Shown here: piece after piece, positions 1 through 64,000 of the stretch
Position numbering within the stretch: position 1 is the stretch's first letter
How the letters are laid out: each line of letters begins with the position of its first letter
NCBI GenBank assembly: GCA_964414145.1
Contig: CAYPVH010000001.1
Coordinates: forward strand, 220,851 to 284,850
Direction of reading: 5' to 3'
DNA: 64,000 bases
Source of the DNA: an uncultured Gammaproteobacteria bacterium
Lineage (GTDB): Bacteria; Patescibacteriota; Microgenomatia; UBA1406
Translations under genes and position numbers: made by a program
Notes under the pieces: model-generated
What the model was told of the DNA's origin: nothing
Database searches by the model: none
What the model saw: the letters and a program-made list of their open reading frames with translations, nothing else

Positions 1-120
1 GGTAGTGAAGAGCATAAATATAACAAAGACGATTTTGGCAAAGATATATGTATTTCTATTCTTTATACCCTGGTTGTGGTAATTTTAATACTTAAGGGCT
101 GGCTAAAACCACCGTTTTAG
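1..120 (+). CDS. 3' end of an unidentified CDS with a hydrophobic C-terminus, truncated by the window edge
   Basis: Frame 1 is open from nt 1 to the TAG at 118-120 (…DICISILYTLVVVILILKGWLKPPF*). No start codon lies in the window. Confidence 0.3.
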   Translation, partial: GSEEHKYNKDDFGKDICISILYTLVVVILILKGWLKPPF

Positions 121-130
121 TAAACAGTTC

Positions 131-595
131 TTAAACCCGAATATTCCACTTTTTAAGTAGCTTAAGGATCTCTTTAAGCTGTGCTTTCTGATAGTGATGA
201 ATATTTACCTCAAGTAACTTTTTAGGTGTATATTTTTTGTTATTCCATATAATTTTATTTTCAAGCTCTTTAGGAATATTACTGTACTCATCAACAAAAT
301 CTTTTCCTGCATTAATAAATTCCGAATAAACTAATTCCCAACTTAAACTTTCTCTTTTTGATACTTCCTTTTCATTAAAGTTATTTATGTTATCCCAATA
401 GGGAACTGGTTTGTTATTTTTAAGTTGTTTAATTGTATTGGTAAAAAATATGTCCCAGGCACAAAAGTGGGCAACTACATCTTTTAAGTTCCAGGTGCCA
501 AATAATATTTCATTTCGTTTGTTACTGGGGAATTTATTAATAGCTTTTATTAACTTTTCTCTTGCCTCTATAAATTCTTTTAACAGGTCTTTCAT
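131..595 (-). CDS. DinB-superfamily (DinB_2-like four-helix bundle) protein
   Basis: 154 aa. His-containing helices (DVVAHFCAWD … NIHHYQKAQL) are typical of the DinB/YfiT metal-binding fold. Family assignment is by eye only. Confidence 0.5.
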   Translation of the reverse strand: MKDLLKEFIEAREKLIKAINKFPSNKRNEILFGTWNLKDVVAHFCAWDIFFTNTIKQLKNNKPVPYWDNINNFNEKEVSKRESLSWELVYSEFINAGKDFVDEYSNIPKELENKIIWNNKKYTPKKLLEVNIHHYQKAQLKEILKLLKKWNIRV

Positions 596-598
596 AAT

Positions 599-973
599 TT
601 ATTTTTTTGAAAAAGGGCTTTCTTCTTTCTTAATATTCCGAATATGTTTTTCAAACTCAGGCTTAAATGCGGGTACTGTTAATAGAATCATTTTCATTTT
701 GCCAAAATAGTGAACCCTATTATTTGGCGGTAAAACAATTATGTCTTTCGAATTTACCGGTATTTTTTCGTCGTTTATTATAAATATACCTTCACCCGAA
801 ATTATGAACCACATGAATGTACTTTTAGTATGCAAAAATTCTTCAAAATGCCCTTCTTCAACTTCTTCATAAATAACGTTTGCATCTTTATTGTTAATTC
901 CATAAGAGCTAATATTAACACCGTATTTAATAAATTTTTTTGTATCTTTGTATGAAAATTTGTATTTTGGCAT
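599..973 (-). CDS. Small cupin-like protein
   Basis: 124 aa. A beta-rich core (EGHFEEFLHTKSTFMWFIISGEGIFII…IIVLPPNNRVHYF) resembles the cupin_2 motifs. It lies 3 nt upstream of the DinB-like gene on the same strand. Confidence 0.4.
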   Translation of the reverse strand: MPKYKFSYKDTKKFIKYGVNISSYGINNKDANVIYEEVEEGHFEEFLHTKSTFMWFIISGEGIFIINDEKIPVNSKDIIVLPPNNRVHYFGKMKMILLTVPAFKPEFEKHIRNIKKEESPFSKK

Positions 974-1044
974 AAAGTAATTTTAGCAGGTAGATTATTT
1001 ATGAATCAATCGCTTGTTGCGAAATGCAAAGCCGGAGGACATAC

Positions 1045-1344
1045 TTAAATATTTTTTAATGTTCTTTTAAGAATTTGTTTTAGCTGATCTCTGCCAAAGC
1101 CGGATTTCAAAAATACTTCTCTAGCTTTAGCATCAGCTTTATTGATGAAGTATTCGTAATGAATAAGGCTGAAAGGAGTACGTAGACGGGTAGATTTAAC
1201 CTGATTTTTAGAGTGTTGAGTTAGACGTATTTTTAAATCGGATGTAAAACCAATATACAAGCCTTTATCTCTTAAAAAATACAAAACATAAACATAATAC
1301 TTGTGATTGCCGTAAGAAGGAATAGAAACGTCTAACGTTTCCAT
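1045..1344 (-). CDS. GIY-YIG nuclease family protein (small, URI-domain only), copy 1
   Basis: Motifs YYVYVLY…GLYIGFTSDLKIRLTQH…E match GIY-(x10)-YIG + R + H + E. The start is moved to the ATG at 1344 because the track ORF's extension (to 1488) overlaps the tmRNA 3' end and hairpins. TATAAT lies 9 nt before the ATG and there is no SD. Confidence 0.75.
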   Translation of the reverse strand: METLDVSIPSYGNHKYYVYVLYFLRDKGLYIGFTSDLKIRLTQHSKNQVKSTRLRTPFSLIHYEYFINKADAKAREVFLKSGFGRDQLKQILKRTLKNI

Positions 1345-1370
1345 GTATTTATTATTATATAAAAAAGATG

Positions 1371-1387
1371 GGGGCGTCAAACGCCCC
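1371..1387 (-). terminator. Rho-independent terminator of ssrA
   Basis: On the minus strand the sequence reads GGGGCGTTTGACGCCCC followed by CATCTTTTTT. It is the third of three GC-rich hairpins after the tmRNA. Confidence 0.6.
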
Positions 1388-1395
1388 TCGCTTAA

Positions 1396-1455
1396 GCCAC
1401 GTTTGACGTGGCTTACAAACGCTGTTTCATTATGGTAGAACCGCGTTTGACGCGG
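1396..1455 (-). repeat. Two further hairpins in the tmRNA trailer sharing the same loop (CCGCG-TCAAA-CGCGG and GCCACG-TCAAA-CGTGGC)
   Basis: Read directly from the sequence at 1441-1455 and 1396-1412. The first hairpin begins at the CC that follows the tmRNA discriminator base. Confidence 0.7.
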
Positions 1456-1837
1456 TGGAGATGCCCGGAGTTGAACCGGGGTACACAAAAAGTAAGCCCT
1501 AAAGATTTTATAGCAAGTTTAGTTCAACAATAAAGTTAAACAGTTTTAAGACCGTTTGTGTTTCGGCGCCCGTAGGTAGGTCTTTTCCCGGTTTGCCAAA
1601 GCCGAAAGGTTTGCACTAAATACAGCTATCGGCGTCTGCTGTACTTAATGTCCCGCCAAGCGGGAAAAGCTGTTTACGCAGTTGCATAAGCAAAACGGTT
1701 AGCAAAAGCTCCCGCTTGCATAGCTTCTAGGTATTCAGCTTCTTCTGCGTCATTATCTGCAGTTGTTTTTCCTGTTTTACGGACAAGTCCGACCTGCAAT
1801 CTTTAAAGCACAATTTGTGGCAAAGCCCGTCATCCCC
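1454..1837 (-). ncRNA. ssrA: tmRNA (SsrA), one-piece
   Basis: The 5' end GGGGATG pairs with CATCTCC at the 3' end, giving a G3:U70 pair. The T-arm is CCCGG-TTCAACT-CCGGG, followed by discriminator A and CC. An internal reading frame ends …GCT AAC CGT TTT GCT TAT GCA ACT GCG TAA (…ANRFAYATA*). The gene is immediately downstream of smpB. Confidence 0.85.
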
Positions 1838-1880
1838 GCTAGAAATTTTTAACGAGACTTATGAGTTTAGAATTTCTTGC

Positions 1881-1908
1881 GTCTCGCCGAAGCTTTTGTA
1901 AAGGCGAA
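1881..1908 (-). repeat. Hairpin of the TTCGCC…GGCGAGAC family in the smpB-ssrA spacer
   Basis: The plus strand reads gtctcgccgaagcttttgtaaaggcgaa. The same arms (GTCTCGCCG / GGCGAA) occur in the repeats around 48264-48751 and at 41351-41368. Confidence 0.6.
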
Positions 1909-1917
1909 CACGCTTAA

Positions 1918-2370
1918 TCACTTCCTCAAATATTCTTTCACCATCTGTTTGTCTTTTCGCTTAATGTCTCGTTCTTTTTCAACAGACTTTATTTGGTGTG
2001 CTTTTCTACCTTTTGAAAGAGCAATCTCAAACTTAATGAGATTGCCCAGATTATAACATTTTAGCGGAATGATTGTCAAACCAGCCCGTTCTTTAATTTT
2101 ACCCCTTAATTTTGCCAGCTCGGCTTTATTTAATAAAAGCTTTCTTGAACGGGTAGGGTCATAGCTGTCTACTTGGGCATATTTATAAAGCGGAATATCT
2201 GCATTCACTAAATAAAGTTCATTCCCAACAAAACGAATATAGCTCCCTTTTAGGTTAAGTCTACCGCTTTTTATAGATTTAACTTCGGGTCCGGTTAATT
2301 TTATTCCTGCTTGGTATTTGCTAAGCACTTCATATTCACGAAGCACCTGGCGGTTTACAATCGGTTGCAT
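1918..2370 (-). CDS. smpB: SsrA-binding protein SmpB
   Basis: 150 aa. It carries the segments LTGPEVKSIKSG…LNLKGSYI, DIPLYKYA and YDPTRSRKLLLNKAEL, typical of SmpB. It is adjacent to the tmRNA. Confidence 0.9.
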   Translation of the reverse strand: MQPIVNRQVLREYEVLSKYQAGIKLTGPEVKSIKSGRLNLKGSYIRFVGNELYLVNADIPLYKYAQVDSYDPTRSRKLLLNKAELAKLRGKIKERAGLTIIPLKCYNLGNLIKFEIALSKGRKAHQIKSVEKERDIKRKDKQMVKEYLRK

Positions 2371-2579
2371 AAGTATTATTTTAGCATGAAAGATGTCAAG
2401 CTTTTATAATGCTATTGCTGTATTACTTAAAATACCTAAAAATCATCCTCCGGTTTTGCTTTTCGGTACGCTAACATAGTGGGTAGTTAATTAACTTTCT
2501 ACTTGCAATTGTTATTCTTGTTGCCCGCTGGTTGGGTTTGAGTATATAATACTGTTAACAAATAAGGAGATGATAACTA

Positions 2580-2723
2580 ATGAACCTTTCTTTTGATAAT
2601 TTAAGCCCCCTCGCTTCCTTGATATTTGGAGTACTAATTCTGGTATTTCCAAAATTTTTAAACTATCTAATTGCAGCCTATTTAATTATTATTGGATTAC
2701 TAGGCCTGGGATTAATTCAATAA
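2580..2723 (+). CDS. Small two-helix membrane protein, DUF3096-like
   Basis: 47-aa ORF below the track cutoff: MNLSFDNLSPLASLIFGVLILVFPKFLNYLIAAYLIIIGLLGLGLIQ*. An upstream TTGCCC-N16-TATATAAT looks like a promoter and GGAG lies 9 nt upstream of the ATG. Confidence 0.5.
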   Translation: MNLSFDNLSPLASLIFGVLILVFPKFLNYLIAAYLIIIGLLGLGLIQ

Positions 2724-2744
2724 TCGCTGATAGAAGATTTTTAA

Positions 2745-3279
2745 ATGGATAATCAAAAAAAGAGCGGGACAATTTGGCAAAAAAAACTTTATACACAATC
2801 CGAAGTAAATGATTTGCTCGAAAAACAAACTACAATAAAAACCGAAGAGAAAGCGAAACTAAACAGAAGAAAAGTTGCCAAATTAGTTAAGCGATCCAAC
2901 AGAATATTAGTAAGTATCTCTACCCATGCCTTTCCCTTTGATATATTTCCAGACACTGTTAACATTGAAGAGAGCAGAGTTACAATTGTTCGTCGTCGGC
3001 TTTTGTCTTCTTCCGCCCATAGCATTGATATAAGAAATATTAGTAACGTTTTTATTAACAGTTCGCTCTTTTTTTTCACAACTCGTGATTATTTCCAAAA
3101 CTTACGAAGAAAACGAAGCAAAGATAAGTAACTTAAGAACGAAAGAGGCGGTTTTTGCCAGAAGAATTATAGAGGGGTTAAGAATTTTTGAAAATAAAAA
3201 AATAGATACCTCAAGTTACACCAAGGAAGAACTTATTTCTAAACTTAAAAAACTAAGTACAACTAAAATTGTTACCTAA
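2745..3279 (+). pseudogene. Hypothetical protein split into two ORFs (2745-3131 and 3085-3279) by a +1 frame change at a T8 run
   Basis: The two ORFs overlap in adjacent frames. Changing the length of the T8 run at 3069-3076 by one base joins …NISNVFINSSLFF to SQLVIISKTYEENEAKISNLRTKEAV…. Confidence 0.45.
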
Positions 3280-3357
3280 ATTGTTTTAAACTCACATTAG
3301 GTATTTAGAATAACATTAAAATAATATAGGCGCCAAATCCTTTGTTATAATTAGCTA

Positions 3358-4122
3358 ATGAAAAATAAAATCATTATCTTCGATATTGATGGTACTGCTG
3401 TTGATTCTCCTAAACAAAAATTACCTACCACTGATTTGGTTGAGGCGATAAAAAAGATTGAAAATAGATACTATCTTTGCCCTGCAACCGGCAGATGTTT
3501 AACTTTTGCTAAAGATATATTAAAGTCCTTAAACATTAAAGATTTATGTATTCTTTCTGGCGGTACTCAAATCTATGATCCACAAACCGAAAAAATTGTT
3601 TGGAAAAAAGATATTGAGTCTAAAGCTTTAGAAACAGTTATTAATATCTTCAAAAAAACAAACGGAAAACAAAGATTAATCTACAACGACTATACCGAAG
3701 ACGACTATTTTTTTGGAGGCGTTCTGCCACATGATTTTAACACCAATCAAAAAGTTAATTGGCTTTCACAAAGTTTTGTTCCCGAAAGTTTAGCCATCAA
3801 AATGTATCAGGAACTTAATACTGTAAAAGGCATTTCTTGTGTTATGGTTGTGGCTCAAAAACCAAATACCAGAGATTTGCATATCGTAAACAGTAAGGCA
3901 ACTAAAGAGCATGCAATTACCGAACTCTTGAAAAGAGTAGGTTTAAACAAAGTGGCTTCCATTGGCATTGGTGACGGCCACAACGATCTGCATTTGTTTA
4001 ATGCGGTTAAACTTAAAGTTGCAATGGGAAATGCCGTTGAAGAGTTAAAGAAATCTGCAAATATCACAATCAAACCTGTTCAGGAAGATGGTTTGGCAAG
4101 ATATTTTGAAAGCCTTTTTTAA
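3358..4122 (+). CDS. Cof-type HAD-IIB phosphatase
   Basis: Carries motif I IIFDIDGT, motif III/IV GIGDGHNDLHLF and AMGNA, with a cap domain in between. Confidence 0.8.
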   Translation: MKNKIIIFDIDGTAVDSPKQKLPTTDLVEAIKKIENRYYLCPATGRCLTFAKDILKSLNIKDLCILSGGTQIYDPQTEKIVWKKDIESKALETVINIFKKTNGKQRLIYNDYTEDDYFFGGVLPHDFNTNQKVNWLSQSFVPESLAIKMYQELNTVKGISCVMVVAQKPNTRDLHIVNSKATKEHAITELLKRVGLNKVASIGIGDGHNDLHLFNAVKLKVAMGNAVEELKKSANITIKPVQEDGLARYFESLF

Positions 4123-4152
4123 ATCCACAGAGTCTCTTTTAGCAATTCTATC

Positions 4153-4683
4153 TTAGTCATCTACGTACTCAATTATCTTGTCTACCACCTTCTTGGGTGG
4201 TGTATTGGTATTATCTATATTTAAACTCTTTTTGTAGGGAATGGTGGCGGTCAAGTTATATTTTGTAAATAACTCCTCAAGTATTTCGGCCTTATTGATC
4301 TTGTTGGTTGTTTGCCTGGACTTATTTGTAACTCTTTTAAATAGTTCTTTTTTAGAACAATTCAATTTAATAAAAATTACTTTTCCACCATTGTCTTCAA
4401 CCGCACTAATTACTCTTTCAATAAAATCATTATCTACATTACCTCCATAAACAAACGTGAAAATTACACCTTTTATATTCGATAAGGCTGCTTCGCCAAA
4501 TAGGGTTATTCTAAACTGTTCATTAAGTTTTCTAAATTGTCGACTACCAAAATCAAAAACGGCATTTACTAGATCAACTGTTAAATGATTATGAAACAGT
4601 TTATAACCGGTTCGTTCAGATAATAATTTGGCAACTGTTAATTTGCCTGAAGCAGGCGGGCCATAGATAAATATTAGTTTCAT
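4153..4683 (-). CDS. P-loop kinase/ATPase-like protein
   Basis: Walker A motif IYGPPASGKLTVAK at the N-terminus. At 176 aa it is the size of a small nucleotide or antibiotic kinase-like protein. Confidence 0.5.
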   Translation of the reverse strand: MKLIFIYGPPASGKLTVAKLLSERTGYKLFHNHLTVDLVNAVFDFGSRQFRKLNEQFRITLFGEAALSNIKGVIFTFVYGGNVDNDFIERVISAVEDNGGKVIFIKLNCSKKELFKRVTNKSRQTTNKINKAEILEELFTKYNLTATIPYKKSLNIDNTNTPPKKVVDKIIEYVDD

Positions 4684-4701
4684 AAAAGCAATTTTAGCAA
4701 A

Positions 4702-6399
4702 CTAATCAGTTATAACTTTATTGCCAATAACTTTTATAGCCACAAATATAAGTCCAACAAAACTTAAAACCGTTATTAGGTTTCCCAGTTTTTCAATGTT
4801 TGTTTGTCTGTAAATAATTGTTATCCCTGCCGGCTTTGTAAGTATTATTTTCGGTCGCCCCAGCTTGTCGAATGTTGTTGGCGTTACTTCTTTATTGTTA
4901 ACCAAAATCTGCCAATAGGGAAAGTAGTGAATGTTTATAAAAATCGTTCCTTTTTCTTTAATAACTACTTGTTTTTCAAAAACTTCGTTTTTTAAAACTT
5001 TAAACTTTGCTTTTGTAGTAACGGGAAGTTTTGTATTAAGCCTCAGTTTACGATAATTGCTTGTTTTTCGATTAAGAGTGGCCCAGTAAGGGTAATCTGC
5101 TTTACTGCTGATGTATTCGGGCATCATATAGGCCATATCTTTGGTGCGATACTCGTACGAGTCAAATTTTTGGTTATAAGCAGAAAACTTATACATCGGT
5201 TTAATTAAGTATTTTCGGGCGGTAACAAAACTAACAATAATTAAAAAAAGAATGGCAATATTTTTGAAGGGCATTTTTAATTTCTCAAAAAAATAAGCTC
5301 CTAAATAGGCGCCACCAAACATGGCAGACAGCATAAAGCGCCAAGGGAATTGGAAGAGCGCTACAATGGGCGAAAACAAATCCCAAATTGGTTTTGAATA
5401 ACTTGTTGTCATGAATAACGAGCCCAAAAACAACAAGGCAATGAAAATAGTTATTTTTGTGTTTGTGTCTGTTTTCTTTTTTAACAAAACCTGCAAAGTA
5501 ACCGGTACCAGCCCCAAAATTCCCAGTAAAAAGTGAATTTTTCCCAACTTAAAACTCATCATATCGCCTTCGCAGCCTGGCAGTGACGGGCCAAAGAACC
5601 AACCATTTGAAGACCAAAATTGCTTAATACAAAGAAAATGGTCGCCATAATAGTAGTTGCCAATTATGTTTTTGGTTTGGGTAAAGCCGGTCTCAAATAG
5701 GGCCGGCAGTAAAAAATAAGCCCCTAAACCCAGCCCAAAAAATATTGCCGCCAAATTCCTCTTTTTGTTTTTCAGGAGCAGTGAAAAAACAATTGTTAAG
5801 GGCAAAGCAAGCAGTGAAAAAATGTTATGAACTGTAAACAAAGCAAACAACGAAAGACCGGTTAAGAAGAACATTGATTTGGAGGCGGCACGCGAATTTT
5901 CAATTAGTAGTGCCAAGCAGAGGGGCAGTAAGGCTAAAAACCAAACTTCGGCCAGGTTACCCCGGATCATAATTTCGGTGGCAAAATAGGTGGAAGTAAC
6001 ATATAAAGTGGCCCCCAGCAAACTGGGCAAATAACTAAAATTTCTTTTTAAAAAATAAAACATTGCTAAATAACTACCAACAAATGCGGCAAAAAAAGAA
6101 AATTTAAGTGCAGCAACCGTACTTAAACCAATAAAGCTAAGAGCTGCAGTTAACCAATAAGCAAGTGGGGCGTAGAAGTTAAACAAAGGAAAGCCCAAAT
6201 TAAAAGATAATTCGGGTGCTAACCGCGGCGGTAACTGGTCTTGTTTTAAATTAAGAACAAACTGGTGTACCCGAGCCAGTTGGGTTTCGTCGTGAAAATC
6301 AAACATCTGCCCGCCGAGTGGGTTTAAAGAAGGCAGGCAAATATAAATTAGCAAACCCAAACTTAAAGCAAATAGCAACTGTTTAAATCTGTTTTTCAT
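4702..6399 (-). CDS. Large polytopic membrane protein, probable glycosyltransferase-C-fold or YfhO-like
   Basis: Has about 12 or more hydrophobic helices and a soluble C-terminal domain. The start is set at MKNRFKQLLF (ATG 6399), just after the stop of the upstream gene. Confidence 0.45.
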   Translation of the reverse strand: MKNRFKQLLFALSLGLLIYICLPSLNPLGGQMFDFHDETQLARVHQFVLNLKQDQLPPRLAPELSFNLGFPLFNFYAPLAYWLTAALSFIGLSTVAALKFSFFAAFVGSYLAMFYFLKRNFSYLPSLLGATLYVTSTYFATEIMIRGNLAEVWFLALLPLCLALLIENSRAASKSMFFLTGLSLFALFTVHNIFSLLALPLTIVFSLLLKNKKRNLAAIFFGLGLGAYFLLPALFETGFTQTKNIIGNYYYGDHFLCIKQFWSSNGWFFGPSLPGCEGDMMSFKLGKIHFLLGILGLVPVTLQVLLKKKTDTNTKITIFIALLFLGSLFMTTSYSKPIWDLFSPIVALFQFPWRFMLSAMFGGAYLGAYFFEKLKMPFKNIAILFLIIVSFVTARKYLIKPMYKFSAYNQKFDSYEYRTKDMAYMMPEYISSKADYPYWATLNRKTSNYRKLRLNTKLPVTTKAKFKVLKNEVFEKQVVIKEKGTIFINIHYFPYWQILVNNKEVTPTTFDKLGRPKIILTKPAGITIIYRQTNIEKLGNLITVLSFVGLIFVAIKVIGNKVITD

Positions 6400-6401
6400 A
6401 G

Positions 6402-7805
6402 TTATTTTTGTTTTAGTAACACCGCACTTAAATTTGTGGTGCAACTAAATTTGTTTTCAGTTTTAAAGTTACCAAAAAGTTCCAGCTCATAATACATACT
6501 TTCTTTAGTAAATTTGCCCGAGTCTTCAACCACCAACATTTTTTTAGCTTTTGTTTTATCTTCCTCAATATGAACTATATTACAACCATTCTTCATTAAT
6601 AAATACCTGTGTTCGGGGCCAAAGTGGTACGGGTAAAGTGAAGACGTAACCGAAACAAATATGGGCTTAGTTAATTGTTGGCAAATCTTGCTGTAGCAGT
6701 TATTCATTTCTTTAACAGTTCTGGGGCTTTTGGTAAAGTAACTATTTATTTGTAAGGGTTGTAAATAAAAAAATAATAATACAACCAATATTGGTAATAA
6801 AACTTTTCTGTTCAACTGTGTTATAAACACAAAAAGGCTGCTACTAATTGCAAATATGTAGTGCGCTTGTAAATTAAAAGGAGAAAGCAAGGTTAATAAA
6901 GTAGTGAGAAAAAAAAGCATAGCGGCAAGTTTAATATTAGTCTCCTTTTGTCTAAAAATATAAAAGGTATTTAAACAAAAAATAAAAAAAAGAAACAGGT
7001 AACCCAAAAGCGGAATATTAATGCCTAATATATGAAGGTTTAATGAGTTTAATTTGGCAACTAATCCCATCCCGGTTTGGTAAACTTGCTGGCTTTGCCA
7101 AAAATAACCTTGTAACATGAGGCGTTTTAACAGTTGGAAAAGGGTAGTAAAGTTAAGAAAAAACAGAGAAGCAAGGGTAACCAATAAAAATTTTGGCAGA
7201 ATTTCTCTTCTGTAAAAAGCCAGTATTACTGTATAGCTAACAATAACTACAATTGCCGAATAATGAAAAGAAATGGCAACAGCGGTAAGAAATGCCGACA
7301 GCCATAAATATTTCCGCCTTTTATTTTTAATAAAAACCAGAAAAGTAAACAAAGAAGTAACCAAAAGAGGCGGTAAAAAAGATGGGTTCCAAATAAACCG
7401 GCCCTGCAGAATGTGTTGAGGGTTAAGGACGGTGAGCAAGAACGTTAAAAGTACCCCTCTTTCAAGATTGGGGTACGGCTTGGTAATTTTTACAGAAAGC
7501 AAAAACAGAGCAATATAAAAAAAAGCATTACAAATTAAGGCGCTGTATGCTGATAGACCCGTTAATAAATAGAAAGGCATTAAAAGATAAAAATAAATGG
7601 GGCTTTGGTTTATGGGCAAAGCGCTGGTTTGGGGACCAAGCAACGGAAGTTTGCCTTGCCTTAACCATTCATACAAAACCATTAGGTCGCGACCCATATC
7701 GTTAAAGAAAAATAAAGTTTGATCTATTAAGTAAAAGCGGGTAAACAAGAACAAGGCAATTAAAACCAAAATTATCATCTTGTTTTTCATTATATTAGTA
7801 TACAA
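6402..7805 (-). CDS. GT39/ArnT-like (PMT_2) membrane glycosyltransferase
   Basis: Polytopic protein. The first-loop motif FFFNDMGRDL is typical of ArnT/PMT-like enzymes. It sits in tandem with another large membrane protein. Confidence 0.5.
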   Translation of the reverse strand: MYTNIMKNKMIILVLIALFLFTRFYLIDQTLFFFNDMGRDLMVLYEWLRQGKLPLLGPQTSALPINQSPIYFYLLMPFYLLTGLSAYSALICNAFFYIALFLLSVKITKPYPNLERGVLLTFLLTVLNPQHILQGRFIWNPSFLPPLLVTSLFTFLVFIKNKRRKYLWLSAFLTAVAISFHYSAIVVIVSYTVILAFYRREILPKFLLVTLASLFFLNFTTLFQLLKRLMLQGYFWQSQQVYQTGMGLVAKLNSLNLHILGINIPLLGYLFLFFIFCLNTFYIFRQKETNIKLAAMLFFLTTLLTLLSPFNLQAHYIFAISSSLFVFITQLNRKVLLPILVVLLFFYLQPLQINSYFTKSPRTVKEMNNCYSKICQQLTKPIFVSVTSSLYPYHFGPEHRYLLMKNGCNIVHIEEDKTKAKKMLVVEDSGKFTKESMYYELELFGNFKTENKFSCTTNLSAVLLKQK

Positions 7806-8060
7806 GAGAGCGCTAAATTTCTAAGGAATACTTGTGTTTTATGTTTTGTAACAAGCGCCCTCACGTTAGGAATTGAAATTAGTTACAGATATATTTTAAT
7901 AGAATCACGGTTTGGCTTTTAGTAATAAATGTTGAATACTATAGTCTACATAATAGATATATTAGCAAGTAAAAAGGAGCAGAACTATTAAACATTACTT
8001 TTGTACCTCGGGGGTTAGAACCTCGGGGATGCTAAGTGGGAATATTGTTATAATTTTAAT

Positions 8061-8858
8061 ATGCTGGTTTTTATTCTTACAATTCTATTTCTGGCCTTTT
8101 CACTAATTGCCCTTATTTTGTTTTGGTTAAATTTATTTTTTTATGCCAATGATTTTTCCAAAAAAACAGTTTCTTTATCAAAAAAGTTAAATAAGATCTT
8201 AATCATCTTCCCACACCCCGACGACGAGGTATTAACTTGTAGTGGCTTAATGGCAAAAGCTAAAGAGCAAGGCATTTTAACTACTTTAGCGGTTTTAACC
8301 AAAGGGGAAAAGGGAACACCGGAAGGCAAAGAAGAGAAAGGTTTAAAAGCTGTTCGCGAAAAAGAACTAAATAAAGTTAGCCAAATTTACGGGGTTAACA
8401 AAACTATTCTAACAGATATGGGTGACGGCGAATTGGGCAGTAAACAAAAAGAAATAGAAGCAGTTGTAAAAAAATTAGTAAATCAAGAAAAACCAGAACT
8501 GATTATTACTTATGACTTGTCTGGTCTTTATGGCCACTCAGACCATATTGCTGTTTCGAGGGCGGTAACCAAAGTTGTAAAAACAATAGGAAATGTGCAG
8601 CTTTGGTACACTTCTTTACCAAGACGAGTTTACAAACTTATTAAACTGCCTGTTGAAATGGCAAAGAATAAGGCATTTATTGAAAATCGCAAATTTCCAA
8701 CTCATAAAATATTTATCGGGACTCATATATTCAAAAAAATAAAAGCGCTCTATACTTATAAAAGCCAGCTTTTTGCTTTTCGCAAAGGTTATCCAAAACC
8801 TTTTCCTTTATGGTTTTTTGTGTCGATTATGCTTTTTGAATATTTTCACGAAGTTTAA
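8061..8858 (+). CDS. PIG-L/LmbE-family deacetylase with an N-terminal TM helix
   Basis: Carries the zinc-site motifs IFPHPDDEVL and GHSDHIAVS. Confidence 0.75.
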   Translation: MLVFILTILFLAFSLIALILFWLNLFFYANDFSKKTVSLSKKLNKILIIFPHPDDEVLTCSGLMAKAKEQGILTTLAVLTKGEKGTPEGKEEKGLKAVREKELNKVSQIYGVNKTILTDMGDGELGSKQKEIEAVVKKLVNQEKPELIITYDLSGLYGHSDHIAVSRAVTKVVKTIGNVQLWYTSLPRRVYKLIKLPVEMAKNKAFIENRKFPTHKIFIGTHIFKKIKALYTYKSQLFAFRKGYPKPFPLWFFVSIMLFEYFHEV

Positions 8859-8867
8859 ACCCCAAAG

Positions 8868-8886
8868 CAACACCGCTTCGGTGTTG
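8868..8886 (+). terminator. Putative terminator hairpin after the PIG-L gene
   Basis: CAACACC-GCTTC-GGTGTTG followed by a weak TTGT tract. Confidence 0.45.
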
Positions 8887-8971
8887 TTGTAAGCTATAAA
8901 TAAAAATTGGGATTAGGCTAATAATACGCTCTGTATCTTATGTATGTGGGCTGATTATGATATAATTCCTT

Positions 8972-9865
8972 ATGATAAGAGGCGAGGGGGTACCACGACC
9001 ACAATGGCGTCAAGAAGATTTAGGTAGGTATTTGTTGACAGATAGTAAAAGAGGAGCCGAAACATCTCAACATACAAACTTACTTCGAGTAGATACTGCC
9101 CTAAATGTTTTAGAGCAAATTATTATTCCTCGATTATCAGCGCCTTGTGTTAACGCAGTTATTATTGGGCCAGGCTTGGAAGATAGACCGAGTTTAAAAA
9201 ATTCACTTGAGGCGCCTTTCATCGCTGCGTTGTTAGATAATCTGGGTTTAGACTATACACAATTAATTATTGATATAGATCAAGAAGTACTCGACTGGAT
9301 AAGGCAATCAAAAGAAATATTTTTATGGACTTCTATTTATGACAGAAGCGAAAGAATAAGAGAGTTGTGGGATTGGTACTTAAAAATGGTACAGGGCGAT
9401 ATTAGAACGGTGGAAAGAAGCTATCCCGGAATACTTAACTACTCTAGGCCAGGTAAAGCTGAAGATTTTACTTATTATCGTGTAGCGCCGCTCCCAACTT
9501 CATTTACAACTAAGATTGGTGATGGTCAAATTTCGTTTTATACAGCCGATATAGCTCGGGCAGATATACCTAAAGGAGAATTTAATTACGTATTAGCAAG
9601 AAATGTTCTTGACAAACTTCCTCCGGAAGGACAAAGGCTTGGTCTACAAATAGCCGCTGACACTTTAGTTAGCGGAGGATTTATTCATATTAACGACTGT
9701 GAAACCAGAATATATAATCCTCTTTTTAAAATGGCTGGAGGATGGTTAACCCAAGATAGTTGGTGGCTGGAAGAAGTTGATTTAAGTGTTGTAGAAATTA
9801 TTGAAAACGATATCTCAGCTGATGACCCAAGAGAAAGCTGGGAAATTGTGCTTCAAAAAATATAA
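8972..9865 (+). CDS. Hypothetical protein, possibly a divergent class I SAM-dependent methyltransferase
   Basis: A Rossmann-like motif order is present: AVIIGPGLE, then LIIDIDQEV, then FYTADIA, then FNYVLARNVL. Assignment is by eye only. Confidence 0.35.
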   Translation: MIRGEGVPRPQWRQEDLGRYLLTDSKRGAETSQHTNLLRVDTALNVLEQIIIPRLSAPCVNAVIIGPGLEDRPSLKNSLEAPFIAALLDNLGLDYTQLIIDIDQEVLDWIRQSKEIFLWTSIYDRSERIRELWDWYLKMVQGDIRTVERSYPGILNYSRPGKAEDFTYYRVAPLPTSFTTKIGDGQISFYTADIARADIPKGEFNYVLARNVLDKLPPEGQRLGLQIAADTLVSGGFIHINDCETRIYNPLFKMAGGWLTQDSWWLEEVDLSVVEIIENDISADDPRESWEIVLQKI

Positions 9866-9964
9866 TTGTTTCTTTTATTTCTAACTTCTTACATTATTCA
9901 CATATAACAGACAAAAAAATTTGTAAATATTGTTTACATATGTTGTTTTTATTACAATAAAGCT

Positions 9965-11134
9965 ATGAAAAAATTAATAACTTATTTTTTAATCCTTTTA
10001 ACCATATTTACCTTTTCAGGTGGAGTTGCTCTTGCTCAAACCTACAGAGAAGGCAAAACAGTAACTTTGGGCCAAAACAGAACAGTAAACCAAAACTACT
10101 TTGCCACAGGCGAAACAATTATTCTTGAAGGTATCGTTAACGGCGACGCTTACTTAGCCGCCGGTAACATTATTGTTAACGGTACGGTTAACGGAGATTT
10201 AATAGCTGCTGGGGGCAACATAACAATTAATGGCACAGTAGCCGAAGATTTGCGAGTTGCGGCAGGCTCGGTTTCAATTCAAGGGCAAATAGGTGGTGGG
10301 GTAACGGTAATGGCAGGTTCGGTTACAGTAGCTAGGGACTCACAAGTAGCCGAAGGTTTGGTGGCCGCTGGGGGCAATTTAGATATAATGGCGCCAATTG
10401 GTGGTGGTATTACTGTTGGTGCCGGGAATGTTTTGGTTGGTAATACAGTAAACGGTAATGCACTGGTTGGCGCGGGCAAACTAACATTAACAAATAACGC
10501 CAATATAACCGGCAACTTGGATTATTACAGCGAGTCTCGTCTTACCCGAACCGGCGGCGCCAGGGTGGGTGGTAATGTTAAGTTTAACAGAGTGCAAGAT
10601 ATAACCGAAAAAGGTAGAGCAGAGGAGCGGGTAAGAAAAGGGTTTGGTGCTTATGGCGCCTCAATGCTCTTTATGAGTTTTGTGGGGCTTATTTCGTCAT
10701 TTGTGCTTGGGGCGCTACTGATTAAGCTAATGCCTAACTTTATGGCCAAAACCGCCGAAACGGTTGGTAGCAAGTCGTGGCAAAGTATGTTGCTTGGCCT
10801 AGCTGTGTTATTTTTAACACCAATTGTGGCACTGGTTTTGTTAATGACAGTTATTGGTATGCCGCTTGCTTTTATATTAATGCTAGCCTATATTTTAATT
10901 CTTTATGTTTCTAAAATATTTACCTCGATATATGTAGGTAAGATATTTATAAAAGCTAAAGATGCCTCGCTTTACTTACTGTTATTTTTAGGCTTGCTGG
11001 TTTATTACCTGGTTGGATTAATTCCAATTATTGGTTGGATCAGCTCTCTCTTGTTTGTAATTACAGGCATTGGGGCATATTTGTTGCAAAAACAAGAAGA
11101 ATATAAAACTTTGAGGGTAAAAAAGCAAGTTTAA
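9965..11134 (+). CDS. Bactofilin-like (polymer-forming beta-helix repeat) protein with signal peptide and C-terminal multi-TM domain
   Basis: Tandem degenerate repeats of the type GDxxxAGGNIxxNGTV / AGGNLDI / GAGNVLVGNTVNGN are followed by 4-5 hydrophobic helices. Confidence 0.55.
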   Translation: MKKLITYFLILLTIFTFSGGVALAQTYREGKTVTLGQNRTVNQNYFATGETIILEGIVNGDAYLAAGNIIVNGTVNGDLIAAGGNITINGTVAEDLRVAAGSVSIQGQIGGGVTVMAGSVTVARDSQVAEGLVAAGGNLDIMAPIGGGITVGAGNVLVGNTVNGNALVGAGKLTLTNNANITGNLDYYSESRLTRTGGARVGGNVKFNRVQDITEKGRAEERVRKGFGAYGASMLFMSFVGLISSFVLGALLIKLMPNFMAKTAETVGSKSWQSMLLGLAVLFLTPIVALVLLMTVIGMPLAFILMLAYILILYVSKIFTSIYVGKIFIKAKDASLYLLLFLGLLVYYLVGLIPIIGWISSLLFVITGIGAYLLQKQEEYKTLRVKKQV

Positions 11135-11148
11135 AATTTCTAAATTAA

Positions 11149-12122
11149 CTATTTAGAAATAATCCCTATAACTTGTCCTTCTGGATCTAGTTGAATAACA
11201 GCAACTCTACCAGTTCTTTCGTTAGTTGTTACTATCTGCAGTTCATGCCCGCTAAATTTACTATTTACCAAAGACCGGAATAACTCCAACTCACCGTAGG
11301 CCGCTACTGTTGCTATATCTTTTTTAGCAGCATAATCACCCTCAGATAATGGAATTACGAGAATATCGGTATCTGGTGGTACTTGTCTGTAGGTAGTCCT
11401 TTTTGCTCTTTCTCCACAAACCACAACTGTCATTTTTTTACTTTCACCATCCTTAGTAGTAATTGGTACAGATGAAATTGAGCCATATGTTAGTTCAACT
11501 ATTTCTTGAATATCTTTATCCTCGGAGGAGTTATCGATTGCATGCATAACTTCCGGTGTTCTGTCTTGCCAGTCTCCATCTTGTTCGATAAGAATTTCAC
11601 CTACTTTGCGTCGGAATATCATATTTCCGTCTGGTTGGGTAATTATTGTTGTGTTTAGAAGTACTTCTTTACCAGACTGTAATGTTTTTTTTCACAAACA
11701 GATCCAAGTACAATAGTTTTATTTTGTGTTATAGCAATCTCTCTAATTTGTCTAACTGCAGCTCTAATATTTGCAGAACCTGACATAATATCTCCTTCTT
11801 GGCTGAAAACCAATGGCTCAGCCTCGGATGGCAGAGCATATAAGGAAAACTCAGGGGTCACAACTACCGCAGCATCGGTTGCGCAAGCGTCTTTAATTTG
11901 TGTTATGAAAAAATCAGCCGCATCTGGTAAAACATCTTTGTATTTTCTATTTTCTATTAACGTTCTTCCTCTAGTAAATACAACAGGTTCAACAATTGGT
12001 GCAGTTTGTCTTGGTCTTTCTGCTAGTAATAAAAAGCTATAAACATCATCAGGGTCTGGGTATGCTTGAGCTAAGTTCCAGAGATCTTTCTCTCTTGGTG
12101 TTTGTGCTTCTTGGTCTTGCAT
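11149..12122 (-). pseudogene. Carbon-nitrogen hydrolase (nitrilase superfamily) split at an A8 run into ORFs 11655-12122 and 11149-11622
   Basis: The upstream ORF has the Glu motif (VVVTPEF) and …LGSVCEKK. Shifting frame at the homopolymer (plus-strand T8, 11685-11692) reads through …TLQSGKEVLLNTTIITQPDGNMIFRRKVGEIL (Lys motif). The downstream ORF has the Cys motif (MTVVVCGE). Confidence 0.55.
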
Positions 12123-12153
12123 AGTGCTAAGTATAGCAGAGATTTAAGGAGTT

Positions 12154-12360
12154 TTAATTTAAAGGGCATGGAGCAAATTCACATGTTGGTGGTTGGCGCC
12201 CAACTGCTGTACCGTCTGGGCAAATCTTAACTTCCATAGTACAAGCAATACCTTCTTCTTTTTTAGGGAAATCTTGTTTACTGACTCTTATACCTAACCA
12301 GAAAGATAGATAGATTAAGACTACTGAAACCAGTAAAAATAGTAATTTAACTAATTTCAT
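12154..12360 (-). CDS. Small membrane-anchored Cys-rich protein
   Basis: An N-terminal TM helix is followed by C-x5-CPDG-x9-C-x4-CP (CTMEVKICPDGTAVGRQPPTCEFAPCP). Confidence 0.5.
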   Translation of the reverse strand: MKLVKLLFLLVSVVLIYLSFWLGIRVSKQDFPKKEEGIACTMEVKICPDGTAVGRQPPTCEFAPCPLN

Positions 12361-12400
12361 TTTGATTTAAGTATACAGAATTTTGCAAGTTTGAATAAGA

Positions 12401-13078
12401 TTAGCTTTTCTTCATATTCGAGTGATATACAAGAAGTTCATGTGGGTAGAGTCCGGCTTGGCACCCTCCTACAGATCTAAGCCGCCTTAGTATTTGATCT
12501 TCTTTCTTGGCAAGTGCGCTATCTCCCATTCTTATTGACCTAAGCGGTATTACTAGTTGGCCAATCTGTTGCAGCATGTCGGCTACAGTGTCTCTTGTTT
12601 GCAAAACACCTGGCTTAAAGGGCATTTCTGGAATAGCTTGGGCTTCTCTGGGTCCTAGACCATCAATCAAAACGCCCTCTACTCCTAGTTGTTTTAAGTA
12701 TATAGCCCTGTCTACTACATGTATCCAAGGTTGATCGCCTGCCCTAAATCCACCTAACTGTGCAATTGGTTGTGCCTCTCCAGTATATGGATTTGAATAT
12801 AAAAAAGTAGCAACTAGCACCCCATCTGATTGATGGGTCATAGGAATCACCATTGTTCCTACTGGTTGATCAGCAAGATCAATCGTATCAACCGGCTTGC
12901 CATAGGCTAGCGCATCGGTTATTGCTCTCAACTTTGACATTATATCAACTGGACATTCACCTTCACTAAGTGAGGCTAAAAAGGCACCAAGATTTTCTGC
13001 TACTTCTGTATGTTTTTGAGGTTCTGGGTACTTTGGCTTACTGCCTTCTATTTTTGATGGTCTTATTTCTGTTAACAT
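12401..13078 (-). CDS. Hypothetical cytoplasmic protein (orphan)
   Basis: 225-aa ORF with no recognisable motif and no TM or signal segment. Confidence 0.45.
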   Translation of the reverse strand: MLTEIRPSKIEGSKPKYPEPQKHTEVAENLGAFLASLSEGECPVDIMSKLRAITDALAYGKPVDTIDLADQPVGTMVIPMTHQSDGVLVATFLYSNPYTGEAQPIAQLGGFRAGDQPWIHVVDRAIYLKQLGVEGVLIDGLGPREAQAIPEMPFKPGVLQTRDTVADMLQQIGQLVIPLRSIRMGDSALAKKEDQILRRLRSVGGCQAGLYPHELLVYHSNMKKS

Positions 13079-13220
13079 AGATTAAGTATTATACAAAACA
13101 AATTCGCTAAAGTCAAAAATTATAGGTTACTGTATATATTTACTAAAGCTAACACAGTACTGTATCCAAATATATATAGGATAATATATTTTTACTACTT
13201 TTTTGTTATACAATTAGCTT

Positions 13221-14342
13221 ATGCAAGAATCTCAACCAGCGCTTCCTCAAGTAGAAGCAGAAAAACAAAAGCCCTTTTGTGTTTTTTTTCCTGGTGCAAC
13301 CGGAGGTGGTGAAGGGCTAACGGCGATTCGCCAGTGCTTAACGGGTGAATTTGGAAAAGGAAATGTTCTTGCTCCATCTTCTTACACTACTGCAGAAGCA
13401 CATAAAAAAGGAATTGGTTATAAGCAAAGGATAAGAGAAATGGCAAACCAAATACTTGCAAGAGATAAGTCAGATATTCATGTTGTCAGTCATTCATTAG
13501 GGAGTTTTGAAGCAGTTGATTTGGTTCATGAGTTAACCGAAATGGGTTTCAAAGGAAAAATTGTTTTAGATTTTATCGGTACCCCTGGCTTATTTGACAA
13601 AGGTTTTGGTGCTGTAGCCCGTTTTGCAAGAAGGTTTGTAGGAATGATGAGAGATATCACAGTATCTGAACAGCATACGGCTTATCCATTACCGGATCAG
13701 TTCTATCAACAAAATGAATCTGAAAGAGCAGGAAAAAATTTTACTCCCCTTTGGCAAGATAGTGATCAAAGGCGAGCTGAAAGAAGACAGCTTTTCATAG
13801 AAAGCTTGCAGTCTCTTGTTCCAGATCAAAAAGAACGAGAAGAACTAATTGAAAATGTTAATAAAAAAGACAGAGAGCTTTTAGAAGAATCAGATCCACA
13901 AAGACAGGCGCAGATAGTTCAAGAAAGAGCGGAGTTAATTAAAGGCGTGATTCAAGACATGTTTGCTAATAAACATATTGAAGAAGAAGAGAGGCAAGCC
14001 TACGTAGCCTATAATGGCGAAACTAAAGAAGAACAAAATCGCACCTTGGCTACAATGGCTCAGGTGGCTGGTTTTTATGCCACCTCTGCTTTTCGCTCGG
14101 GCGTGATAAGTCGTCAAATTAAAAAAATGCATCAGGCAGCAATAGAAAATGGAATAGATCTTAGTTTGCGCTGCGTGTTACTGGAAAGAGATAATATAGT
14201 TCAAGTAGGTGATAATGAAAGACCTCAGGCAGAGGATATTGCGGATTTTGTTACCGCAGATGAAATGATCCAAACCTTAGCTCACTCTACTTTTGGCTAT
14301 TTTGCTACCCCATTAGTTGATGTTTTTAATAGGCATGAATAA
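13221..14342 (+). CDS. Alpha/beta-hydrolase-like protein (GxSxG) with a charged helical C-terminal half
   Basis: A nucleophile-elbow motif VVSHSLGSFEAV follows the strand FCVFFPGATGGGEG. The C-terminal half is rich in E/R/Q/K. Confidence 0.45.
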   Translation: MQESQPALPQVEAEKQKPFCVFFPGATGGGEGLTAIRQCLTGEFGKGNVLAPSSYTTAEAHKKGIGYKQRIREMANQILARDKSDIHVVSHSLGSFEAVDLVHELTEMGFKGKIVLDFIGTPGLFDKGFGAVARFARRFVGMMRDITVSEQHTAYPLPDQFYQQNESERAGKNFTPLWQDSDQRRAERRQLFIESLQSLVPDQKEREELIENVNKKDRELLEESDPQRQAQIVQERAELIKGVIQDMFANKHIEEEERQAYVAYNGETKEEQNRTLATMAQVAGFYATSAFRSGVISRQIKKMHQAAIENGIDLSLRCVLLERDNIVQVGDNERPQAEDIADFVTADEMIQTLAHSTFGYFATPLVDVFNRHE

Positions 14343-14883
14343 AATCATTCAAAAAATTAGGCTTAAGAATAGTCAAGAAGTAATCTTTCGAGTTCCGGTT
14401 ATGGCAGACGCAAAGACTATGCAAAACTACATTAACACACTTTCCCGCGAAAAAACCTTTATTCGTTTGCAAGGGGAACAATTAACTTTAAAAGAAGAAA
14501 CAGATTATTTGCAAAAGCAGCTTAAAAAAATAAAAGAAGGTAAAGCAGTTAAAATTTTGGCATTTATTAAAAAAGAAATGGTGGCAATGGCCGACATTGG
14601 TATGAAAGACAAAATAGAAAGCCATATTGGTGGCTTTGGAATTACGGTAAAGAAGGAATACAGAGGGCAGGGAATAGGTAAAAAAATAATGGAATTAACA
14701 TTATCTTATGCAACAAAACAAATTAAAAATTTGGAAATAGTAACACTAAGCGTTTTTGGCAAAAATACTGTTGCAAAAAAAATGTACCAAAAGTTAGGCT
14801 TTAAAAAATATGGTTTGTTGCCAAAAGGAATTAAAAGCAGAACCAACTATCAGGATCATATTTACATGTATAAAGTTATTTAA
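14335..14883 (+). CDS. GNAT-family N-acetyltransferase
   Basis: Acetyl-CoA motif RGQGIGKKIMELTLSYA. The preferred start is the ATG at 14335 (ATGAATAA overlap with the upstream stop). The ATG at 14320 is an alternative. Confidence 0.75.
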   Translation: MNKIIQKIRLKNSQEVIFRVPVMADAKTMQNYINTLSREKTFIRLQGEQLTLKEETDYLQKQLKKIKEGKAVKILAFIKKEMVAMADIGMKDKIESHIGGFGITVKKEYRGQGIGKKIMELTLSYATKQIKNLEIVTLSVFGKNTVAKKMYQKLGFKKYGLLPKGIKSRTNYQDHIYMYKVI

Positions 14884-15628
14884 GAGTCCAGCTAACTCTT
14901 TTACCTATTAATCTTGTTTCCTCAACAATTTGTGGCTGTTCCGGTAGTAAGTTTGGATTAGGTTTTATGTTTCTTCTTAGTAATCTTCTAATTTTTGTCA
15001 TAACAGCCTCGATATAGATATCTGCTGCATTGTCATCTATTAAAGAATATAATTCTGTCATTAAATTAATTAACAACCGACTTTCTTCTGGGTTTTTAGT
15101 TAGGTTATCTTTAATGTTTGGCGGCAGGTCAAAGTGATCAACTAAAAAAACATCGGTAAATAGTTTTGTAATTGGTGAATGAACTGTTTCACCAACAAAG
15201 CGAAATGGAATAGGCTTTGTTGGTGCATAGCCACCTAGTGCTTCAGTTAGCTCATCACCTAAAAAAGGATTTGTTCGTTCGAAAATTACAAATCTAGTTG
15301 ATGGCCGCCATACAGCACCATTAAGGTAGAGTATTTCTGAGCTCCAGGTAAGATTATTAAAATTAAATAAATCTGCAATAGCAATTGGTACATCTTTAAT
15401 TATCTGTAATATAATATTGTCGATTTGCTCTTGGTTGAAGGCTTTATGTAAATTGGTAAGAGATGCAGCACTAGAAATTTCTTCTGCAGTTAAGAATTTA
15501 CTTCTTAAACGACTGACAATAAAAACATTTAATGGGTCAGTAACGAGTTCTTGGTCTATTTGTTCAATATCCATTCGACGACCCGTAAATCTTTCAGCCG
15601 CGTCTATAATCTTTCTTTGTTCGGGCAT
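14876..15628 (-). CDS. Hypothetical cytoplasmic protein (orphan)
   Basis: 250-aa ORF with no recognisable motif. It is co-oriented with 15683-16483. Confidence 0.45.
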   Translation of the reverse strand: MPEQRKIIDAAERFTGRRMDIEQIDQELVTDPLNVFIVSRLRSKFLTAEEISSAASLTNLHKAFNQEQIDNIILQIIKDVPIAIADLFNFNNLTWSSEILYLNGAVWRPSTRFVIFERTNPFLGDELTEALGGYAPTKPIPFRFVGETVHSPITKLFTDVFLVDHFDLPPNIKDNLTKNPEESRLLINLMTELYSLIDDNAADIYIEAVMTKIRRLLRRNIKPNPNLLPEQPQIVEETRLIGKRVSWTLK

Positions 15629-15682
15629 AGAGTAATTATACTAAATCAACTATAGGATAAGATATTAAGGCTATATATAAAG

Positions 15683-16483
15683 TTAACACAGTTGAAAAGC
15701 GTCTCTAACAACTCCGGTTGCAAAATTTAGTTTATCAAAAAGCTCACCATAGAATGGGTAATTAGTAATATTGGTGTTAGATGTATTAAACAAATTACTG
15801 GTAGCGGTTCGAACTGCATCTTCAAATGTAATAAGAAAATTGCCTGTGTCAGTGGTTTTTTCATCAATGGACATATTTGCAAAAGGATCATATTGTTGTC
15901 CGGATCTAACAGCTATTCGAGCCAGATTATCTAAATGCTTACTGTAAACTAACCCACCTATTTTGATTGGTGCTAGAGGTAGAACTACAACGGGGCTAGC
16001 AGTAACTAAGTTTACGGGCGGAAATTTATATTTTCGATTTAAGAATCTTGTTGTGGTGGCTAGAGTAACGTCGATTCCAAGTACTAACTCTTGCATATTA
16101 TTAACAATTGCAATATCCATCCCCTTTGCTAATTCATAAGGACAGTTTTTTGTACTATCAAGGTCAGTTGGTACTAAATGTACAGAGAGTCCATAATAAT
16201 CTAATACATATCCCAATGCCTCATGAATAAGTACTGCAGAACAATACTCGCTAAATATTGTTCTTCCCCAATCAAGTTTACAAGGTAGTCTTAAATAATC
16301 AGTAAGAGCAACAAGTCTTGCTTGAACTAAGCTTTCACTTGAACCAAATTCAATAGGTCCAACATGATCTTGGATAGCCAAAGGTCTTTGTAATATAGCG
16401 TCATATTGTGTACAAAAGGCAGCGGTATTGGGTGTAACATCTGTGTCATAATTTACGTGATATATATCACTATCAACTGACAT
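15683..16483 (-). CDS. Hypothetical cytoplasmic protein (orphan)
   Basis: 266-aa ORF with no recognisable motif. Confidence 0.45.
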   Translation of the reverse strand: MSVDSDIYHVNYDTDVTPNTAAFCTQYDAILQRPLAIQDHVGPIEFGSSESLVQARLVALTDYLRLPCKLDWGRTIFSEYCSAVLIHEALGYVLDYYGLSVHLVPTDLDSTKNCPYELAKGMDIAIVNNMQELVLGIDVTLATTTRFLNRKYKFPPVNLVTASPVVVLPLAPIKIGGLVYSKHLDNLARIAVRSGQQYDPFANMSIDEKTTDTGNFLITFEDAVRTATSNLFNTSNTNITNYPFYGELFDKLNFATGVVRDAFQLC

Positions 16484-16585
16484 TCACAGCAATTCTACAC
16501 AAATAAATAAAAAAACCATAATTATTTTACTTTTTTAAATATTTATCTATACTAAAAGTAGTATTACAATTTATAAACAACCAAA

Positions 16586-17560
16586 ATGTTTAAAAAAAAT
16601 AAAAATAAGGGGCTAAATGGAGCGGTTATTTCCTTGCTTATGGCCTTTTTTCTTATACTTGGCGGTATATATTTTGTTGTTCAAAGCACCAACTCGCCCT
16701 TAGCTGATTTTTTAAATCCACCTCAAAAACGGCTTGAAAAGTCGTTGGCGAAAATGAATACCCTGGATACACTCTATTCAAAGTTTGAAATGACGGGTAC
16801 AACAAAAGTTACCCAAACAAGTTATGGTTATTCGAACACTCTAGATTTTATAGTAACTGGTAATTTATCGGGTTCGGTGAAAGACGAAGTTACACAACTT
16901 AATTTTTCAATTGCTTCACCCAAGGCGCCAACCAGGGCGGTAAATTTTTCCGCTATTTCAATGAAGAACGGCGACTACTATATTAAAGGGCCAACAACTA
17001 GAGGTCAGTGGGTTCATTACAGTAAAAAGAAATTTGAAGAAGTTACAGGTAAAAACCCAACCGACGGATCATTGTTTCTGGTAGATATTGCCTCTACAGT
17101 TTTATCTAAAGATCAAGTTTTGCTAGAAACAATCAATCCCGAAAACATTGAATATCTGGGTACAGAAATAATTGATGACAAAGAAGCCGATATATTTTCA
17201 ATTGATTTGGCTGTTCCCAGTTTTTTAATTGCTTTAGGCAAAAGTAGCGAATTTTCAAAAAAAGAAGTGGCCGACGCTAAAAAAATACTAGATGGGGCTA
17301 TTCTAGATATGCGAATTTCAATAGACAAAAAAAGTGGTTATGTAGCAAAGATTGTTTTAAACGGAGAGGGATTAAAGCAAATTCAAACAGAAGAAACAAA
17401 AAAGTACGGAATTTCTTCCGAACACACAGCTCAAGTAACTATGGAATTTTCTCGCTTTAATTTACCAACAAGCGTAGCAAAACCTACCGATTTTGTTGAG
17501 TACAGCGAAATGTATCCCAACGAAGTTTTAGGAATTTTTGACTACCAAAACGAGCTGTAA
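16586..17560 (+). CDS. Hypothetical membrane-anchored or secreted protein
   Basis: An N-terminal TM/signal helix (LNGAVISLLMAFFLILGGIYFVV) is followed by a soluble domain. Confidence 0.5.
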   Translation: MFKKNKNKGLNGAVISLLMAFFLILGGIYFVVQSTNSPLADFLNPPQKRLEKSLAKMNTLDTLYSKFEMTGTTKVTQTSYGYSNTLDFIVTGNLSGSVKDEVTQLNFSIASPKAPTRAVNFSAISMKNGDYYIKGPTTRGQWVHYSKKKFEEVTGKNPTDGSLFLVDIASTVLSKDQVLLETINPENIEYLGTEIIDDKEADIFSIDLAVPSFLIALGKSSEFSKKEVADAKKILDGAILDMRISIDKKSGYVAKIVLNGEGLKQIQTEETKKYGISSEHTAQVTMEFSRFNLPTSVAKPTDFVEYSEMYPNEVLGIFDYQNEL

Positions 17561-17632
17561 TTGTTTACTAATTCCTAACATAGTTATTTCTAAACTGGAA
17601 GACTAAAGCTGATATACTTGTGTTTAGAAATA

Positions 17633-18640
17633 ATGAATACCGAAATTGCTCGCTTGCTCAGAGAAATAGCCAAATATTTAGGAATGGAAAAAGAACCGTT
17701 CCGCCCAATTGCTTATTACAAAGCAGCAGATATAATAGAACAACTTCCTACAGACATTAGTGAAATATATACAAAACGAGCTGGTATTAAAACTTTGCAA
17801 AACTTACCCGGTATTGGCGAAGGCATTGCCAAAAAAATTGAGGAATATATAAAGACCGGGAAAATCAGTTATTTGGAAAAGTTAAAAAAGCAAACACCTG
17901 TAAATATTGCACAACTCTCCAAAGTAGAGGGTTTGGGGCCCAAACGAATTAATTATCTTTACAACAGTCTTAATATAAAGAGTATAAAAGACTTAGAAAC
18001 GGCAGCAAGAACCAATAAAATTGCTCCCTTGCCCGGATTTGGTGAAAAAACCCAAAAGAATTACCTAGAGGCGATTGGTTTTTTAAAAAAGGGATCAGGC
18101 AGAATTTTACTAGATAAGGCAAGTGCTTTAGTTGAAAAAGTAACTAAATATTTAAATCAATGCCCTCAAATAGAAAAGCTGGAAATTGCCGGCTCTTACA
18201 GGCGGAAGAAAGAAACTATTGGTGACCTAGACTTCTTGGCAGTTTCAGAAGACCCTGAAGCCGTTATGAACTACTTTATTCGCTTTCCAGGAGTTGTAAA
18301 GGTATTAGGGCAAGGTACAACAAAAGCATCGATCAAGGTTGAAGGTGGGGTAAATATAGATTTAAGAGTTGTCCCGAAAGAATCGTTTGGAGCAGCGCTT
18401 CAATATTTTACCGGTTCTAAAGAGCACAATATTATGTTACGGCAAATTGCTTTGGATAAAGGTTACAAACTGAACGAGTACGGTTTGTTTAAAGGAAAAA
18501 AAAGAATTGCTGGTAAAAAGGAGATAGAAATATATGAAGCATTAGGACTCTGTTTTATAAAGCCAAAGCTACGGGTAAATGAAGGTGAGATTGAAAGAGC
18601 TAAAAAATGTTTTAAAAATCGTAAAAAGAATCGGGATTGA
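17633..18640 (+). CDS. DNA polymerase X family (Pol beta-like), polymerase domain only
   Basis: HhH motifs (LPGIGEGIAKKI, VEGLGPKRI) and the nucleotidyltransferase motif GSYRRKKETIGDLDFL are present. There is no PHP domain. The ATG at 17633 is preferred over the TTG at 17618. Confidence 0.75.
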   Translation: MNTEIARLLREIAKYLGMEKEPFRPIAYYKAADIIEQLPTDISEIYTKRAGIKTLQNLPGIGEGIAKKIEEYIKTGKISYLEKLKKQTPVNIAQLSKVEGLGPKRINYLYNSLNIKSIKDLETAARTNKIAPLPGFGEKTQKNYLEAIGFLKKGSGRILLDKASALVEKVTKYLNQCPQIEKLEIAGSYRRKKETIGDLDFLAVSEDPEAVMNYFIRFPGVVKVLGQGTTKASIKVEGGVNIDLRVVPKESFGAALQYFTGSKEHNIMLRQIALDKGYKLNEYGLFKGKKRIAGKKEIEIYEALGLCFIKPKLRVNEGEIERAKKCFKNRKKNRD

Positions 18641-18675
18641 TAGCGATTAAATGATTCATTGTTTATAATTGAACA

Positions 18676-19449
18676 ATGATTTTATTAAAGACGGTGTTGC
18701 TTGGTTTAGTCGAAGGAGTCACCGAGTTTTTACCTATTTCCTCAACAGCTCACTTGATTTTGGTTTCCAAAGTAATAGACTTACCTCAATCCGAGTACTG
18801 GAAATTTTTTACAGTCTTTATTCAGTCGGGTGCCATACTGGCAGTTTTTTTTAATTTCTTAAATCGGTTAAAGGGTAAAAAATTATTTATTAATTTAGCC
18901 GCTAGCTTTATACCAACGGCGGTTGTTGGTTTGGTTTTTTATAAGCTTATAAAGAGCTTATTTTTTGAAAGCACTATATTAATGGTCTTTACTTTAATCT
19001 TGTTTGGCATTATATTTTTAGTTATAGAGTATTTGGTGTTTAGAAAAAGCTTAATACTAAAGAAAGAATTAAAAAATCTTTCAATAAAAGAGGCGGTCAT
19101 TGTAGGAGTGTTTCAGTCGTTTGCGGTCATTCTGGGCGTTTCACGTGCCGGAGCGGTGTTAATATCGGGAATGCTAATGGGGTATCGCCGGAGCGATATT
19201 GCCATGTACTCGTTTTTATTAGCGGTTCCTACAATATTGGCCGCCTCTTTTTTTGATCTTTTAAAAACCCCAAGCAGTGTTGTTTTTTCAAATATTGGGT
19301 TTAGTGTTTTGGGGTTTATAACTGCATTTATTTCGGCGCTTGTTGTGGTAAAGTGGCTAATTAAATATTTGCAAAACAATACACTGGTTGGTTTTGGGCT
19401 ATATAGAATAGTGCTTGGTTTACTGTTATTAGTATTGTTATTCATATAA
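18676..19449 (+). CDS. uppP: Undecaprenyl-diphosphate phosphatase
   Basis: Carries the motif GLVEGVTEFLPISSTAHL and the SRAG/PGxSRSG-like motif (GVSRAGAV). It has 8 TM helices. Confidence 0.9.
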   Translation: MILLKTVLLGLVEGVTEFLPISSTAHLILVSKVIDLPQSEYWKFFTVFIQSGAILAVFFNFLNRLKGKKLFINLAASFIPTAVVGLVFYKLIKSLFFESTILMVFTLILFGIIFLVIEYLVFRKSLILKKELKNLSIKEAVIVGVFQSFAVILGVSRAGAVLISGMLMGYRRSDIAMYSFLLAVPTILAASFFDLLKTPSSVVFSNIGFSVLGFITAFISALVVVKWLIKYLQNNTLVGFGLYRIVLGLLLLVLLFI

Positions 19450-19486
19450 TTTTGAATTTTACATTTTTAATTTTTTAATTATTTTT

Positions 19487-20320
19487 ATGCCTGAATTGCC
19501 CGAAGTTGAAACAATTAAAAACCAACTTAAAAAACATCTAGTCGGCAAAAGAATAGTATCTATAAAAGTTCTAGACAAAAAAATTTATCAAACAGTTACT
19601 CAGGCGGGCACAGAAAATCTAAGTGGCAAAAAAGTGACCGATATTTACCGACGAGGCAAAGTATTAATAGTAGAACTTGAAAACAATCATTATTTGGCTT
19701 TTCATCTAAAAATGACAGGAAAGCTAATTTTAAAAAAACAAAACCAGCAACTGAAGGTTTTACGTAGTAAACATAGTCGTGCAATTATTAATTTTAGCCA
19801 TAATTTAAAGTTGATATTTTCAGATCTTAGGCGCTTTGGTTGGTTTAAAGTTTTTTCAGGAAAAATAAAGGAAGATCAGTTGATAAAACAAAAACTTGGC
19901 CCCGAACCTTTTAGCAAAAATTTTAGCCTTTCATATCTAAAAGTAGAACTAAAAAAAAGTAAACGCCCTATAAAACTATTTTTACTGGATCAAAGTAAAA
20001 TTGCCGGCATTGGTAATATTTATGCCAGCGAAGCCTTGTATTTAGCCAATATTAACCCAAAAAGAATATCTAATACGCTAATGGGTAAAGAAATAGTAAA
20101 ACTGAGAAAAGCAATACTACAAGTTTTGCAAAAAGGTATAACATTAGGGGGTGCTTCCGATAATGACTATTTAAATGCGTATGAAGAAGAAGGTGAGTAT
20201 CAAAAACATTTTTTGGTTTATGGTCGCGAAAATAAGCCATGCCAAGAATGTGGTGCCAAAATAATACGAATCAAACAAGGTGGCAGAAGCAGTTTTTATT
20301 GCAAAATATGCCAAAAATAA
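19487..20320 (+). CDS. mutM: Formamidopyrimidine-DNA glycosylase
   Basis: N-terminal MPELPEVE, an H2TH region (IAGIGNIYASEALY) and a C-terminal zinc finger CQECGAKI…FYCKICQ. Confidence 0.9.
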   Translation: MPELPEVETIKNQLKKHLVGKRIVSIKVLDKKIYQTVTQAGTENLSGKKVTDIYRRGKVLIVELENNHYLAFHLKMTGKLILKKQNQQLKVLRSKHSRAIINFSHNLKLIFSDLRRFGWFKVFSGKIKEDQLIKQKLGPEPFSKNFSLSYLKVELKKSKRPIKLFLLDQSKIAGIGNIYASEALYLANINPKRISNTLMGKEIVKLRKAILQVLQKGITLGGASDNDYLNAYEEEGEYQKHFLVYGRENKPCQECGAKIIRIKQGGRSSFYCKICQK

Positions 20321-20958
20321 AATATATCGTTATTGCTGGCCCCCAATCTTGTGGTAAAACTACCGCTTTAGAATTTTTGAAAGCAAAATACTCTGATCGA
20401 CTCATTTTTCATAAAGAAATAAACCCTTATACCGTTTCAAATAAAGCCAAACTTGGCAGTATTGTTGCCGATAACAAAATCGAACATCTAATTCACAGCG
20501 AGGTATTAAAAAGAATTGAGAATATTAATGGCAACGCCATGAATTATGTTGCTGAAACAGAAATCTTCCATTTAGCATACGTTCTTATGTTAAATGGTAA
20601 GAAGGACTACAGGAAAAAAATGAAGGAGTATATTAAAGCGTTAGGTAAACGAGAATTTTATGTAATTTTTATCAACACTCAGCCCGAAATATCTTTTAAA
20701 CGTAGAAAAGATGAGTATATGGCACGGATCAGAAAAGAAGCTGTCAAACGAGGCATGAAAAGATCAGTAGAAAACAAATTTAGAAAAGAAATGCTTCAGA
20801 AGTATGAAGAAAGAATTAAAGAAATATATCCAAATTTAATTACTGTTTATAATGATATTTCTTTTGCTAAAAATAAAAACATAATTAATAACGGCTCCAA
20901 TAGTAAAAAAAAGTTTCTAGGCTTAGTGGAAAAAGAGTTAATAAGGATACTGGCCTAG
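20308..20958 (+). CDS. P-loop NTPase of unknown function
   Basis: Walker A motif IVIAGPQSCGKTT directly follows the ATG at 20308. That start overlaps the fpg stop region. The longer track ORF is a frame overlap. Confidence 0.5.
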   Translation: MPKIKYIVIAGPQSCGKTTALEFLKAKYSDRLIFHKEINPYTVSNKAKLGSIVADNKIEHLIHSEVLKRIENINGNAMNYVAETEIFHLAYVLMLNGKKDYRKKMKEYIKALGKREFYVIFINTQPEISFKRRKDEYMARIRKEAVKRGMKRSVENKFRKEMLQKYEERIKEIYPNLITVYNDISFAKNKNIINNGSNSKKKFLGLVEKELIRILA

Positions 20959-21803
20959 CTAAGTGCAATTTTCTTTGGAAAAAGTTGAGAAACTTCCTCT
21001 TTTAATAAAAGATCAGCCCCAAAATCTTGTCTAAATTTAATTTGTGCCATCCGCCTTCTTATATCTGTTTCTTGTAAAAGCCATCTCTGCATAGCCTGAA
21101 TAAAAACCCACATTTCGCAGTTAATACTGTCAAATTGTACTCTTTGATTTAGTCCATCTTGGACTAAGGGATTTAGGTTCATAGAAGGGCCTGTTAAGTC
21201 ATAAGTACCAGACATGATTGCTTCCAAAAGAGTGTTAGCTGTATCGATACTTGTATGAGGTACATAGTTTATATGAAAAAAACTACCTTCAGTTTTTAGT
21301 GTTTGATCTAAGTAGCTTCTGTAATTTGCCAATGTAGATTGTTTCCCGGCCAACCATTGTTCATATGTCAATTGTTCAACAAGTCTTCTCTCCTGTATCC
21401 CGTCTCTTAAAGGATCATAGTAGGCGACAACAAGTTCCCCCTTTTCATTTAAATGGGGACCTTTCAAAAATAACATCTCGTGTGCATAATCTGTACCACA
21501 AACTGCATAAGCTAAGCCTCTTTTTTCACACCACTTGGAAAAAGAGGCGCTTCTAAATCGCCTTGCTAATGCCTCTTCCTTGGAAAGTTGCTCACCATCT
21601 TCAAATTGTATATAAACCTCAGTATTCGGGTCTTTAAGTCTGGTTCTACCTTCAGTGATACTTCTTATACCTCTGTTACGCATTCTTTGTCTTAAAGTAG
21701 CTATTGCTTGTTCGCCATTGCGTCTAAAACGGGCATTGAAAGGATTGTCAGGATTAGAGATATCATCTTTTCTTCTTACATATAAGCCAGTTTCTTCTTG
21801 CAT
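20955..21803 (-). CDS. Hypothetical protein; possible clan-CE (Ulp1/C48-like) cysteine peptidase
   Basis: The ordered motifs YAHEMLFL…ELVVAYYDPL … VQFDSINCEMWVF fit H-x22-D … Q-x5-C. The D-to-Q spacing is longer than in Ulp1. Assignment is by eye only. Confidence 0.4.
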   Translation of the reverse strand: MQEETGLYVRRKDDISNPDNPFNARFRRNGEQAIATLRQRMRNRGIRSITEGRTRLKDPNTEVYIQFEDGEQLSKEEALARRFRSASFSKWCEKRGLAYAVCGTDYAHEMLFLKGPHLNEKGELVVAYYDPLRDGIQERRLVEQLTYEQWLAGKQSTLANYRSYLDQTLKTEGSFFHINYVPHTSIDTANTLLEAIMSGTYDLTGPSMNLNPLVQDGLNQRVQFDSINCEMWVFIQAMQRWLLQETDIRRRMAQIKFRQDFGADLLLKEEVSQLFPKKIALS

Positions 21804-21809
21804 TTATTA

Positions 21810-22535
21810 TTATTTTATATGTTTCTTAATATATTTTTTACCTGTCTTTAGTTTTGAAAAAGTTTCTCGGTAGGCAATTTTGGGCATTAATTCTTTGTTT
21901 TCTTTTAAGTAACTACTCACTTCTTCTTTATGGTTTTTTATAAGTGAACGCAGCAACCAAGAAACAGCTTTGGTAATTAATATGTCTTTTTCGTGCTGTA
22001 ATTTTTTTATGTTTTTAAAAGCCAAGTTTCTTAGTTGTTCGTCTTTGCTTTTCCTTACTGCTTTGGTTAACAAAACCAAAGAAGCCCGGCGTTTGCTAAT
22101 GTTTTTACTGCTCACAAATGCCTTTAAAAGTTTTTGCCATTCTTGCCATTTACCTAAAAGTTCTTCCGGTTCGAAGGTAGATTGGCAAAGAGTATCTATT
22201 TCGGCCCAGCCCGATAAGTTGCTTAACCATATATCTAACACAAAAGGATCTAAATTTTGCCTGTGTTTTTTAAAACAAGTTAAAAGTTCGGTAACGCTGC
22301 TTTTTTCTTGGAAAGATTCACCCGAATTTAAAGAGTTGAGTAAATCTATAAAATCTGAAAACTGAATGTTCTTATTATTCCTAGCCCAATCTTTAATTAA
22401 CTTTCTTTTAACTAAAGTTTTTATACTGTAGTACTTGGCCTTACTGCCTAAATAGTTGTTTATGTCAAAGTTGTTATTTTTCGATGTGGAGTTATTTTTT
22501 ATCGCGGTTAAGATTTCCTTGTGGTATTTATGCAT
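21810..22535 (-). CDS. DNA alkylation repair protein (AlkD/AlkC-like HEAT-repeat family)
   Basis: Segments …IKDWARNN…, …DIWLSNLSGWAEIDTLC…, …KRRASLVLL… and …ITKAVSWLLRSL… are typical of PF08713-like proteins. The start is moved to the ATG at 22535 because the upstream extension overlaps tRNA sequences. Confidence 0.6.
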   Translation of the reverse strand: MHKYHKEILTAIKNNSTSKNNNFDINNYLGSKAKYYSIKTLVKRKLIKDWARNNKNIQFSDFIDLLNSLNSGESFQEKSSVTELLTCFKKHRQNLDPFVLDIWLSNLSGWAEIDTLCQSTFEPEELLGKWQEWQKLLKAFVSSKNISKRRASLVLLTKAVRKSKDEQLRNLAFKNIKKLQHEKDILITKAVSWLLRSLIKNHKEEVSSYLKENKELMPKIAYRETFSKLKTGKKYIKKHIK

Positions 22536-22546
22536 TGTTTTCTCTG

Positions 22547-22651
22547 AGCGGTGGACGAGACTTCCCAGAACATTCTGTTCTGGACCAGTCCCGAACTTAT
22601 AGTTCGGGGGAACTCGTGACCTGTCGCCTAGGGCGACCATTCTACCCAACT
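22547..22651 (-). pseudogene. 5'-truncated, diverged tRNA copy (tRNA-Gly-related) with a 46-nt insertion in the T-loop
   Basis: It aligns to tRNA-Gly from the D-loop to the 3' end (…AAGTTGGGTAGAATGGTCGCCCTAGGCGACAGGTCACGAGTTC[46 nt]AAGTCTCGTCCACCGCT). The last 19 nt are identical to tRNA-Gly. No 5' acceptor strand is present. Confidence 0.7.
22564..22609 (-). mobile_element. 46-nt palindromic mini-element (two hairpins, termini CCCCGAAC…GTTCTGGG) interrupting the T-loop of the tRNA copy
   Basis: The minus strand reads CCCCGAACTATAAGTTCGGGACTGGTCCAGAACAGAATGTTCTGGG, lying between TTC and AAGT of a TTCAAGT T-loop. Confidence 0.55.
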
Positions 22652-22653
22652 TG

Positions 22654-22726
<73 letters not shown>

Positions 22727-22800
22727 AATATTGAGTAAATTCAAGTATATCAAACAGTGCTTTACTCAACAACTCAGGATGCAGTTGTATAATTATTGTT

Positions 22801-23355
22801 ATGGTAGACACTTTACTAAAACTGTCAGGAATATTTAGCGAAATATTTGTTGTGAGTTTTGTGTTTTATTGCAAGAAGAGGGCAAAAAACTTTAGTTTAA
22901 CCAATAATGCTTTTAGTTACTTAGGAATGGACAATAGTACAGAACGTTTTTTCAACATTTCTCTTTTTTTTCTAATGCTTGTCCGCATGTTATTTATAAG
23001 CAAGATTCTTACCTTTTTCAATCTTTGGCCAAACTTACTACTTATAGTTTCGTTTTTTACTTCACTAGTAGCTCTTGGCGTAGTTTCTCTTGTTCCCTTC
23101 AATAAAAATAAAGTACTACATAACATATCAGCCTATACGATTTCTGTTTTTACTATTATTTTTGTGCTAGCGCTTGTTTTAGCCTTTTGGTCTATTAATC
23201 TGTCTCTTGCCGTTAGTAATATTGTTGTTGCTCTGTTTATGATTGCTATTGTGTTTAAATTCTTAACTTCCAAAAAAACTCTGGCTTTTGATCAAATGCT
23301 CTTTTTTGTATCTATCGTTATTTGGGATTGGCTAATGACTTGGCATATGTTGTAA
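22801..23355 (+). CDS. Hypothetical polytopic membrane protein
   Basis: 184 aa with 5-6 hydrophobic helices. Confidence 0.45.
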   Translation: MVDTLLKLSGIFSEIFVVSFVFYCKKRAKNFSLTNNAFSYLGMDNSTERFFNISLFFLMLVRMLFISKILTFFNLWPNLLLIVSFFTSLVALGVVSLVPFNKNKVLHNISAYTISVFTIIFVLALVLAFWSINLSLAVSNIVVALFMIAIVFKFLTSKKTLAFDQMLFFVSIVIWDWLMTWHML

Positions 23356-23379
23356 AAAGTAGTTATTAAAAAAAATAAA

Positions 23380-24726
23380 ATGATATTTTTTTCGGTTGTA
23401 TTAATTGGTGCTGTTATTTTTCAACTTAGCTTATTATTAACCACAAAACCTATATTTTATTCTGAGTTATTCTACTATCCTTGGCTAGTTAGTAAAGGGC
23501 TTATGCCATACCGAGATTTCTTTGATAATCATGGTTTTTTACTTTATTATGTTTTATCTCCATTTGTTCAAGTTAAATCTTTGTTAGCTTTAAATATTTT
23601 TTATATTGGCTTGAAGTTAGGAATTTTAGTATTAATTTTTTCGATATTGATGAGAATAACAAACAAAGTGGGTCTTTTGGTAGGTAGTTTACTAGCCATT
23701 ATTCTTCTTACATATTCAAGCGCCAATACCTTTTGGTTTGAACATGTTATTGCATTTTTATATCTGCTTGCTTTCTTCATTAGCACCAAAGAATTTAAAC
23801 TAAAGGGGTTTGTAGTTGGTACTATTGTGGTTGGTGCTTCTCTTATTAAACCACAAGCTGCTTTAATTATGATTCCCTTATGGCTTAGTTACCCAAGATT
23901 TAATTTTTTAATAACTTTTTGCGCTGGCTGGGGTTTGGTGGGTCTGTTCTTGTTATTTAACAATATGTTTATCCCGTTTATTGATAATGTTGTGCTTTTT
24001 AATAAATTTTATTCTCATGATATTGATTTTCATCTAGAAATGTCGGTAGTTATAATTGCCTTGTTTATCCTTTTACTAACAGCCCTAATTAATAAACAAA
24101 CTAAACTAAAAAATAATTACAACATAACTCTTTATGTATTAATTTCGACTATTTTTGTTTATCCACAATTTACCTATTTTAATTTAGTTCCGTTTTTTTG
24201 TTTATTAATAATTCAAATATCAAGAACAATTAATTTAATAAAGCACAATAAAATAAAATACTTTACTTACTTATCAATAGTACTAGTGTTTGTTTTATTT
24301 ATGGGGCGAAAGGCCTATAGAGAATATAAACAATACAAAGGGTCCTCTTTTTATTCATTTTCAGAAACGAGTCTTTCGGTTGTTAATTATCTTAAAAGCA
24401 GTAATTTGAGTAAGAAAAGGATTTATTTAATGAGCAATAATCTTGAAATATATTATCTTTTAAACAAATTGCCACCTGACTATTTTCCCTTAAAATTTTA
24501 TTTGTTTATTGATTACTATGATTTATCAGAAGTAACTTTAGAAAAAATGATAGCTTTTAAACCGGAAGTAGTTATTAGGCCATTAGAAAAAGATCAATCA
24601 AGCGGGGCCTATGAGAAAGCAGGGAAGTATGTAGAAGATAATTTTCAATTAGTTTGGGAAAAAGATAACTATAAAATATATCTATTAGAGAGTTTAATAA
24701 AGAAGAGTTCTATTTTTTATCACTAA
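23380..24726 (+). CDS. Large polytopic membrane protein, possible GT-C-type glycosyltransferase
   Basis: 448 aa with about 11 helices. The early loop YYPWLVSKGLMPYRDFFDNHG resembles GT-C first-loop regions. The call is weak. Confidence 0.4.
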   Translation: MIFFSVVLIGAVIFQLSLLLTTKPIFYSELFYYPWLVSKGLMPYRDFFDNHGFLLYYVLSPFVQVKSLLALNIFYIGLKLGILVLIFSILMRITNKVGLLVGSLLAIILLTYSSANTFWFEHVIAFLYLLAFFISTKEFKLKGFVVGTIVVGASLIKPQAALIMIPLWLSYPRFNFLITFCAGWGLVGLFLLFNNMFIPFIDNVVLFNKFYSHDIDFHLEMSVVIIALFILLLTALINKQTKLKNNYNITLYVLISTIFVYPQFTYFNLVPFFCLLIIQISRTINLIKHNKIKYFTYLSIVLVFVLFMGRKAYREYKQYKGSSFYSFSETSLSVVNYLKSSNLSKKRIYLMSNNLEIYYLLNKLPPDYFPLKFYLFIDYYDLSEVTLEKMIAFKPEVVIRPLEKDQSSGAYEKAGKYVEDNFQLVWEKDNYKIYLLESLIKKSSIFYH

Positions 24727-25090
24727 AAAACTGAATTATATTTCCATCGGGGTCTTTGATTGTCATACACCAAAAACCACCCGGTGGTGCTTCAAAGGGG
24801 GGAGCAACAAACTCAACATCTTTTTGCTTGAGATCATCATAAAGTGCTGTTACACTTTCAACGTTAAAACCAATCATAATTCGATATGGGTCTTTAGCGT
24901 ATCCTTTTACTTTGTTGTGTTTGCCAATAGAGAAGTAATTGTTGCCAAAGTCAAAATCTATGTAGGTATCATTGGGTAAATTTACCTTATCTCGAACTTT
25001 AAAACCTAAGACTTTTTCATACCAGATCGCTAGCTGCTCGTAATTTCCTGACCAAATAATAACGCAGAGGTTTTTGTTTGAAAGTTGCAT
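24710..25090 (-). CDS. VOC (glyoxalase/bleomycin-resistance) family protein
   Basis: Has paired beta-alpha-beta-beta-beta modules and ends …FWCMTIKDPDGNIIQFF. The start is moved to the ATG at 25090 to avoid tRNA-Phe. Confidence 0.7.
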   Translation of the reverse strand: MQLSNKNLCVIIWSGNYEQLAIWYEKVLGFKVRDKVNLPNDTYIDFDFGNNYFSIGKHNKVKGYAKDPYRIMIGFNVESVTALYDDLKQKDVEFVAPPFEAPPGGFWCMTIKDPDGNIIQFFSDKK

Positions 25091-25093
25091 GTG

Positions 25094-25166
25094 TGCCGAG
25101 GGCAGGAATCGAACCTGCATCTGAGGTTTTTCAGACCACCGCCGTGACCGACTTGGCTACCTCGGC
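25094..25166 (-). tRNA. tRNA-Phe (anticodon GAA)
   Basis: Acceptor GCCGAGG/CCTCGGC, anticodon loop CTGAAAA, T-arm GCAGG-TTCGATT-CCTGC. There is one mismatch in the anticodon stem. CCA is not encoded. Confidence 0.85.
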
Positions 25167-25217
25167 AATAAGTTCATTTTTATGCAATGGTAATTTTATC
25201 ATATAATAAACCAATAT

Positions 25218-25520
25218 ATGAATAGTACAAAACAAGTTTTTAACCTAATTAGAAATATTCCCAAAGGCAGGGTTTTAACCTACAAGCAGGTGGCTAAGTT
25301 TTGCCAACTAAATAGCCCAAGACTTGTGGGGAAAATACTACACTTAAATACAGATCCATTAGAATTTCCTTGTCACCGAGTTGTAAAAAGTAGTGGAGAG
25401 GTAGCAACGGGTTATGCTTTTGGAGGAAAACAGGCTCAAATAAAAAAACTTAAACAAGAAGGGGTAATTTTTGTTAATTCGAGAATAAATTTGAGCGCGT
25501 CTTTATGGAAACGTGATTAA
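25218..25520 (+). CDS. MGMT-family protein (methylated-DNA--protein-cysteine methyltransferase DNA-binding/active-site domain)
   Basis: Carries IPKGRVLTYKQVA and the active-site-like PCHRVV. At 100 aa it is a stand-alone C-terminal domain. Confidence 0.75.
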   Translation: MNSTKQVFNLIRNIPKGRVLTYKQVAKFCQLNSPRLVGKILHLNTDPLEFPCHRVVKSSGEVATGYAFGGKQAQIKKLKQEGVIFVNSRINLSASLWKRD

Positions 25521-25582
25521 AATCATAGACATTTTGAAAATAACTCTTGTATATTTTAATTGGGCTAATTATTTACTTCATA

Positions 25583-25825
25583 ATGTCTAAACAAAGTATT
25601 TCCCAGATAGTTGGCCAAAATATAACTAAGGCCAGAAAAGAACTTGGAATTTCGCAAGAAAAGCTGGCTGATTATTCCCTAATAGACAGAGGTTACATTG
25701 GCAAAATAGAAAAGGGAACGGCTAATCCCTCAATTCGGGTAATTTATCGAATTGCTTTAATATTGCAAGTCCCGCTAACTTACTTAGTAAAATACTGTTG
25801 GTTAATATATTTTTTGAGTTACTGA
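25583..25825 (+). CDS. XRE-family helix-turn-helix transcriptional regulator
   Basis: The region ITKARKELGISQEKLADYSLIDRGYIGKIEKG is an HTH_3 motif. The ATG at 25583 is preferred over the upstream TTG. Confidence 0.7.
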   Translation: MSKQSISQIVGQNITKARKELGISQEKLADYSLIDRGYIGKIEKGTANPSIRVIYRIALILQVPLTYLVKYCWLIYFLSY

Positions 25826-25826
25826 G

Positions 25827-25898
25827 TGCTCCAGCCTGGGATCGAACCAGGGACCCCCATTTTATAAGAATGGTGCTCTACCACTGAGCTACTGGAGC
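25827..25898 (-). tRNA. tRNA-Ile (anticodon UAU)
   Basis: GCTCCAG-TA-GCTC-AGTGGTA-GAGC-A-CCATT-CTTATAA-AATGG-GGGTC-CCTGG-TTCGATC-CCAGG-CTGGAGC-A. The anticodon reads TAT, not CAT. Confidence 0.8.
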
Positions 25899-25951
25899 GG
25901 TGTCTATCTGTCTAATTTTAGCACTTCAGGTTTATATTTTCCACGCATCTG

Positions 25952-26023
25952 TGCCTCTTGAGCGAATTGAACGCTCATCTACGGTTCCGGAAACCGTTGC
26001 TCTATCCTTTAAGCTAAAGAGGC
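25952..26023 (-). tRNA. tRNA-Arg (anticodon CCG)
   Basis: Acceptor GCCTCTT/AAGAGGC, anticodon arm ACGGT-TTCCGGA-ACCGT, T-arm GAGCG-TTCAATT-CGCTC. Confidence 0.85.
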
Positions 26024-26082
26024 ATATTTTTTTGGTAGTACTTAATTTTATCACGAGCCTAAAGCTAATGGTGTTAGTCGCT

Positions 26083-26505
26083 TTACTTTAGAATTTTAAG
26101 TGCTTCTTGAAAAACATGTTTTTCTTCCTCAAAGGTTATTACTTCCTCAGCTTTGTTAGCAGTAAAAAACTGAGCCTCACTGATTTCATTATCGTGGTTA
26201 TTGGGATTACCCGAAATATATTCCATTAAAAATAACCAAACAACTTTACTAATTATATTACTGCCTTGACTATAACGATACCTAACTGGCTTATTTATTT
26301 TGCTTATTATTTTTGTCTTCACTCCGCCTTCCTCAAGTACTTCCCTTTGGGCTGCTTCTTCAAGGTCCTCATTTTTTACTTTATCACCAACTATTCCTTT
26401 TGGAAAACCCCAATGGCCGTGTACTTTATTTTTAACCAAGAGGAATAAATAATCATTATTAATTTTCTTGTAAACTATGCCACCGGCCGAAACTTTATTT
26501 ATCAT
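26083..26505 (-). CDS. NUDIX hydrolase
   Basis: Nudix box GHWGFPKGIVGDKVKNEDLEEAAQREVLEEGGV (GX5EX7REUXEEXGU). Confidence 0.8.
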   Translation of the reverse strand: MINKVSAGGIVYKKINNDYLFLLVKNKVHGHWGFPKGIVGDKVKNEDLEEAAQREVLEEGGVKTKIISKINKPVRYRYSQGSNIISKVVWLFLMEYISGNPNNHDNEISEAQFFTANKAEEVITFEEEKHVFQEALKILK

Positions 26506-27004
26506 GGTTTACTAAAAATTGAGATAATACAAAAAAATAATCGGAAAGCCGGTTAAATAAGGGTAGCAGCGGTTTTAATTTACTGTTTTTTTTACTAAGC
26601 TCTACCAATTCTGTTTCAAATATGCGGATTGTAGTTCTCACAACGTGTGCTTCAATTTCTTTTTGATTGGCTCCCGGAGTAACGAATTTTTTCGAAACCG
26701 AGGTTGTTTTTAATAATTTATCTTGTTCTTTTTCAACAAACTTTAAATATTTTATAAACACTTCATTATCTACCCCCCCTTTTTTACCGGCAACATAAGC
26801 CATGATTTTATATATATAAATCTGTATTTGCTCAAGTGTGGCTTCAATGTTTTTGTTGTCAACTATAATCTTTACTTTACCAATCAAAACCTGAATGTAA
26901 TCTAGTTTTGAAAGTAATTTAACTGTGTTGTTGTCTTTGTAGACAATAGAATGCCTGTAAAGGCTGGTTTTGCCAAAATCACCGTTTTTTGTAGTAACTA
27001 TCAT
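26495..27004 (-). CDS. PduO-type ATP:cob(I)alamin adenosyltransferase
   Basis: N-terminal TKNGDFGKTSL (the GDxGxT motif) and C-terminal RLSDYFFVL. Confidence 0.7.
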   Translation of the reverse strand: MIVTTKNGDFGKTSLYRHSIVYKDNNTVKLLSKLDYIQVLIGKVKIIVDNKNIEATLEQIQIYIYKIMAYVAGKKGGVDNEVFIKYLKFVEKEQDKLLKTTSVSKKFVTPGANQKEIEAHVVRTTIRIFETELVELSKKNSKLKPLLPLFNRLSDYFFVLSQFLVNHDK

Positions 27005-27390
27005 TTCTGAATAAAGGTTTCCAACCAGAGTTTATAATTGGGTTTTTTTGGCTTTTGTTTTCGTAGAATTGCTGGAGTAGGAGTTAAGTAGGCGCCAACT
27101 ATTATATATTCGTCTTTTTTTGAATATACCAACTCTCTGGCTTTCTTTTCTATATATTCTTCGGTTTCGCTTTTTTTTATTTGATATCTAGTTTTTTCCT
27201 GTTTTTTATTCAGTTCTGAAAGTTCTTGTTCTTGATTATGGATTATGTTAACGCGTTCAGTATATTGTTTAATGTGCTTTGCTAAGTTTATGGTTAAAGC
27301 TAAAGCAAAGAATCCTAGAATAAAAAAAACAGTTAAATGCGAATGGTCTTGATTATTTATATTTTGTTTGATATTATAGGACATATGCAA
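27001..27390 (-). CDS. Septum formation initiator (FtsB/DivIC-like) protein
   Basis: A single TM helix is followed by a coiled coil and then …EEYIEKKARELVYSKKDEYIIV, the FtsB/DivIC signature. Confidence 0.6.
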   Translation of the reverse strand: MHMSYNIKQNINNQDHSHLTVFFILGFFALALTINLAKHIKQYTERVNIIHNQEQELSELNKKQEKTRYQIKKSETEEYIEKKARELVYSKKDEYIIVGAYLTPTPAILRKQKPKKPNYKLWLETFIQK

Positions 27391-28254
27391 TCAGATAACA
27401 TTGTTTTTACAGACTATCTCGACAAATTTATAGCAAACCTTAATGAAAAAGGCAAATCTCGCTATACTATTATCGCATATAAAAAAGATGTTGAGCAGTT
27501 TTTGGGTTTTTTAGCCAAAAAGCGGGTTGGATCGATCAACGAAGTAAAAAAAGAAACAATCCAAGAATTTATTAGTGACTTGATTCAATCAGACTATACT
27601 AAAAAGTCTGCCTCTAGAAAGTTAAATTCTATTCGCACTTTTTATCGTTTTTTAAAAGAAGAGAACATTGTTACTATAAATCCGGCGCTAGACGTGCCTC
27701 ACCCTAAATTTGAATCAACAAAACCAAGGGTCTTATCTAAACTGGAATATAGGGCGCTAAGGGACTTTGCCAGACAAGATAAACGAACCTACGCCATAAT
27801 TGAACTATTTTTACAAACTGGAATTAGAATTGGCGAGATAGCCAATATACATCTTGAAGATATTGGTGAAAATGATATTAAAATTCGTACATACGGCAAA
27901 AATGTTGAACGCAAAATACCATTAAATAAGTTAGCAAAAAGAGCATTAGATAACTATCTAAAGGTAAGACCCGAATCCGAAACAACAAAATTATTCGTTA
28001 CCAAAAACCGGAAACCACTGCTTGTGCGTAATATAAGAAACGTAGTGGATAGGTGTTTTCGTGAGGTTGGTATTGAAAACGCTAAAGTAAACGACTTAAG
28101 AAATACTTTTATTGCTCATCAATTGGCTTCAGGTGTTCCTTTGGCTTATGTATCTAAAATCGTTGGCCATAAAAGGCTTTCGTCTACTGAACAGTTTCTA
28201 GATCTTGTTGAGCAAGACAATCCTCCTTCTCAATATAAACTAGACGAACTTTAA
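27385..28254 (+). CDS. Tyrosine-recombinase-fold protein (XerC/XerD-like) with substituted catalytic residues
   Basis: Has an N-terminal SAM-like domain and box I TGIRIGE. Box II reads VNDLRNTF and GHKRLSSTEQFLDL where XerD has PHVLRHAF and GHSDLSTTQIYTHV. Confidence 0.7.
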   Translation: MQSDNIVFTDYLDKFIANLNEKGKSRYTIIAYKKDVEQFLGFLAKKRVGSINEVKKETIQEFISDLIQSDYTKKSASRKLNSIRTFYRFLKEENIVTINPALDVPHPKFESTKPRVLSKLEYRALRDFARQDKRTYAIIELFLQTGIRIGEIANIHLEDIGENDIKIRTYGKNVERKIPLNKLAKRALDNYLKVRPESETTKLFVTKNRKPLLVRNIRNVVDRCFREVGIENAKVNDLRNTFIAHQLASGVPLAYVSKIVGHKRLSSTEQFLDLVEQDNPPSQYKLDEL

Positions 28255-28309
28255 ACTTCTTTGTTTCAGGTATAATATTGGCACTAAATAGGTAAATTTA
28301 TACCTTTAT

Positions 28310-29851
28310 ATGTTGTACAAAAGTAATAAGCAATCTAATAATTCTAGAATATATCTATATTATTTAATTTGTTTGCTTGTTTTTGTATTTTTTGTTTTTG
28401 AATTATTTAAGAAAACAATTATTGCCAACAAGTATTACAAAAAATTGTCGGAAATAAACAGAACTAAAGAAGAAATAATCTTAGCTCCCCGCGGAATTTT
28501 TTTTGATCGCACCGGTAAGCCCTTAGTGGTTAATATAACAGATAAAAAGTATGGGTTAAAACGAGAATATCTTTATCCGGAAGAAACGGCGCACTTGCTT
28601 GGTTACATGTCTCTACCCAACGAAATTAATCTTAAAGACTATGGGTGTGGTGCTCCACCACTATCTAATCAATTCTTAGGTAAGGTAGGGTTGGAAAAGT
28701 ATTTTGAGTGCTTGTTACGCGGAGAAAACGGAAAAAAGTTATACGAAGTTAACGCGTCAGGCGAAAAGTTACGAGAACTGGCTTTAATAGAAGCAAAACA
28801 AGGTAATAATATTAACTTAAGTATCAGTCTTGAATTGCAACAAACTGCTCATAAGGCTTTTAATGGTCAGCGAGGGGCGGCCATTGCAACTGACCCAACT
28901 ACAGGTGAAGTTTTGTTGTTCTATTCTTCACCAAGCTATAACACAAACATGATTGGCTCAAATCATACTATATTTAATAACCTTTCGAATCACCCCGATA
29001 AACCATTCTTTAATCGCTTGGCTTCAGCAACGTACCCGCCAGGATCTGTTATTAAACCTTTTTTTGCTCTTGGCGCACTCGAGGAAGGGGTAGTTAATTC
29101 AAAAACCACATTTGAAGATACAGGAATTTTTAAATTAGGAAATGTTGAATTCGGAAATTGGTATTTTTTACAATATGGCAAGAAAGATGGGTTAGTAGAT
29201 ACAGTAAAAGCTATTTCCCGTTCCAATGATATTTTCTTTTACCAAATAGGGGTTAAAATGGGGCAAAAAAAACTACTTCATTGGTTAAAAGTATTTGACT
29301 TTAATAATACAGATCTAGCTGCTTATTTTCCTCAAGCTCAGGGCTTGTTGCCGACTAATGATTGGAAAATAAAGAATCTTGGAGAAAAGTGGTACACAGG
29401 TGACACGGTTAATCTTTCTATTGGGCAAGGTTTTATGCAAATAAACCCGGCTCAATTGCATTTTGCCATGGCTACACTAGCTAACAAGGGTAAAAAATGC
29501 CCATTAACTTTTGTTAAGAATAAGTTAGGGCACTGTCAAGAGCTGGGAATTGATAAAAATAATATACAAGTTATTGAGCAAGGCATGATACAAGCTTGTT
29601 CGGATGGGGGAACAGCTTGGCCTTTATTTGATTTTAAAATTAACGGAAAACTAGGGCAATTAGCATGTAAAACTGGTACTGCCGAATCGGGTGGTAATAA
29701 AGCCCTGCCACATGCTTGGTTTACGGTTTACGCCCCTGCCGAAAATCCAAGGTTTGCCCTAACAATCTTTGTAGAAAATGGGGGCGAAGGCTCGGGGGTT
29801 GCTGCTCCAATTGCAAAAAAAATTCTTCATTCTTATTTTAGTAGTGATTGA
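28310..29851 (+). CDS. Penicillin-binding protein 2 (class B transpeptidase)
   Basis: An N-terminal TM helix, with SxxK (GSVIKP), SxN (SRSND) and KTG (KTGTAE). Confidence 0.85.
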   Translation: MLYKSNKQSNNSRIYLYYLICLLVFVFFVFELFKKTIIANKYYKKLSEINRTKEEIILAPRGIFFDRTGKPLVVNITDKKYGLKREYLYPEETAHLLGYMSLPNEINLKDYGCGAPPLSNQFLGKVGLEKYFECLLRGENGKKLYEVNASGEKLRELALIEAKQGNNINLSISLELQQTAHKAFNGQRGAAIATDPTTGEVLLFYSSPSYNTNMIGSNHTIFNNLSNHPDKPFFNRLASATYPPGSVIKPFFALGALEEGVVNSKTTFEDTGIFKLGNVEFGNWYFLQYGKKDGLVDTVKAISRSNDIFFYQIGVKMGQKKLLHWLKVFDFNNTDLAAYFPQAQGLLPTNDWKIKNLGEKWYTGDTVNLSIGQGFMQINPAQLHFAMATLANKGKKCPLTFVKNKLGHCQELGIDKNNIQVIEQGMIQACSDGGTAWPLFDFKINGKLGQLACKTGTAESGGNKALPHAWFTVYAPAENPRFALTIFVENGGEGSGVAAPIAKKILHSYFSSD

Positions 29852-29879
29852 TATATTTAGTGTATAAAGAGTTATCTTG

Positions 29880-29929
29880 ACACTAAAAATCTAGTGTGTT
29901 AAAACTATTAATTGCACTAGTCATAGTGT
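29880..29929 (+). promoter_or_regulatory. Putative NrdR operator pair upstream of nrdR-nrdJ
   Basis: GCACTAGTCATAGTGT (29914-29929) fits the 16-nt NrdR box (aCACTA-N4-TAGTGt). ACACTAAAAATCTAGTGT (29880-29897) has the same arms with a 6-nt spacer. The centres are about 33 bp apart. Confidence 0.55.
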
Positions 29930-29980
29930 TTCTTGGGTTTTTAATAATTACATTAAATTGGTTTATTTTTAGCAAAAAAC

Positions 29981-30427
29981 ATGAAATGTCCTTTTTGTAG
30001 CGCTCAGGAAAATGAAGTTGTTGAAACAAGAGTAGCCGAGGAAGGTAAGTCTTTACGCAGGCGTCGGGAATGTTTTAACTGTAAGAAAAGATTTACTACA
30101 TATGAGCGAGTTGATAGATTACCTATTGTTGTTATTAAAAGGAACGGAACGCGAGAAGTTTACGATAGGAATAAGGTAAAGGGTGGTGTTATTAAATCCA
30201 GCGAAAACACAAAAGTTACTAATGAACAAATTGAAAAATTACTTGACGAACTGGAAGGTGATTTAAAGCGTCAAGATACAACAGAAGTTGAAAGTAAAAA
30301 AATTGGTGAATTGAGCGCGCAAAAATTAAAAAAAATTAATAAAATAGCCTACATTCGTTTTGCCTCTGTTTTCAAGAGGTTTGTAGATATTGAAGATTTT
30401 GAAAGGGAAATTAAAAAACTATTATAA
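29981..30427 (+). CDS. nrdR: Transcriptional repressor NrdR
   Basis: Zinc ribbon MKCPFCS…CFNCKKRFTTYERV followed by an ATP-cone. Confidence 0.9.
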   Translation: MKCPFCSAQENEVVETRVAEEGKSLRRRRECFNCKKRFTTYERVDRLPIVVIKRNGTREVYDRNKVKGGVIKSSENTKVTNEQIEKLLDELEGDLKRQDTTEVESKKIGELSAQKLKKINKIAYIRFASVFKRFVDIEDFEREIKKLL

Positions 30428-30446
30428 GTTTTAAAATAAAATCATA

Positions 30447-32792
30447 ATGGGACTCAAAGGAATATCAAAAAAAGTTTTTTTAGACAGATATGCATTAAAA
30501 AATAAGAAAGGTGACCCAATTGAAAAAAGTGAAAAAGAAATGTGGAAACGAGTTGCTAAGGGAGTCGCTAAAATTGATTCAAAGAATACAAAAAAACTTG
30601 AGAAGGAATACCTAGAGGCCCTAGAAGATTTTAAGTATGTGCCCGGTGGTAGAATTTTGGCCGGGGCCGGCACCGGTTACCAAATTACCTACTACAATTG
30701 CTTTGTAATTCCGAGCCCTAAAGACTCCCGGGGTGGTATTTTAGAATCTTTAAAACAAATGGTCGAAGTTATGGCTCATGGTGGTGGAGTTGGAATAAAT
30801 ATGTCGTCACTCAGACCAAAAGGGTACAGAGTTAAGAAGGTAAACGGGTTTTCGTCTGGTCCAGTCAATTGGGCAGAATTGTTTTCGGTAGCTACAAAAG
30901 ACATTATTCAACAAGGTGGATCAAGAAGAGGTGCTTTAATGATTATGTTATGGGATTGGCATCCGGATATTGAAGAATTCATAACCGTAAAAAAAGATTT
31001 AACAAAAATTAATGGCGCTAATTTATCGGTGGCTGTATCTGATAAATTAATGGCAGCTGTTAAAAAAGACCAAGACTGGGAATTTTTGTATCCAGACATT
31101 TCCGACCCTGAGTATGACACAAAGTGGGATGGCGATATTACTGCTTGGAAACAAATGGGTAAAAAAGTAAAAGTAGTTCGAAAAATTAAAGCCAGAAAGT
31201 TGTGGGATTTCATTGCAGAAGCTACTTGGAGCTCAGCCGAACCGGGAGTTGTTTTTATGGAAAGATACAATAAGTGGCACAATAATTGGTATTGGAACAG
31301 AATCAACTGTGTTAATCCTTGTGGTGAAGAGGGTTTACCACCTTGGGGTGTTTGTAATCTTGGCTCTATTAATTTATCTGCCCTTGTAAAACAAGAAGCT
31401 GGATTCAAAAAACCCGGCGTATTAGATTATAAAAATCTTGCTAAAGTGGCTAAAACGGCGGTAAGGTTTCAGGACGCTGTTGTTGATGGTGATAACTATA
31501 TATTTAAAGGTATTAAAAAAATGCAGCTTGAAGGGGAGCGTCGTATTGGAATTGGTACGATGGGCCTTGGTGACGCATTAATTAAGATGCACTTACGTTA
31601 TGGTTCATCCCAATCTTTAAAAGTTATAGATAAAATCTATAAAACAATTAGAAATGCGGTTTATGAAGCTTCTTGCGACTTGGCAAAAGAAAAAGGAGCA
31701 TTCCCAATGTTTGACGCAAAAAAATATTTAAAAGGTTTATTTATTCAAAATTTACCAACAAAACTGCAAAATAAAATAAAAAAACACGGGATTCGAAACT
31801 CTCTACTTTTAATGCAAGCACCAACTGGGTCAACTTCTTTAATGTCTGGAACAACTTCTGGAATTGAACCGGTTTATGAATTTGAATTTATCAGAAAAGA
31901 TAGGCTGGGCGAGCATATAATTCGACATCCGCTTTACCAGGCATGGTTGGATGAGCATGGCGTAACAAATGGTGACGCAAAAAAAATAAAAAGGCCAGAT
32001 TATTTTGTTGGGGCAAATGATCTTACTCCCGAGGAACATGTGAAAGTTCAAGCAGTAATTCAAAAATACGTTGATGCCTCTATTTCTAAAACGGTTAACG
32101 CTCCAAATAACCATACGGTTGAAGACGTTAAAAATATCTATAATCTGGCGTATAAGCTGGGCCTAAAAGGAATTGCTTATATGAGAGAAGGGTCCAGACC
32201 AGGAGTACTCAGTCGAAAAGAAGAAAAGAAAGTAGAAAAAAAGATAGTGCCGGAATACGATATTATGCCCAGGCCACTAGTTATAAATGGTGCAACATAT
32301 CAAATAGACACACCGGTTGGTAGAGCTTTTATAACCGTAAACACCGATGAGCGTGGTGAGCCTTTCGAAGTTTTTGTAAACATTGGGAAAGCTGGGTCAG
32401 ACGTGTTTGCTATGGCAGAAGGCCTTGGTAGAGTAATTTCTTTAATTTTAAGAATTAATTCACCCTTAGCCGGTAAAAAAAGACTGGAAAAGATCATTGA
32501 ACAACTTGGAGGAATTGGTGGGGCGCGGACTTTAGGTTTTGGCGATTCAAAAATAAGGAGCTTGCCAGACGCGGTTGCCAAGGTACTAATTAAGCATTTT
32601 GCCTTTACTTTAACCAATGGTAGTCATGTGGTAAAAAAAGTAAATCAAGCAGAGCAGGCGTCGTTAATTACTGCCGAAACATCAGTCGTGGCTCCTAATT
32701 TTGATATCTGTCCCGAGTGTGGTGTTGCCTCTTTTGCCTATGAAGAAGGCTGCAAAAAATGTTACAGCTGTGGTTATAGTGAGTGCGGTTAA
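30447..32792 (+). CDS. nrdJ: Adenosylcobalamin-dependent (class II) ribonucleotide reductase
   Basis: Carries NPCGEEGLPPWGVCNLGSINL, a thiyl-Cys loop region, and the C-terminal Cys cluster CPECG…CKKCYSCGYSEC. Confidence 0.9.
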   Translation: MGLKGISKKVFLDRYALKNKKGDPIEKSEKEMWKRVAKGVAKIDSKNTKKLEKEYLEALEDFKYVPGGRILAGAGTGYQITYYNCFVIPSPKDSRGGILESLKQMVEVMAHGGGVGINMSSLRPKGYRVKKVNGFSSGPVNWAELFSVATKDIIQQGGSRRGALMIMLWDWHPDIEEFITVKKDLTKINGANLSVAVSDKLMAAVKKDQDWEFLYPDISDPEYDTKWDGDITAWKQMGKKVKVVRKIKARKLWDFIAEATWSSAEPGVVFMERYNKWHNNWYWNRINCVNPCGEEGLPPWGVCNLGSINLSALVKQEAGFKKPGVLDYKNLAKVAKTAVRFQDAVVDGDNYIFKGIKKMQLEGERRIGIGTMGLGDALIKMHLRYGSSQSLKVIDKIYKTIRNAVYEASCDLAKEKGAFPMFDAKKYLKGLFIQNLPTKLQNKIKKHGIRNSLLLMQAPTGSTSLMSGTTSGIEPVYEFEFIRKDRLGEHIIRHPLYQAWLDEHGVTNGDAKKIKRPDYFVGANDLTPEEHVKVQAVIQKYVDASISKTVNAPNNHTVEDVKNIYNLAYKLGLKGIAYMREGSRPGVLSRKEEKKVEKKIVPEYDIMPRPLVINGATYQIDTPVGRAFITVNTDERGEPFEVFVNIGKAGSDVFAMAEGLGRVISLILRINSPLAGKKRLEKIIEQLGGIGGARTLGFGDSKIRSLPDAVAKVLIKHFAFTLTNGSHVVKKVNQAEQASLITAETSVVAPNFDICPECGVASFAYEEGCKKCYSCGYSECG

Positions 32793-32900
32793 TAAAAAAA
32801 TACTATCCCAGCTTGACAAAAGTAGCTAATCGTAATATATAATACTCTTAACCTTAAATAAGGGCTTATTTTAGGTTTTATTAATAATTTAATATTTTAT

Positions 32901-33818
32901 ATGGATATAGAGAAAGATCAAACAGAACATAAAAAAGAAGAAATAACTAGTGCTGATACTAAGGCTAGTAATAAGGCGAAGAAAAATACGGTAACGATTT
33001 TATTGGCAGTAATTGCGGGCTTAGTTTTTTTAGCCATTGCCTATTTTATTGTTGGAAAAATTAATACTCCGGCAAAGGTAAAAGAAAAAGCGGTAGTAAC
33101 CCAAACTGCTTTTATAGAATATCAGAAAGGAATAAATAAGATTGCTAATCACTTGAAAGATGATTCTGGCGGTTCTGATTCTGATTCGCTTGAACGTGAA
33201 ATTCAGAAGGGTAAGGATTTAATTGAAACTGCAAAATCTACAAATAAAACCTTAAAAGTTCAAGTTGAAAATATAAATTTAAACGAGCTACAGAATTATA
33301 AAGACAAGCTTGAGGAATATTTAGCAAAATCCGATCAATTAATACTTTTAGAGGTTGAAACATTAGAATGGGCAGAGCAAGTTATTGACCCAATCAAAAC
33401 TTATGAAGACGCAAGTGTTGAAGTTAGTGGAGCCAGTAATTATATGTATTCAGATCCGAGTAAATATACGGAAATACTTGAAGAGTTTGTAACAAAAGAC
33501 AGGAAGTTAATTAAGGAATTGGAAAACATAAAAATTGGGGCTAGTTTAAAAGATGTTCATAAGCCCTTTATTGCTCACATGAAATCTGAACTTAAATTGA
33601 TTGAGGAATTGAGTAAGGCAGTTGAAAATCGGAGTACATCAGCCATAGCTGATGCGCAAAAGGTATATGCACAAGAAGCTCAAAAAAATGATCAAGATTT
33701 AAATCGCGAACAAGACAAGTTAGATGAGATAATAGAAGATCTTTCTGATGAGGTAGAAGACTTGGGAAAAGAGATAGAAAGTGAGTATACGCGCTTGCAG
33801 GCAAAGTATGGTTTCTAG
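32901..33818 (+). CDS. Hypothetical membrane-anchored coiled-coil protein
   Basis: One TM helix (VTILLAVIAGLVFLAIAYFIV) followed by a long E/K-rich helical region. Confidence 0.45.
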   Translation: MDIEKDQTEHKKEEITSADTKASNKAKKNTVTILLAVIAGLVFLAIAYFIVGKINTPAKVKEKAVVTQTAFIEYQKGINKIANHLKDDSGGSDSDSLEREIQKGKDLIETAKSTNKTLKVQVENINLNELQNYKDKLEEYLAKSDQLILLEVETLEWAEQVIDPIKTYEDASVEVSGASNYMYSDPSKYTEILEEFVTKDRKLIKELENIKIGASLKDVHKPFIAHMKSELKLIEELSKAVENRSTSAIADAQKVYAQEAQKNDQDLNREQDKLDEIIEDLSDEVEDLGKEIESEYTRLQAKYGF

Positions 33819-34843
33819 AAAGGAGTGAATTTACTTAACCAGCCAATTTCTTTTGCGGTTATTCTATTTATTACAAGGTTGTGGTCAACAAGTTTTGCTC
33901 TTCTATATTTGCTTGGTTTTTCTTCGATATACATACACATAAAGTCAGCTGTATTTTGGTCGAGTGGGGCAATATTATTAACAACTCCATGACCTTTATC
34001 TGTGCAATAATCTATACTCATTTCTTCATTATATTTATCAGTTGCTCCAAAAAAATGAAGCGTTTCGTGGATTACAATTTCGGTTACAGTTGAAGCAAAT
34101 TCCGGTGCTAGGCTATATATGTTTACATATGATCTTCCTTTTTCGTGCATGGCAAAAGATCTAAATTTTTTATTTTCATAGAAACTATAGTTTGAACCAC
34201 TGGTGTTCTCATATGAATTATCTAGGTACAAAAAAACAACCAAATCGTTATTTATTTGTATATTGTTTTTTATAAGTAGGTTTTCAAATGTATCTTCAAG
34301 TTTAACAATAGAAAAATTATCTTTTTCCCAACTGTAGAAAATATCACCAACTTGTTCAAGATGTGAAAGTGTAATAGGTGAACGAACTATTGGCTCAATG
34401 GTGAAATTATTAGCACCATAACTTTTTGCTGCCTTTTCCATATATGTTTTTAAGTAATAGAGGGATGAACTAGAATTACTTTTTTTAGCGCTAAGCTTTT
34501 TAACCAAATCGGATACCTGGCTATTCTGAAGCGTTTCTGGCTTAACAAATATCAAATAAAGCCGATGGTTGCCCTGAGCCTTTCTTTTTACAAAATTGGT
34601 GGAATAATCTTCTATATTGGAATTTATAGCTTGTTGCTTTGCCAGTTCTTCATAGTTTGAGCGGGCATTATGTTTTAGTTCAATTGTTTTATCTTTCAAT
34701 AGTTTGGTAGAAACCGAGATTTTGGTTTGTAAAAATATACGCTGAAAGAATATGGAAAGTGTTAGCACAGTAGCAATAACTAAAGCAACATACTTTACTG
34801 GTCCAAATTTTTGTAATAAATTTTGATGAGTCTTATAAAGCAT
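33815..34843 (-). CDS. Hypothetical membrane-anchored protein with an HExxH motif (putative zinc metallopeptidase)
   Basis: An N-terminal TM helix and VIHETLHFFGATDKY in the C-terminal third. Confidence 0.4.
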   Translation of the reverse strand: MLYKTHQNLLQKFGPVKYVALVIATVLTLSIFFQRIFLQTKISVSTKLLKDKTIELKHNARSNYEELAKQQAINSNIEDYSTNFVKRKAQGNHRLYLIFVKPETLQNSQVSDLVKKLSAKKSNSSSSLYYLKTYMEKAAKSYGANNFTIEPIVRSPITLSHLEQVGDIFYSWEKDNFSIVKLEDTFENLLIKNNIQINNDLVVFLYLDNSYENTSGSNYSFYENKKFRSFAMHEKGRSYVNIYSLAPEFASTVTEIVIHETLHFFGATDKYNEEMSIDYCTDKGHGVVNNIAPLDQNTADFMCMYIEEKPSKYRRAKLVDHNLVINRITAKEIGWLSKFTPF

Positions 34844-35092
34844 TAAAGTAGTTCATTATCAATATTAATATAAATGGGTACATTAATAAAATTAAAGAAA
34901 ATTATAGCAGAAGCATTAGTGTTGCAATGGCATTACTGTTTTTTTATTTTATGATAATAAACATAAAAACTTTTATGTATGCTCTTGGCAATTAAATTAT
35001 TTCGCTATTCTACATATATTTTACATATTGACAAAAAGATGAATTTATATAGTATGTAATTTAGGTAACATTATTAATTTTATTTTAGTAAG

Positions 35093-37003
35093 ATGAAAAA
35101 AATTATAATCGGTATGCTGTTATTTATAACCCTGATTTTCTTATCATTTAATTCTCGTGTAGTTTTGGCGCAAGAAGGTGGTCAATCTGGAACAACCCTA
35201 ATTGCCGAAAAAACGGCATCTGGTAGTTATACAAAAGAGTATGGTTGGTCGATTAATAAAACTGTAACTCCGTCAACATGGGACTTGCTTGGTGGAGATA
35301 GCGGTATATCACAATATACTATAGATATAACCAAAGATAACGGCAGAGATATTTATAAGGTTACAGGTGAAGTTTGCGTAACAAATGGTGGTGCAGTTAC
35401 TACCGAAAATTTAACTATTGTCGATCAGGTTGAGTATAAAGTGGGTGCCGGGCAGTTTCAAGATTTACTTGGAGCAACCCAAACAATTACTCCAGAGCAG
35501 TTACTTCCTGATCAAACAGGCTGTTATCCTTATGAAATTGAATTTACCCCGGTTAATGGGGCAACTTATCGGAACTCGGCACAGGTAACAATTACCAATC
35601 ACTCTGGCAGTATTGGCGAACCAAAAGGCCCAACTCCAAGAGCCGATTTCTCAATTCCGACAGAGCCGGTTTTAATTAATGATACTGTGACTGTTGCAGA
35701 TACAAATGGTGAAAGCTGGGAAGTAAGTGAATCAACCAGTATAAATTATGAAAAAGAATTTATTTGCCCAATCAATGTTGGCGAACATTCAAACACAGTC
35801 ACTATTTTACAAACAGGCCAAAGTTCAACGGCGGTGATAAATGTAAATTGCCATGGTTTAACAATCAGCAATGATGTTAATACTTTTTTTAATCGCTATT
35901 TTGATTGGTCAATAAATAAATCGGCGGATCAGAACGAACTTTTACTGGCAATTAATCAATCTTTTACGGTTAACTATGATGTGTTGGTAAGTTCGGGGTT
36001 TATGGATTCAGATTTTTTGGCTAAAGGAACAATAAACGTAACTAATAACACACCGCTAACTGCAGAGTTAACCGAGGTAAAAGTGTTGATGTCTGAATCT
36101 ATACCAACTACTGTTACTTGCGAAGGCATTTCATTCCCGTATTTACTGGCACCGGGGTCTTCAATTAGTTGTAGTTACTCAACAGAATTACCAGACTCAG
36201 CAAGCCGAATAAATACAGCTTACGCTGTTACCCAAAATTACAGTTATAGTTGGAATGGCAATACAACAAAGACTGGTACCAGTTCGTATGCCGCTCCGGC
36301 AAATATATTGTTTGAGAACGCAGAAATAGACGAAATTGACGAGTGCGTGGAAGTAACCGATAACTTGGGTGGTTATCTTGGCCAGTTTTGTACAGATGGA
36401 GTTGAAACAAAGAACTACAGTTATAGCTATGAAGTAGGGCCTTTTCTGGAGTGTGGAGAGCAGCAAATTATTAATATTGCAGAGCTGCTAACCAATGATA
36501 CCCAAACAGTTGCCTCAGACACATGGCAAGTAAATGTAGATGTTCCTTGTGACGAGGGCTGTACACTAACCATTGGTTACTGGAAAAATCATGCCGGATT
36601 TGGTCCGCAGAATGATATGGTTACCGAACTACTACCTCAGTGGCTAGGTAACGAAAATTTATGTTCTTTACTGGGAATTAGATTCTGTTCAAACAAGTCT
36701 GTTAAAGTAGACACGAATGTTTTAGCTGTACAGTATTTAAGTATGAAGGAGTTTGGAAAACCGTCTAACGGAATTACCAAGCTTTACGCTCAATTACTAG
36801 CTGCAAAGCTAAATTTAGCTAGTGGAGCCGGTAGCACTACCGTTGACAATATTATTAAAGAAGCAGATAGTTTTTTAAGTCAACATAACTACAAAGACTG
36901 GGACAAGCTATCTAAACAAGACAAGTCGTATGTTTTGTACTTAATGACTAAGCTTGACCAATTCAATAATGGAGAAATTGGTCCGGGTCATTGTTCTATG
37001 TAG
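35093..37003 (+). CDS. Large secreted or surface protein of unknown function
   Basis: A signal peptide (…SRVVLAQEG), a T/S/N-rich beta-type sequence, and a C-terminal Cys-containing domain (CTLTIGYWKNHAGFG…GPGHCSM). Confidence 0.5.
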   Translation: MKKIIIGMLLFITLIFLSFNSRVVLAQEGGQSGTTLIAEKTASGSYTKEYGWSINKTVTPSTWDLLGGDSGISQYTIDITKDNGRDIYKVTGEVCVTNGGAVTTENLTIVDQVEYKVGAGQFQDLLGATQTITPEQLLPDQTGCYPYEIEFTPVNGATYRNSAQVTITNHSGSIGEPKGPTPRADFSIPTEPVLINDTVTVADTNGESWEVSESTSINYEKEFICPINVGEHSNTVTILQTGQSSTAVINVNCHGLTISNDVNTFFNRYFDWSINKSADQNELLLAINQSFTVNYDVLVSSGFMDSDFLAKGTINVTNNTPLTAELTEVKVLMSESIPTTVTCEGISFPYLLAPGSSISCSYSTELPDSASRINTAYAVTQNYSYSWNGNTTKTGTSSYAAPANILFENAEIDEIDECVEVTDNLGGYLGQFCTDGVETKNYSYSYEVGPFLECGEQQIINIAELLTNDTQTVASDTWQVNVDVPCDEGCTLTIGYWKNHAGFGPQNDMVTELLPQWLGNENLCSLLGIRFCSNKSVKVDTNVLAVQYLSMKEFGKPSNGITKLYAQLLAAKLNLASGAGSTTVDNIIKEADSFLSQHNYKDWDKLSKQDKSYVLYLMTKLDQFNNGEIGPGHCSM

Positions 37004-37051
37004 TTTTCGATACTTGTAAACGGTATTAGTTGCGGTTATGATTGAGGGTGT

Positions 37052-37702
37052 ATGTTAATACGTCAGGTTTATAGTATCTACAAGATTCCACCTAACCTTG
37101 CTGAACATATGCTAAGGGTGGCAGCTTTAGGGCAATTTATTGCTACTTCATGGAAAGATAGTGTTGTGGTTGACTCCAACTTAGTTACTAAAACACTACT
37201 GTTGCACGATATGGGCAACATTATAAAATTTGATTTCAATAATTACCCAAAGCTTCTTGGTAAAGAAAAGAAAAACATAAATTACTGGAAAAACGTACAA
37301 ACAGAATTTGTTACAAAATATGGTAACAATGAATCTGTCGCTACACTAAAAATTGCTCAAGAACTTAATACAGGTAAAAATGTTTTAACTACGCTTCGCC
37401 AATTAGTGAGCCAAAAAAAAGGTATAAAATTTGATAGCTGGGAATTAAAGATTTGCTATTACAGCGATTGGCGTGTATCACCTTTTGGGTTAACAAGTTT
37501 AAGTAAAAGAATGAATGAGTTTTTGGAAAGAAAAAAGGCCAGAGGAATAACCGAACAAGAGGTTAAGAAGTATTTAGGTATAAAAGAGTATTGCCAACAA
37601 CTGGAGGAGCAGATTCAACAAAATATTTCGGTTGATTTAAAAAGCATTAATGAAGAATCGCTTCAGGAAAGAACCAACTTGCTTCTTGAAACAAATATTT
37701 AG
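37052..37702 (+). CDS. HD-domain protein
   Basis: Carries H…HD (EHMLRVAAL … LLLHDMGNI). Confidence 0.5.
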   Translation: MLIRQVYSIYKIPPNLAEHMLRVAALGQFIATSWKDSVVVDSNLVTKTLLLHDMGNIIKFDFNNYPKLLGKEKKNINYWKNVQTEFVTKYGNNESVATLKIAQELNTGKNVLTTLRQLVSQKKGIKFDSWELKICYYSDWRVSPFGLTSLSKRMNEFLERKKARGITEQEVKKYLGIKEYCQQLEEQIQQNISVDLKSINEESLQERTNLLLETNI

Positions 37703-37748
37703 TGGGCATAGCCTTTGTTTAAGCTTGGAATGATATAATTTTAATTTA

Positions 37749-37943
37749 ATGAGCACAGAGAACAAAAAAACCGGATTAAGATTTAATATTTTCGGAGCTG
37801 ATTTGGACATTCATTTCCCATGGGTTCACCCCGTTGATAAATCAAGGGAAGCAGAAGTTAAGAAACTAGTTAATCTTTTTGGAATATTTAGTGTAGGAAT
37901 TCTAGGTGTTGGCGCCAGATCGTGTAGAATCACAGAATTATAA
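37749..37943 (+). CDS. Small hypothetical protein
   Basis: 64-aa ORF only. It overlaps the spurious 5' extension of the lepB track ORF. Confidence 0.25.
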   Translation: MSTENKKTGLRFNIFGADLDIHFPWVHPVDKSREAEVKKLVNLFGIFSVGILGVGARSCRITEL

Positions 37944-37962
37944 GTCGGTATATAATACGCAT

Positions 37963-38493
37963 ATGAATAACAAAGGTTTTTCGTTACTGCTTATTTTATT
38001 GGTTTCTCCAGTTGTTGTAATTCTGTTTAGTCTAATGTTTATTATTTATTGGCAGATTGGTACTCCGGTTAGGATTATGGGTAACTCAATGGTACCAAAC
38101 TATGTTAATGGTGAATTCTATTTAACTAAAAAAAGAACAGAAAATAGTAAATATCTTAGAGGCAATACAATAATATATAAAAGCCCAGAAGATCAAAACA
38201 TTACATATATCAAAAGAATCATAGCTATTTCGGGAGACACCTTAAAAATAGAAGATGGGCAAGTTTGGTTAAACGGGGTTAAGTTAAACGAAAAGCATTA
38301 TGTGGTCAACACTTATACAGCAATTCCAAAAAATGGTGCTTTTTTAGAAGGGGAAATTTTGAAAGTCCCAAAAAATCATTATTTTGTTTTAGGCGATAAC
38401 AGAGCGATTAGCAAAGACTCAAGAAGCTATGGTTTTATTCCCCTTGAAAACATTGAAGGTAAAGTTTGGTTTTGCTATTTCAATTGCAAATAA
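37963..38493 (+). CDS. lepB: Signal peptidase I
   Basis: A TM helix, then the catalytic Ser box GNSMVPN, the Lys box IKRIIAISGD, and GDNRAISKDSR. The ATG at 37963 is preferred. Confidence 0.85.
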   Translation: MNNKGFSLLLILLVSPVVVILFSLMFIIYWQIGTPVRIMGNSMVPNYVNGEFYLTKKRTENSKYLRGNTIIYKSPEDQNITYIKRIIAISGDTLKIEDGQVWLNGVKLNEKHYVVNTYTAIPKNGAFLEGEILKVPKNHYFVLGDNRAISKDSRSYGFIPLENIEGKVWFCYFNCK

Positions 38494-38580
38494 TATTGTA
38501 AACCTATCAGATTTTTTTTGTTATTGACGATATTTAAATGAATTTTAATTTGGGAGTAGTTTATTTTGTTAACATATTAT

Positions 38581-39342
38581 ATGCAGTACAAAGCAATTAT
38601 TTCAGATATTGACGGCACACTCGCACCTGTTGCATTGAAATCGTTACCATCCCCCTACGTTAAAGAAATAATTCGAAAAGTGATTAAAAAAGGATTCTTT
38701 TTTTCTGTGGCAACAGGAAAACCTTTCTTATTAGTCGAAGACCTTATCAATGACCTAAATTTAAAGTCTCCAATAATTATTGACAATGGCGCAGCTATAT
38801 ATGATCCTGTTTCGAAACAGACTGTTGCTGATTTTGTTATTGATCGTAGTGAATCAAAAAAGCTTCTTAAGTTTATTAGGCAAAATAGCAAAGAATACAG
38901 TGTTTCGTGTAGGAAAAATAATTATCATAATTGTTTAGATTTGCCAATAGGTGATGAGGTGCGTAAATTTATTATTCTCGATTTACCACTTAAAAAAGTA
39001 GATAACATTATTAATCAACTACAAACCAAATTTAAGAATCTTCATATAATAAAAACAAGTAGCGATCTTGGAGAACAATACAATGCAATTTACATATCAT
39101 CTTATGAAGCCACTAAGCAACATGCGGTGGCAAAACTTGCCAAGTTATTAAATATATCAACGACAGAGATAATTGGAATAGGCGACCACTATAATGATTT
39201 TCCTCTTCTTATGGCTTGTGGATTTAAGGTGGCAATGGGGAACGCAGTACCGGAACTAAAAGCAATAGCAGATTATATTGGGCCAACCGTAGAGAACGAC
39301 GGACTTGCACACATTCTCAATAAATTTGTACTGAAGGCTTGA
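38581..39342 (+). CDS. Cof-type HAD-IIB phosphatase (second copy)
   Basis: Carries IISDIDGT, IGIGDHYNDFPLL and AMGNA. Confidence 0.8.
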   Translation: MQYKAIISDIDGTLAPVALKSLPSPYVKEIIRKVIKKGFFFSVATGKPFLLVEDLINDLNLKSPIIIDNGAAIYDPVSKQTVADFVIDRSESKKLLKFIRQNSKEYSVSCRKNNYHNCLDLPIGDEVRKFIILDLPLKKVDNIINQLQTKFKNLHIIKTSSDLGEQYNAIYISSYEATKQHAVAKLAKLLNISTTEIIGIGDHYNDFPLLMACGFKVAMGNAVPELKAIADYIGPTVENDGLAHILNKFVLKA

Positions 39343-39387
39343 TGTAAATTACAAGATTACTGTAATGTGTTGACTGAATAATTTTTA

Positions 39388-39570
39388 TTAGGCAAAGCCC
39401 AATACTTTCTTGCAATGAGGACAAATATATGTAGTAACATTAACTCTCCTCATTTCAATTTTTGCAGGCAAAACTCTTTCGATTACATCCATTTCTTGAT
39501 TACAAAAAGGGCATATTGGTTTAGCAGTTGAGTCTTGATATTTTATTTTTACAACCATAACGATTAGCAA
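39388..39570 (-). CDS. Small zinc-ribbon protein
   Basis: Two CxxC pairs (CPFCNQ … CPHCKK). The exact start is uncertain. Confidence 0.4.
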   Translation of the reverse strand: MLIVMVVKIKYQDSTAKPICPFCNQEMDVIERVLPAKIEMRRVNVTTYICPHCKKVLGFA

Positions 39571-39578
39571 ATAATATC

Positions 39579-39598
39579 AAAAACACTTATTAGTGTCT
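39579..39598 (-). terminator. Putative terminator after GIY-YIG copy 2
   Basis: The minus strand reads AGACACT-AATA-AGTGT followed by TTTTT. Confidence 0.4.
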
Positions 39599-39677
39599 AG
39601 AGAGATGGATTCCCCGATGTTACTTTGTTCATTGGGATTAACTTACAGTAATCCTAGTGATTATTCAAAAGAATTTT

Positions 39678-39971
39678 CTATTCTACGGAATATGCGTTCT
39701 GGACTAGAGATTTTAGACTTTCTTTAAGCATTATTCTCAAAGTCTTCTTACCGCAAGTGGTTTTGAAGTACTTTTCTCTTCTTGTTGCATCATGTTTTGA
39801 ATAGAAGAATTCACAAAACAGTAGTGTGAACGGTCTTCGAAAAGAAGTAGCCAAAGAGTGACCGTTGACATGGGCAGTTAATCTGTTGTGAAGATTTGTT
39901 GTATAGCCAATATAGAAACACTTATCCTTTAAACTATACAATACGTAAACACAATACTGGAGTTTCTTCAC
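39678..39971 (-). CDS. GIY-YIG nuclease family protein (small, URI-domain only), copy 2
   Basis: Motif YCVYVLYSLKDKCFYIGYTTNLHNRLTAH…E. The track start (TTG at 40004) lies inside a hairpin, so the in-frame GTG at 39971 is preferred. TATAAT lies 9 nt upstream and there is no SD. Confidence 0.7.
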   Translation of the reverse strand: MKKLQYCVYVLYSLKDKCFYIGYTTNLHNRLTAHVNGHSLATSFRRPFTLLFCEFFYSKHDATRREKYFKTTCGKKTLRIMLKESLKSLVQNAYSVE

Positions 39972-39993
39972 AATACTATAATTATAGACGTTT

Positions 39994-40078
39994 TTGACTC
40001 TCAAGAGTCAAGTAGTGTAGTGAAGTAGAACAGCAGTTCGCTTCACTACCATGAAGTCAACTGCGTTGTACTTCATGG
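39994..40078 (-). repeat. Three consecutive hairpins filling the tRNA-Tyr to GIY-YIG spacer
   Basis: The minus strand reads CCATGAAGT-N12-ACTTCATGG (40049-40078, starting with the tRNA CCA), then TAGTGAAG-N15-CTTCACTA (40018-40048), then TTGACTC-TTGA-GAGTCAA (39994-40011). Confidence 0.75.
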
Positions 40079-40161
40079 TCCAGGGGGATGGATTCGAACC
40101 ATCGAAGACTAATGTCAGCAGTTTTACAGACTGCTCCGTTTGGCCACTTCGGTACCCCTGG
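40076..40161 (-). tRNA. tRNA-Tyr (anticodon GUA), class II long variable arm, CCA encoded
   Basis: CCAGGGG-TA-CCG…CGG-A-GCAGT-CTGTAAA-ACTGC-(14-nt variable arm)-GATGG-TTCGAAT-CCATC-CCCCTGG-A-CCA. Confidence 0.9.
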
Positions 40162-40174
40162 GATGTGGGTTTTA

Positions 40175-40292
40175 TCCCAGAAGTAGCTTTTTCGCTACTG
40201 CGAAATTAGCACTTCGGGATCCCGTATTTCTACGCCAAATTCTATCATAAATTAAGGGATTTTATCAAAAATTTGGCTAGAAAGTACTGGGA
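40175..40292. mobile_element. About 118-nt structured mini-element bounded by TCCCAG…CTGGGA, between tRNA-Tyr and its decayed 5'-half copy
   Basis: The plus strand starts TCCCAGAAGTAGC…(inner hairpin TTTCGC-TACT-GCGAAA)…GCACTTCGGGATCCCG (40175-40224). A second hairpin GCCAAATT-N-AATTTGGC follows. The element ends AAGTACTGGGA at 40292. Confidence 0.5.
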
Positions 40293-40327
40293 CAGACCCG
40301 TGCGTTAGGCCACTCCGCCACCCCTGG
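40293..40327 (-). pseudogene. Diverged copy of tRNA-Tyr nucleotides 1-34 (5' half only)
   Basis: The minus strand reads CCAGGGG-TG-GCG-GAGTGGCCTAA-CGC-A-CGGGT-CTG and is then joined to TCCCAG. The D-stem differs from the intact gene by compensatory changes (GCG/CGC versus CCG/CGG). There is no 3' half. Confidence 0.7.
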
Positions 40328-40463
40328 AATAGATGTATTGTATCAATTTGACAATATAAACGCAAAATATGTTTAACAGGTCAGACCTGTTACGGTTACT
40401 ATTATTTAAATCTAATCTGCTTACTATAAAAGACTTGTTGTTAAATGATAAAATAGGTTAATT

Positions 40464-40535
40464 GGTGCGGTGGCGAAGTGGTAACGCGGCTGTCTGCAAA
40501 ACAGCTATGCAGGGGTTCGATTCCCCTCCGCACCT
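40464..40535 (+). tRNA. tRNA-Cys (anticodon GCA)
   Basis: GGTGCGG…GCTGT-CTGCAAA-ACAGC…AGGGG-TTCGATT-CCCCT-CCGCACC-T. Confidence 0.9.
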
Positions 40536-40597
40536 CAGATTAGTTATCAGTTGTCAGAAATAAGTTGTCAGACACTAGTTATTAGGTAACAAAAGAG

Positions 40598-40945
40598 ATG
40601 TATTCTTTTGAAAAACTTAAGGTTTGGCAAAAGTCTTTAGAGTTAATCAAAGACATATATCGTACGTGTGAAGAATTGCCAAAACAAGAAAGAACAAATT
40701 TAATAGACCAGATAAAAAGAGCGGCAACATCAATAAATTTAAATATTGCCGAAGGCGGTGGGGCAGAAAACAAGAAAGAAAATAAAAGATTTTTATATAT
40801 GGCAAGAAAATCTCTTTATGAAGTAGTAGCAATATTGTTAATTATTGAAAGGCTATACAAAATAGATATAACTAATCAAAGAAAGCAAGTTGATGAAGTT
40901 GGTAAAATGCTTAACGGGTTAATAAAGAGTTATAGTATAAGTTGA
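40598..40945 (+). CDS. Four-helix-bundle protein of the 23S rRNA intervening-sequence (IVS) / Avd-like family
   Basis: Carries FEKLKVWQKSLELIKDIY…LIDQIKRAATSINLNIAEG…RFLYMARKSLYEV, the signature of the S23-ribosomal/IVS-protein family. Confidence 0.8.
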   Translation: MYSFEKLKVWQKSLELIKDIYRTCEELPKQERTNLIDQIKRAATSINLNIAEGGGAENKKENKRFLYMARKSLYEVVAILLIIERLYKIDITNQRKQVDEVGKMLNGLIKSYSIS

Positions 40946-40988
40946 TAACTAGCTAATATTTACTAATAACTGAGAACTGAATGACTAA

Positions 40989-41108
40989 TTTTGACTGACA
41001 ACTGACAACTGAGAACCGACAACAGACAAATTTTGACTGACAACTGACAACTGAGAACCGACAACAGACAAATGTTGACTGACAACTGACAACTGAGAAC
41101 CGACAACT
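40989..41108 (+). repeat. 42-nt tandem repeat, about 2.9 copies, rich in CTGACAAC
   Basis: The unit TTTTGACTGACAACTGACAACTGAGAACCGACAACAGACAAA recurs with a period of 42 (unit starts 40989, 41031, 41073). The array runs up to 5 nt before tRNA-Ser(UGA). Confidence 0.85.
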
Positions 41109-41113
41109 AAATT

Positions 41114-41200
41114 GGAGAGGTGGCAGAGCGGCCGATTGCGCACGCCTTGAGAGCGTGTTTCGTCGTAAGGCGAACGTGGGTTCGAATCCCACCCTCTCCG
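41114..41200 (+). tRNA. tRNA-Ser (anticodon UGA), class II
   Basis: GGAGAGG…CACGC-CTTGAGA-GCGTG-(long variable arm)-GTGGG-TTCGAAT-CCCAC-CCTCTCC-G. Confidence 0.9.
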
Positions 41201-41320
41201 CACTGATATTTCTTAGCGAGTAATCGAGCTTAGAAACAACAGTGCCCGCCAGTAAATGAGAGAAAAAGCCGTGTGTGCTTGTCCTGAGTATCTCGAAGGA
41301 AATATAACCCCATAAGACTT

Positions 41321-41368
41321 GTTCACGAATATGGCGGGCGTATTTACAAGCTACGGCGAGACAAAGTC
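41321..41368 (+). repeat. 48-nt module homologous (45/48) to the sequence immediately 3' of GIY-YIG copy 3
   Basis: GTTCACGAATATGGCGGGCGTATTTACAAGCTACGGCGAGACAAAGTC matches the reverse complement of 48326-48373. No ORF lies between it and tRNA-Ser(UGA). Confidence 0.8.
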
Positions 41369-41541
41369 AGCCGGACAAAAGCGTATGTGGGATTTATATT
41401 TACTGAATCAAAAAAAAGCAAAGTTGTAGAATTATTCCCACTATACATCAGTATGGGTTAAGTGATATAATTTACCTTTCTCTTCTACACTTAAGTCCCT
41501 GTGGTTAGTGCAAGAGATAATATTATTTGAAAACTAAAAAA

Positions 41542-43386
41542 ATGGAAATTAGGAATATTGCAATTATTGCTCACGTTGATCATGGTAAAACTACACTGGT
41601 AGACGCCATGCTTAAGCAAACAAAAACGTTCAGAGAAAATCAAAAAGAAATGAGCGAAGATTTAATAATGGATTCAAACGACTTGGAACGGGAAAAAGGC
41701 ATTACCATTTTGGCTAAAAATACATCGGTTTTTTATGAAAACACAAAAATAAACATCATAGATACACCCGGCCACGCCGACTTTGGTGGCGAAGTAGAAC
41801 GTACCATAAATATGGCTTCCGGCGCTATTCTTTTGGTTGACGCAGCTGAAGGGCCACTACCCCAAACTAAATTTGTATTAAAACAAGCCTTAAAAAATCG
41901 ACTAAAAATAATTCTTATAATCAACAAGATAGATAAACGAGATGCAAGACCAAGTGAGGTAATAACCGAAGTTGAAAACTTGTTTCTAGAACTTGCGGAA
42001 GACGAAACGTCACTCGAATACATTACTCTTTTTGCAGTTGGTCGAGACGGAAAAGTGTTTTATGAGTTACCAGAAAACTATAGTCAGGAAACACCCGGTA
42101 ATTTGGTACCGCTATTTAACACGATAGTCAAAGAATTTCCTAATACATCGATATATAACGAAGAACCGCTTCAAATGGTAATATCAACCCTAGATCATGA
42201 TAGTTATGTAGGCAAGTTATGCATTGGTAAAGTTAGTCGGGGTACACTACATAAAGATCAGTCAATTGTACTAGTTGATGAAAATAATATAGTTGGTAGT
42301 TACAAGGTGCAAAAGTTGTTTACTACAAACGGATTAACCCGGCAAGAAATAGATAGGGTAGAATCGGGTGACATTGCCACATTGGCAGGAATTGCAGAGC
42401 TAACGATTGGTCAAACAGTCTGTGACCCGGAAAACCCAAAAAGTTTGCCCAAAATTGCAATTGAAGAACCAACCATAAAAATGACTGTTGGCCCCAATAC
42501 TAGCCCGCTTTCGGGTAGGGAAGGTAAATATTTTACCTCTCGCCAACTTAAAGCCCGTCTTTACAAAGAAATCGAAACAAATCTTGGGCTAAAGGTTGAA
42601 GATTATGATGAAGGGGCAAAGTTTGTAGTTTCGGGTAGGGGCGAACTTCATTTGTCCATACTTCTGGAACAGATGAGAAGGGAAGGCTATGAAATGGAAG
42701 TTTCTAAACCAGAAGTTATTTATAAAACCATTAATGGCAAAATTTATGAATCGTTTGAAGAGGTCACTATAGAAGTTGACGACGAATTTTACGGTCTGGT
42801 AAGTGAGGAAATGGGCAAACGAAAAGGTATTATGCAAGATATGAAAAAAGAAGGCAGCAGAGCAAGATTAGTCTATAAAATTGCCAGTCGAAACCTGCTT
42901 GGTATTCGTAATGCTTTAATGACTAAAACCAGAGGCACAATGCAAATTTACACCTATTTACTGGGTTATGAACCCAAGGGGCAAAAAATGGAAAGCATTC
43001 GAAACGGCGCTTTAGTTGCGGTAAAGAGTGGTATAGCCGTTAATTATGGTATTGGCAAAGTACAAGACCGAGGAGTGTTGTTTGTTGGGTCGGGTACCGA
43101 AGTTTATGAAGGCATGATTGTTGGTTTGGCCAATAAACCCATGGACATTGAAGTTAATATTTGTAAAGAAAAACAGCTCACCAATAACCGATCGGTTGGT
43201 GAAGGCGTGTCAACACAAATCACGCCACCAACAATTTTAAGTTTAGAGCAGTGTATAGATTTAATTGGTGACGACGAGTTACTCGAAATTACACCCACAA
43301 GTCTTCGTTTAAGAAAAATGTGGCTAAACACGGTTTTGCGAAGAGTTAAGACCAGAAATAAAAAAGATTTAGAACAATCAACATAA
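41542..43386 (+). CDS. typA: Translational GTPase TypA/BipA
   Basis: G1 AHVDHGKTT, G3 DTPGHADF, G4 NKID, plus EF-G-like domains and a C-terminal domain. The ATG at 41542 is preferred over the TTG at 41527. Confidence 0.9.
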   Translation: MEIRNIAIIAHVDHGKTTLVDAMLKQTKTFRENQKEMSEDLIMDSNDLEREKGITILAKNTSVFYENTKINIIDTPGHADFGGEVERTINMASGAILLVDAAEGPLPQTKFVLKQALKNRLKIILIINKIDKRDARPSEVITEVENLFLELAEDETSLEYITLFAVGRDGKVFYELPENYSQETPGNLVPLFNTIVKEFPNTSIYNEEPLQMVISTLDHDSYVGKLCIGKVSRGTLHKDQSIVLVDENNIVGSYKVQKLFTTNGLTRQEIDRVESGDIATLAGIAELTIGQTVCDPENPKSLPKIAIEEPTIKMTVGPNTSPLSGREGKYFTSRQLKARLYKEIETNLGLKVEDYDEGAKFVVSGRGELHLSILLEQMRREGYEMEVSKPEVIYKTINGKIYESFEEVTIEVDDEFYGLVSEEMGKRKGIMQDMKKEGSRARLVYKIASRNLLGIRNALMTKTRGTMQIYTYLLGYEPKGQKMESIRNGALVAVKSGIAVNYGIGKVQDRGVLFVGSGTEVYEGMIVGLANKPMDIEVNICKEKQLTNNRSVGEGVSTQITPPTILSLEQCIDLIGDDELLEITPTSLRLRKMWLNTVLRRVKTRNKKDLEQST

Positions 43387-43428
43387 GGCTTCAATTGACT
43401 ATTAGTCTTAATTTCTCTAAACTGTTTT

Positions 43429-43932
43429 ATGATGCTTAAGCGTGTATTGATTACTATTTTTGCATTTTTATTGCTTGCCTTATTTGTAAATTCAAACCTT
43501 GCTTTGGCACAAACTCCTGTTACTTGCGATCTTTGCGGTCTTTGTACCGGTCAAGAAAAAAGCGCTGTTCAAAACTGGGATTCGTGTGCCCAGTGCCTTT
43601 ATGGTACAGACAACCCTAATGATACTTTAAGCGGATTTGCCGCCCCGCTTGAAGACCAAACTTTTACCGTTTTTGGTTGTGTTAAAACAGATGCCGGTGG
43701 TTTTACCAATTTTTTTATGAATTTTCTGACTTCGATTGTTGGCGGCTTAGGTTTTTTAGGTATTATTTATGGCGCTGTCAAAGTTATGCTGGCGCGGGGC
43801 GATAAAGACGCAATCCGGGAAGGCAAGCGTTATGTGTACGGTTCTATCTTGGGAATTTTAGTGGTTTTGTTTTCGGTATTTATTGTTCGCACCATTGGCG
43901 TTACTATTTTAAATGTTCCCGGTTTTCTATGA
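43429..43932 (+). CDS. Secreted Cys-rich protein with a C-terminal two-helix TrbC/VirB2-like (T4SS-pilin-like) domain
   Basis: A signal peptide and Cys cluster (CDLCGLCTG…CAQC) are followed by …IVGGLGFLGIIYGAVKVMLARGD…YGSILGILVVLFSVFIV. Confidence 0.45.
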   Translation: MMLKRVLITIFAFLLLALFVNSNLALAQTPVTCDLCGLCTGQEKSAVQNWDSCAQCLYGTDNPNDTLSGFAAPLEDQTFTVFGCVKTDAGGFTNFFMNFLTSIVGGLGFLGIIYGAVKVMLARGDKDAIREGKRYVYGSILGILVVLFSVFIVRTIGVTILNVPGFL

Positions 43933-45314
43933 GAAAAATTATTACAGCTATGTTATTTTTGTTTAGCTTGCTTTTGGTATTGCCATTATCGGTACAGGCC
44001 CAGCCGGTCGATTTGTGTGCTGAGGGAATGATTGAGTCTATTAAAATAGAAGCAAAAACTGAGCAAAATAAAACCTATTATTATGAAATATACGAAAATG
44101 GCATTAAAGGCAAAGTCTATAATACAGGAGATATTTATTATGCTGACGAAGCCCTAACAGATAGAATTATAGATATTAGAAATATAGAGATCGTTTACAA
44201 TACCGATTTTATAAATAGCGTTGCTGCAGACAATGGCGGTTTAGGAGAGGCTACAAAAATAAGGTTTAGCGTTCCTCCAAATTTGTTTAATCGTGATAAA
44301 AAAATTAAAGATATTAGAAGTGATAGCTTTTCGCAAACTTTTTCTTTTGTTCCCACCGGTGATGACGTTATTCTAATTTTTGGTAGCGAAATTGTATTGG
44401 AACTAAGAGAAGCACAAGGCGGGAGTAATGTAGTTTGTTCCAGGGGTTATAGCTTTGCAACAGAAGGCAGCAGTAGAATTGGTGATTGTAAATTGGAAAT
44501 GGAACCAGGTGTAGGCGCTACCGTAGACGACGAAATTGTTATTAAAGGTAGTAATATTGATGATGAAGGCGAAGGTTTGAGAGTTTTTTTAAATGGGTCC
44601 GATATTTCACCTTTAAGTTGGAAAGTGCACAAAGACAGTTCAGGGGTTTATTTATCAAAAAATGCTAGTGGATATTTTACCATGGATTTTCCTCTCGGTA
44701 AGAAGTCGGTTGGTAACTATACATTTGATGTTCGTTATGAAGATGGCGATAAAAAAGGCCAGGTTATTTGCTCGTTCAGTTTTCCTGTTGTGCCATATAA
44801 TGCAGTACCAACTCCTGGAACACTGGCAACCAGAACTGCAGAATCAATTTTAACACTTGAAGTAACTTCAACAATGCCACTTTGCGAAACACTAATAGAG
44901 CCGGGCTATGCTACAATTGGCAACGATTGTGCTGAAGGTGGTGACTGCTTAAGCCGTTACGAAAAGTGTATGGAATGCCAAAAATCAGAATCAATCTGGA
45001 CAGGTCTTGGGTGTATTCCAACCAACCTGTCGGGTATTGTTAAATCAATTTTTTCCGTTTTTTCAGGTATTATTGGCGGCATAATCTTTTTATGTATTAT
45101 TGGTAATGGTATTAAGATAATGATGGCGGCGGGTAACCAGGAAACTATAAAAAAAGCACAAGAAGCTTTAACTGCCTGTATTGTTGGCTTTTTAGTATTA
45201 ACTTTTTCAATTTTATTTTTAAAGATTGTAGGAGTAGACATTCTTCGTTTACCCGGGTGGGGTCCAACACAAAATAATGCGGTTGAAATAAGACCGGTTG
45301 ATGGGCCAAGATAA
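43929..45314 (+). CDS. Larger paralog: secreted protein with the same C-terminal T4SS-pilin-like domain
   Basis: ATGA start/stop overlap with the previous gene. The C-terminus CMECQ…GIIGGIIFLCIIGNGIKIMMAAGN…CIVGFLVLTFSILFL parallels that of 43429-43932. Confidence 0.45.
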   Translation: MRKIITAMLFLFSLLLVLPLSVQAQPVDLCAEGMIESIKIEAKTEQNKTYYYEIYENGIKGKVYNTGDIYYADEALTDRIIDIRNIEIVYNTDFINSVAADNGGLGEATKIRFSVPPNLFNRDKKIKDIRSDSFSQTFSFVPTGDDVILIFGSEIVLELREAQGGSNVVCSRGYSFATEGSSRIGDCKLEMEPGVGATVDDEIVIKGSNIDDEGEGLRVFLNGSDISPLSWKVHKDSSGVYLSKNASGYFTMDFPLGKKSVGNYTFDVRYEDGDKKGQVICSFSFPVVPYNAVPTPGTLATRTAESILTLEVTSTMPLCETLIEPGYATIGNDCAEGGDCLSRYEKCMECQKSESIWTGLGCIPTNLSGIVKSIFSVFSGIIGGIIFLCIIGNGIKIMMAAGNQETIKKAQEALTACIVGFLVLTFSILFLKIVGVDILRLPGWGPTQNNAVEIRPVDGPR

Positions 45315-45328
45315 GATATAATAGGCAT

Positions 45329-47059
45329 ATGTTATTTTTTACGCTTGCTCAAACCCTGGATTTTCTTGAAAATACCGTATCCCGATTGGAAATGACAGAG
45401 CTTTTAGCTACCCTATTTCAAAAAGCCACACCTACCGAAATTAAAAATATCTGTTATTTACTTCAGGGTAGGGTAACCCCACTTTACAAGAAACAAGAAT
45501 TTGGTATGGCAGAAAGGCTGGTATTAAAAGCCTTTGTTTCGGCTTTTTCACTTAATATTCAAGATGCCAGAAAGCGATATAAAACAATTGGTGATATTGG
45601 TAAAACTGCCGAGGAATACCGAAAAACGTCGCAAAGCTTATTTCAAACTGCTGACGACTTGGAAATTGATCAAGTTTTTAAAGAATTAGTAACTCTTTCA
45701 CTGCTTGAAGGTGTGGGTTCGCAAGACAAGAAGATAGCGATTACCACTAATTTGTTACAAAGCTTGCGACCGGTTTCAGTACGTTTTTTAACCAGAATAC
45801 TAGCTGGGAAACTTCGGCTTGGTTTTTCAGAAATGACTTTGCTAGACGCATTTTCCTGGATGCTAATTGGTAATAAAAGCCTAAGAAAAAAAATAGAACA
45901 AGCATACAATGTTTTTCCCGATATTGGATTTATTGGGCAAAAACTAAAGGCTGGCGGGATTGAATCTATTAGTAAAATTGAACCGGTTATTGGTATTCCT
46001 ATACTAATGGCTAAGGCCGAGAGAGTGTCAACTCCAGAAGAAATAATCGAAAAAATTGGGGAATGTGCGGTTGAACCAAAATTTGATGGTTTTCGACTAC
46101 AATTGCACAAAGATCATGACAAAATTACCATATATTCTCGAAATTTGGAAAATATTACTTTTATGTATCCTGATTTGGTCGAAGCCATGAAAACAGAAGT
46201 GAGCGCAGATAGGGTAATTATAGAAGGCGAGGCGGTTGGTTATAACAAAGAAACGCAAGAATTTTTGCCATTTCAAGAAACGGCACAACGGAAAAGAAAA
46301 TACGACATTCAAAAATATAGCAAAGCCATTCCTTTAAAACTGTTTGTTTTTGATCTGCTTTATATAAATAACCAGTCATATATCAATAAACAGTATACAG
46401 AAAGAAAAGCCAAGTTAGAGTCTGTTGTAAGGAATGGTACAGCAATAATATCAATAGCCAAAGAACAAATTGTTAAGCATCCACAAGAACTTGTAGCTCT
46501 TTTTGAAAAGGCTAGTGAAGAAGGGTTGGAAGGGGTAATCGCAAAAAAATTAACTGGACTGTATCAAGCAGGGGCGAGGGCTTGGAACTGGATCAAATTT
46601 AAGCATAGTTATTCTTCTAAATTAACCGATACAATCGATTGTTTGGTAATGGGTTATGACTATGGCAAAGGTAAAAGAGCAGTTTTTGGCATTGGCGCTT
46701 TTTTAGTTGGCGTTTACAATAAAGAAAAAGATGAGTTTGTAACTGTAGCAAAAATAGGTACTGGATTAACTGACGACGAATGGCGTCGAATAAAAAAAGA
46801 AGCTTATGACCAACGGCTTACAAATAAACCGGTCAATTATATTGTTAATAAACAAATGGAAGTAGATGTTTGGACTAGTCCCAAAATTGTTGTAGAAATT
46901 AGGGCAGACGAAATATCAAAATCAACTGTTCACACTGCCGGATACGCTCTGCGATTTCCTCGACTAGAAAGATTCAGAACAGACAAGAAACCAAACGATA
47001 TTACCACCAAAATAGAAATTATTTCAATGCTTAAAGCACAGAAGCGACTTTCATTGTAG
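45329..47059 (+). CDS. ATP-dependent DNA ligase (archaeal/eukaryal type)
   Basis: Adenylation motif I EPKFDGFR, motifs EGEAV, LFVFDLL and EGVIAKK, and an OB domain with ALRFPRLERFRTDK. Confidence 0.85.
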   Translation: MLFFTLAQTLDFLENTVSRLEMTELLATLFQKATPTEIKNICYLLQGRVTPLYKKQEFGMAERLVLKAFVSAFSLNIQDARKRYKTIGDIGKTAEEYRKTSQSLFQTADDLEIDQVFKELVTLSLLEGVGSQDKKIAITTNLLQSLRPVSVRFLTRILAGKLRLGFSEMTLLDAFSWMLIGNKSLRKKIEQAYNVFPDIGFIGQKLKAGGIESISKIEPVIGIPILMAKAERVSTPEEIIEKIGECAVEPKFDGFRLQLHKDHDKITIYSRNLENITFMYPDLVEAMKTEVSADRVIIEGEAVGYNKETQEFLPFQETAQRKRKYDIQKYSKAIPLKLFVFDLLYINNQSYINKQYTERKAKLESVVRNGTAIISIAKEQIVKHPQELVALFEKASEEGLEGVIAKKLTGLYQAGARAWNWIKFKHSYSSKLTDTIDCLVMGYDYGKGKRAVFGIGAFLVGVYNKEKDEFVTVAKIGTGLTDDEWRRIKKEAYDQRLTNKPVNYIVNKQMEVDVWTSPKIVVEIRADEISKSTVHTAGYALRFPRLERFRTDKKPNDITTKIEIISMLKAQKRLSL

Positions 47060-47070
47060 AATAGATAATT

Positions 47071-47790
47071 ATGACTTCATTTTCGATATTGACACATAAT
47101 CTATTATTTGGCCAAGCAATAGATAGTTTGGTTATCTATCTAAAAAAATATAAGCCAGAAATAGTTTGTTTACAAGAATTTAAAGTAGAACCTGAAGAGA
47201 TTGCTAAAGTAGAAAGTTGTGGTTATAAATTAGCTGATTATTCCCATTCTTTTTTTCGTATGTTTAAATTTTACTCTGTTGCTACTTTTTATAATCCAAA
47301 AATTGTTAAACATAAAAATGGTGAATCATTAAGTTTGGCAAGTGGAGCGTACGAAGTCTTATTATATTTACTAAAAGTTAGTAAAACTAAAAGAACAGCA
47401 CTTAGTAATAAATTTATACTTAGAAATGGGAAAACCATTAATGTATGCAATCTTCACTTAACTCCCCTAACCGGAACAAACAAAACTCGAACAAAACAAC
47501 TTACTTCAACTCTTAATCACTTTCACTCAGAATCTAACAGATCGATTATTGTTGGTGATTTCAATTTTCCTTATAGAAGAAAAGCTCTAGAGAAAATATT
47601 TTTTGATAAAGGTTTTAAAGAGGCAACAGATAATATCTTCTATACTTATAAGGAAAAATATTTTGGATTATTTACTTTTAAGGGTAAATATGACTACATT
47701 TTTTTTAAAGGGGTTAATAAAAAGGGGTTAATTAGATTAGCTCAAAACAACTCAGATCATTTTCCGCTTCTTGCTAAATTTACAGTTTAG
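47071..47790 (+). CDS. Endonuclease/exonuclease/phosphatase (EEP) family protein
   Basis: Carries CLQEF near the N-terminus, VGDFNF, and C-terminal NSDHFPLLAKF. Confidence 0.7.
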   Translation: MTSFSILTHNLLFGQAIDSLVIYLKKYKPEIVCLQEFKVEPEEIAKVESCGYKLADYSHSFFRMFKFYSVATFYNPKIVKHKNGESLSLASGAYEVLLYLLKVSKTKRTALSNKFILRNGKTINVCNLHLTPLTGTNKTRTKQLTSTLNHFHSESNRSIIVGDFNFPYRRKALEKIFFDKGFKEATDNIFYTYKEKYFGLFTFKGKYDYIFFKGVNKKGLIRLAQNNSDHFPLLAKFTV

Positions 47791-47909
47791 AGTTATTCCA
47801 AAGTTATCCACATTTAATATTAATATCTATAAATAGCCTTGTAATAGGGCAATACAAAACAAAATAACTATAGGGTGACTTATAATAAACAACAAAATTG
47901 CTATAGGTC

Positions 47910-47938
47910 TTGACAGTTGGTAAATCAGCAGGTAAACT
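47910..47938 (+). promoter_or_regulatory. Near-consensus sigma70-type promoter
   Basis: TTGACA, a 17-nt spacer, then TAAACT, ending 11 nt before a 43-codon ORF. Confidence 0.4.
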
Positions 47939-47949
47939 AGTGACTAGGA

Positions 47950-48081
47950 ATGAAAAAAGAGGTAAAGAAAATAACAACAATTAAGATTGGAAGTAAACAG
48001 ATAGTTAGGGATCAGTTTAAAACTGAACTTAAAAAACTTATTGGTCTGGGGCAAAAATTACCCTTACAAAGAATTACATAA
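47950..48081 (+). CDS. Small basic hypothetical protein (43 aa)
   Basis: MKKEVKKITTIKIGSKQIVRDQFKTELKKLIGLGQKLPLQRIT*. It is below the track cutoff and is supported only by the upstream promoter-like sequence. Confidence 0.3.
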   Translation: MKKEVKKITTIKIGSKQIVRDQFKTELKKLIGLGQKLPLQRIT

Positions 48082-48129
48082 AAAAAGAGCATTACTACCG
48101 CTCGCGGGGGCTGCGACGTATAGTAATGC
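48081..48129 (-). terminator. Rho-independent terminator closing the minus-strand tRNA-Ser(GCU)/GIY-YIG unit
   Basis: The minus strand reads GCATTACTA-(GC-rich 23 nt)-TAGTAATGC followed by TCTTTTTTT. Confidence 0.55.
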
Positions 48130-48343
48130 CCTAGTTATTCTGAATTGTACTAAATTAGATTTTTTTGTCAAATTAATTTTACTCAAAATATTCCTATTCT
48201 TATTATTGTAGGTATCGTTATTGACCAGTTAAGAACGAATTTTGTTTACGCTCTTAATCGGTAGACTTTGTCTCGCCGTAGCCGAGCTTCAGCGAGGCGA
48301 ACCCTGCTTTCGCTTTTATCAGGCGGACTTTGTCTCGCCGTAG

Positions 48344-48681
48344 ATTGTAAATTCGCCCGCCGTATTCGTGAACTTAGTATTTGAAAAAATGTTTCTTCAT
48401 AAACGCCCTACCAGAACCAGACTTTAAATATTTTTCAAATTTAAAAGCTGTAATTTCTTTATCAAATGCAAAGTATAGTTTCAGAGCTACTGGTGTTCTA
48501 TTTTTGGTTGCCTCAATGTAATTACTGTTATGCATTTGTAATCTGTCTTTTAGGTTATTTGTACATCCAATATATGTTCTGTTGTCATTACAAATAAGAA
48601 CATAAACGTAGTACATGGAATAATTGTAGCGGATTTGTATCGCTAAGCCTCAATAAATTTTGACTTTTTTTAGACAAAATT
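48344..48681 (-). mobile_element. 338-nt cassette carrying GIY-YIG copy 3, inserted in the loop of a repeat-unit hairpin
   Basis: Its boundaries are defined by where unit 2 departs from units 1 and 3 (after TTCGCCTC and before CTACGGCGAGAC). It contains a 5' hairpin GCCTCAAT…ATTGAGGC, a TACAAT box, the ORF and a 30-nt 3' tail. Confidence 0.55.
48374..48616 (-). CDS. GIY-YIG nuclease family protein (small, URI-domain only), copy 3
   Basis: MYYVYVLICNDNRTYIGCTNNLKDRLQMHN…E. TACAAT lies 6 nt before the ATG and there is no SD. Confidence 0.7.
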   Translation of the reverse strand: MYYVYVLICNDNRTYIGCTNNLKDRLQMHNSNYIEATKNRTPVALKLYFAFDKEITAFKFEKYLKSGSGRAFMKKHFFKY

Positions 48682-48753
48682 GAGGCGAATCCCGCTTTCG
48701 CTTTTATCAGGCGGACTTTGTCTCGCCGTAGCCGAGCTTCAGCGAGGCGAAGG

Positions 48754-48839
48754 CGGAGGAGGTGGGATTTGAACCCACGTGAGCCAAAAGGCTCGCAGGT
48801 TTAGCAAACCTGTGCAATGGACCACTATGCGACTCCTCC
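48754..48839 (-). tRNA. tRNA-Ser (anticodon GCU), class II
   Basis: GGAGGAG-TC-GCA…TGC-A-CAGGT-TTGCTAA-ACCTG-(17-nt variable arm)-GTGGG-TTCAAAT-CCCAC-CTCCTCC-G, followed by CC. Confidence 0.9.
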
Positions 48840-48856
48840 AATGAACCTGCCTTTTA

Positions 48857-48862
48857 ATTATA
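48857..48862 (-). promoter_or_regulatory. -10 box (TATAAT) for tRNA-Ser(GCU), duplicated at 49068-49073
   Basis: On the minus strand TATAAT is separated from tRNA nucleotide 1 by 17 nt. The same hexamer sits in the 85-nt duplicate. Confidence 0.4.
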
Positions 48863-48889
48863 ACCCAAAGCCCCTTTCGGTTTAGTCCC

Positions 48890-48979
48890 GAAAAACTTTC
48901 TCAACGGAACGTTGAGATTAGTTTTCGGGATCCCGAAGTACTAAACCCGATGAGTTTCATCGGGAAGTTACTTCTGGGA
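48890..48979 (-). mobile_element. 90-nt structured spacer or mini-element between the two copies of the tRNA-Ser 5' region
   Basis: The minus strand reads TCCCAGAAGTAAC-(hairpin CCCGATGAAACTCATCGGG)-TTTAGTACTTCGGGATCCCG, then the hairpin GAAAAC-TAATCTCAACG-TTC-CGTTGAGAAA-GTTTTTC. Its ends resemble those of the tRNA-Tyr and tRNA-Gly elements. Confidence 0.55.
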
Positions 48980-49100
48980 CAAACCTGTGCAATGGACCAC
49001 TACCTGCCCGCATTGCTATGCAAAGCGTTGCAGGCGGGTGCGACTCCTCCAATGAACCTGCCTTTTAATTATAACCCAAAGCCCCTTTCGGTTTAGTCCC
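48980..49100 (-). pseudogene. Duplicate of the promoter plus tRNA-Ser(GCU) nucleotides 1-34, with a 36-nt insertion in the D-loop
   Basis: Identical over 85/85 nt to 48805-48889 apart from the insertion at 49003-49038 (plus strand cctgcccgcattgctatgcaaagcgttgcaggcggg). It ends after G34 and joins TCCCAG. Confidence 0.75.
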
Positions 49101-49189
49101 TTATAACTTTCTTAGCACAGATATTATACTAAATGGAATAGTCACACTTAAGTGAAAATTAACTTAATTGTATTCCGTATAATAAGTTT

Positions 49190-49981
49190 ATGCAGAAATA
49201 TTGGCAGATATTTAAAACATCATTAAAACAGTATCTGGTTTACAGACTAAGTTTTGTACTTTGGCGCTTGCGTTTGGTTTTAAGTTTATTGCTTGTTTAT
49301 TTTCTCTGGTCTTCCGCTTTTACTGGAAGGCAGCAAGTATTTTCTTACAGTTTAGCCCAAATGAGTAGTTATGTAATTTTAGTGCACTTGGCTGGTGATA
49401 TTGTTTTCTCTAGTCGTGTTGGTGATCTGGCCGGTTATATACGCGACGGTACTATCATGAACTATTTACTTAAGCCATTTTCAATTTTTCATACTATGTT
49501 TGGAAGAGAAATTGTCGACAAGATTATTAACATCTGTTTTTCTGTTATTGAAATATTAATTCTTGTTTGGTTGTTAAAACCCAGTTTGGTTATCCAACTA
49601 AATCCGTTAGTATACGCCCTAATGTTTGGCGCGATATTATTAGGAGTGATTATTTCATATTTTATCTTTTTCTCTTTGTCTTCTATTGCTTTTTGGACAC
49701 CAGAAGTTTGGGCGCCTCGCTTTGTTTTTTTTGTGTTAATTTCCGGTTTGGCTGGCGGCTATTACCCACTAGATATTTTCCCCAAAACAGTCTATTATGC
49801 ACTGCTGTTTACACCTTTCCCTTATTTGGTATATTTACCGGCTAAGATATATATCGAAGGTGTTAGTTTGTCGCTTTTTCCCCTATTTACCGGAGCCTTA
49901 TTTTGGGCAATTTTATCAATTATAGTAGCTAAAGCCATTTGGAGAAAAGGTTTAGCCGAGTATAGTTTTTTTGGCAAATGA
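49190..49981 (+). CDS. ABC-2-type transporter permease
   Basis: 263 aa with 6 TM helices. It is translationally coupled (ATGA overlap) to a similar permease. Confidence 0.55.
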   Translation: MQKYWQIFKTSLKQYLVYRLSFVLWRLRLVLSLLLVYFLWSSAFTGRQQVFSYSLAQMSSYVILVHLAGDIVFSSRVGDLAGYIRDGTIMNYLLKPFSIFHTMFGREIVDKIINICFSVIEILILVWLLKPSLVIQLNPLVYALMFGAILLGVIISYFIFFSLSSIAFWTPEVWAPRFVFFVLISGLAGGYYPLDIFPKTVYYALLFTPFPYLVYLPAKIYIEGVSLSLFPLFTGALFWAILSIIVAKAIWRKGLAEYSFFGK

Positions 49982-50760
49982 AAAAAAACTTAAAAATTTT
50001 CTTTTTATTAAGTTTGTTTAGTATTAAAAGCTCGTTTCAACATAAAAGCGGTATTGTTTTCTTTTTGTTTGGAAAAATATTGCGATTTTTAATGTTTTTT
50101 CTGTTTGTTTATTACCTACTGTTAAATACTAAGCTTTTGGTTGGTTATAATTTGCCACAAACAATTGTATTTTTTTTAACATTCAACCTAATAGATACCT
50201 TAGCCCAGCTTCTTTTTAGGGAAGTGTATCGTTTTCGATCATTGGTTGTTTCGGGCGACTTGGATACAATACTGGTCAAGCCTTATAATTCCTTATTAAG
50301 AGTTTTACTCGGGGGAATAGATATTCTTGATTTGTTTCTGGTATTACCCTACGCTTTGCTGGTTACTTATTTTATTCTTCAAATTCCAATGCTTTCGGCC
50401 TTCTCCTTGTTTTTGTATTTAATCTTACTTATTAACGCCTTGTTTATTGCCGCCGGGCTGCACATTTTGGTACTTGCCTTGGGCATATTAACAACAGAAG
50501 TTGATCACACCGTTATGATTTACAGAGACTTAACCAAAATGGCAGCAATGCCGGTTGATATATATATAGAGCCTATTCGTAGTATAATTACATTTATTGT
50601 ACCCATTGGAATTATGATGACTTTTCCGGTTAAGGCACTGCTGGGGTTGTTAAATACACAATTTATATTGATTAGTTTGGGTTTTGGCTTAGTGTCAATG
50701 ATAGTCGGATTATTTTTTTGGAAAAAAGCTTTGGCAAAATATCAGAGCTGGGGAAGCTAA
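49978..50760 (+). CDS. ABC-2-type transporter permease (second subunit)
   Basis: 260 aa with 6 TM helices. It is paired with 49190-49981. Confidence 0.55.
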   Translation: MKKNLKIFFLLSLFSIKSSFQHKSGIVFFLFGKILRFLMFFLFVYYLLLNTKLLVGYNLPQTIVFFLTFNLIDTLAQLLFREVYRFRSLVVSGDLDTILVKPYNSLLRVLLGGIDILDLFLVLPYALLVTYFILQIPMLSAFSLFLYLILLINALFIAAGLHILVLALGILTTEVDHTVMIYRDLTKMAAMPVDIYIEPIRSIITFIVPIGIMMTFPVKALLGLLNTQFILISLGFGLVSMIVGLFFWKKALAKYQSWGS

Positions 50761-50843
50761 TAATAGTTTAAAATTTAAAGTTTATAGTTAAAAAATCAGA
50801 TTAAAAATTAATTCAGAGATAAGAATTAAAAATAAAAAAACTT

Positions 50844-50889
50844 GTCATCCTGAGCGAGTCCGCCTGAGGCGGACGAGTCGAAGGATCTC
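50844..50889 (+). repeat. REP-like hairpin element GTCATCCTGAGCGAG-TCCGCC-TGA-GGCGGA-CGAGTCGAAGGATCTC
   Basis: A 7-bp stem GTCCGCC/GGCGGAC sits inside TCCTGAG…TCGAAGGA flanks. A shorter TCCTGAG…TCGAAGGA version occurs at 41282-41300. Confidence 0.6.
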
Positions 50890-50931
50890 AAATAAGTTAA
50901 AATTTATCTATTAAAATAAAATTAATAAAGA

Positions 50932-51897
50932 ATGATAAAAATTAAAAATTTAAAAAAAGTTTACAGATCTATAGTTAAGCAAAATAATATAGTAGCAGAT
51001 TTCTTTTTTCGGAAACATGAGGAAATTGTTGCGGTAGATAATATTTCATTTGAAATTGAAAGGGGAGAGCTGGTAGGTTTTATTGGCCCAAATGGCGCTG
51101 GAAAAACAACAACGCTAAAAATGCTTTCCGGAATTTTGCACCCCACTTCAGGCAATATTGAAGTTTTAGGTTTTAGACCATTTACTAAAAAAGAAGCATT
51201 TTTAAAGCAAATCGCTTTTGTTATGGGCCAAAAAAATCAACTATTGTGGGAATTGCCCCCATCAGACAGCTTTCAACTGAATAAAGTAATTTATGAAATT
51301 GATGATATAGCATATAGGATGCAACTTCAAGAGTTGGTAGAGCTGATGGAAGCGGAAAAGTTGATTAATCAGCCAACCCGTAGTTTGTCACTCGGGCAGC
51401 GGATGAGAGTAGAATTTATAGCCTCACTTTTGCATAAACCGAAAGTGTTATTTTTAGATGAGCCAACTATTGGTCTAGATATTTTTGCCCAAACTCATAT
51501 TATTGATTTTATCCGGAAGTACCAAAAAAAGTATCATTCAACCATAATTTTAACTTCTCATTACATGAAAGATATTCAACGCCTGGCTGAACGAATAATT
51601 TTAATAAACAAGGGCAAAATATTGTTTGATGGCAAACTGTCTACATTGGTAACAAAATATGCCAGAGAAAAAGAAATGCAAATTGTATTAAAAAAGCCGG
51701 TAGAAGAACCTTTGTTGAAAAGATTGAATATTGAATATAATTATGTTTTTCCAATTCTTAAACTAAAAGCCAAGAAAGACAAATTGCTAAAGTTAATGCA
51801 GTCGTTTTTACTAGACCTTGAATTTTCCGACTTTACACTAGAGGACGAACCAATTGAAGAAACAATAAAGCGGGCTTTAGTAGAAAACGAGAAATAA
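50932..51897 (+). CDS. ABC transporter ATP-binding protein
   Basis: Walker A GPNGAGKTT, signature LSLGQRMR, Walker B VLFLDEPT. Confidence 0.85.
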   Translation: MIKIKNLKKVYRSIVKQNNIVADFFFRKHEEIVAVDNISFEIERGELVGFIGPNGAGKTTTLKMLSGILHPTSGNIEVLGFRPFTKKEAFLKQIAFVMGQKNQLLWELPPSDSFQLNKVIYEIDDIAYRMQLQELVELMEAEKLINQPTRSLSLGQRMRVEFIASLLHKPKVLFLDEPTIGLDIFAQTHIIDFIRKYQKKYHSTIILTSHYMKDIQRLAERIILINKGKILFDGKLSTLVTKYAREKEMQIVLKKPVEEPLLKRLNIEYNYVFPILKLKAKKDKLLKLMQSFLLDLEFSDFTLEDEPIEETIKRALVENEK

Positions 51898-51947
51898 ATA
51901 TTAAGAGTAGCTTTGTTTTATTAATAATTAGCGGTACAATACAAGCA

Positions 51948-53162
51948 ATGAATAAAAAAAGAATTGAACCAAGAACACTTAAGGGATTTCGGGATTTTTT
52001 TCCGGAAGATGTGTACAAAAGAAATTATGCAATTTCAATAATTAAAGCTGTTTTTGAACGTTGGGGTTTTGTTCCAATTGAAACTCCGGCAATTGAATAT
52101 TTGGAAGTGTTTACCGGAAATGTTGGCGAGGATGAAAAATTATTCTATAAATTTACCGATGAGGGTGATCGACAAGTTGCTTTAAGATATGATCAAACTG
52201 TTCCAACATGCAGATTTATTGCTGAACATTATTCTAAACTAACCTTTCCTTTTAAGCGTTATCAAATTCAAACTGTTTGGAGAGCAGAAAAACCACAAAA
52301 AGGTAGATTTAGAGAATTTTTACAATGTGATGGTGATATATTTGGGCTTAACAATTCAGAATCAGATGCTGAGGTTGTTGCCCTTACCATAGATATATTT
52401 AAACAACTGGGCTTTAAATCTCCCAAAGCACTAATTAATGACAGAGAGCTGTATAAAGGTATTCCTTACAAAGCAATTGTTGCCATTGATAAGCTTGAAA
52501 AAATTGGTAAAGCAGGAGTAATCCGAGAACTTGAAAAGAAAGGTTATACAAACAATGAGGCTAAACAATTATTTAGTAAAGTTGAACAACAAGAACCAAA
52601 TAACAATCTAAAAGAGATTTTTAAGTATTTAGACAATTATGGTTTTAATAATTATTATCAATTTAAACCGACCTTGGCACGCTCTTTTTCCTATTCAACA
52701 GGAACAATATGGGAGATTGAAGTTAAAGAATTTAGTGCTGGTTCATTAGCCGGCTGTGAACGTTTTGACAGCCTTGTTTCTCGTTTTTCCAACAAAGAGG
52801 TTCCCGGCGTGGGCTTTGCTATTGGTTTTGACAGAACAATAGAGGCAATGACCGAACTTAATTTATTTCCAGATTTTGTAGCAAAAACAAAAGTGTTGGT
52901 AACGGTTTTTTCAAAAAACACAGTTAAAAAATCATTAAAAATAGTGAAACAACTTAGAGACGCAAGAATTAATAGTGAAATATTTTCAAATCCTGAAGAA
53001 AAATTAAGTAATCAGCTAAAATACGCCAATAAACGGCAAATTCCATTTGTAATAATAATTGGCGACGAAGAAATAAAGGCCGGTAAGGTAGCTGTTAAAA
53101 ATATGCAAAGTGGAGAACAAACTTTACTATCTGAATCCGATTTAGTAGACTTTTTGAACTAA
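51948..53162 (+). CDS. hisS: Histidine--tRNA ligase
   Basis: Carries LKGFRDFFPED, class II motifs (FKRYQIQTVWRAEKPQKGRFREFLQCD, GFAIGFDR) and an anticodon-binding domain. Confidence 0.9.
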   Translation: MNKKRIEPRTLKGFRDFFPEDVYKRNYAISIIKAVFERWGFVPIETPAIEYLEVFTGNVGEDEKLFYKFTDEGDRQVALRYDQTVPTCRFIAEHYSKLTFPFKRYQIQTVWRAEKPQKGRFREFLQCDGDIFGLNNSESDAEVVALTIDIFKQLGFKSPKALINDRELYKGIPYKAIVAIDKLEKIGKAGVIRELEKKGYTNNEAKQLFSKVEQQEPNNNLKEIFKYLDNYGFNNYYQFKPTLARSFSYSTGTIWEIEVKEFSAGSLAGCERFDSLVSRFSNKEVPGVGFAIGFDRTIEAMTELNLFPDFVAKTKVLVTVFSKNTVKKSLKIVKQLRDARINSEIFSNPEEKLSNQLKYANKRQIPFVIIIGDEEIKAGKVAVKNMQSGEQTLLSESDLVDFLN

Positions 53163-53180
53163 TAAAAATAGCAAGTGCAA

Positions 53181-53849
53181 ATGAAAAAAGATAATGTTTT
53201 TTATGGCCAAACATACATTAATGGATTAAAACGGGTACTTGATATATCCTTGTCTCTTCTTTTAATGATTATTTTTATTCCTGTAAGTTTAGTTGTGGCG
53301 CTTTTGATTGTATTAACATCTGAAGGGCCAATCTTTGCCGATACTCCCGAAAGAGTTGGTCGTAAAGGGGTTTTATTCAAAATGTTCAAGTTCAGATCGA
53401 TGATTAAGAATGCTCATATTATATTGAGAACAGACCCAAAGTTAAAAGAACTTTATCAGAAATACAAAAGAGGAAGTTATAAGCTATATAATGACCCGCG
53501 GGTTACTTATTTTGGCAAGATTATACGTAAGTATTCACTCGACGAAGTGCCGCAATTACTCAATGTTATAAAAGGTGATATGAGTATTGTTGGGCCTCGA
53601 GCTTACTATTCTGACGAAATAAAAGAACAGTTAAAAAAACACCCAAAGGCAGGTAGATACTTAAAAATAGTCCAAAATGTAAAGCCAGGTATTACCGGTT
53701 TTTGGCAAGTTTATGGGCGTAGTGAGGTTCATTTTGATAAACGAATAAAAATGGATGCTGACTATGTTGAAAACATTTCTTTTTGGTATGATATTAAGAT
53801 TATTTTAAAAACGCCCTGGGCTATGATTAGCGGCAAAGGGGCGGTATAG
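53181..53849 (+). CDS. Polyprenyl-phosphate sugar phosphotransferase (bacterial sugar transferase family)
   Basis: Carries KRVLDISLSLLL…(TM), FKFRSM, DEVPQLLNVIKGDMSIVGPRA. Confidence 0.85.
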   Translation: MKKDNVFYGQTYINGLKRVLDISLSLLLMIIFIPVSLVVALLIVLTSEGPIFADTPERVGRKGVLFKMFKFRSMIKNAHIILRTDPKLKELYQKYKRGSYKLYNDPRVTYFGKIIRKYSLDEVPQLLNVIKGDMSIVGPRAYYSDEIKEQLKKHPKAGRYLKIVQNVKPGITGFWQVYGRSEVHFDKRIKMDADYVENISFWYDIKIILKTPWAMISGKGAV

Positions 53850-53877
53850 GGTTACAAATTTAGAAAAAAAATTCAAA

Positions 53878-55824
53878 ATGAAATTCAGAAAACTCTCAAG
53901 TAGCACAACAGACAAAGATTTTGCTAATATTAGTGCAGATGATGGTTCTATGAGAAGAAAGAAAAAAATATTCAAATTCTCTAAAAAACAGATTTACATT
54001 CTTTGGTCAATAAGTGCTTTTCTTGTTTTGTTTGTCTACTTTACGCTCCTAAGGCCAATCCAAATGGTTACAGCCAAGTCTAGTAACTTAAAGAAAATTG
54101 CCAATAAAACTTTTAGCGCTGCAAAAACTCAAGACTTAACAGCACTTGAGAAAAATTTAAAGGAATTAAAAAGTGAGTTAGCAGAAACAGAGAAAGGTAT
54201 TAGAATTGTATACATTTATAAACATCTTCCTTTGGTTGGATATATGTTTTCTGACCTTGAAAATGGGTTAGAAGCGGCAAAGCACTTACTTAATGCTGGA
54301 GAAAAGTCTGTTGTAGCAATTGAACCATATGCTGATTTGATTGGCTTTAAAAAGGGAAGTGAGTTTTCGAACCAACCAACAGAAAAACGGCTAGAAACAG
54401 CTATATTAACGATTGATAAACTGGTACCTCAGATAGATAATATAGATACAGATCTGGAAAAAGCCAAAGTATATTTGAGCAAGATCAACCCCAATAAATA
54501 TCCGAAAAAGATTGGAGGAAAGATTGTAAGGGAAAGAATAATTCAAATTTATGATCAAATATATGGCATGGTAACGCTAGCCACAGATGCCAAACCTCTC
54601 TTTAAAAAGTTACCTTATATTTTGGGTAAAGACGAAGAAAGAAAATATTTAGTTCTCTTTCTAAATGACGCCGAATTAAGACCAACAGGTGGGTTTATAA
54701 CAGCTTATGCTATATTTTCTGTTGAAAAAGGACAGATTAGGGTTAAAGAGTCTTCAGATATTTACGATCTTGATAGTACTATTTCTCATCCGAAAGCGCC
54801 TTCTGAGATATTAACTTATCACAAAGGGGTAAGCACTTTTAATATTCGTGATAGTAATCTTTCTCCCGATTACGTTAAATCTATTGGTTATTTTGAAGAT
54901 TTATTGGAAAAGAGTAGTCGGAATCTAGAGTATGATGGTATTATTTCAATAGATACCCAAATTTTGGTTAATACTTTGTCGATACTTGGTGAAACAGAGG
55001 CCGGTGGAGTAATGTTTAAGGCAGATATTGATCCACGCTGTGACTGTCCGCAGGTAATATACGAGCTGGAAAACATTATTACCCGCCCAACACCTTATTT
55101 TCGTGAACAGAGGAAAAGTATTTTAAGTGTGTTGCTTTATAACTTAATGCAGAAGTCGCTTGGGGTATCTCCATCACAATATTGGGGTAGTTTAGTCCAA
55201 ACTTATCTTAATGATCTTGATAGAAAACACATCCAAGTTTATTTTAAAGACAAGTCGTCTCAGAAAGCGATTGAGTCTTTAGGATATGGCGGGCGAATAG
55301 AGAAGTTTGATGAAGGTGACTATTTACACATCAATAACACTAATTTTGCCGGTGCCAAGTCTAATATGTATATTAAATATACAGTTAATTCGGAAACCGA
55401 AAAAAAAGGCAATGTTCTTCTTCGAGAGCTAACACTGGAATATCGGAATATTTACCCGGCTTCGGACTGTAATCTAGAAAGAGGCGGTCTGTGTTTAAAT
55501 GCTCCGCTTAGAAACTGGCTTAGGGTTTATGTACCGGAGGGGGCAAAACTTACCAATTTTGTTGGTTCGGAAATGAAGGTACAACAATATAAAGATTTAG
55601 GGAAGCAGGTTTTTGAGGGTTTTATAACCGTAAAGCCAATGGGGAAATCGGTAGTAAGAATTTCTTACGAAATCCCGACTAACAAGGTGATACAAAAAGA
55701 CGCTTATAAATTGTTTATCCAAAAACAAGCAGGAATAGAGGAAATGGAAGTAAGTGCTAAGTATAATGGCCAAGAACAATTAGGTACCCAAATCAAAGAT
55801 ATGGTCTATACCTTTAAAGACTAA
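53878..55824 (+). CDS. DUF4012-domain protein
   Basis: An N-terminal TM helix and the core motif FLNDAELRPTGGFITAYA. It lies downstream of the sugar transferase, as is common for this family. Confidence 0.7.
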   Translation: MKFRKLSSSTTDKDFANISADDGSMRRKKKIFKFSKKQIYILWSISAFLVLFVYFTLLRPIQMVTAKSSNLKKIANKTFSAAKTQDLTALEKNLKELKSELAETEKGIRIVYIYKHLPLVGYMFSDLENGLEAAKHLLNAGEKSVVAIEPYADLIGFKKGSEFSNQPTEKRLETAILTIDKLVPQIDNIDTDLEKAKVYLSKINPNKYPKKIGGKIVRERIIQIYDQIYGMVTLATDAKPLFKKLPYILGKDEERKYLVLFLNDAELRPTGGFITAYAIFSVEKGQIRVKESSDIYDLDSTISHPKAPSEILTYHKGVSTFNIRDSNLSPDYVKSIGYFEDLLEKSSRNLEYDGIISIDTQILVNTLSILGETEAGGVMFKADIDPRCDCPQVIYELENIITRPTPYFREQRKSILSVLLYNLMQKSLGVSPSQYWGSLVQTYLNDLDRKHIQVYFKDKSSQKAIESLGYGGRIEKFDEGDYLHINNTNFAGAKSNMYIKYTVNSETEKKGNVLLRELTLEYRNIYPASDCNLERGGLCLNAPLRNWLRVYVPEGAKLTNFVGSEMKVQQYKDLGKQVFEGFITVKPMGKSVVRISYEIPTNKVIQKDAYKLFIQKQAGIEEMEVSAKYNGQEQLGTQIKDMVYTFKD

Positions 55825-55848
55825 ATAAAATATATAAATTAAATTAAT

Positions 55849-56748
55849 TCAGTAACTGATCTCTTTATATTGCTGATCTATTTTTTGGTTATTATTATTT
55901 AATTCTTCAACAATTTTCAAATTCTTGTTTAGGTCCTTCAAAAAATCTGGATTATTTATTGTTTTACGAACAACACCGTTAATAGAAAAAACAGTAACAA
56001 CAATAACTATTGCAAATCCTAGTGCAGATATAGCTAACCAAGTCTTTGGGGGTTTAACATCTTTTGGTTCCGGTAATTTTTTATACAATTCATATTTGAA
56101 AGCAATTATGAATGGTGTAGCAAAAAACCACATTAGAATGTTAAAAATTGACATTCTTTCATCAAGTGCCGTTAATGAAAAAGAAACAATAAATAGCGCC
56201 AGATAAAGAACAACTAAGGTACCAAAAACCTGCCAAAATTTAGTATCTACTTTTGCTTTGCTATACCACAAAGGCGAAAGTAATTTTTGCTTACCTTCCA
56301 AGTATGCAAAAATTTCAAATGTACGCCAAGTACTCCATAATATTAGAGGAATAAAAAGAAGAATATTTGTGTAAAACAAGCCAAAAAAGAACAAACCTGA
56401 AAGAATACTATAAATAACAAAACCGACAGTTATTTTTCTGGTTTGTTTAATAACGCTCATAGCGCCTTCTGCCTTAAAGTCGGTAACGGCGGCTATTTTT
56501 GCTAGATTGGTCCAGCTACTGACATAAATTAAAGTGGCAATGCTTAATAACCCATACGCGGCTGCTAGAATTGTGCCTGCAGTTGGATTTTTGTCTAAAA
56601 GTATATAGACTAAAAAGAATACCACGCCAAGCAGTAATAAACCAAAAACAGCAAGAATCACAATACCGACACTAATAATAAATGTGAAAAAGTATTTTAA
56701 AAATTTTTCCTTAAATCTACTCCAGGCTTTTTTGGTAAGTATTTCCAT
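55849..56748 (-). CDS. Hypothetical polytopic membrane protein
   Basis: 299 aa with about 7 helices. Confidence 0.45.
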   Translation of the reverse strand: MEILTKKAWSRFKEKFLKYFFTFIISVGIVILAVFGLLLLGVVFFLVYILLDKNPTAGTILAAAYGLLSIATLIYVSSWTNLAKIAAVTDFKAEGAMSVIKQTRKITVGFVIYSILSGLFFFGLFYTNILLFIPLILWSTWRTFEIFAYLEGKQKLLSPLWYSKAKVDTKFWQVFGTLVVLYLALFIVSFSLTALDERMSIFNILMWFFATPFIIAFKYELYKKLPEPKDVKPPKTWLAISALGFAIVIVVTVFSINGVVRKTINNPDFLKDLNKNLKIVEELNNNNQKIDQQYKEISY

Positions 56749-56786
56749 TTCAATTTTTAGTTAATTACTAATAGTAAAATAATAAC

Positions 56787-57980
56787 TCATTTTTTATTTT
56801 TTGTAAAAGAATTTGTGAAGCTTTTTTCATATTTTTTCAATTCAATTCTAACTGTGGTACCTTGATTTATTTTAGAATTAATACTGATTTCACCTTCGTG
56901 TTTATCTATTATTTTCTTTGCCAAAAACAATCCTAAACCAAGTCCACCTTTGTCTGTTGTATTATTCTGAGCACGAAAATAAGGTTGAAAAATCTCCTCT
57001 AAATCTGATCTGCTAATTCCAATACCCTTGTCTTTAATTGAAATAATAAATTTGTTTCGCTTTTCTTCCAACAGTACCTTTACATCTGTTTTGGTGCCGG
57101 TAAACTTAATGGCATTGTTTAGAATATTAATAATTACCTGTCTAATTTTTCCGGGATCTATTGAGACAAGGCTATCGTTCTTGTTTTTAACAGTGTCCTC
57201 GTAAATTATGTGCTCAGTTGGGTGTATTAGTTTAAAATCCATCATTACAGTTTTCATTAATTTTTGGATATTGGTTATTTTCATTTTAAAAACTAATTTA
57301 CCAGCCTTGAATTTTGAAGATTCCAGCAGTTCATTTATTAGTCGCTCTAGTCTACTTGTCGCTGCTTGTGCACGGTTCAGATACTTATTTATTTTATTTG
57401 TTTCTAAATTATTGGATCGATTAAGTAGCTGCACATAGGTATTTACCGTTGTTAGTGGTGTTCTTAGTTCATGAGCAGCTAGCGCTGTAAACAAGTCTTT
57501 ATCTTCTATTATTTTTTGTTGAAATTCAAGTAACATGGCATTTCGGATTGCTAAAGAGGCTACTGGTTGAAAATATTGCAAAATTTTAAGCTCATCATTT
57601 CCAAACGTAACTTTTTTATCGGAAAGAACTGAAAGCACACCAAGTGATATACCTTTGTAATGAATGGATATACTTAAATCAGAACCAACATTCAATTTCT
57701 TTAGTTGTGGGTGTAACTTGGTAATTTTATTTACTGTTAATATTTTTTTTGAATGATTATCTAAAACCGTTCGCATATTACCTTTCGGATTTGGCACTAT
57801 CTTGTAAAGAATTGGGGAGGAAGCGTAAACACGTTCAAGTTCACCGTCTTTGTATAGATACATTGTTCCGTGTTTTGCCTTAGTAAGTTTTATTGCTTCT
57901 TCAACAATTACCCGGTATACCTCTTCCAAATTATGAGTAGACATTAAGTTCATCGTAGCCTTGTGTATTTTCTCTAGCAT
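56787..57980 (-). CDS. Cytoplasmic sensor histidine kinase (GAF + HisKA + HATPase_c)
   Basis: H-box AAHELRTPLTT, N box IINILNNAIKF, G boxes DKGIGI and GGLGLGL. No response regulator gene is nearby. Confidence 0.8.
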   Translation of the reverse strand: MLEKIHKATMNLMSTHNLEEVYRVIVEEAIKLTKAKHGTMYLYKDGELERVYASSPILYKIVPNPKGNMRTVLDNHSKKILTVNKITKLHPQLKKLNVGSDLSISIHYKGISLGVLSVLSDKKVTFGNDELKILQYFQPVASLAIRNAMLLEFQQKIIEDKDLFTALAAHELRTPLTTVNTYVQLLNRSNNLETNKINKYLNRAQAATSRLERLINELLESSKFKAGKLVFKMKITNIQKLMKTVMMDFKLIHPTEHIIYEDTVKNKNDSLVSIDPGKIRQVIINILNNAIKFTGTKTDVKVLLEEKRNKFIISIKDKGIGISRSDLEEIFQPYFRAQNNTTDKGGLGLGLFLAKKIIDKHEGEISINSKINQGTTVRIELKKYEKSFTNSFTKNKK

Positions 57981-58143
57981 CTATATATTTGACTTGACAT
58001 CGATTTTAACTGCCAACCTTAATTAGTATATCAAATGGTTTGGTCAGTTCTATTTACTTAAAAATGAAGTATTGGCTAATTTCAGTGTGACAAATAATAA
58101 GGCAGGCTGTTAATTTAACATTATTTTAGTTAAAATTTAGGAA

Positions 58144-58677
58144 ATGGCATATTTTGAAAAATCAACAGGCATAATACTTAAGAAAATTAAAGGTAAAGAT
58201 AACGATCAGATTTTAGTGGTTTTTACTGAAGAATTCGGAAAACTTTATATTATTGCCAAAGGAGCACAAAAAGTTAGTGGTCGTCGGGTAGGATCGCTAG
58301 ACTCTCTTAATATCATTAGGTTTAGCTACAGCGAAAATAACGATTTTTACTACCTTAAAGAAGTAGATTTAATTAGTAGTTTGCAGCTTTTAAAAAATAA
58401 TTATAGAAAAAGAAAAGCGGTGCTTGTGATTGTTGAAATTCTAGACAAGTTACTACCCAATAATCAAACAGAAGCAAAGGTTTTTCATTTTTTGAAAAGT
58501 TTTCTGGTTAAACTAAGCAAGCGAGACTTAGCAGATACGGCAATTTTTACCGAAATTGAACTGCTTTTAAGTTATTTAGGCTATGCTTTTTCGAAAAAAG
58601 AAAGCCTGTCTTGGCTATTAATCGGCAACTTTCTTGAACAAACTGGCTCAAGAAAACTTATAAGTTCTAGGCTTTAA
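58144..58677 (+). CDS. recO: DNA repair protein RecO (short form)
   Basis: An N-terminal OB-fold region (GIILKKIKGKDNDQILVVFTEEFGKLYIIAKGAQK) is typical of RecO. Confidence 0.65.
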   Translation: MAYFEKSTGIILKKIKGKDNDQILVVFTEEFGKLYIIAKGAQKVSGRRVGSLDSLNIIRFSYSENNDFYYLKEVDLISSLQLLKNNYRKRKAVLVIVEILDKLLPNNQTEAKVFHFLKSFLVKLSKRDLADTAIFTEIELLLSYLGYAFSKKESLSWLLIGNFLEQTGSRKLISSRL

Positions 58678-58707
58678 ATAGCAGGCATAGTGTAAAATAG
58701 AATCTGT

Positions 58708-60096
58708 ATGGTGTCATTAGATAAAATTGTTTCATTAGCTAAAAGGCGAGGGTTTGTTTACCAAACATCTGAAATATATGGCGGTATAGCCAACTCGTAT
58801 GATTACGGCCCCCTTGGAGTTGAATTACTTCGACTTATTAAATCAATGTGGTGGAACGAATTTATTACAAAGAAGGAAGACATGGTAGGAATTGATTCGC
58901 AAATTATTCTTCATCCAAAAACCTGGGAGGTGTCGGGGCATGTTAGTTCTTTTTTTGATCCTTTAGTAGAAGACAAGGTTAACCATAAACGTTATAGAGC
59001 AGATTACCTCATTGAAAGATGGTTGGAAAAGCACCCGGGAAAAGCAAACAGTATCGTTGTTGAAGATCTTTCACTGGATGAGATGGCAAAGATTATGAAA
59101 GAAAACCAGATCAAAAGCCCGGATGGGAATGAGGTAACAGAACCAAAACGATTTGACTTACTTTTTGAAACAAGTTTGGGAGTAGTTACGGGCGAAAAAA
59201 CGAAGGCTTATTTAAGGGGGGAAACGGCACAAGGAATATTTACTAATTTTAAAAATATTTTGAACACAACAAGAGTTAAGTTACCTTTTGGGGTTGGACA
59301 GATAGGAAAAAGCTTTAGAAACGAAGTAACAACCGGGCAGTTTGTTTTTCGAACTTATGAATTTGAGCAAGCAGAAATTGAGTACTTCTTTAACCCCGAA
59401 ACAAATAAGTGGCAAAAACTACTTGAAGACTGGAAAAGTGAGGTGTGGAGTTTTGTAGCTAATAAGTTGGGCATAACTAAAAAAAATTTACGTTGGAGGC
59501 GCCACACAGACAAAGAAAGAAGTCACTACAGTAAGGATACTTATGACCTTGATTACAACTTCCCCTTTGGCTGGAAAGAGCTTTGGGGTTTAGCTTACCG
59601 GGCAGATTATGATTTAACTCAACATACGAAGGCTACTGGCCAGGATTTTTCATACACAGACCCTTACACAGGAAAAAAAGTTACTCCTCATGTAATTGAA
59701 CCGGCGGTAGGAATTAACAGATTATTCTTAATGATTTTGACAGACGCTTATAAAGAAGAGGGCGAAAGAGTATATCTTAAGCTTAATTCGTCGCTGGCAC
59801 CTTTTCAAGTGGCTGTTTTTCCTCTTTTAGCGAATAAACCAGATTTAATACAGAAAGCAAGGCAAGTATATAAAATGCTTAAGTCAGATTTTAGAGTTTA
59901 TTGGGATGATCGGGGTAATATTGGAAAACGATATCGATATATGGATGAAATAGGTACTCCTTTTACCGTAACAATTGACTTTAATACCCTTGAAGAGGAA
60001 ACAGTAACTGTTAGAAATAGAAACACAATGAGTCAGAAAAGGATTGCGATTAATCAACTTATAAGTTATTTAAATTCAGATGAAAAACAAGAATAA
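58708..60096 (+). CDS. glyQS: Glycine--tRNA ligase (dimeric class II type)
   Basis: Carries RRGFVYQTSEIYGG…YDYGPLGVEL, GQIGKSFRNE and an anticodon-binding domain. Confidence 0.9.
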   Translation: MVSLDKIVSLAKRRGFVYQTSEIYGGIANSYDYGPLGVELLRLIKSMWWNEFITKKEDMVGIDSQIILHPKTWEVSGHVSSFFDPLVEDKVNHKRYRADYLIERWLEKHPGKANSIVVEDLSLDEMAKIMKENQIKSPDGNEVTEPKRFDLLFETSLGVVTGEKTKAYLRGETAQGIFTNFKNILNTTRVKLPFGVGQIGKSFRNEVTTGQFVFRTYEFEQAEIEYFFNPETNKWQKLLEDWKSEVWSFVANKLGITKKNLRWRRHTDKERSHYSKDTYDLDYNFPFGWKELWGLAYRADYDLTQHTKATGQDFSYTDPYTGKKVTPHVIEPAVGINRLFLMILTDAYKEEGERVYLKLNSSLAPFQVAVFPLLANKPDLIQKARQVYKMLKSDFRVYWDDRGNIGKRYRYMDEIGTPFTVTIDFNTLEEETVTVRNRNTMSQKRIAINQLISYLNSDEKQE

Positions 60097-60541
60097 AATT
60101 GTAATTTCTGTTGTTTTTGTATTAGCTCTGCTATTAGTAGTTGTTTTTGTGTTAAGTAGGAAAGGAAACGATGATACAGATACTGAGAGAGGGGGAACAC
60201 TACCTCAGGGTGTAAAAGTTCTTCCAATTGATGCTTCAGTTAAGGTGTCGGTATCTAAAACAGATGACGGAAAAAATGTGATTTTATCTATTAAAAATGT
60301 TCCTGATCACTATGAAACCATTGAATACGAATTCTCATATGATACAGTTGACCAGATTCCACGAGGAGTTTTAGGGTCTATTGAAGTTGATAGTAGTAAT
60401 ATTGAAGAGGAAATTCCTTTGGGAAGTTGTTCAACCAATGTTTGTACATATGATGAAGGTGTAGAAAAAGTTAGAGTGGCGCTCAAGTTTGAAAGTCCAA
60501 AGGGCAATAGGGTTTTTGACAAGGAATTTAATCTGAAATAA
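60080..60541 (+). CDS. Hypothetical membrane-anchored protein
   Basis: A TM helix followed by a beta-rich domain. It overlaps the glyQS end by 17 nt. Confidence 0.45.
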   Translation: MKNKNKIVISVVFVLALLLVVVFVLSRKGNDDTDTERGGTLPQGVKVLPIDASVKVSVSKTDDGKNVILSIKNVPDHYETIEYEFSYDTVDQIPRGVLGSIEVDSSNIEEEIPLGSCSTNVCTYDEGVEKVRVALKFESPKGNRVFDKEFNLK

Positions 60542-60602
60542 AAAACATTTCTGCCCTATTAATCCATTGCTAAATGGCTAATTTAGTAGTACAATTTAGT
60601 CT

Positions 60603-61568
60603 ATGGCAATTAGAAAAAGTGAGTTTTCGTTAGCTCTAAACCAAGTCGCAACAGAAAGAGGAATTCCTGTTGAGGAGGTATTGGAATCAATAAAAACTGC
60701 AGTTAAGGTTGCTTATAAAAAAGAATATGGTGAAGAAGAACTTGAAGAGTACGAGGTTCAAATTGATCCAAATAGTGGCGAGGCAAAAGTGCTTCATAAT
60801 AATAAAGATGTTACTCCTCCCGGATTTGGTAGGATTGCTGCCCAAACAGCCAAGCAGGTAATTATTCAGAAAATTCGTGAAGCCGAAAAAAAGGCTGTAG
60901 TTGACTATTTTGGAAAACAGGTTGGTACAGTCATAACAGGAAGAATTATTCGTTCTGATGGTAAAAATGCGTATGTTGACATTGGTCGTGCCGAGGCCGT
61001 TCTGCCTCAAGACGAGCAAATCAGGGGGGAAAAATATTTCCCTAATGCTCGATTTTTATATTACTTGGTAAGTGTTGGGGGCGAAGAAGTAAGATATCGG
61101 CTTATTGTTTCCAGGCGTCATCCAAATTTAGTTAGTGAACTTTTTAAAAGAGAGGTGCCAGAGCTGGCGCAGGGGTCAGTTGAAATTAAGAAAATTGTTC
61201 GGGAAGCAGGAGAGAGAACTAAATTAGCAGTAAGTTCACGAGAAAGAGGAATCGACCCTGTTGGTAGTTGTGTTGGGCAAAAAGGTGTAAGAATTCAGGC
61301 GGTTATCAGTACTCTTGGAGTTGACGAAAAAATAGACGTAATACAATGGAGCAACGATCCCAAAACATATATTAATAATGCCATATCTCCTTCGAAGCCA
61401 ATGGAAGTGGTAATTAATGAAGAAAAGAAGATTGCCGACTTATTTGTTGATCCCGAAGAATTATCACTAGTGATTGGAAGAGAAGGGCAAAATATTCGTT
61501 TGGCCTCAATGCTTACAGAATACACTCTAAACGCATATTCAAAAGAAGAAAAAAATAAAAAAAAGTAA
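60603..61568 (+). CDS. nusA: Transcription termination/antitermination factor NusA
   Basis: An N-terminal domain, an S1 domain (GTVITGRIIRSDGKNAYVDIG) and two KH domains (GIDPVGSCVGQKGVRIQ, IGREGQNIRL). Confidence 0.9.
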   Translation: MAIRKSEFSLALNQVATERGIPVEEVLESIKTAVKVAYKKEYGEEELEEYEVQIDPNSGEAKVLHNNKDVTPPGFGRIAAQTAKQVIIQKIREAEKKAVVDYFGKQVGTVITGRIIRSDGKNAYVDIGRAEAVLPQDEQIRGEKYFPNARFLYYLVSVGGEEVRYRLIVSRRHPNLVSELFKREVPELAQGSVEIKKIVREAGERTKLAVSSRERGIDPVGSCVGQKGVRIQAVISTLGVDEKIDVIQWSNDPKTYINNAISPSKPMEVVINEEKKIADLFVDPEELSLVIGREGQNIRLASMLTEYTLNAYSKEEKNKKK

Positions 61569-61627
61569 GTACTAAAAGTTAACTTAACAAATCAGCGGTA
61601 GTTTTTAGGTATAAAGGAAGTAAAAAT

Positions 61628-63076
61628 ATGGAGAATAATAAAAATATGAAAAAAAGATCACCAGTAGTTGTTGTGCTTGGTCACGTAGATCACGGAAAAA
61701 CTACACTGCTTGATAAAATTAGAAAAACAGATGTTGCGTCAGGTGAGCAGGGCGGTATAACGCAACATATTGGTGCTTATGAAATACAAACAGAAGAGCA
61801 AAAAGGAATTACTTTTATTGATACTCCGGGCCATGAGGCGTTCCAAAACTTACGTCAACGTGGAGCCAACATTGCCGATGTTGCTTTGTTAGTTGTGGCA
61901 GCAGATGATTCTGTACAACCACAAACTGTGGAGTCTATTGCAATAATTAAGGAAAGTAAAATTCCTTACATTGTTGTTATTAATAAAATAGATTTACCGG
62001 GTGCAAATATTGAAAAAGTAATAAAAAACCTAGCCCAAAAAGAAGTATACCTTGAGGGTCGAGGTGGAGAAGTGCCATATGTTGAAATTAGTGCTAAAGA
62101 AGGTACAGGTATAAGTAATCTTTTGGAACTAATTACTTTGGTTTCAGATTTAAATAATCTGGAATATAATCCAGATGGTCAACTTGAAGGTGGAGTTATT
62201 GAAGTAAAAAAAGATAAACGCGGAATTGTATTAACGATTATTCTCAAGAACGGCAGCCTAAAAATAGGGGATGACATATATGTTGATAATAAGGAAATCA
62301 GAACCAGAGCTTTGTTTAACGATAAAGGCAAAAGTATTAAAGAAATATTTCCAACAACGCCAGCTGAGCTTTTGGGTAGTAAAGACGCAGTTGAATCGGG
62401 AGCAAGAGTTACGGGAAAACAACAATCAATAACAGCAAAAACAGAAAAGCTGACCAGTGTAATTCCTATAAATAATGATGATTTCTTCAAAGACATAGCC
62501 GATAAATTCAATTTTATTGTTAAAGCTGATACTTACGGTACAGAGGAAGTAATCAAAGAAAAATTAAGCCAATTTGATGAAATTAATATAGTCAGTAGCA
62601 GTGTTGGCGAGTTGAATGAGAATGATGTGGAGCTTGCTAAAACAACCGGAGCTAGCATTATTGCTTTTAACACAAAAATAAAAGGATCAATACAAAAAAA
62701 AATAATTCTTGAAGAAGTGAATGTTTTTGAGTTTAGATTGATATACGAGCTGCTTGATCAAGTTGAAAGTCTAATTACAGCACTAAGAGAAAAAAGAGAA
62801 AAAGAAGCACGAAAAGCCGGTGAGGCAAAAATTTTGGCAAAATTTAATAAGGAAACATATTCAATAGCTGGAATGAAAGTGATAAGCGGTAGAATTAGAA
62901 TCAATGACAAGGCAGAAGTATATAGAGGTAAAAAGCTAATAAAAGAAACAACTATAGGCTCATTATACCAAAGGAGTAATAGCGTTTCAGAAGTTAAAAA
63001 GGGGGAAGAATGTGGCGCGCTATTCGAGCCAAAACTTGACTTTCAACAGGGTGATATAGTAAAATTATACACATAA
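61628..63076 (+). CDS. infB: Translation initiation factor IF-2 (short form lacking the long N-terminal region)
   Basis: RSPVVVVLGHVDHGKTTLLD, DTPGHEAF, NKIDL. It lies downstream of nusA. Confidence 0.9.
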   Translation: MENNKNMKKRSPVVVVLGHVDHGKTTLLDKIRKTDVASGEQGGITQHIGAYEIQTEEQKGITFIDTPGHEAFQNLRQRGANIADVALLVVAADDSVQPQTVESIAIIKESKIPYIVVINKIDLPGANIEKVIKNLAQKEVYLEGRGGEVPYVEISAKEGTGISNLLELITLVSDLNNLEYNPDGQLEGGVIEVKKDKRGIVLTIILKNGSLKIGDDIYVDNKEIRTRALFNDKGKSIKEIFPTTPAELLGSKDAVESGARVTGKQQSITAKTEKLTSVIPINNDDFFKDIADKFNFIVKADTYGTEEVIKEKLSQFDEINIVSSSVGELNENDVELAKTTGASIIAFNTKIKGSIQKKIILEEVNVFEFRLIYELLDQVESLITALREKREKEARKAGEAKILAKFNKETYSIAGMKVISGRIRINDKAEVYRGKKLIKETTIGSLYQRSNSVSEVKKGEECGALFEPKLDFQQGDIVKLYT

Positions 63077-64000
63077 TGAATGAAAACATTGTTAGCTTAT
63101 TAAATTCGGCTCAGAATATTCTTATTTGTGTTAGTAAGAATGCTAAATTGGATTCGATTGCTTCAGCCCTGGCTTTAACGCTTGCTATTTCACAACAGGG
63201 TAAAAGTGTTAAGGTTTGTTCTGAAACAGATACAAAAGAAGCAAGTCGATTACCCGGTAGCGATAAAATAAGTAATAAACTGGATCTTGGAGGTGATATT
63301 CTTAAAGTATCCTTTCCATACAAAGAAGGAGCGTTAGACAAGGTAACGTACAATATCACAGACAATAATTTTAACTTGTTAATCGAACCTCGCAAAGGTC
63401 AAGCTCCTTTGTCGTCGGAAGGTGTTAAGTTTTCTCATACAGGAGGAAATGTTGACTTAATTATAACAGTAGATACACCTAACTTAGAATCTTTAGGTGA
63501 TATATATTTTGAAAACCCTGACATATTTGATAGAGAAAAAATTATTAATATTGATAGACGCTTTGACAACAAAAAATATGGAGTGGAAAATATCATAGAA
63601 AAGCAGTTTTCTTCAACTTCAGAAATAATTTTGAATTTAATTGATACCTTAAGATGGAACATTAATCCTGATATTGCTACCAATCTTTACTCAGGTCTAA
63701 TTTCTGCCACAAATAATTTTAGTTCGTTTTCTACCAATGCTCAAACTTTTGAAGCTGCCTCTTTTTTAGTCAAGAATGGTGCGAAAAAGTTGGCTGTTAC
63801 TGCCCCAGGTGTACAAACACCACCGGTAAGAAATATGCCATCGTTCAATCAAAGATATACAAATCCAAGTTCATTTAATACTCCAGCAGTGCCTTCATTT
63901 GGTAACCAAGAAGATGCTTATCAAAACCAACCTATTTACTCAAATACTATTAATCAAATACCTCCTCAGTCTGAAGAAAATAAACCACAAGCAAAACCCG
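63076..64000 (+). CDS. DHH-family (NrnA-like) fold protein with degenerate catalytic motifs, 3'-truncated by the window edge
   Basis: The ATG overlaps the infB TAA (TAATG). The frame is open to nt 64000. The layout resembles NrnA, but motif III reads IDRRFDN instead of DHH and motif I is NAKLDSIAS. The tail is rich in P/Q/N. Confidence 0.5.
   Translation, partial: MNENIVSLLNSAQNILICVSKNAKLDSIASALALTLAISQQGKSVKVCSETDTKEASRLPGSDKISNKLDLGGDILKVSFPYKEGALDKVTYNITDNNFNLLIEPRKGQAPLSSEGVKFSHTGGNVDLIITVDTPNLESLGDIYFENPDIFDREKIINIDRRFDNKKYGVENIIEKQFSSTSEIILNLIDTLRWNINPDIATNLYSGLISATNNFSSFSTNAQTFEAASFLVKNGAKKLAVTAPGVQTPPVRNMPSFNQRYTNPSSFNTPAVPSFGNQEDAYQNQPIYSNTINQIPPQSEENKPQAKP

Follow-up and report, generated by a model that had tools for sequence, protein, structure and literature searches.

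The locus lies in a 64-kb window, as we call the whole stretch of DNA that was analysed, and is centred on an intact tRNA-Tyr gene with a C1-G72 pair, a long variable arm and an encoded CCA. Upstream of this gene is a second, interrupted copy of tRNA-Tyr (Table 1), which begins with nucleotides 1–34 (O5), resumes after an insert, termed H, with a short 3' remnant (o3) and is followed by a spacer. The two copies are separated by just 118 + 13 nt, the intact gene starting 13 nt past H, and no ORF is found between them. The GIY-YIG nuclease gene downstream has its own promoter-like site (40004..39975). A gene for a PF05635 '23S rRNA-intervening sequence protein' is present at 40598-40945, 440 nt away.

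Table 1. Positions of the features described at the three loci, in window coordinates.
Feature	Position	Strand	Basis or detail
Intact tRNA-Tyr(GTA), allele B	40076..40161	-	ARAGORN; Rfam tRNA, 55 bits
Spacer CATC, 4 nt, from pseudogene remnant to intact tRNA-Tyr	40162..40165	-	sequence
o3 at Tyr, nt 35-43 of the dead tRNA-Tyr, TAAAACCCA	40166..40174	-	completes the anticodon loop
H at Tyr, 118 nt, TCCCAG...CTGGGA	40175..40292	+ (own orientation, hairpin 1 to hairpin 2; antisense to tRNA)	sequence, fold, covariance model R1
Hairpin 1 of Tyr H, TCCCAGAAGTAGC...GCACTTCGGGA	40175..40219	+	homologous to Ser hairpin 1 at 48979..48931
Hairpin 2 of Tyr H, TCCCGTATTTCTACGCC...GGCTAGAAAGTACTGGGA, enlarged 28-nt loop	40220..40292	+	sequence and fold
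O5 at Tyr, nt 1-34 of the dead tRNA-Tyr gene (allele A), acceptor 5' strand to G34	40293..40327	-	identity to intact gene
Small GIY-YIG nuclease gene, ~100 nt downstream of tRNA-Tyr	39678..39971	-	Pfam PF01541, E = 1e-15
Second small GIY-YIG nuclease gene, downstream of tRNA-Ser(GCU)	48374..48616	-	Pfam PF01541, E = 4.9e-14
Intact tRNA-Ser(GCT)	48752..48839	-	tRNA gene prediction and Rfam
o3 at Ser, CTAAACC = nt 35-41 (48885..48879), with 39-nt upstream region	48840..48885	-	the 39 nt recur at 49089..49051
H at Ser(GCU), 94 nt, between G34 and C35 of the upstream partial tRNA-Ser copy	48886..48979	-	R1, 79.7 bits
O5 at Ser(GCU), nt 1-12 (49050..49039) and nt 13-34 (49002..48980)	48980..49050	-	both identical to intact gene
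Tail of older H, AGAAAGTTATAAGGGA, with another CTAAACC	49090..49112	-	sequence
tRNA-Gly remnant with mini-H	22546..22622	-	nt ~44-56 (22622..22610), 47-nt mini-H in T loop (22609..22563), nt 57/58-74 (22562..22546)

A preliminary description of this DNA had reported the diverged copy of tRNA-Tyr nucleotides 1–34, and this was borne out. O5, which reads CCAGGGGTGGCGGAGTGGCCTAACGCACGGGTCTG on the minus strand, shares 27 of 35 positions with the intact gene; no second match of at least 27/35 occurs in the 64-kb window, and five shuffles gave none. Its D stem is intact, with GCG/CGC as a compensated change of the CCG/CGG of the intact gene. The fragment also begins with the rare C1 found in the intact gene, and its anticodon stem is complementary to o3. 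These features likewise support the earlier view that it goes back to a genuine tRNA-Tyr allele distinct from that of the intact gene. An extended -10-like TGATACAAT can be read just upstream of O5.

TCCCAG does follow immediately 3' of G34, as had been stated. The copy does not, however, end at nucleotide 34, which is the left edge of an insertion in a truncated pseudogene. At the far side of H, CTGGGA is followed by TAAAACCCA, that is, by nucleotides 35–43 of the same tRNA, and hence the fragment comprises nucleotides 1–43 and is interrupted precisely between G34 and T35. Target duplication is absent: CTG|H|TAAAA yields the full loop CTGTAAA, and every loop nucleotide of the dead tRNA-Tyr is accounted for. 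The o3 remnant pairs with the O5 stem at 4/5 positions (its ACCC with GGGT of O5), as against 2/5 with the stem of the intact gene.

The intervening sequence had been described as some 118 nt bounded by inverted TCCCAG…CTGGGA and folding into two hairpins, which holds. As single-stranded DNA the region folds with -32.3 kcal/mol (z = -4.8), and none of 200 shuffles was as good. One of its hairpins is, as proposed, the reverse-complement homologue of the first hairpin in the spacer at tRNA-Ser(GCU). What had been taken for a spacer between duplicates is the conserved element itself. In general, H consists of two tandem bulged hairpins with the feet TCCC(A)G...C(T)GGGA, joined at CGGGATCCCG, and its layout is pseudo-two-fold-symmetric, TCCCAG-stem-loop-CGGGA being followed by TCCCG-stem-loop-C(T)GGGA. 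The ends are terminal inverted repeats, TCCCAG(A/T)AGTA. H is non-coding and about 90–170 nt in size, the mini copy at tRNA-Gly measuring 47 nt. Together with the stem of the flanking tRNA arm, H is predicted to form a three-way junction. At Tyr the covariance model R1 scores 61.2 bits on the plus and 40.1 bits on the minus strand, and the loop of hairpin 2 contains a promoter-like TTGATA-18-TAGAAT (TG-extended) on the minus strand, directed toward the intact tRNA. The Tyr copy combines the sequence pattern, present at 114 other loci, and the R1 match with a position in a tRNA loop and an intact tRNA of the same anticodon close by (within ~80 nt).

The window contains three copies of H, at Tyr, at Ser(GCU) and, in degenerate form, in the T loop of a tRNA-Gly remnant. 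At Ser(GCU) the junction G34|TCCCAG (48980|48979) has the same breakpoint and hexamer as at Tyr, in keeping with the preliminary description, and here too the tRNA resumes behind H, with nucleotides 35–41. A 36-nt GC-rich hairpin (49038..49003) splits O5 of this copy in turn, within its D loop. A direct repeat of 74 nt (96% identical) takes in the region upstream of the gene, and the tail of an older H with a further CTAAACC gives evidence for units in a tandem array. The GIY-YIG gene at this locus is flanked by ~70-nt direct repeats. The tRNA-Gly remnant lies downstream of an intact tRNA-Gly (22726..22653), to which its nucleotides 57/58–74 are identical. R1 matches the mini-H weakly (10.6 bits, E = 2.9), and its assignment to H therefore rests on the architecture and the TCCCAG / TCCCGAA feet.

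The family was searched for with an exact 23-base H pattern in species-representative genomes, metagenomes and viral contigs. This gave 26 loci in the species-representative genomes and 88 in the metagenomes, a sample biased towards one subfamily of H because the pattern fixed the base of hairpin 1. All informatively named records among the 26 belong to Patescibacteria/CPR; seven are labelled 'uncultured Gammaproteobacteria', which we take as mislabels. Viral contigs gave no matches, and there was no hint of a phage origin. The search for further tRNA fragments joined to the TCCCAG motif, suggested in the preliminary description, thus returned more than 100 in relatives. Distribution is patchy, no H being found upstream of five other CPR tRNA-Tyr genes. 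A chance resemblance or an assembly artefact, for which nothing but the metagenomic origin of the assemblies speaks, can be dismissed as already refuted: the same architecture recurs in over 100 independent assemblies, which come from many different projects, the window has identical counterparts in three independent contigs, and shuffled sequence contains no comparable match and does not reach the fold (z = -4.8).

Every copy that was inspected borders on tRNA sequence. The 68 non-redundant ones that could be parsed all do so at the anticodon, D or T loop, with each loop nucleotide accounted for and without target duplication or deletion, the positions being 34|35 or 35|36 in the anticodon loop, the D loop, and 55|56 in the T loop. 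The tRNAs represent 27 anticodons. The earlier claim of a site-specific process instead of random duplication stands; the proposed specificity for the anticodon loop and position 34 does not. The 5' flank on the top strand of H ends in G in nearly all copies, often as YTYG, the exceptions being the two Tyr loci and apparently also the degenerate Gly copy. In 64 of the 68 copies an intact tRNA is either nested as cargo in the loop of hairpin 2 or adjacent, that is, a few nucleotides beyond the arm stem, as at Tyr and Ser in the window. For 27 nested copies, removal of H in silico restored an outer tRNA detectable by ARAGORN, with the anticodon of the cargo, and about half of the nested outer genes are intact once H is removed. 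The contig L017 contains three nested layers. It had been suggested that one of the two tRNA copies was brought in by an element; this could be shown for nested cargo tRNAs in relatives, and for the Tyr locus of the window it is inferred.

In adjacent-type loci the boundary is sharp, with 7–10 nt of the old gene left facing the intact gene. The rest of the old gene was not found beyond the intact tRNA in most of these loci, and the possibility that the element carries the adjacent tRNA with the rest of the old gene beyond was rejected on these grounds. The short remnant pairs with the stem of the pseudogene, not with that of the intact gene, in most informative loci. This disfavours integration in the loop of a circle made of H, a short remnant and a 5' half, which predicts pairing of the remnant with the intact stem.

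Comparison of outer and cargo tRNAs points to recent events and to foreign cargo. The outer and cargo tRNA-Pro of L013 are 100% identical, and this pair and the 74-nt repeat at Ser in the window speak for recent events. At L018 the outer and cargo Thr(GGT) differ throughout; at L005 and L022 the differences are fully compensated acceptor-stem pairs; and L016 has an outer acceptor stem equal to that of the L005 cargo. These relations, together with those of the Tyr alleles, are taken as signs of foreign cargo. The Tyr alleles are crossed between genomes, since the pseudogene in the window is closest to the functional gene of L012 (29/35) and the intact gene in the window to the pseudogene of L012 (30/35).

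We consider it the best reading of these data, and a probable though by no means secure one, that H is an insertion element which depends on structure, has specialised on tRNA genes and can persist only where a replacement tRNA is present. Jointly with this mobile-DNA-element reading, and with the same measured confidence, we take the Tyr feature as a tRNA-Tyr pseudogene (nt 1–43) with one copy of a conserved Patescibacteria insertion element, H, at G34/T35. H would be, or would once have been, a non-autonomous DNA element recognising folded or cruciform DNA and integrating into single-stranded loops of tRNA-gene DNA. Insertion would kill the tRNA gene, so that the survivors would be those events which supplied a functional copy of the same tRNA, the old gene decaying to an arm stem that clamps H. 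Repeated invasion of the currently active copy might then produce the Russian-doll nests and tandem arrays. The catalyst might be a trans-acting single-strand transposase of the HUH type, or else the small GIY-YIG nucleases whose genes lie just downstream of Tyr and Ser.

We infer mobility from distribution and nesting, as the more direct signs were absent in what was searched. The 20 ORFs scanned around the three window loci comprise no transposase, recombinase, integrase or TnpA, no autonomous H copy was found, and the circle or tandem junction CTGGGATCCCAG does not occur in any of the DNA examined. No empty site was found in a close relative: the IVP-protein neighbour led to three contigs, the only ones of the same species, all of them 100% identical to the window, the flanking HAD hydrolase protein is absent from the collection searched, and the closest BipA relatives (~75% identity) showed no conserved synteny with the window.

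A different explanation, which we regard as rather unlikely, is that H acts at the RNA level, as an intervening sequence or processing element transcribed together with the tRNA, used by the host (an RNase III stalk around the cargo, or a leader/trailer) and conserved for that function, much like 23S rRNA intervening sequences or archaeal tRNA introns. H is always co-linear with the tRNA transcription unit; the cargo tRNA lies within hairpin 2 as within an rRNA processing stem; and the intactness of about half of the nested outer genes after removal of H agrees with such a role. A host function would also be compatible with how very strongly H is conserved across deep CPR lineages, and the stems covary, with compensatory changes in 17 of 32 pairs. 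On the transcribed strand, however, there is no excess of G:U-type over A:C-type mismatches (16 versus 20, beside ~2700 Watson-Crick pairs), and this Watson-Crick-only covariation speaks for DNA and against RNA. Relative to transcription, H lies in either orientation (40 sense, 28 antisense), and R1 scores on both strands. The argument from orientation is weakened by the pseudo-symmetry of H, and the mismatch count was used in its place. At the window loci, as at every adjacent-type locus, the interrupted copy is missing more than half of the tRNA and could not be made functional by splicing, and an intact tRNA with 64 of 68 copies, its anticodon matching wherever readable, would be needless if H were harmlessly removed.

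No Rfam family was found on H, either in the whole window at the gathering threshold or at the Tyr locus at E up to 5, and these absent matches rule out known ribozymes and introns as its identity. A group I tRNA intron has a catalytic core of >200 nt, a U at the 5' splice site and a G at the intron 3' end. H (47–118 nt) is too small, has neither core nor splice-site features, follows G and ends in A, and was rejected as such an intron, the Rfam search at E up to 5 yielding no intron match. Group I introns do occur at 35|36 of tRNAs in Patescibacteria (PMC13011429), and tolerance of introns at this site agrees with the RNA-level explanation.

Two known kinds of intervening sequence invite comparison. 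Intervening sequences in 23S rRNA are extended hairpins in place of helix loops; RNase III excises them, and the fragmented rRNA remains functional. They share with H the extended hairpin in a loop of a structured-RNA gene and the sporadic distribution. A tRNA severed at 34|35, by contrast, is useless, and with H it is the gene that is replaced. In Thermoproteales archaea, Fujishima et al. reportedly described in 2010 related transposing introns at non-canonical positions of many tRNA genes. As with H, related short inserts at the anticodon, D and T loops of many tRNA genes imply movement from one such gene to another. Those introns, however, are removed by the bulge-helix-bulge splicing endonuclease and leave functional genes for which a backup copy is unneeded, while H has a bacterial host, often truncated interrupted copies, Watson-Crick-only stems and an intact tRNA with 64 of 68 copies. 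An archaeal-type (bulge-helix-bulge) intron was ruled out for the window copy, which stops at nucleotide 43, has no 3' half and gives no complete tRNA on removal.

The partial tRNA copies might alternatively be attL/attR-type duplications of deleted integrase elements, H being a hitchhiker in an att copy or a remnant of the element. Integrases that target tRNA genes classically cross over in the anticodon or T loop; integrative elements of this kind use tyrosine integrases with attB in either loop and restore the gene with a piece of tRNA. Like H loci, they occupy these tRNA sublocations, bring along the part destroyed and leave partial direct repeats of the tRNA. The T-loop architecture (intact tRNA, short spacer, nt 49–76) is formally classical, and L004 has a truncated Ser copy (nt 1–43) without H. 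Against this, the loci read through contain no integrase gene or element body between the repeats, with spacers of 1–43 nt in at least 12 different tRNA species, and they supply whole tRNA genes or 5' parts in place of 3' parts. To our knowledge, duplications of 5' parts (nt 1–43) are not left by known integrases. Pairing of the remnant with the pseudogene stem, 4/5 versus 2/5 in the window and with the same trend in relatives, is contrary to a crossover in the loop. Unlike in integrative elements, the insert sits inside the leftover copy, and nested architectures of up to three layers would be impossible by such a route. We therefore judge this explanation very improbable.

A further alternative, to which we attach little probability, puts a free-standing GIY-YIG homing endonuclease in the driving role. 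Linked to the intact tRNA like SegB of phages T4/T6, it would cut tRNA genes, and break repair would copy or amplify the linked tRNA segment, leaving H-interrupted remnants as immune, non-cleavable leftovers or repair products. GIY-YIG genes stand directly 3' of tRNA-Tyr, tRNA-Ser(GCU) and the tmRNA gene in the window, the SegB-like arrangement of nuclease and tRNA genes, and in all DNA examined 9 of 12 non-redundant GIY-YIG ORFs lie within ~100 nt of a tRNA or tmRNA gene. The precedent is SegB, which cleaves within tRNA genes and, by way of recombination, drives the segmental amplification of DNA carrying tRNA-Tyr (PMC13096335); that the intact Tyr gene and the remnant are different alleles agrees with such a process. 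SegB-type systems thus resemble the window loci in having the nuclease gene beside tRNA genes, with tRNA segments, including tRNA-Tyr, tandemly amplified; they differ in that SegB is full length and includes a DNA-binding region, and in that a conserved hairpin insert plays no part (PMC2330249, PMC13096335). The proteins in the window, of 80–110 aa, consist of the catalytic domain alone and lack the DNA-binding domains of true homing endonucleases. This explanation also leaves the conserved 90–120-nt palindromic sequence at the break, and the cargo in hairpin 2, unaccounted for, and the intact copy often shares arm sequence with the interrupted one (L005, L022) and would thus not be immune. 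A GIY-YIG ORF within 250 nt of H was seen at just 4 of >110 loci, a count that is weak either way because many contigs are short. The small nucleases downstream of Tyr and Ser offer a lead as candidate partners of H.

Among mobile DNA, H bears a partial likeness to the palindrome-associated elements derived from IS200/IS605 and to REP/BIME (REPIN) doublets, mobilised by HUH Y1 transposases. These too are small, non-coding, structure-dependent bulged hairpins without target duplication, plausibly moved as single-strand DNA substrates, and they insert 3' of a short motif, as H would with the G of its 5' flank. H differs in that its hairpin feet are the element ends, which are symmetric instead of distinct left and right ends, in its tRNA-loop target, in the whole tRNA gene carried as cargo in a hairpin loop, and in the lack of TnpA/RAYT in the ORFs scanned. 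Tested as a MITE derived from a DDE transposase, H has terminal inverted repeats, with target-site duplication absent at all junctions examined. The literature searched, which was that open to readers without a subscription, contained group I introns in Patescibacteria tRNAs and SegB and no published description of H, which apparently is undescribed.

If H is mobile, it would be a bacterial element with a specific target, occupying tRNA-gene loops as its niche and solving the lethality of insertion with a spare tRNA, a lifestyle known for large integrative elements and not for a non-coding one of 90–170 nt. Mobility would explain odd tRNA fragments and 'duplicate' tRNAs in CPR genomes, missed or mis-called by annotation pipelines, and would show how tRNA alleles can be turned over rapidly and horizontally in organisms whose genomes are minimal. 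Processing at the RNA level, should that prove to be the fate of H, would instead make it a novel type of intervening sequence in bacteria. A more speculative extension, which we put forward as possible and no further, is that H and its relatives (such as the 36-nt GC hairpin and the L052 hairpin) represent a new class of hairpin-guided DNA elements that integrate into folded tRNA-gene loops and carry a whole replacement tRNA in their own hairpin loop. With each invasion the resident gene would be killed and the cell would come to rely on the cargo, amounting to tRNA 'addiction' or a gene-replacement drive, with an enzyme that could be novel, perhaps the stand-alone GIY-YIG nucleases behind tRNA genes. 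Such a drive, if true, would account for the Russian-doll nests, the crossed alleles and a continual turnover of CPR tRNA genes. For enzymology, the question is what cuts and joins DNA at hairpin feet and tRNA loops without duplication, GIY-YIG nucleases being a testable candidate. For genome surveys, CGGGATCCCG flanked by TCCCAG...CTGGGA provides a conserved, searchable marker of H events.

The intact tRNA-Tyr(GTA) gene is preceded by a tRNA-Tyr fragment, the only stretch elsewhere in the window to match the tRNA-Tyr start at 27 or more of 35 positions; five shuffles yielded none. The D arm of the fragment is tRNA-like, with a compensated pair (GCG/CGC versus CCG/CGG in the intact gene). The fragment is followed directly by TCCCAG, the beginning of a 118-nt insert ending in CTGGGA. 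In the remnant beyond the insert, T-A-A-A fills out the anticodon loop (CTG|TAAA) and ACCC pairs with the fragment's own GGGT stem, not with that of the intact gene (GCAGT/ACTGC). The fragment therefore represents nt 1–43 of a second tRNA-Tyr gene in which the insertion is precise between G34 and T35. This gene is truncated just beyond the anticodon stem, and four nucleotides (CATC) separate it from the intact one. Folded as single-stranded DNA, the region gives a three-way junction with two long hairpins on top of the anticodon stem (−32.3 kcal/mol, z = −4.8). The preliminary description was correct on the fragment, its compensated D stem, the TCCCAG junction and the TCCCAG...CTGGGA bounds of the 118 nt, and the junction G34|TCCCAG was indeed found at tRNA-Ser(GCU) as well. 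Its view of a half-copy ending at position 34 holds for the junction after G34, but the copy resumes with nt 35–43 past the insert.

The tRNA-Ser(GCU) locus follows the same plan, i.e. nt 1–34, insert, nt 35–41 (CTAAACC), 39 nt of upstream sequence and the intact gene. Nucleotides 1–34 equal those of the intact gene, but their D loop also contains a 36-nt GC hairpin. A direct repeat of 74 nt (96% identical) takes in the region upstream of the gene, and its leftmost part (49112..49090) holds the insert tail with another CTAAACC; this locus is thus a tandem array that arose at the DNA level. The GC-rich hairpin (CCCGCCTGCAACGC..GCATTGCGGGCAGG) is a second conserved mini-element, inserted at several loci into the D loop of tRNA copies that were interrupted already; it is identical at 32 of 36 positions between the window and L016 (L-numbers denote loci retrieved from relatives), and in L057 it has a different tRNA context. 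The third case, a tRNA-Gly remnant, emerged when all tRNAs of the window were compared with the whole window by BLAST, and its T loop holds a 47-nt miniature of the two-hairpin design. At the expected anticodon arm of this decayed second tRNA-Gly copy lies a perfect palindrome (GTCGCCCTAGGCGAC), which a further hairpin insertion may have left as a scar.

Positions of features in the window and of the 36-nt GC hairpin at other loci
Feature	Position	Strand	Remarks
Intact tRNA-Tyr(GTA)	40161..40076	minus	ARAGORN; Rfam tRNA 55 bits
tRNA-Tyr fragment, CCAGGGGTGGCGGAGTGGCCTAACGCACGGGTCTG	40327..40293	minus	27 positions match the first 35 bases of the intact gene
Tyr insert	40292..40175		118 nt
Tyr remnant, TAAAACCCA	40174..40166	minus	directly after CTGGGA
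Promoter-like motif	40239-40268	minus	in hairpin 2 loop
GAAGT/ACTTC hairpins	40018-40078	minus	begin in tRNA-Tyr CCA end
Ser(GCU) insert	48979..48886	minus	94 nt
36-nt GC hairpin	49003-49038	minus	tRNA-Ser(GCU) locus
36-nt GC hairpin, other loci	L016 ~5907-5942; L070 ~2183-2222; L106 ~4775-4814; L057 ~527-566; L007 ~4661-4700
tRNA-Gly remnant	22622..22546		downstream of intact tRNA-Gly
Palindrome	22623-22637	minus	second tRNA-Gly copy
Small GIY-YIG nuclease gene	39678-39971	minus	directly 3' of tRNA-Tyr; Pfam
Small GIY-YIG nuclease gene	48374-48616	minus	directly 3' of tRNA-Ser(GCU); Pfam
Small GIY-YIG nuclease gene	1045-1488	minus	directly after tmRNA gene; Pfam
Direct repeats	48682-48751; 48255-48343	minus	~70 nt
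PF05635 gene	40598-40945		between tRNA-Cys and tRNA-Ser(TGA)
Ligase and nuclease genes	45329-47790		between Tyr and Ser loci

Both full copies in the window share one plan, in which hairpin 1 (TCCCAG AAGTA...stem-loop...TACTTC GGGA) is joined to hairpin 2 (TCCCG...stem-loop...C(T)GGGA) at the palindrome CGGGATCCCG; this conserved insert is referred to as H. Public collections were scanned with the exact pattern TCCCAGAAGT-N15-45-CTTCGGGATCCCG, which fixes the hairpin 1 base and so under-samples diversity (the variants L018, L037 and L056 exist). It returned 26 loci from species-representative genomes and 88 from metagenomes, and none from viral contigs. All informative record names among the 26 are Patescibacteria (Roizman-, Gottesman-, Levybacteria, Microgenomates, Paceibacterota); seven records bear the label ‘uncultured Gammaproteobacteria’, taken here as mislabels. 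The window is Roizmanbacteria-like, since its best BipA relatives are ~75% identical. Altogether 111 copies were parsed, 68 of them non-redundant. A covariance model based on 34 copies scored the Ser copy at 79.7 and the Tyr copy at 61.2 bits, their opposite strands at 46 and 40 bits because H is pseudo-two-fold symmetric, and the Gly miniature weakly. The only further matches identified in the list from 560 kb of retrieved loci were the three variants, all diverged copies inside or beside tRNA genes.

Every parsed copy is flanked by tRNA sequence at a loop. Anticodon-loop sites are 34|35 (Tyr, Cys, Ser GCT) and 35|36 (Thr, Ser CGA/TGA, Glu), D-loop sites occur in Pro and Ala, and the T-loop site is 55|56 (Leu, Val, His, Gly, Asp, Ala, Pro, Thr), with 27 anticodon species interrupted in total. 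The loop nucleotides are fully accounted for, hence there is no target-site duplication, which ruled out a DDE-type MITE. On its own top strand H is preceded by a G in almost every copy, exceptions being both Tyr loci, where H is apparently flipped, and the degenerate Gly copy, which likewise gives no clean fit.

Two architectures were found. In the nested type (Thr, Cys, Pro, Glu) the order is outer 5' part, hairpin 1, left arm of hairpin 2, a complete ‘cargo’ tRNA gene, right arm of hairpin 2 and outer 3' part; deleting H in silico from 27 such copies gave an ARAGORN-detectable outer tRNA with the anticodon of its cargo. The adjacent type (Ser, Tyr and all T-loop cases, including the window Tyr, Ser and Gly loci) consists of a long part of an old gene, H, 7–10 nt completing loop and arm stem, a spacer of 1–43 nt and an intact tRNA. 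In most informative loci this short remnant pairs with the stem of the old gene, not of the intact one; old part, H and remnant therefore form one coherent older gene, and in most loci of this type no further remnant of it was found beyond the intact gene. An intact tRNA is nested or adjacent in 64 of the 68 non-redundant copies, most of the remaining four appearing to be contig ends or ARAGORN misses. It is always co-oriented with the interrupted copy, irrespective of the direction of H, and its anticodon matches wherever that of the interrupted copy could be read. A different single hairpin (CCTTGCCCCGCCACCTTT...AAAGGTGGCGGGGTGAAG; L052 ~2330–2590) surrounds a complete tRNA-Thr(GGT) in the D loop of an outer tRNA-Thr, and tRNA-within-tRNA nesting is therefore not confined to H; after the 36-nt GC hairpin this is the third family with H-like behaviour. 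At L004 (~230–300), an H-free truncated tRNA-Ser(CGA) copy (nt 1–43) separates the intact gene from an H-bearing copy; this would require either precise excision of H or a route to truncated copies that does not involve H.

The stems of H covary strongly, 17 of 32 predicted pairs having changed on both sides with pairing kept. In a functional RNA helix, G:U mismatches should be frequent and A:C mismatches rare. Counts on the transcribed strand were 16 for the G:U type and 20 for the A:C type, against ~2700 Watson-Crick pairs, and this Watson-Crick-only constraint, equal for the two strands, argues for DNA hairpins or a cruciform. Copies are sense (40) as well as antisense (28) to transcription, truncation is frequent among interrupted tRNA copies, and no Rfam family or ribozyme matched H. 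Patescibacteria tRNAs do carry group I introns at 35|36 (PMC13011429; H is not mentioned there), but H is far below their size, has no group I splice-site features and lacks the catalytic core, which ruled out this assignment. A DNA-level element is therefore favoured. An archaeal-type intron was ruled out because the window copies contain no restorable tRNA, and an att remnant because no element body and, among the 20 window ORFs scanned, no integrase was seen. In behaviour H resembles a miniature integrative element that makes good the loss it causes, and in appearance a palindromic non-autonomous element in the style of PATE or REPIN; its spread over tRNA loops is similar to that of the transposing tRNA introns of Thermoproteales and also reminiscent of rRNA intervening sequences. 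No published description was found in the searchable, non-subscription literature. We rate H as a target-specific non-autonomous insertion element; a categorically new mechanism is less likely than not, but a real possibility.

Outer and cargo tRNA-Pro are 100% identical at L013, which together with the near-identical Ser repeats of the window indicates recent events. At L018 the two Thr(GGT) genes, outer and cargo, diverge along their entire length, both being well formed; at L005 and L022 the differences are fully compensated acceptor-stem pairs only, and the outer acceptor stem of L016 is the cargo acceptor stem of L005. Three layers are present at L017 (1–340), i.e. a tRNA-Cys in H, in an older tRNA-Cys, in an outer H, in the 3' part of a still older tRNA-Cys. 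The middle gene is the cargo of the outer H, thus each invasion struck the then-active gene. The dead Tyr allele of the window has its best match (29/35) in the functional gene of L012, and the live allele has its best match (30/35) in the dead one of L012, D-stem type included; none of five other CPR (candidate phyla radiation) tRNA-Tyr genes has H upstream. Such comparisons are evidence for repeated and apparently partly horizontal events. No empty site was found in close relatives, same-species contigs being identical to the window and synteny with the nearest relatives being lost, and searches revealed neither a circle junction nor an autonomous copy. The mobility of H is inferred from its distribution and nesting.

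The intact tRNA-Tyr combines a C1-G72 first pair with a bacterial long variable arm and encoded CCA. C1-G72 in tRNA-Tyr is an archaeal/eukaryal identity element. Among the retrieved loci it is limited to the H-bearing Tyr loci (window, L012); no other CPR Tyr gene there starts with C, and all but L055 start with G. A promoter-like TTGATA-18-TAGAAT with TG (10/12), directed at the intact gene, lies within the enlarged loop of hairpin 2, and H may supply the promoter of the live tRNA-Tyr.

H is a conserved, symmetric pair of hairpins, held in the clamp of a tRNA arm stem and inserted precisely at loops without duplication; an intact tRNA almost always accompanies it, and nests and arrays occur. 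Integration would take place into single-stranded loops of folded tRNA-gene DNA, the duplication-free chemistry suggesting an HUH-type single-strand transposase or recombinase. Insertion would be lethal unless a spare tRNA is supplied; an H with a tRNA in hairpin 2 could therefore invade a matching gene only, and the cargo match may thus be set by selection, not recognition. In at least 12 tRNA species the clamp-stem foot marks a sharp 7–10-nt boundary; this suggests either that the clamp matters to H or that rescue duplications/deletions end at the stable hairpin base, which could occur via template switching or breakage at the palindrome.

The three GIY-YIG genes of the window share the strand of the RNA gene just upstream, and in all retrieved DNA a tRNA or tmRNA gene lies within ~100 nt of 9 of the 12 non-redundant GIY-YIG ORFs. 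The phage GIY-YIG homing endonuclease SegB cleaves within tRNA genes and causes a tRNA-Tyr segment to be amplified by a recombination-dependent route (PMC13096335), by analogy a suggestive parallel to the window genes. Such a gene is near few H loci only, and the encoded proteins consist of the catalytic domain alone; of the 20 window ORFs scanned, none coded for a transposase or integrase. Direct repeats (TTCGCCTCGCTGAAGCTCGGCTACGGCGAGACAAAGTCCGCCTGATAAAAGCGAAAGC...) lie on either side of the GIY-YIG gene behind tRNA-Ser, and this GIY-YIG gene may itself be a cassette. A related TTCGCC...GGCGAGAC hairpin (1881–1908) precedes the tmRNA gene. Two more hairpins with a GAAGT/ACTTC core (CCATGAAGTAC...GACTTCATGG, TAGTGAAG...CTTCACTA) matched the H model weakly (12 bits, E = 1.5); they are possibly a terminator or an H-like unit that has degenerated. 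A PF05635 ‘23S rRNA-intervening sequence protein’ gene (four-helix bundle) is located 270 nt from the Tyr pseudogene, and an ATP-dependent DNA ligase gene (576 aa) adjoins that of an Exo_endo_phos family nuclease, a pair possibly relevant to end-joining repair.

Follow-up and report, generated by a model that had tools for sequence, protein, structure and literature searches.

A GIY-YIG nuclease gene and a candidate structured RNA in the 3' trailer of a Patescibacteriota tRNA-Ser(GCU) gene

Layout of the tRNA-Ser(GCU) trailer

The window analyzed here is a stretch of 64,000 nt from contig CAYPVH010000001.1 of assembly GCA_964414145.1, and the locus of interest lies on its minus strand directly behind tRNA-Ser(GCU) (48752..48839; called by ARAGORN, Rfam tRNA 58 bits). 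The tRNA ends in CTCCTCC-G73-CC and runs directly into the TTCG of a 62-nt unit, which we have termed element E. The first copy, E1 (48690..48751), is intact and matches the R1 covariance model with 78.3 bits (E = 2e-18). It is followed by TTCGCCTC (48682..48689), the first 8 nt of a second unit; by an insert of 338 nt (48344..48681) made up of a 65-nt leader, an ORF, and a 30-nt tail; by E2R (48302..48343), which comprises bases 21-62 of E; and by a third unit, E3 (48240..48301), all on the minus strand. E2R is identical to E1 at 40 of 42 positions, and its partial R1 match of 25 bits spans model positions 15-55. E3 is identical to E1 over its first 38 nt but matches at only 13 of the last 24. 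The register is exact across the insert, with 8 nt, 12 missing, and 42 nt adding up to 62. The window therefore holds one intact E, a truncated start, the nuclease gene, and two defective E copies (E2R and E3).

A first-pass annotation of this DNA had described the 62-nt units on the minus strand downstream of the tRNA, the 338-nt segment with its 80-codon GIY-YIG ORF, TACAAT box, and 30-nt tail, and the resumption of the repeat in register past the insert, all of which we find to be exact. An 18-mer of the repeat occurs four times against 0.02 expected, and, owing to the intervening ORF, the array is not reported by Tandem Repeats Finder. Independent assemblies agree at 100% identity over the locus, and an assembly artefact is ruled out by identical contigs that span the whole array in three samples (L001/L003, L005, and L006).

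The ORF (48374..48616, minus strand) has 80 codons, or 243 nt including the stop, and its product matches Pfam PF01541 over residues 1-70 with 52.8 bits against a cut-off of 22.6 (E = 4.9e-14). As the GIY-YIG domain fills residues 1-70 of 80, no separate DNA-binding or specificity domain is present. Residues Y5, Y15, G17, R25, H29, and E61, which fall within the conserved GIY-YIG motif region, are invariant in an alignment of 21 sequences (A1) that includes the two paralogues found elsewhere in the window. The closest solved relatives are UPF0213 proteins, with profile matches to PDB entries 1zg2 (E = 2.9e-14) and 1ywl (E = 9.5e-11), and SLX1, and the protein is, by predicted activity, a stand-alone GIY-YIG nuclease of UPF0213-like type. 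Searches yielded 1,895 homologues and 3,170 cluster representatives at 50% identity, mostly of 78-130 aa. PADLOC gave only motif-level matches (E >= 1e-3), as did PHROGs, where the match was to a generic homing-endonuclease family (5e-4). A phage origin was considered and rejected, as IMG/VR returned 0 matches for E and 2 weak partial matches for the GIY-YIG protein.

The leader of the gene contains an AT-rich hairpin, GCCTCAAT / GCCTCAATTTTG...ATTGAGGC (48647..48686, minus strand), with a fold z-score of -5.1 and none of 200 shuffles equally stable. The strong 5' hairpin of the first-pass annotation is thus real, but it is not confined to the 338 nt, as its 5' arm starts inside the TTCGCCTC stub and uses the GCCTC found there. 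A -10 box, TACAAT (48623..48628, minus strand), lies 6 nt upstream of the ATG, and a -10-like hexamer at the matching offset of 6-7 nt in the closest relatives (L088, L090, L095, L106, and L107) bears out the proposal that the gene has its own promoter box. A Shine-Dalgarno sequence is absent upstream of the ATG, and the mRNA is therefore likely leaderless. The 30-nt tail, GTTCACGAATACGGCGGGCGAATTTACAAT (48344..48373, minus strand), also scores as promoter-like in a promoter scan (TTCACG-17-TACAAT).

Relatives of these parts occur at three other sites in the window. Positions 41321..41392 on the plus strand, in the trailer of tRNA-Ser(UGA), carry the tail (27 of 30 nt matching) together with a partial E (bases 21-62, 35 of 42 identical). 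Within this stretch the tail and E bases 21-53 form one contiguous block that is identical at 57 of 63 positions, has neither an ORF nor TTCGCCTC, and follows an X-like module that is bounded by GCCCGCC...GGCGGGC. This 63-nt block is the only match in that trailer, where residual ORF homology was not detected. Judged by these matches, the tail goes with the partial E that follows it and not demonstrably with the ORF. The remaining two sites are GIY-YIG paralogues on the minus strand, one of 34% identity (39678..39971), with its own hairpins and promoter, directly behind tRNA-Tyr, and one of 41% identity (1045..1344) directly behind tmRNA; tmRNA-linked homologues are also found in L013 and L016.

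Structure of element E

On comparative sequence grounds, the 62-nt repeat is a conserved, rod-shaped structured RNA encoded on the sense strand of the tRNA. Its RNAalifold consensus consists of stems P1, P2, and P3, with a symmetric GAA/GAA internal loop between P1 and P2 and a bulged apical hairpin formed by P3, and the minimum-free-energy fold of E1 is this same covariation-supported rod (-22 kcal/mol). In the stems 95% of cells are paired, against 33-47% when the partners are slid. The covariation score of 0.304 compares with 0.179 in shuffles and was reached by 0 of 500. Double changes are seen at 6 pairs, and compensatory pairs at 11-59 (UA 12, CG 12), 17-53 (GC 12, UA 11), and 32-36 (CG 20, UA 8). 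The stems contain 31 G.U pairs against 5 A.C pairs, which points to an RNA made from the tRNA strand, and the model scores up to 80 bits in the sense orientation and at most 38 bits in antisense. In some variants, local hairpins between stem strands s1 and s2 compete with part of the rod.

This structure changes how the units of the window are to be read. E bases 9-20 make up the 5' strands of P1 and P2 together with half of the GAA loop. The first-pass annotation had drawn a TCGCC/GGCGA hairpin and had the insert replace 12 bases of its loop; the replacement of 12 bases by 338 nt is confirmed, but these bases are stem strands of the rod, and the hairpin is supported neither by covariation nor by the minimum-free-energy fold, in which GGCGA belongs to P3. 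E2R retains P3 but cannot form the rod, as the 5' strands of P1 and P2 are missing from it. In E3, the decay of the last 24 nt breaks the 3' strands of P3 and P1, leaving an R1 match of 44 bits with broken pairs and an alternative fold.

No known RNA family, ribozymes included, was matched by E or by the X module, and in Rfam 15 E has no match in the window (E <= 10) or in 10 loci (E <= 1), where the tRNA alone is recognized. Three further ideas were set aside. A hammerhead reading of the X module, made by eye from CUGANGA...GAA, has a broken core in most copies. Peptide coding by E does not fit a 62-nt length that is not divisible by 3, or a pattern of variation unlike that of codons. For pairing between the E 3' motif GCGAAGGCGG and the junction of tRNA and E (CCGCC followed by UUCG) there is a single compensatory case (L076), which is insufficient; the 3' strand of E covaries with s1 and not with this junction.

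Linkage to tRNA genes and signs of mobility

The arrangement is not peculiar to this genome. Across 80 species loci, a same-strand tRNA lies 60-320 nt upstream of the GIY-YIG ORF in 62 (55 Ser, 5 Trp, 1 Asp, and 1 Ala), and an E match is present in the stretch upstream of the ORF in 65. It recurs in at least 74 of the 80 species examined, which belong to the Patescibacteria and Bacteroidota, with 6 having neither tRNA nor E. E usually starts 0 nt past the tRNA end, and the acceptor stem is followed by G-CC-U in 49 of 56 E-occupied tRNAs, while these positions are variable in tRNAs without E. The median distance between the 3' end of E and the ATG is 13 nt, and GGAGG-type strands are found in 8 of 32 loci. 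E also occurs without an ORF at L011, L055, and L062, in the last case as the spacer between two tRNAs, and the two are therefore separable. Our full-text literature searches found no report of a linkage between GIY-YIG genes and bacterial tRNA genes or of RNA E, and no tRNA-gene or structured-RNA linkage reported for UPF0213 proteins. We found no description of the combination of tRNA, E, and GIY-YIG gene, which is apparently undescribed, with E absent from Rfam.

Several comparisons suggest that these sequences move. In L097/L098 the order ligase, EEP, tRNA-Ser(GCU), ABC2 is conserved, and the tRNA ends in CCGCA with no E and no ORF; these are the nearest syntenic genomes and yet distant, with 59% identity in the neighboring EEP protein. 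The nearest syntenic relative lacks the arrangement at both tRNA-Ser loci. Other genomes acquired E and the ORF together, between duplicated tRNA 3' ends: in L039, L085, L017, L050, L072, L038, and L080, 11-17 nt of the tRNA 3' end are repeated after the ORF, so that the pair is bracketed by the duplication. A Weeksellaceae genome carries an E segment that is identical at 20 of 20 positions. Within this population all recovered assemblies are identical, and an ORF-less allele was not found among them. The exact junction of intact units 1 and 2 gave 0 matches in the JGI metagenome collection, which lacks this population's samples, and a relaxed junction pattern returned not even the window's own E2-E3 junction from that collection. 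From the sequence comparisons, the nuclease gene next to the tRNA is lineage-specific and probably mobile DNA.

The first-pass annotation had gone further in taking the 338 nt as a discrete mobile cassette with clean boundaries, enclosed by a stem. The gene is indeed lineage-specific and probably mobile, but the 338 nt are not demonstrated to be the unit that moves. Neither boundary holds as clean. On the right, the tail and E bases 21-53 recur as one ORF-free block behind tRNA-Ser(UGA). On the left, the tandem arrays of L103 and L105 also close with a truncated unit before the ATG (TTCGTCTC followed by AAATT... in L103, a 16-nt stub in L105) and have no unit remainder after the ORF, which makes the 8-base left stub weak evidence. 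From its sequence, TTCGCCTC would be a truncated unit start of this type. The 5' end of the segment is unique in the window, and the tail occurs only in the population's own contigs and at 41321. The flanks of 75 loci pair no better than cross-locus controls (p = 0.32), and for the flanks of the window's own ORF an equal or greater stability is reached by 31.5% of controls. With no stem enclosing the ORF, the proposed likeness to rRNA intervening sequences falls away.

Origin of the arrangement and comparison with known systems

We favor, with moderate confidence, a selfish element resembling a homing endonuclease gene that resides at tRNA 3' ends. In this proposal the interval represents the 3' trailer of tRNA-Ser(GCU), occupied by a widespread three-part arrangement of a tRNA, mostly Ser, that ends in G73-CC; at least one E of about 62 nt with a UUCG start; and a GIY-YIG gene of about 80 aa. 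The putative selfish gene would move jointly with E and with a tRNA 3' end that serves as a replacement. E would be co-transcribed with the tRNA and is probably a processing or insulating module that lets the tRNA still mature. In loci where E directly adjoins the ATG, the purine-rich 3' strand of E (GGCGGG or GGAGG) would sit at the ribosome-binding position, and P1 pairing there would restrain translation of the nuclease. Tandem and partial E copies could arise by slippage or recombination around the element, and the ORF in the window interrupts a series of E copies and does not occupy a hairpin loop.

A possible, though rather doubtful, alternative, a tenable version of the first-pass model, is that a homogeneous E1-E2-E3 array came first and that a discrete ORF segment then entered unit 2, replacing bases 9-20 and leaving the two halves of this unit in register as its footprint. 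The near-identity of E2R and of E3 bases 1-38 to E1 (40/42 and 38/38, as in the homogeneous arrays of L105 and L103) is most simply accounted for by an ORF-bearing segment entering such an array, and the exact 8 + 12 + 42 register agrees. Solo, ORF-free E copies would offer possible targets, and the truncation after TTCGYCTC that the window has in common with L103 could reflect a preferred insertion site. However, truncation points before the ATG range from unit bases 6 to 16, and nothing E-like follows the ORF in L103, L105, or about 75 other species. The ORF-free block of tail and E bases 21-62 at tRNA-Ser(UGA), which has no TTCGCCTC and an X-like module upstream, shows that the right junction does not depend on the ORF. 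The 12 bases lost from the unit belong to stem strands, no stem surrounds the ORF, and the joint arrival of E and the ORF in other genomes is a poor fit for an ORF cassette dropping into a repeat.

It is unlikely, in our estimate, that the GIY-YIG protein is instead a domesticated host factor, such as a structure-specific nuclease or one in RNA processing or repair, with E as a cis-regulatory or substrate RNA. The high conservation of the family and its several copies in very small genomes would also be compatible with a host function. The invariant motif-region residues show strong conservation over thousands of homologues, the 64 kb of this reduced genome hold three paralogues that each follow a different gene for a stable RNA, and conservation of the tmRNA-linked subfamily extends to other species. 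The family is nearly absent from viral contigs, and SLX1, which with the UPF0213 proteins is its closest solved relative, is a structure-specific nuclease. The absence of the arrangement from both tRNA-Ser loci of the nearest syntenic relative, the duplicated tRNA 3' ends that flank E and the ORF, a cross-phylum distribution with near-identical E segments, and decayed copies such as that in the tRNA-Ser(UGA) trailer of the window argue against such a role.

We regard as improbable a third reading, in which E units are REP/MITE-like DNA palindromes, serving as hairpin or cruciform sites, that the nuclease mobilizes in trans, with RNA structure being incidental. Tandem arrays of near-identical units and solo E copies would suit it, as would the relatedness of the four stem strands (s1 to s3 and s2 to s4), which allows alternative local hairpins. 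It conflicts with the excess of G.U over A.C pairs, with the much weaker antisense model scores, and with an orientation and position that are fixed on the tRNA strand right after the tRNA 3' end, and the long-range covarying pairs 11-59 and 17-53 are not explained by local palindromes. Least probable of all, and in our view a very long shot, is that E, made as a tRNA 3' extension with the acceptor 3' strand ...CCGCC at its 5' side, is a functional RNA partner that directs the mini-nuclease to matching acceptor ends (Ser, Trp, and Asp) in a tRNA-primed form of homing, with a logic like that of omega-RNA with IscB or TnpB on a GIY-YIG fold.

The selfish-element reading has its closest parallels among free-standing GIY-YIG homing endonuclease genes, such as the seg genes of phage T4. 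In fungal mitochondria, GIY-YIG ORFs supply their host gene with a substitute 3' end, with the original one remaining downstream, and homing enzymes of the I-TevI type draw their specificity from a DNA-binding domain. The gene in the window likewise lies beside, and not inside, a conserved host gene, its presence may differ between related genomes, to judge from the distant L097/L098, and in several genomes the host-gene 3' end is duplicated downstream of the ORF. Unlike these genes, it encodes a catalytic domain of about 80 aa alone, with no DNA-binding domain, for which cleavage and homing are hypothetical; its hosts are bacterial chromosomal tRNA and tmRNA genes; and it is accompanied by the structured RNA E and nearly absent from phage contigs. 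SegB is located in the tRNA region of T4/T6 (PMC13096335).

The protein resembles the UPF0213/YhbQ type (COG2827; 1zg2 BH0048 and 1ywl EF2693) in being a single domain of about 80-110 aa, but identity is modest and the linkage to a tRNA and a structured RNA sets it apart. HEARO, or omega-RNA, with IscB is an endonuclease-associated RNA and ORF, and it too places a structured RNA right upstream of a nuclease ORF in a multi-copy, probably mobile unit. Here, by contrast, the fold is GIY-YIG and not HNH/RuvC, the small protein is far too small for an obvious RNA-guided effector, E also occurs ORF-free, and there is no Rfam match to HEARO.

rRNA intervening sequences with an ORF are excised by RNase III and, like the present locus, are ORF-bearing extra sequence on a stable-RNA gene that is to be removed from the transcript. 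Here the ORF and E follow a complete tRNA, past G73-CC, and do not lie within it, and the conserved helix E is wholly upstream of the ORF with no enclosing stem. A true candidate for an element of the intervening-sequence type is found elsewhere in the window, where an ORF for a four-helix bundle (40598-40945) lies between inverted GTTGTCAG repeats. REP/RAYT systems similarly join short GC-rich structured repeats to a nuclease-type gene, and tRNA-targeting integrative elements likewise use the tRNA 3' end as their target and duplicate it. The present unit is only about 0.4 kb with no HUH transposase or integrase, and, unlike REP sequences, E is fixed in orientation at tRNA ends and shows RNA-type covariation.

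If the selfish-element reading is correct, it would provide a context for thousands of annotations as "GIY-YIG nuclease family protein" in Patescibacteria and Bacteroidota, which would stand for selfish residents of the 3' ends of tRNA genes, tRNA-Ser and others, and of tmRNA genes. E would be a new, well-supported RNA motif missing from Rfam, a rod of about 62 nt with a GAA/GAA internal loop. The arrangement explains one source of tandem repeats, partial tRNA duplications, and assembly breaks near tRNA genes in metagenome-assembled genomes. It would also raise the questions of where an 80-aa nuclease finds its target specificity, and of how minimal genomes mature essential single-copy tRNAs that have a structured parasite fused to C75.

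GIY-YIG genes behind stable-RNA genes

The window contains three GIY-YIG ORFs, each of which closely follows a stable-RNA gene in the same orientation (tmRNA, tRNA-Tyr, or tRNA-Ser(GCU)). At the last of these, where all features lie on the minus strand, tRNA-Ser(GCU) (48839..48752) is followed directly by E1, an intact copy of the 62-nt unit that we call E (48751..48690), then by the 8 nt TTCGCCTC (48689..48682) and a 338-nt segment (48681..48344) made up of a 65-nt leader, an 80-codon ORF (48616..48374; PF01541, E = 4.9e-14), and a 30-nt tail. The 42 nt that follow (E2R, 48343..48302) are 40/42 identical to unit bases 21-62 and in register, and a third unit, E3 (48301..48240), equals E1 over its first 38 nt and matches it at only 13/24 of its last 24. 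Within the leader, an AT-rich sequence folds into a strong hairpin (z = -5.1, fold versus shuffles) and a TACAAT lies 6 nt 5' of the ATG; the 62-nt repeat recurs far above chance expectation. Contigs from five samples are 100% identical to the window, and those of three samples (L001/L003, L005, and L006) span the whole array. The first-pass annotation is therefore an accurate description of the sequence in its coordinates, ORF, leader hairpin, TACAAT, and in-register resumption of the repeat.

The encoded protein is a member of the GIY-YIG superfamily, with the UPF0213 proteins 1zg2 and 1ywl as its closest solved relatives and SLX1 next. It has 1,895 detectable homologues and matches 3,170 cluster representatives (50% identity clusters); these proteins are mostly of 78-130 aa and, where named, mainly from Patescibacteria. 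Group I intron endonucleases were matched only below threshold in NCBIfam, PADLOC and PHROGs searches returned nothing specific, and the family is essentially absent from the viral contigs searched. A genome scan produced 80 loci, each from a different species, within Patescibacteria and Bacteroidota. A same-strand tRNA lies ≤320 nt upstream of the ORF in 62/80 loci (55 Ser, 5 Trp, 1 Asp, and 1 Ala), a copy of E is present in the tRNA-ORF spacer in 65/80, and only six have neither. With a few dozen tRNA genes per Mb, a same-strand tRNA would lie this near a random gene in roughly <1% of cases by our own estimate. As a description, we are confident that the locus is one case of a widespread arrangement in which a tRNA is followed by a rod-shaped RNA, E, and a mini GIY-YIG gene.

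Paralogues also sit directly behind tmRNA, in the window (1045-1453, minus) and in the comparison loci L013 (1685-2037) and L016 (760-1175). Three hairpins, their loops of the GTCAAAC type, and a terminator lie ahead of the window paralogue, and mini-rods (GTCCCAC-GAAG-CTTTAG-CGAA-GTGGGGC) lie ahead of the other two. There appears to be a tmRNA-specific GIY-YIG subfamily that is conserved across species.

Structure and proposed role of element E

Element E is the conserved feature that tRNA-to-ORF spacers have in common across loci. In most it begins with UUCG, 0 nt past the tRNA end, and the reading G73-CC-U is found at 49/56 E-occupied tRNAs and is variable at tRNAs without E. The RNAalifold consensus from an alignment of 28 E units (A2) is a rod. 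P1 pairs A2 columns 6-11 with 59-64 and P2 pairs 15-17 with 53-55, the two stems being separated by a symmetric GAA/GAA internal loop; P3, the hairpin at the tip, pairs columns 25-32 with 36-42 and has one bulged base. The fold is strongly supported: paired cells make up 95%, versus 33-47% with slid partners; the covariation score is 0.304 versus 0.179 in shuffles, with 0/500 shuffles reaching 0.304; and compensatory changes are seen at pairs 11-59 (UA 12, CG 12), 17-53 (GC 12, UA 11), and 32-36 (CG 20, UA 8). The stems contain 31 G.U against 5 A.C, and an E covariance model matches much more strongly in sense than in antisense, so the structure is that of an RNA of the same sense as the tRNA. 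Free-energy minimization folds E1 of the window into the consensus rod (-22 kcal/mol). With the covariance model, E1 scores 78 bits, E3 44 bits with broken pairs, and E2R only a 25-bit partial match. No Rfam family matches E. A shorter mini-rod (stem-GNAG-CUUUAG-CGAA-stem) also occurs 5' of ORFs, including the tmRNA-linked ones, and solo E without an ORF is found behind tRNA-Ser, once as the spacer separating two tRNA-Ser genes.

Several loci carry other repeats or tRNA-like structures. The trailer of L010 (1023-1210) repeats only the P3 hairpin, as eight tandem 21-nt copies, that of L050 (1032-1300) has ~51-nt tandem repeats, and ~100-nt repeats separate tRNA from ORF in the Bacteroidota locus L038 (1690-2000). 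In L088 (230-309), L106 (170-223), and L107 (1760-1795), a tRNA-like minihelix rather than a full tRNA lies 5' of E, with the pattern GGGAGYTATAAGGAC...GTTCCAGACC...GCTCCGCC, for which ARAGORN makes no call; in L107 a fragment, GTTCCAGACC..., is also present 3' of the ORF.

The closest relatives of the window gene (L088, L095, L106, and L107; 74-84% protein identity), and also L090, have a -10-like hexamer 6-7 nt 5' of the ATG. It reads TAAAAT, TAGAAT, or TATAAT; several of these hexamers have an extended TG, and the leaders contain no Shine-Dalgarno sequence. The window leader, TACAAT-TATTCC-ATG, has the same layout. A -10 box at the ATG together with no Shine-Dalgarno sequence makes a leaderless nuclease mRNA likely, judging from the sequence. 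In many other loci, the 3' end of E lies a median of 13 nt from the ATG, and its purine-rich 3' strand is GGAGG-like in 8/32 loci with E ahead of the ATG. P1 pairing would occlude the ribosome-binding site of the nuclease gene, and may thereby limit production of the nuclease despite read-through from a strong tRNA promoter. Translation of I-TevI is under hairpin control, which the proposed occlusion would resemble. A probable small RNA gene lies in the window at 48075-48171 (minus), with a near-consensus promoter (TTGACA-16-TACAAT, 11/12), a ~50-nt hairpin (GGGCAUUACUA...UAGUAAUGCUC) that is GC-rich in an internal segment, and a U7 terminator. Its sequence has no Rfam match and is conserved in L097, L098, and L099, where it adjoins the EEP gene.

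Boundaries of the ORF-bearing segment

The ORF had been described as a discrete 338-nt cassette with clean in-register boundaries. The simplest account of the exact register, and of the near-identity of E2R and E3(1-38) to E1, is that an ORF-bearing segment landed in a homogeneous E array and split unit 2. We retain this as a less likely alternative. The tail and the unit bases after it recur as one block, 57/63 identical, behind tRNA-Ser(UGA) (41321-41383; partial E to 41392), where there is no ORF and no TTCGCCTC, and 5' of which lies an X-like module; the tail|CTACGG junction thus does not depend on the ORF. Rather than ending a cassette, the tail may close a pseudo T-arm module. To the left, L103 and L105 (both metagenome loci) have 3-5 tandem E units between tRNA and GIY-YIG ORF, ending in a truncated unit (TTCGTCTC|AAATT... 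in L103, a 16-nt stub in L105), then AT-rich sequence, then ATG, with terminator-like hairpins and no unit remainder 3' of the ORF. Stubs of 6-16 nt ahead of the ATG are common across loci, and the eight matching bases of TTCGCCTC are therefore weak evidence for a left boundary. A discrete cassette is not established.

The X module is a pseudo T-arm with ATGAGAAGTTTAYCCTGAG...GGGAAT in its loop; a tRNA-like acceptor 3' strand comes next, and after that E. The module occurs in the window (41202-41320, plus), L017 (2860-2915), L018 (2860-2930), L055 (2815-2890), and L095 (60-135), and has no Rfam match; the X-like core in the window lies in the tRNA-Ser(UGA) trailer, enclosed by GCCCGCC...GGCGGGC. 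The tail itself (48344-48372, minus) has a promoter-like score (TTCACG-17-TACAAT), aimed into the defective E copies, and its copy at 41321-41350 has TACAAG in place of TACAAT.

The first-pass annotation had also placed the ORF in the loop of a TCGCC/GGCGA hairpin, enclosed by a stem in the manner of an rRNA intervening sequence, and this structural reading is wrong. The hairpin is not a supported fold, GGCGA being the P3 5' strand, and the 12 replaced bases (9-20, GCTGAAGCTCGG) cover two pairs of P1 and the 5' strand of P2, together with half of the GAA loop; E2R is therefore a crippled unit and not a hairpin with a large loop. Flank pairing around the ORF is no better than between-locus flanks (75 loci, p = 0.32), with an ordinary value for the window ORF. 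The intervening-sequence likeness does not apply at this locus. A better fit to that class is a four-helix-bundle gene (40537-41113, plus; ORF 40598-40945) between tRNA-Cys and tRNA-Ser(UGA), whose product, TIGR02436, is the protein type of 23S rRNA intervening sequences. Upstream of the ORF are GTTGTCAG repeats and downstream are three tandem repeats of 42 nt, of the CTGACAAC type, so that inverted GTTGTCAG repeats enclose it. In L097, only a few bases separate tRNA-Cys from tRNA-Ser(UGA), and no ORF intervenes.

Duplicated tRNA 3' ends and proposed mobility

In the nearest syntenic genome (L097/L098; neighbouring EEP protein 59% identical), the genes run ligase, EEP, tRNA-Ser(GCU), ABC2. There, tRNA-Ser(GCU) has the opposite orientation to that in the window and ends ...CCGCA|ACTT, with neither E nor an ORF; tRNA-Ser(UGA) is likewise without E. 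In five loci (L039, L085, L017, L050, and L072), 11-17 nt of the tRNA 3' end recur 3' of the ORF, in the layout complete tRNA ...CCGCC, E, ORF, copied tRNA 3' end. The downstream copy has a plain ending in L039, L085, and L017 (...CCGCA, ...CCGCT, and ...CCGC|T) and ...CCGCC in L050 and L072; L038 and L080 also have a downstream copy, with the tRNA further upstream and no E match in the spacer. These duplicated ends argue that E and the ORF entered as a unit with a replacement 3' end. Free-standing GIY-YIG genes of fungal mitochondria have the same architecture, carrying a replacement 3' end along. An E segment in a Weeksellaceae genome is 20/20 identical, which suggests exchange between phyla.

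The tRNA-Ser(GCU) promoter and tRNA 5' half are themselves tandemly duplicated in the window (48902-49112, minus). In the pseudo-copy, a GC-rich hairpin of 36 nt is inserted past nt 12, and the tRNA sequence stops at nt 35, within the anticodon loop; 3' of the pseudo-copy are hairpins of the TCCCAGAAGTA...TACTTCGGGA type, and a similar one lies upstream of tRNA-Tyr (~40180-40240).

Among known systems, free-standing homing endonuclease genes would be closest in working to the present one, but their typical DNA-binding domain is missing from this protein, and homing activity, which defines them, is putative here. HEARO/IscB similarly pair a structured RNA with a nuclease ORF, although a guide function is not indicated in our case. 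Searches of the full-text literature turned up no description of a GIY-YIG/tRNA linkage or of E, and the tRNA-E-GIY-YIG arrangement as a whole has, as far as we could find, no earlier description. We tentatively suggest, as the best explanation of its mechanism, that the arrangement is selfish DNA residing at the 3' ends of tRNAs.

Follow-up and report, generated by a model that had tools for sequence, protein, structure and literature searches.

A duplicated tRNA-Ser 5′ half as the leftover of a redundant gene copy interrupted by a two-hairpin element in the anticodon loop

The tRNA-Ser(GCU) gene analyzed here is preceded by an exact second copy of its own promoter and 5′ half, and between the two lies a pair of strong hairpins. 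The locus raises the question of how such a structure arose in a genome otherwise under strong reduction. Kilobase-scale integrative elements classically land in tRNA genes, and the first-pass annotation of the window (the whole 64-kb stretch of DNA that was analyzed, whose positions serve as coordinates throughout) had proposed that a small element carrying its own promoter and tRNA 5′ half was inserted into the anticodon loop. The duplicated tRNA-Ser 5′ half is instead the leftover of a redundant gene copy whose anticodon loop was split by a two-hairpin element, hereafter E.

Structure of the tRNA-Ser(GCU) locus

String-for-string comparison of the two segments bears out the reported identity of 85/85 nucleotides, with 48805–48889 matching 49039–49100 plus 48980–49002 at 100% (Table 1). 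The content of the repeat had been given as the −10 box, the leader, and tRNA nucleotides 1 to G34; these are all present, but the final 4 nt of E and a remnant of tRNA nucleotides 35–41 belong to the repeat as well. In both tRNA-Ser copies TATAAT lies 17 nt upstream of the tRNA +1, and in relatives a TATAAT is conserved 11–20 nt upstream of tRNA-Ser. As had been noted, the last base of the distal copy is the wobble base G34, which is joined to TCCCAG, and the distal copy carries a 36-nt D-loop insertion. This insertion is located where the D-loop begins on its 5′ side, and neither the 36-mer nor the spacer was found a second time within the window with up to 3 mismatches allowed. Beyond the repeat, 12 nt further upstream are still similar (48890–48901 compared with 49101–49112), with three mismatches clustered at 49101–49104, a pattern that simple unequal crossing-over does not predict. 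Judged by its likeness to the end of E, the sequence AGAAAGTTATAAGGGA at this edge may be left over from an older copy of the element.

Table 1. Positions of features at the three tRNA loci in the window
Feature	Position	Strand	Basis or remark
Intact tRNA-Ser(GCU), functional copy	48752–48839	−	ARAGORN; Rfam tRNA model 58.1 bits, E = 3e-11
Proximal repeat (X2): GGGA (last 4 nt of E), 35–41 remnant, 39-nt leader with −10 box, tRNA nucleotides 1–34	48805–48889	−	100% identical to distal pieces
TATAAT −10 box of intact gene	48857–48862	−	distal twin 49068–49073
CTAAACC, tRNA-Ser 35–41 remnant directly 3′ of E	48879–48885	−	second copy 49090–49096
E_Ser, 94 nt, back-to-back hairpin modules 48931–48979 and 48886–48930, TCCC...GGGA bounds, between tRNA nucleotides 34 and 35	48886–48979	−	folds, module homology
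Distal copy, tRNA nucleotides 13–34, last base G34	48980–49002	−	23/23 identical to 48805–48827
36-nt GC-rich imperfect palindrome between tRNA nucleotides 12 and 13 of distal copy	49003–49038	−	DNA fold −11.4 kcal/mol, z = −2.7
Distal copy: GGGA, 35–41 remnant, leader with −10 box, tRNA nucleotides 1–12	49039–49100	−	62/62 identical to 48828–48889
AGAAAGTTATAAGGGA, resembling last 16 nt of E (AGAAAGTTTTTCGGGA, 48886–48901)	49097–49112	−	13/16 identical
Intact tRNA-Tyr	40076–40161	−	downstream of partial copy
E_Tyr, 118 nt, modules 40220–40292 and 40175–40219, at 34/35 of partial tRNA-Tyr	40175–40292	−	
Partial tRNA-Tyr 5′ half, nucleotides 1–34, type usual in lineage	40293–40327	−	upstream of intact gene
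E_Gly, 46 nt, two short hairpins, between T-loop nucleotides 56 and 57	22564–22609	−	
tRNA-Gly-like copy, 5′-truncated, split by E_Gly	22610–22652 and 22546–22563	−	directly after intact gene
Intact tRNA-Gly	22653–22726	−	partial copy directly follows

The spacer, previously described as 90 nt made of two hairpins, does fold strongly as RNA (two hairpins, −39.2 kcal/mol, z = −6.7, with 0/200 shuffles as good), but the element proper is 94 nt long and is followed by the CTAAACC of tRNA nucleotides 35–41. Its ends have the form TCCC(A)G...C(T)GGGA, and its two modules folded as DNA give z-scores of −5.2 and −6.5. When E is removed, the partial tRNA-Ser matches the intact tRNA at 41/41 positions straight through the insertion point, which lies exactly at 34/35 of the truncated copy with the target neither duplicated nor lost. 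Since tRNA sequence continues on both sides of E, the insertion occurred in a tRNA copy that was itself truncated after nucleotide 41. The proposed insertion into an anticodon loop thus stands as regards the junction, where the element end abuts G34 and which recurs elsewhere, but has to be amended as regards the host, which is the truncated copy.

The same layout is present in contigs from five other JGI metagenome samples. Exact matches to the window spanning both copies were obtained from samples 3300076254 (contigs L001 and L017), 3300076258 (L020), and 3300076594 (L021), and a contig from 3300076255 (L018) also spans both copies, its sole difference from the window being a SNP at 49731. 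The contig from 3300076261 (L019) matches exactly and ends inside the distal copy at 49052. A further Logan contig (L002) begins at 49001 and runs through the 62-nt repeat; it could represent a variant without the proximal repeat or merely low coverage. The identical layout in five sample assemblies, including the SNP variant, rejects the assembly artefact that the first-pass annotation had wished to exclude with long reads, the check here coming from contigs of other samples. Moreover, typical short reads are longer than the repeat of 85 nt, which would likewise speak against an artefact.

Related elements at tRNA-Tyr and tRNA-Gly

Two further tRNA genes of the window are accompanied by elements related to E_Ser. 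Downstream of E_Tyr the order is TAAAACCCA (positions 35–43, 40166–40174), CATC, and the intact tRNA-Tyr, and E_Gly is made of short TCCC...GGGA-type hairpins similar to those at tRNA-Ser and tRNA-Tyr. With the elements removed, the partial copies are collinear with their intact neighbors over nucleotides 1–41 (Ser), approximately 1–41 (Tyr), and approximately 13–74 (Gly), with alignment scores of 79.5, 52, and 72.5 compared with shuffle maxima of 27.5, 28, and 35, respectively. The split copies end a few nucleotides past E, after nucleotide 41 for Ser and after nucleotide 43 for Tyr. The conserved module has the form TCCCGWAGTRCTAA...AAGYTACTWCTGGGA, and E_Ser module 48931–48979 is homologous to modules at tRNA-Tyr both in the window and in L126, a different Patescibacteria contig that stems from another, related ultra-small bacterium. 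Within the 64-kb window the shared motifs are confined to the tRNA-Ser, tRNA-Tyr, and tRNA-Gly loci, with GGGATCCCGAA occurring at the Ser and Tyr loci only, and the pattern TCCCAGWASTW has 3 matches compared with 0.16 expected. The members of this family are non-coding, 46–118 nt long, and bounded by terminal inverted repeats, with hairpin z-scores of −4.5 to −7.7. They sit between the third and fourth nucleotide of a 7-nt anticodon or T-loop, in either orientation (E_Ser is inverted relative to E_Tyr, both being at 34/35), and the target is neither duplicated nor shortened. In all cases the host is a partial tRNA copy directly beside an intact one, and the function of the tRNA is thereby preserved.

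In L126 a tRNA-Tyr 5′ half is followed by two homologous modules, nucleotides 35–43, a spacer, and the intact tRNA-Tyr, which brings the known insertions to four in two genomes, three in the 64 kb and one in L126. The junctions GTCTG/TCCYAG and CTGGGA/TAAAAC are conserved between tRNA-Tyr in the window and in L126, so that the 34/35 boundary, for which a comparison with relatives had been suggested, recurs. Alignment of one module across three copies reveals a conserved outer stem with two compensatory pairs, and an inner hairpin that is kept while its sequence is replaced. Both tRNA-Tyr remnants end at nucleotide 43, and a single ancestral event may therefore account for both cases. Other relatives have a plain single tRNA-Ser (L004, L007, L010, L011, and L013–L016) or a plain single tRNA-Tyr (L124 and L129). 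Among the relatives found through the ABC-2 permease, of which the closest are 53–58% identical, a single tRNA-Ser(GCU) occupies the same syntenic slot, with L012 having none; a look-up with the Exo/endo/phosphatase protein gave no new arrangement. At this distance the relatives offer no close "empty site," and because those lacking E also lack the partial copy, they offer no clean one; nor did any single population show a polymorphism of empty and filled sites.

Origin of the element and of the repeat

Our preferred explanation, to which we assign a probability of roughly 55%, is that E belongs to a family of small palindromic insertion elements in tRNA loops, paired with a tRNA-preserving partial duplication, and that the 85-nt repeat arose recently, through homology-driven amplification or re-integration of the unit. 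Upstream of the functional gene lies a redundant truncated tRNA-Ser copy (promoter, leader, and nucleotides 1–41), which E splits between nucleotides 34 and 35. The unit of E, nucleotides 35–41, leader, and nucleotides 1–34 would then have been amplified or re-integrated, presumably by ordinary homologous recombination in which the repeated 5′ parts of the tRNA paired, either through unequal exchange or through excision of a 175-nt circle and its Campbell-type return. The distal copy, by then non-functional, would later have gained its 36-nt hairpin insertion, and the duplicated tRNA segments may act as homology arms for transfer between genomes by DNA uptake. The presence of the last 4 nt of E and of the 35–41 remnant in the repeat indicates re-duplication of a rearranged unit and not a single primary integration, and the 100% identity extends over a leader that relatives do not conserve, which points to a local and recent amplification based on homology and speaks against an imported foreign attP. 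The element borders show no target-site duplication, the 7-nt loops being intact and unduplicated without E, and the interval contains no recombinase gene. A search for an autonomous parent element or transposase in the 64 kb of genome, by scans of a viral collection, and by phage BLAST did not find one: TTCGGGATCCCGAA gave about 100 chance matches in the viral collection, none of them with the flanking motifs, the specific gapped pattern of the conserved module gave no matches there, and phage BLAST with both loci gave no match.

The strongest of the competing explanations, although an improbable one, treats the 175-nt unit of E, leader, and tRNA nucleotides 1–34 as a stripped-down island, akin to a cis-mobilisable element of which only the att arms remain. 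A tyrosine integrase supplied in trans would insert it at the crossover site of the anticodon loop, where it would restore the tRNA with the 5′ part that it brings and displace the resident 5′ fragment upstream. The loci resemble Islander/Williams tRNA islands in that an intact, functional tRNA gene adjoins a cognate fragment in direct orientation with breakpoints in the anticodon or T-loop. At tRNA-Ser and tRNA-Tyr the 5′ fragment lies upstream in direct orientation, in agreement with the Islander configuration and orientation rules, and tRNA-Gly, with an 18-nt 3′ fragment downstream, resembles the classical form. The loops used (34/35, 34/35, and 56/57) comprise both classical integrase crossover sublocations. 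Displaced 5′ fragments are moreover found in 159/3919 islands of the Islander survey (PMC4383910), so the "mirror image" of tRNA islands claimed for this locus is a legitimate configuration but one already known as a minority class. Against such an origin, the islands are kilobases long and carry an integrase, whereas the intervals of 90, 130, and 89 nt (Ser, Tyr, and Gly) contain neither an integrase nor any ORF, and the 14 neighboring ORFs that were scanned against Pfam include no integrase or recombinase. The E loci also differ in keeping tRNA sequence on both sides, in a partial copy truncated a few nucleotides past E, with contiguous tRNA sequence and no repeated overlap segment at the borders. 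Finally, the identity of the tRNA-Ser copies runs on through 50 nt of non-conserved leader, and the two tRNA-Tyr 5′ halves differ at 8/35 positions.

Slightly less probable still is an origin through the GIY-YIG genes nearby, whose nuclease would cut stem-loops of tRNA genes so that repair leaves hairpin filler and a partial duplication; alternatively, E might be a solo derivative of the hairpin array located ahead of these nuclease genes. GIY-YIG ORFs, encoding proteins of 108 aa (39678–40004) and 80 aa (48374–48616), lie 72–136 nt downstream of tRNA-Tyr and tRNA-Ser(GCU). The same gene with three conserved hairpins follows tRNA-Tyr in L124, L126, and L129, and cassettes are also located after tRNA-Gln (L147) and after a decayed tRNA 3′ end (L138); being found beside such different tRNAs, the cassette itself looks mobile. 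GIY-YIG homologues reach 74–83% identity, compared with a maximum of 58% for the neighboring ABC-2 permease. SegB of phage T4 is a GIY-YIG homing endonuclease in a tRNA gene cluster (PMC2330249), and by eye the arms of E share a GAAGTG...TACTTC core with hairpin 2 of the cassette. This similarity is short, however, tRNA-Gly has no GIY-YIG gene nearby, and L124 and L129 possess the cassette with neither E nor a partial copy. The GIY-YIG proteins of 80–108 aa comprise the catalytic domain only, and their role in cleavage is putative.

A role in RNA, compatible with any of these origins, is also doubtful as the reason for keeping the upstream unit, which would then serve as a promoter with a structured leader or as the source of a stable RNA of tRNA half and two hairpins. 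Two diverged genomes have kept the tRNA-Tyr architecture, and both the hairpins and the D-stem of the partial copies show compensatory changes. In L126 no −10-like box was seen by eye in the stretch that separates the partial copy from the intact one, and transcription of the tRNA therefore probably starts at the upstream promoter. The loop of E_Tyr has a predicted promoter-like site (TTGATA-18-TAGAAT, 10/12 with TG), and the stem 48899–48917 of E_Ser is predicted to be terminator-like on both strands. On the other hand, the D-arm of the distal tRNA-Ser copy is disrupted by the 36-nt insertion, the structure is absent from most relatives, and palindromes may keep their pairing without selection on the RNA.

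A purely local origin, in which replication slippage or template switching produced a tandem duplication and fold-back filler at its junction with no element family involved, has very little left in its favor. The repeats are exact and adjacent, the arms of the second E_Ser hairpin (48886–48906 and 48910–48930) are 81% complementary with one arm an inverted copy of the repeat start, and insertions with long target duplication and no mobility genes are documented (PMC2853133). Local filler is nonetheless largely refuted by the homologous modules with the same ends at tRNA-Tyr in the window and in L126 and by the similar hairpins at tRNA-Gly, all at the same loop position.

The least probable of all are an assembly artefact, for which the metagenomic source could be invoked but which the agreement of five independent sample assemblies with a SNP variant contradicts, and a degenerate group I intron, such introns being frequent in Patescibacteria tRNA genes, in the anticodon loop from 33/34 through 36/37 (PMC13011429), whereas E is only 94 nt long with a downstream "exon" of only 7 nt, and an Rfam search of the whole window with E-values up to 10 gave no Intron_gpI. 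The 34/35 position is itself known for group I introns, for example in tRNA-Leu, and these introns thus share with E both the Patescibacteria hosts and the anticodon-loop bonds (PMC13011429). They differ in having a ribozyme core, which E lacks together with any Rfam match; the matches in the window at this threshold were only tRNAs, tmRNA, and chance matches, with no weak tRNA fragments. They also join two exons, whereas only nucleotides 35–41 or 35–43 follow E and splicing would yield no tRNA. A split or permuted functional tRNA and a spliceable intron were rejected, as the interrupted copies have no 3′ half.

Comparison with other short and duplicated insertions

MITEs, REP/BIME units, and palindromes derived from IS200/IS605 are short, non-coding sequences with hairpin-forming inverted ends that occur as several related copies in either orientation, and the IS200/IS605 derivatives insert without target duplication. 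E resembles the palindromic elements in being short and non-coding with terminal inverted repeats, and the IS200/IS605 derivatives in particular in the missing target duplication. In contrast to these palindromic elements, all known copies of E are fixed at one tRNA-loop position, each is tied to a partial duplication of its target, and E has no visible conserved target tetranucleotide and no known cognate transposase. IS200/IS605-derived palindromes insert 3′ of a conserved target of 4–5 nt; the left flanks of E vary, being TTTG and TCTG compared with GTTC (Gly), or TTTA and ACTT when read in the orientation of the element.

The architecture of a tRNA copy plus hairpins appears to be undescribed. 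It is a tentative further proposal, and one that we hold with less confidence than the family itself, that Patescibacteria harbor an undescribed mobile class of paired hairpins of about 50 nt that enter tRNA loops between the third and fourth nucleotide, in either orientation and without target duplication, with a coupled partial duplication that regenerates the tRNA, and that spread through homology arms by DNA uptake and host recombination, possibly aided by GIY-YIG nicking. At the loci described here, the logic of hitting a tRNA loop and keeping the tRNA by means of a partial duplicate is seen at about 100–175 nt with no recombinase in the unit. If mobile, E would be minimal selfish DNA that relies perhaps only on hairpins and on the conservation of tRNA genes, and would provide a testable link to the abundant uncharacterized GIY-YIG genes beside Patescibacteria tRNA genes. 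Loci of this kind yield tRNA-half pseudogenes and possibly tRNA-half transcripts, which annotation pipelines miss or mislabel.

Insertion with long target duplication, as described by the Kobayashi group, produces direct repeats of a single-copy target, of 30 to several hundred bp, without mobility genes and mostly in naturally competent species (PMC2853133). Those inserts are kilobase restriction-modification units that are not aimed at tRNA loops, whereas E is a 90-nt hairpin pair, and the 85-nt repeat differs further in that it already includes a portion of a previous copy of this structure. The direct repeats flanking E are 85 bp and exact at tRNA-Ser, 35 bp with 77% identity at tRNA-Tyr, and 18 bp at tRNA-Gly, the genomes available for comparison being those of distant relatives.

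An element inserted into a partial tRNA-Ser(GCU) gene

The source genome is AT-rich (35% GC) and belongs to the Candidate Phyla Radiation, and a flanking protein has its nearest named relative in a metagenome-assembled genome of Candidatus Roizmanbacteria. A partial, distal copy of tRNA-Ser(GCU) lies upstream of the intact gene, and the features of this and the comparable loci are listed in the table. The description in the first-pass annotation was right in every detail that could be checked, including the exact 85-nt duplication, whose copies show no difference; a further 12 nt upstream are alike with 3 clustered mismatches. The same structure recurs in contigs of five other JGI samples, four of which cover both copies and one of these four has a SNP elsewhere, making an assembly artefact very unlikely. 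The Logan contig L002 (SRR12447092, k = 31 assembly) corresponds to 49001-50839 and passes unbroken through the 62-nt repeat; it starts 2 nt past the 36-nt insert, which may be due to low coverage or to a variant in the population without the proximal repeat.

The spacer described as a 90-nt pair of hairpins does fold into two hairpins, with a stability well above shuffled controls (z = -6.7). The element proper, here E_Ser, is however 94 nt long (48979-48886) with TCCC...GGGA ends, its final four bases falling inside the 85-nt repeat, and the seven bases directly after it, CTAAACC (48885-48879), had been overlooked as tRNA-Ser positions 35-41. With the 36-mer and the 94-mer removed, the distal copy is collinear with positions 1-41 of the intact gene, with zero differences, and then passes into that gene's leader. 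This collinearity shows that E_Ser is a clean insertion at the bond between nucleotides 34 and 35 (34|35) of a tRNA copy truncated after nucleotide 41, with target bases neither lost nor duplicated. The proposed element and its anticodon-loop target are thus real, but arranged in a more complex layout than the one put forward. CTAAACC occurs a second time at 49096-49090, upstream of the leader of the distal copy, after a 16-nt stretch that resembles the end of the element (13/16); the structure has thus arisen in more than one round.

Features of the tRNA-associated element loci in the window and in the related Patescibacteria contig L126
Feature	Position	Strand	Remark
Intact tRNA-Gly	22653-22726		
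E_Gly, 46-nt pair of short hairpins	22609-22564		splits tRNA-Gly-like copy at T-loop 56|57
GIY-YIG gene	39678-40004	minus	after tRNA-Tyr
Intact tRNA-Tyr(GUA)	40076-40161	minus	
E_Tyr, 118 nt	40292-40175	minus	TCCCAG start, CTGGGA end; two hairpin modules meeting at GGGATCCCGAAG
tRNA-Tyr 5' half, 35 nt	40327-40293	minus	last base G34; upstream of intact gene
GIY-YIG gene	48374-48616	minus	after tRNA-Ser(GCU)
Intact tRNA-Ser(GCU)	48752-48839	minus	
Remainder of tRNA-Ser	48804-48752	minus	
85-nt repeat, second copy	48889-48805	minus	uninterrupted
Spacer, 90 nt	48979-48890	minus	
Distal copy, tRNA nucleotides 13-34	49002-48980	minus	
GC-rich hairpin, 36 nt	49038-49003	minus	
Distal copy, first part	49100-49039	minus	50 nt upstream sequence with TATAAT box, tRNA nucleotides 1-12
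L126 tRNA-Tyr 5' half	1363-1397		
L126 modules	1398-1445 and 1446-1495		
L126 TAAAACTGC	1496-1504		then 14-nt spacer
L126 intact tRNA-Tyr	1519-1603		

Related elements at other tRNA genes and in other genomes

A scan for GC-rich islands identified a second case at tRNA-Tyr, and a third, at tRNA-Gly, came from comparing each tRNA with the window by BLAST. E_Tyr is followed by TAAAACCCA, which represents tRNA-Tyr positions 35-43, pairs with the anticodon stem of the 5' half and is separated from the intact gene by four bases. At tRNA-Gly, a diverged copy without approximately the first 12 nucleotides directly follows the intact gene, and beyond E_Gly it resumes with 18 nt identical to positions 57-74. 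All three elements lie between the third and fourth base of a 7-nt loop on the tRNA sense strand, and the motifs they share occur nowhere else in the 64-kb window. Together they make up a family of small palindromic sequences inserted in tRNA-gene loops, every copy of which sits in a partial tRNA gene abutting an intact one. The truncated tRNA-Gly-like copy (22610-22652) has an anticodon arm, GGTCGCCCTAGGCGAC, very unlike that of intact tRNA-Gly(GCC), together with a T-arm and 3' end (nearly) identical to those of the intact gene, and it may originate from a different isoacceptor or foreign DNA.

L126 (ENA ERZ27250570) has the same tRNA-Tyr architecture, with 74% column identity over the upstream regions and identical junctions, so that 34|35 recurs in a second genome. 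One module is alignable across L126, the Tyr copy of the window and the Ser copy taken as its reverse complement. Conservation of the outer stem of this module includes two compensatory pairs, and the inner hairpin has changed in sequence while retaining the hairpin form. The alignment shows that E_Ser, at the same bond as E_Tyr, has the opposite orientation. The tRNA-Ser relatives all lack the duplicate: tRNA-Ser(GCU) adjoins the ABC-2 operon in L004, L007, L010, L011 and L013-L016, on varying strands and in single copy. The order pilin, DNA ligase, exo/endonuclease, tRNA-Ser slot, ABC-2 operon, HisRS is kept in L011 and, within reach of the locus, in L013, with only the ABC-2-to-HisRS side in L012. 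The tRNA-Ser(GCU) strand in L004, L007, L010 and L013 differs from that in L011, L014-L016 and the window, and a terminator-like hairpin common to L011 and L013 is on opposite sides of the gene; tRNA-Ser(GCU) with its promoter has thus been inverted in place during evolution.

Possible origin of the insertions

The elements lack defining features of each known family compared. They resemble tRNA-gene-targeting islands in having a regenerated gene beside a displaced fragment, but have neither an integrase nor kilobase scale. They look like MITE or REP-type palindromic units, but without target-site duplication or a known transposase; unlike IS200/IS605-derived palindromic elements, they have no conserved target tetranucleotide, and unlike group I introns no ribozyme core. 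Among documented rearrangements, the repeat-element-repeat arrangement comes closest to insertion with long target duplication, a class of gene-sized inserts (PMC2853133). Hairpin elements at a fixed tRNA-loop position with partial tRNA duplication matched no title or abstract in a full-text literature search, weakly suggesting that the architecture is undescribed; both the family and the constancy of its loop position seem to be new.

The loop positions and orientation rules would fit a mini-island moved by an integrase acting in trans. Islands with displaced 5' fragments are a known minority class (159/3919; PMC4383910), to which the "mirror image" layout already belongs. However, there is no integrase within the intervals or among the 14 neighbouring ORFs scanned against Pfam and no repeated overlap segment at the element borders, and the identity block takes in the non-conserved leader. 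Alternatively, the agents could be small GIY-YIG nucleases. Some three conserved hairpins stand ahead of their genes, which are located immediately 3' of tRNA-Tyr (window, L124, L126, L129), tRNA-Ser (window) and tRNA-Gln (L147), and in L138 beside a decayed tRNA 3' end. The cassette seems mobile, but its association with the elements is imperfect: the Gly locus has an element without a nuclease gene, and in L124 and L129 tRNA-Tyr is followed by the same cassette with neither partial copy nor element. The structure may also function as a promoter, leader or small RNA, which would be compatible with the other readings: the architecture is kept in two genomes, E_Tyr has a good promoter-like site, E_Ser a terminator-like hairpin, and visual inspection of L126 shows no -10-like box separating the partial copy from the intact one. 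The homologous copies elsewhere contradict simple slippage with filler DNA, and the element size, the lack of an Rfam match and the missing downstream exon contradict a degenerate group I intron.

For the loop-insertion family itself, the evidence base is small, at four insertions in two genomes. The exact 85-nt tRNA-Ser repeat probably arose recently and secondarily. Before that, the locus would have resembled the Tyr one, the element being already flanked by tRNA 5' parts in direct repeat; unequal exchange between these would give exactly the present layout, as would excision of a 175-nt unit and Campbell-type re-entry, and either would also explain identity across a leader not conserved in relatives. 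The distal copy is clearly dispensable, since it additionally accepted the 36-nt insert at the 5' border of its D-loop. The partial tRNA-Tyr of the window is the usual type of the lineage (first 20 nt matching L129), whereas the intact gene is atypical, its D-stem and anticodon stem showing compensatory differences. This points to a contribution of foreign DNA to the tRNA-Tyr event, at least. It is attractive to think that the duplicated tRNA stretches could provide homology arms by which the unit spreads through DNA uptake. The D-arm of the intact tRNA-Tyr is likewise atypical; in L126 the situation is reversed, the intact gene being typical and the partial copy atypical.

GIY-YIG cassettes and neighbouring sequences

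Close homologues of the GIY-YIG gene downstream of tRNA-Tyr are found in many Patescibacteria in varied contexts. Homologue identity reaches 74-83%, compared with at most 58% for the nearby ABC-2 permease, a contrast that points to horizontal mobility of the cassette. On both sides of the GIY-YIG ORF that follows tRNA-Ser(GCU) there are GC-rich direct repeats (48236-48343, 48686-48751; 44-66 nt, 83-96% identical, units of ~62 nt), and this cassette looks to have been inserted into, or with, a short tandem array starting at the tRNA 3' end. A CCGCCTG core is common to these repeats, the 36-nt insert and a GC-rich hairpin at 50839-50891 (GTCCGCCTGAGGCGGAC within ATCCTGAGCGAG...CGAAGGATC) between the second ABC-2 permease gene and the ATPase gene.

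A remnant of the 3' flank of the cassette lies downstream of tRNA-Ser(UGA) (41114-41201), at 41320-41394, and a tandem array of GACAACTGAGAACCGACAACA-like units (40983-41108, period 21/42 nt) is located just upstream of the same gene. The ORF at 40598-40945 (plus strand), between tRNA-Cys and tRNA-Ser(UGA) in a rearranged neighbourhood with many tRNAs, belongs to the 23S rRNA intervening-sequence protein family and is weakly bAvd-like. The tmRNA gene (1454-1837, minus strand) is predicted to encode an unusually long tag peptide, ADNDAEEAEYLEAMQAGAFANRFAYATA.
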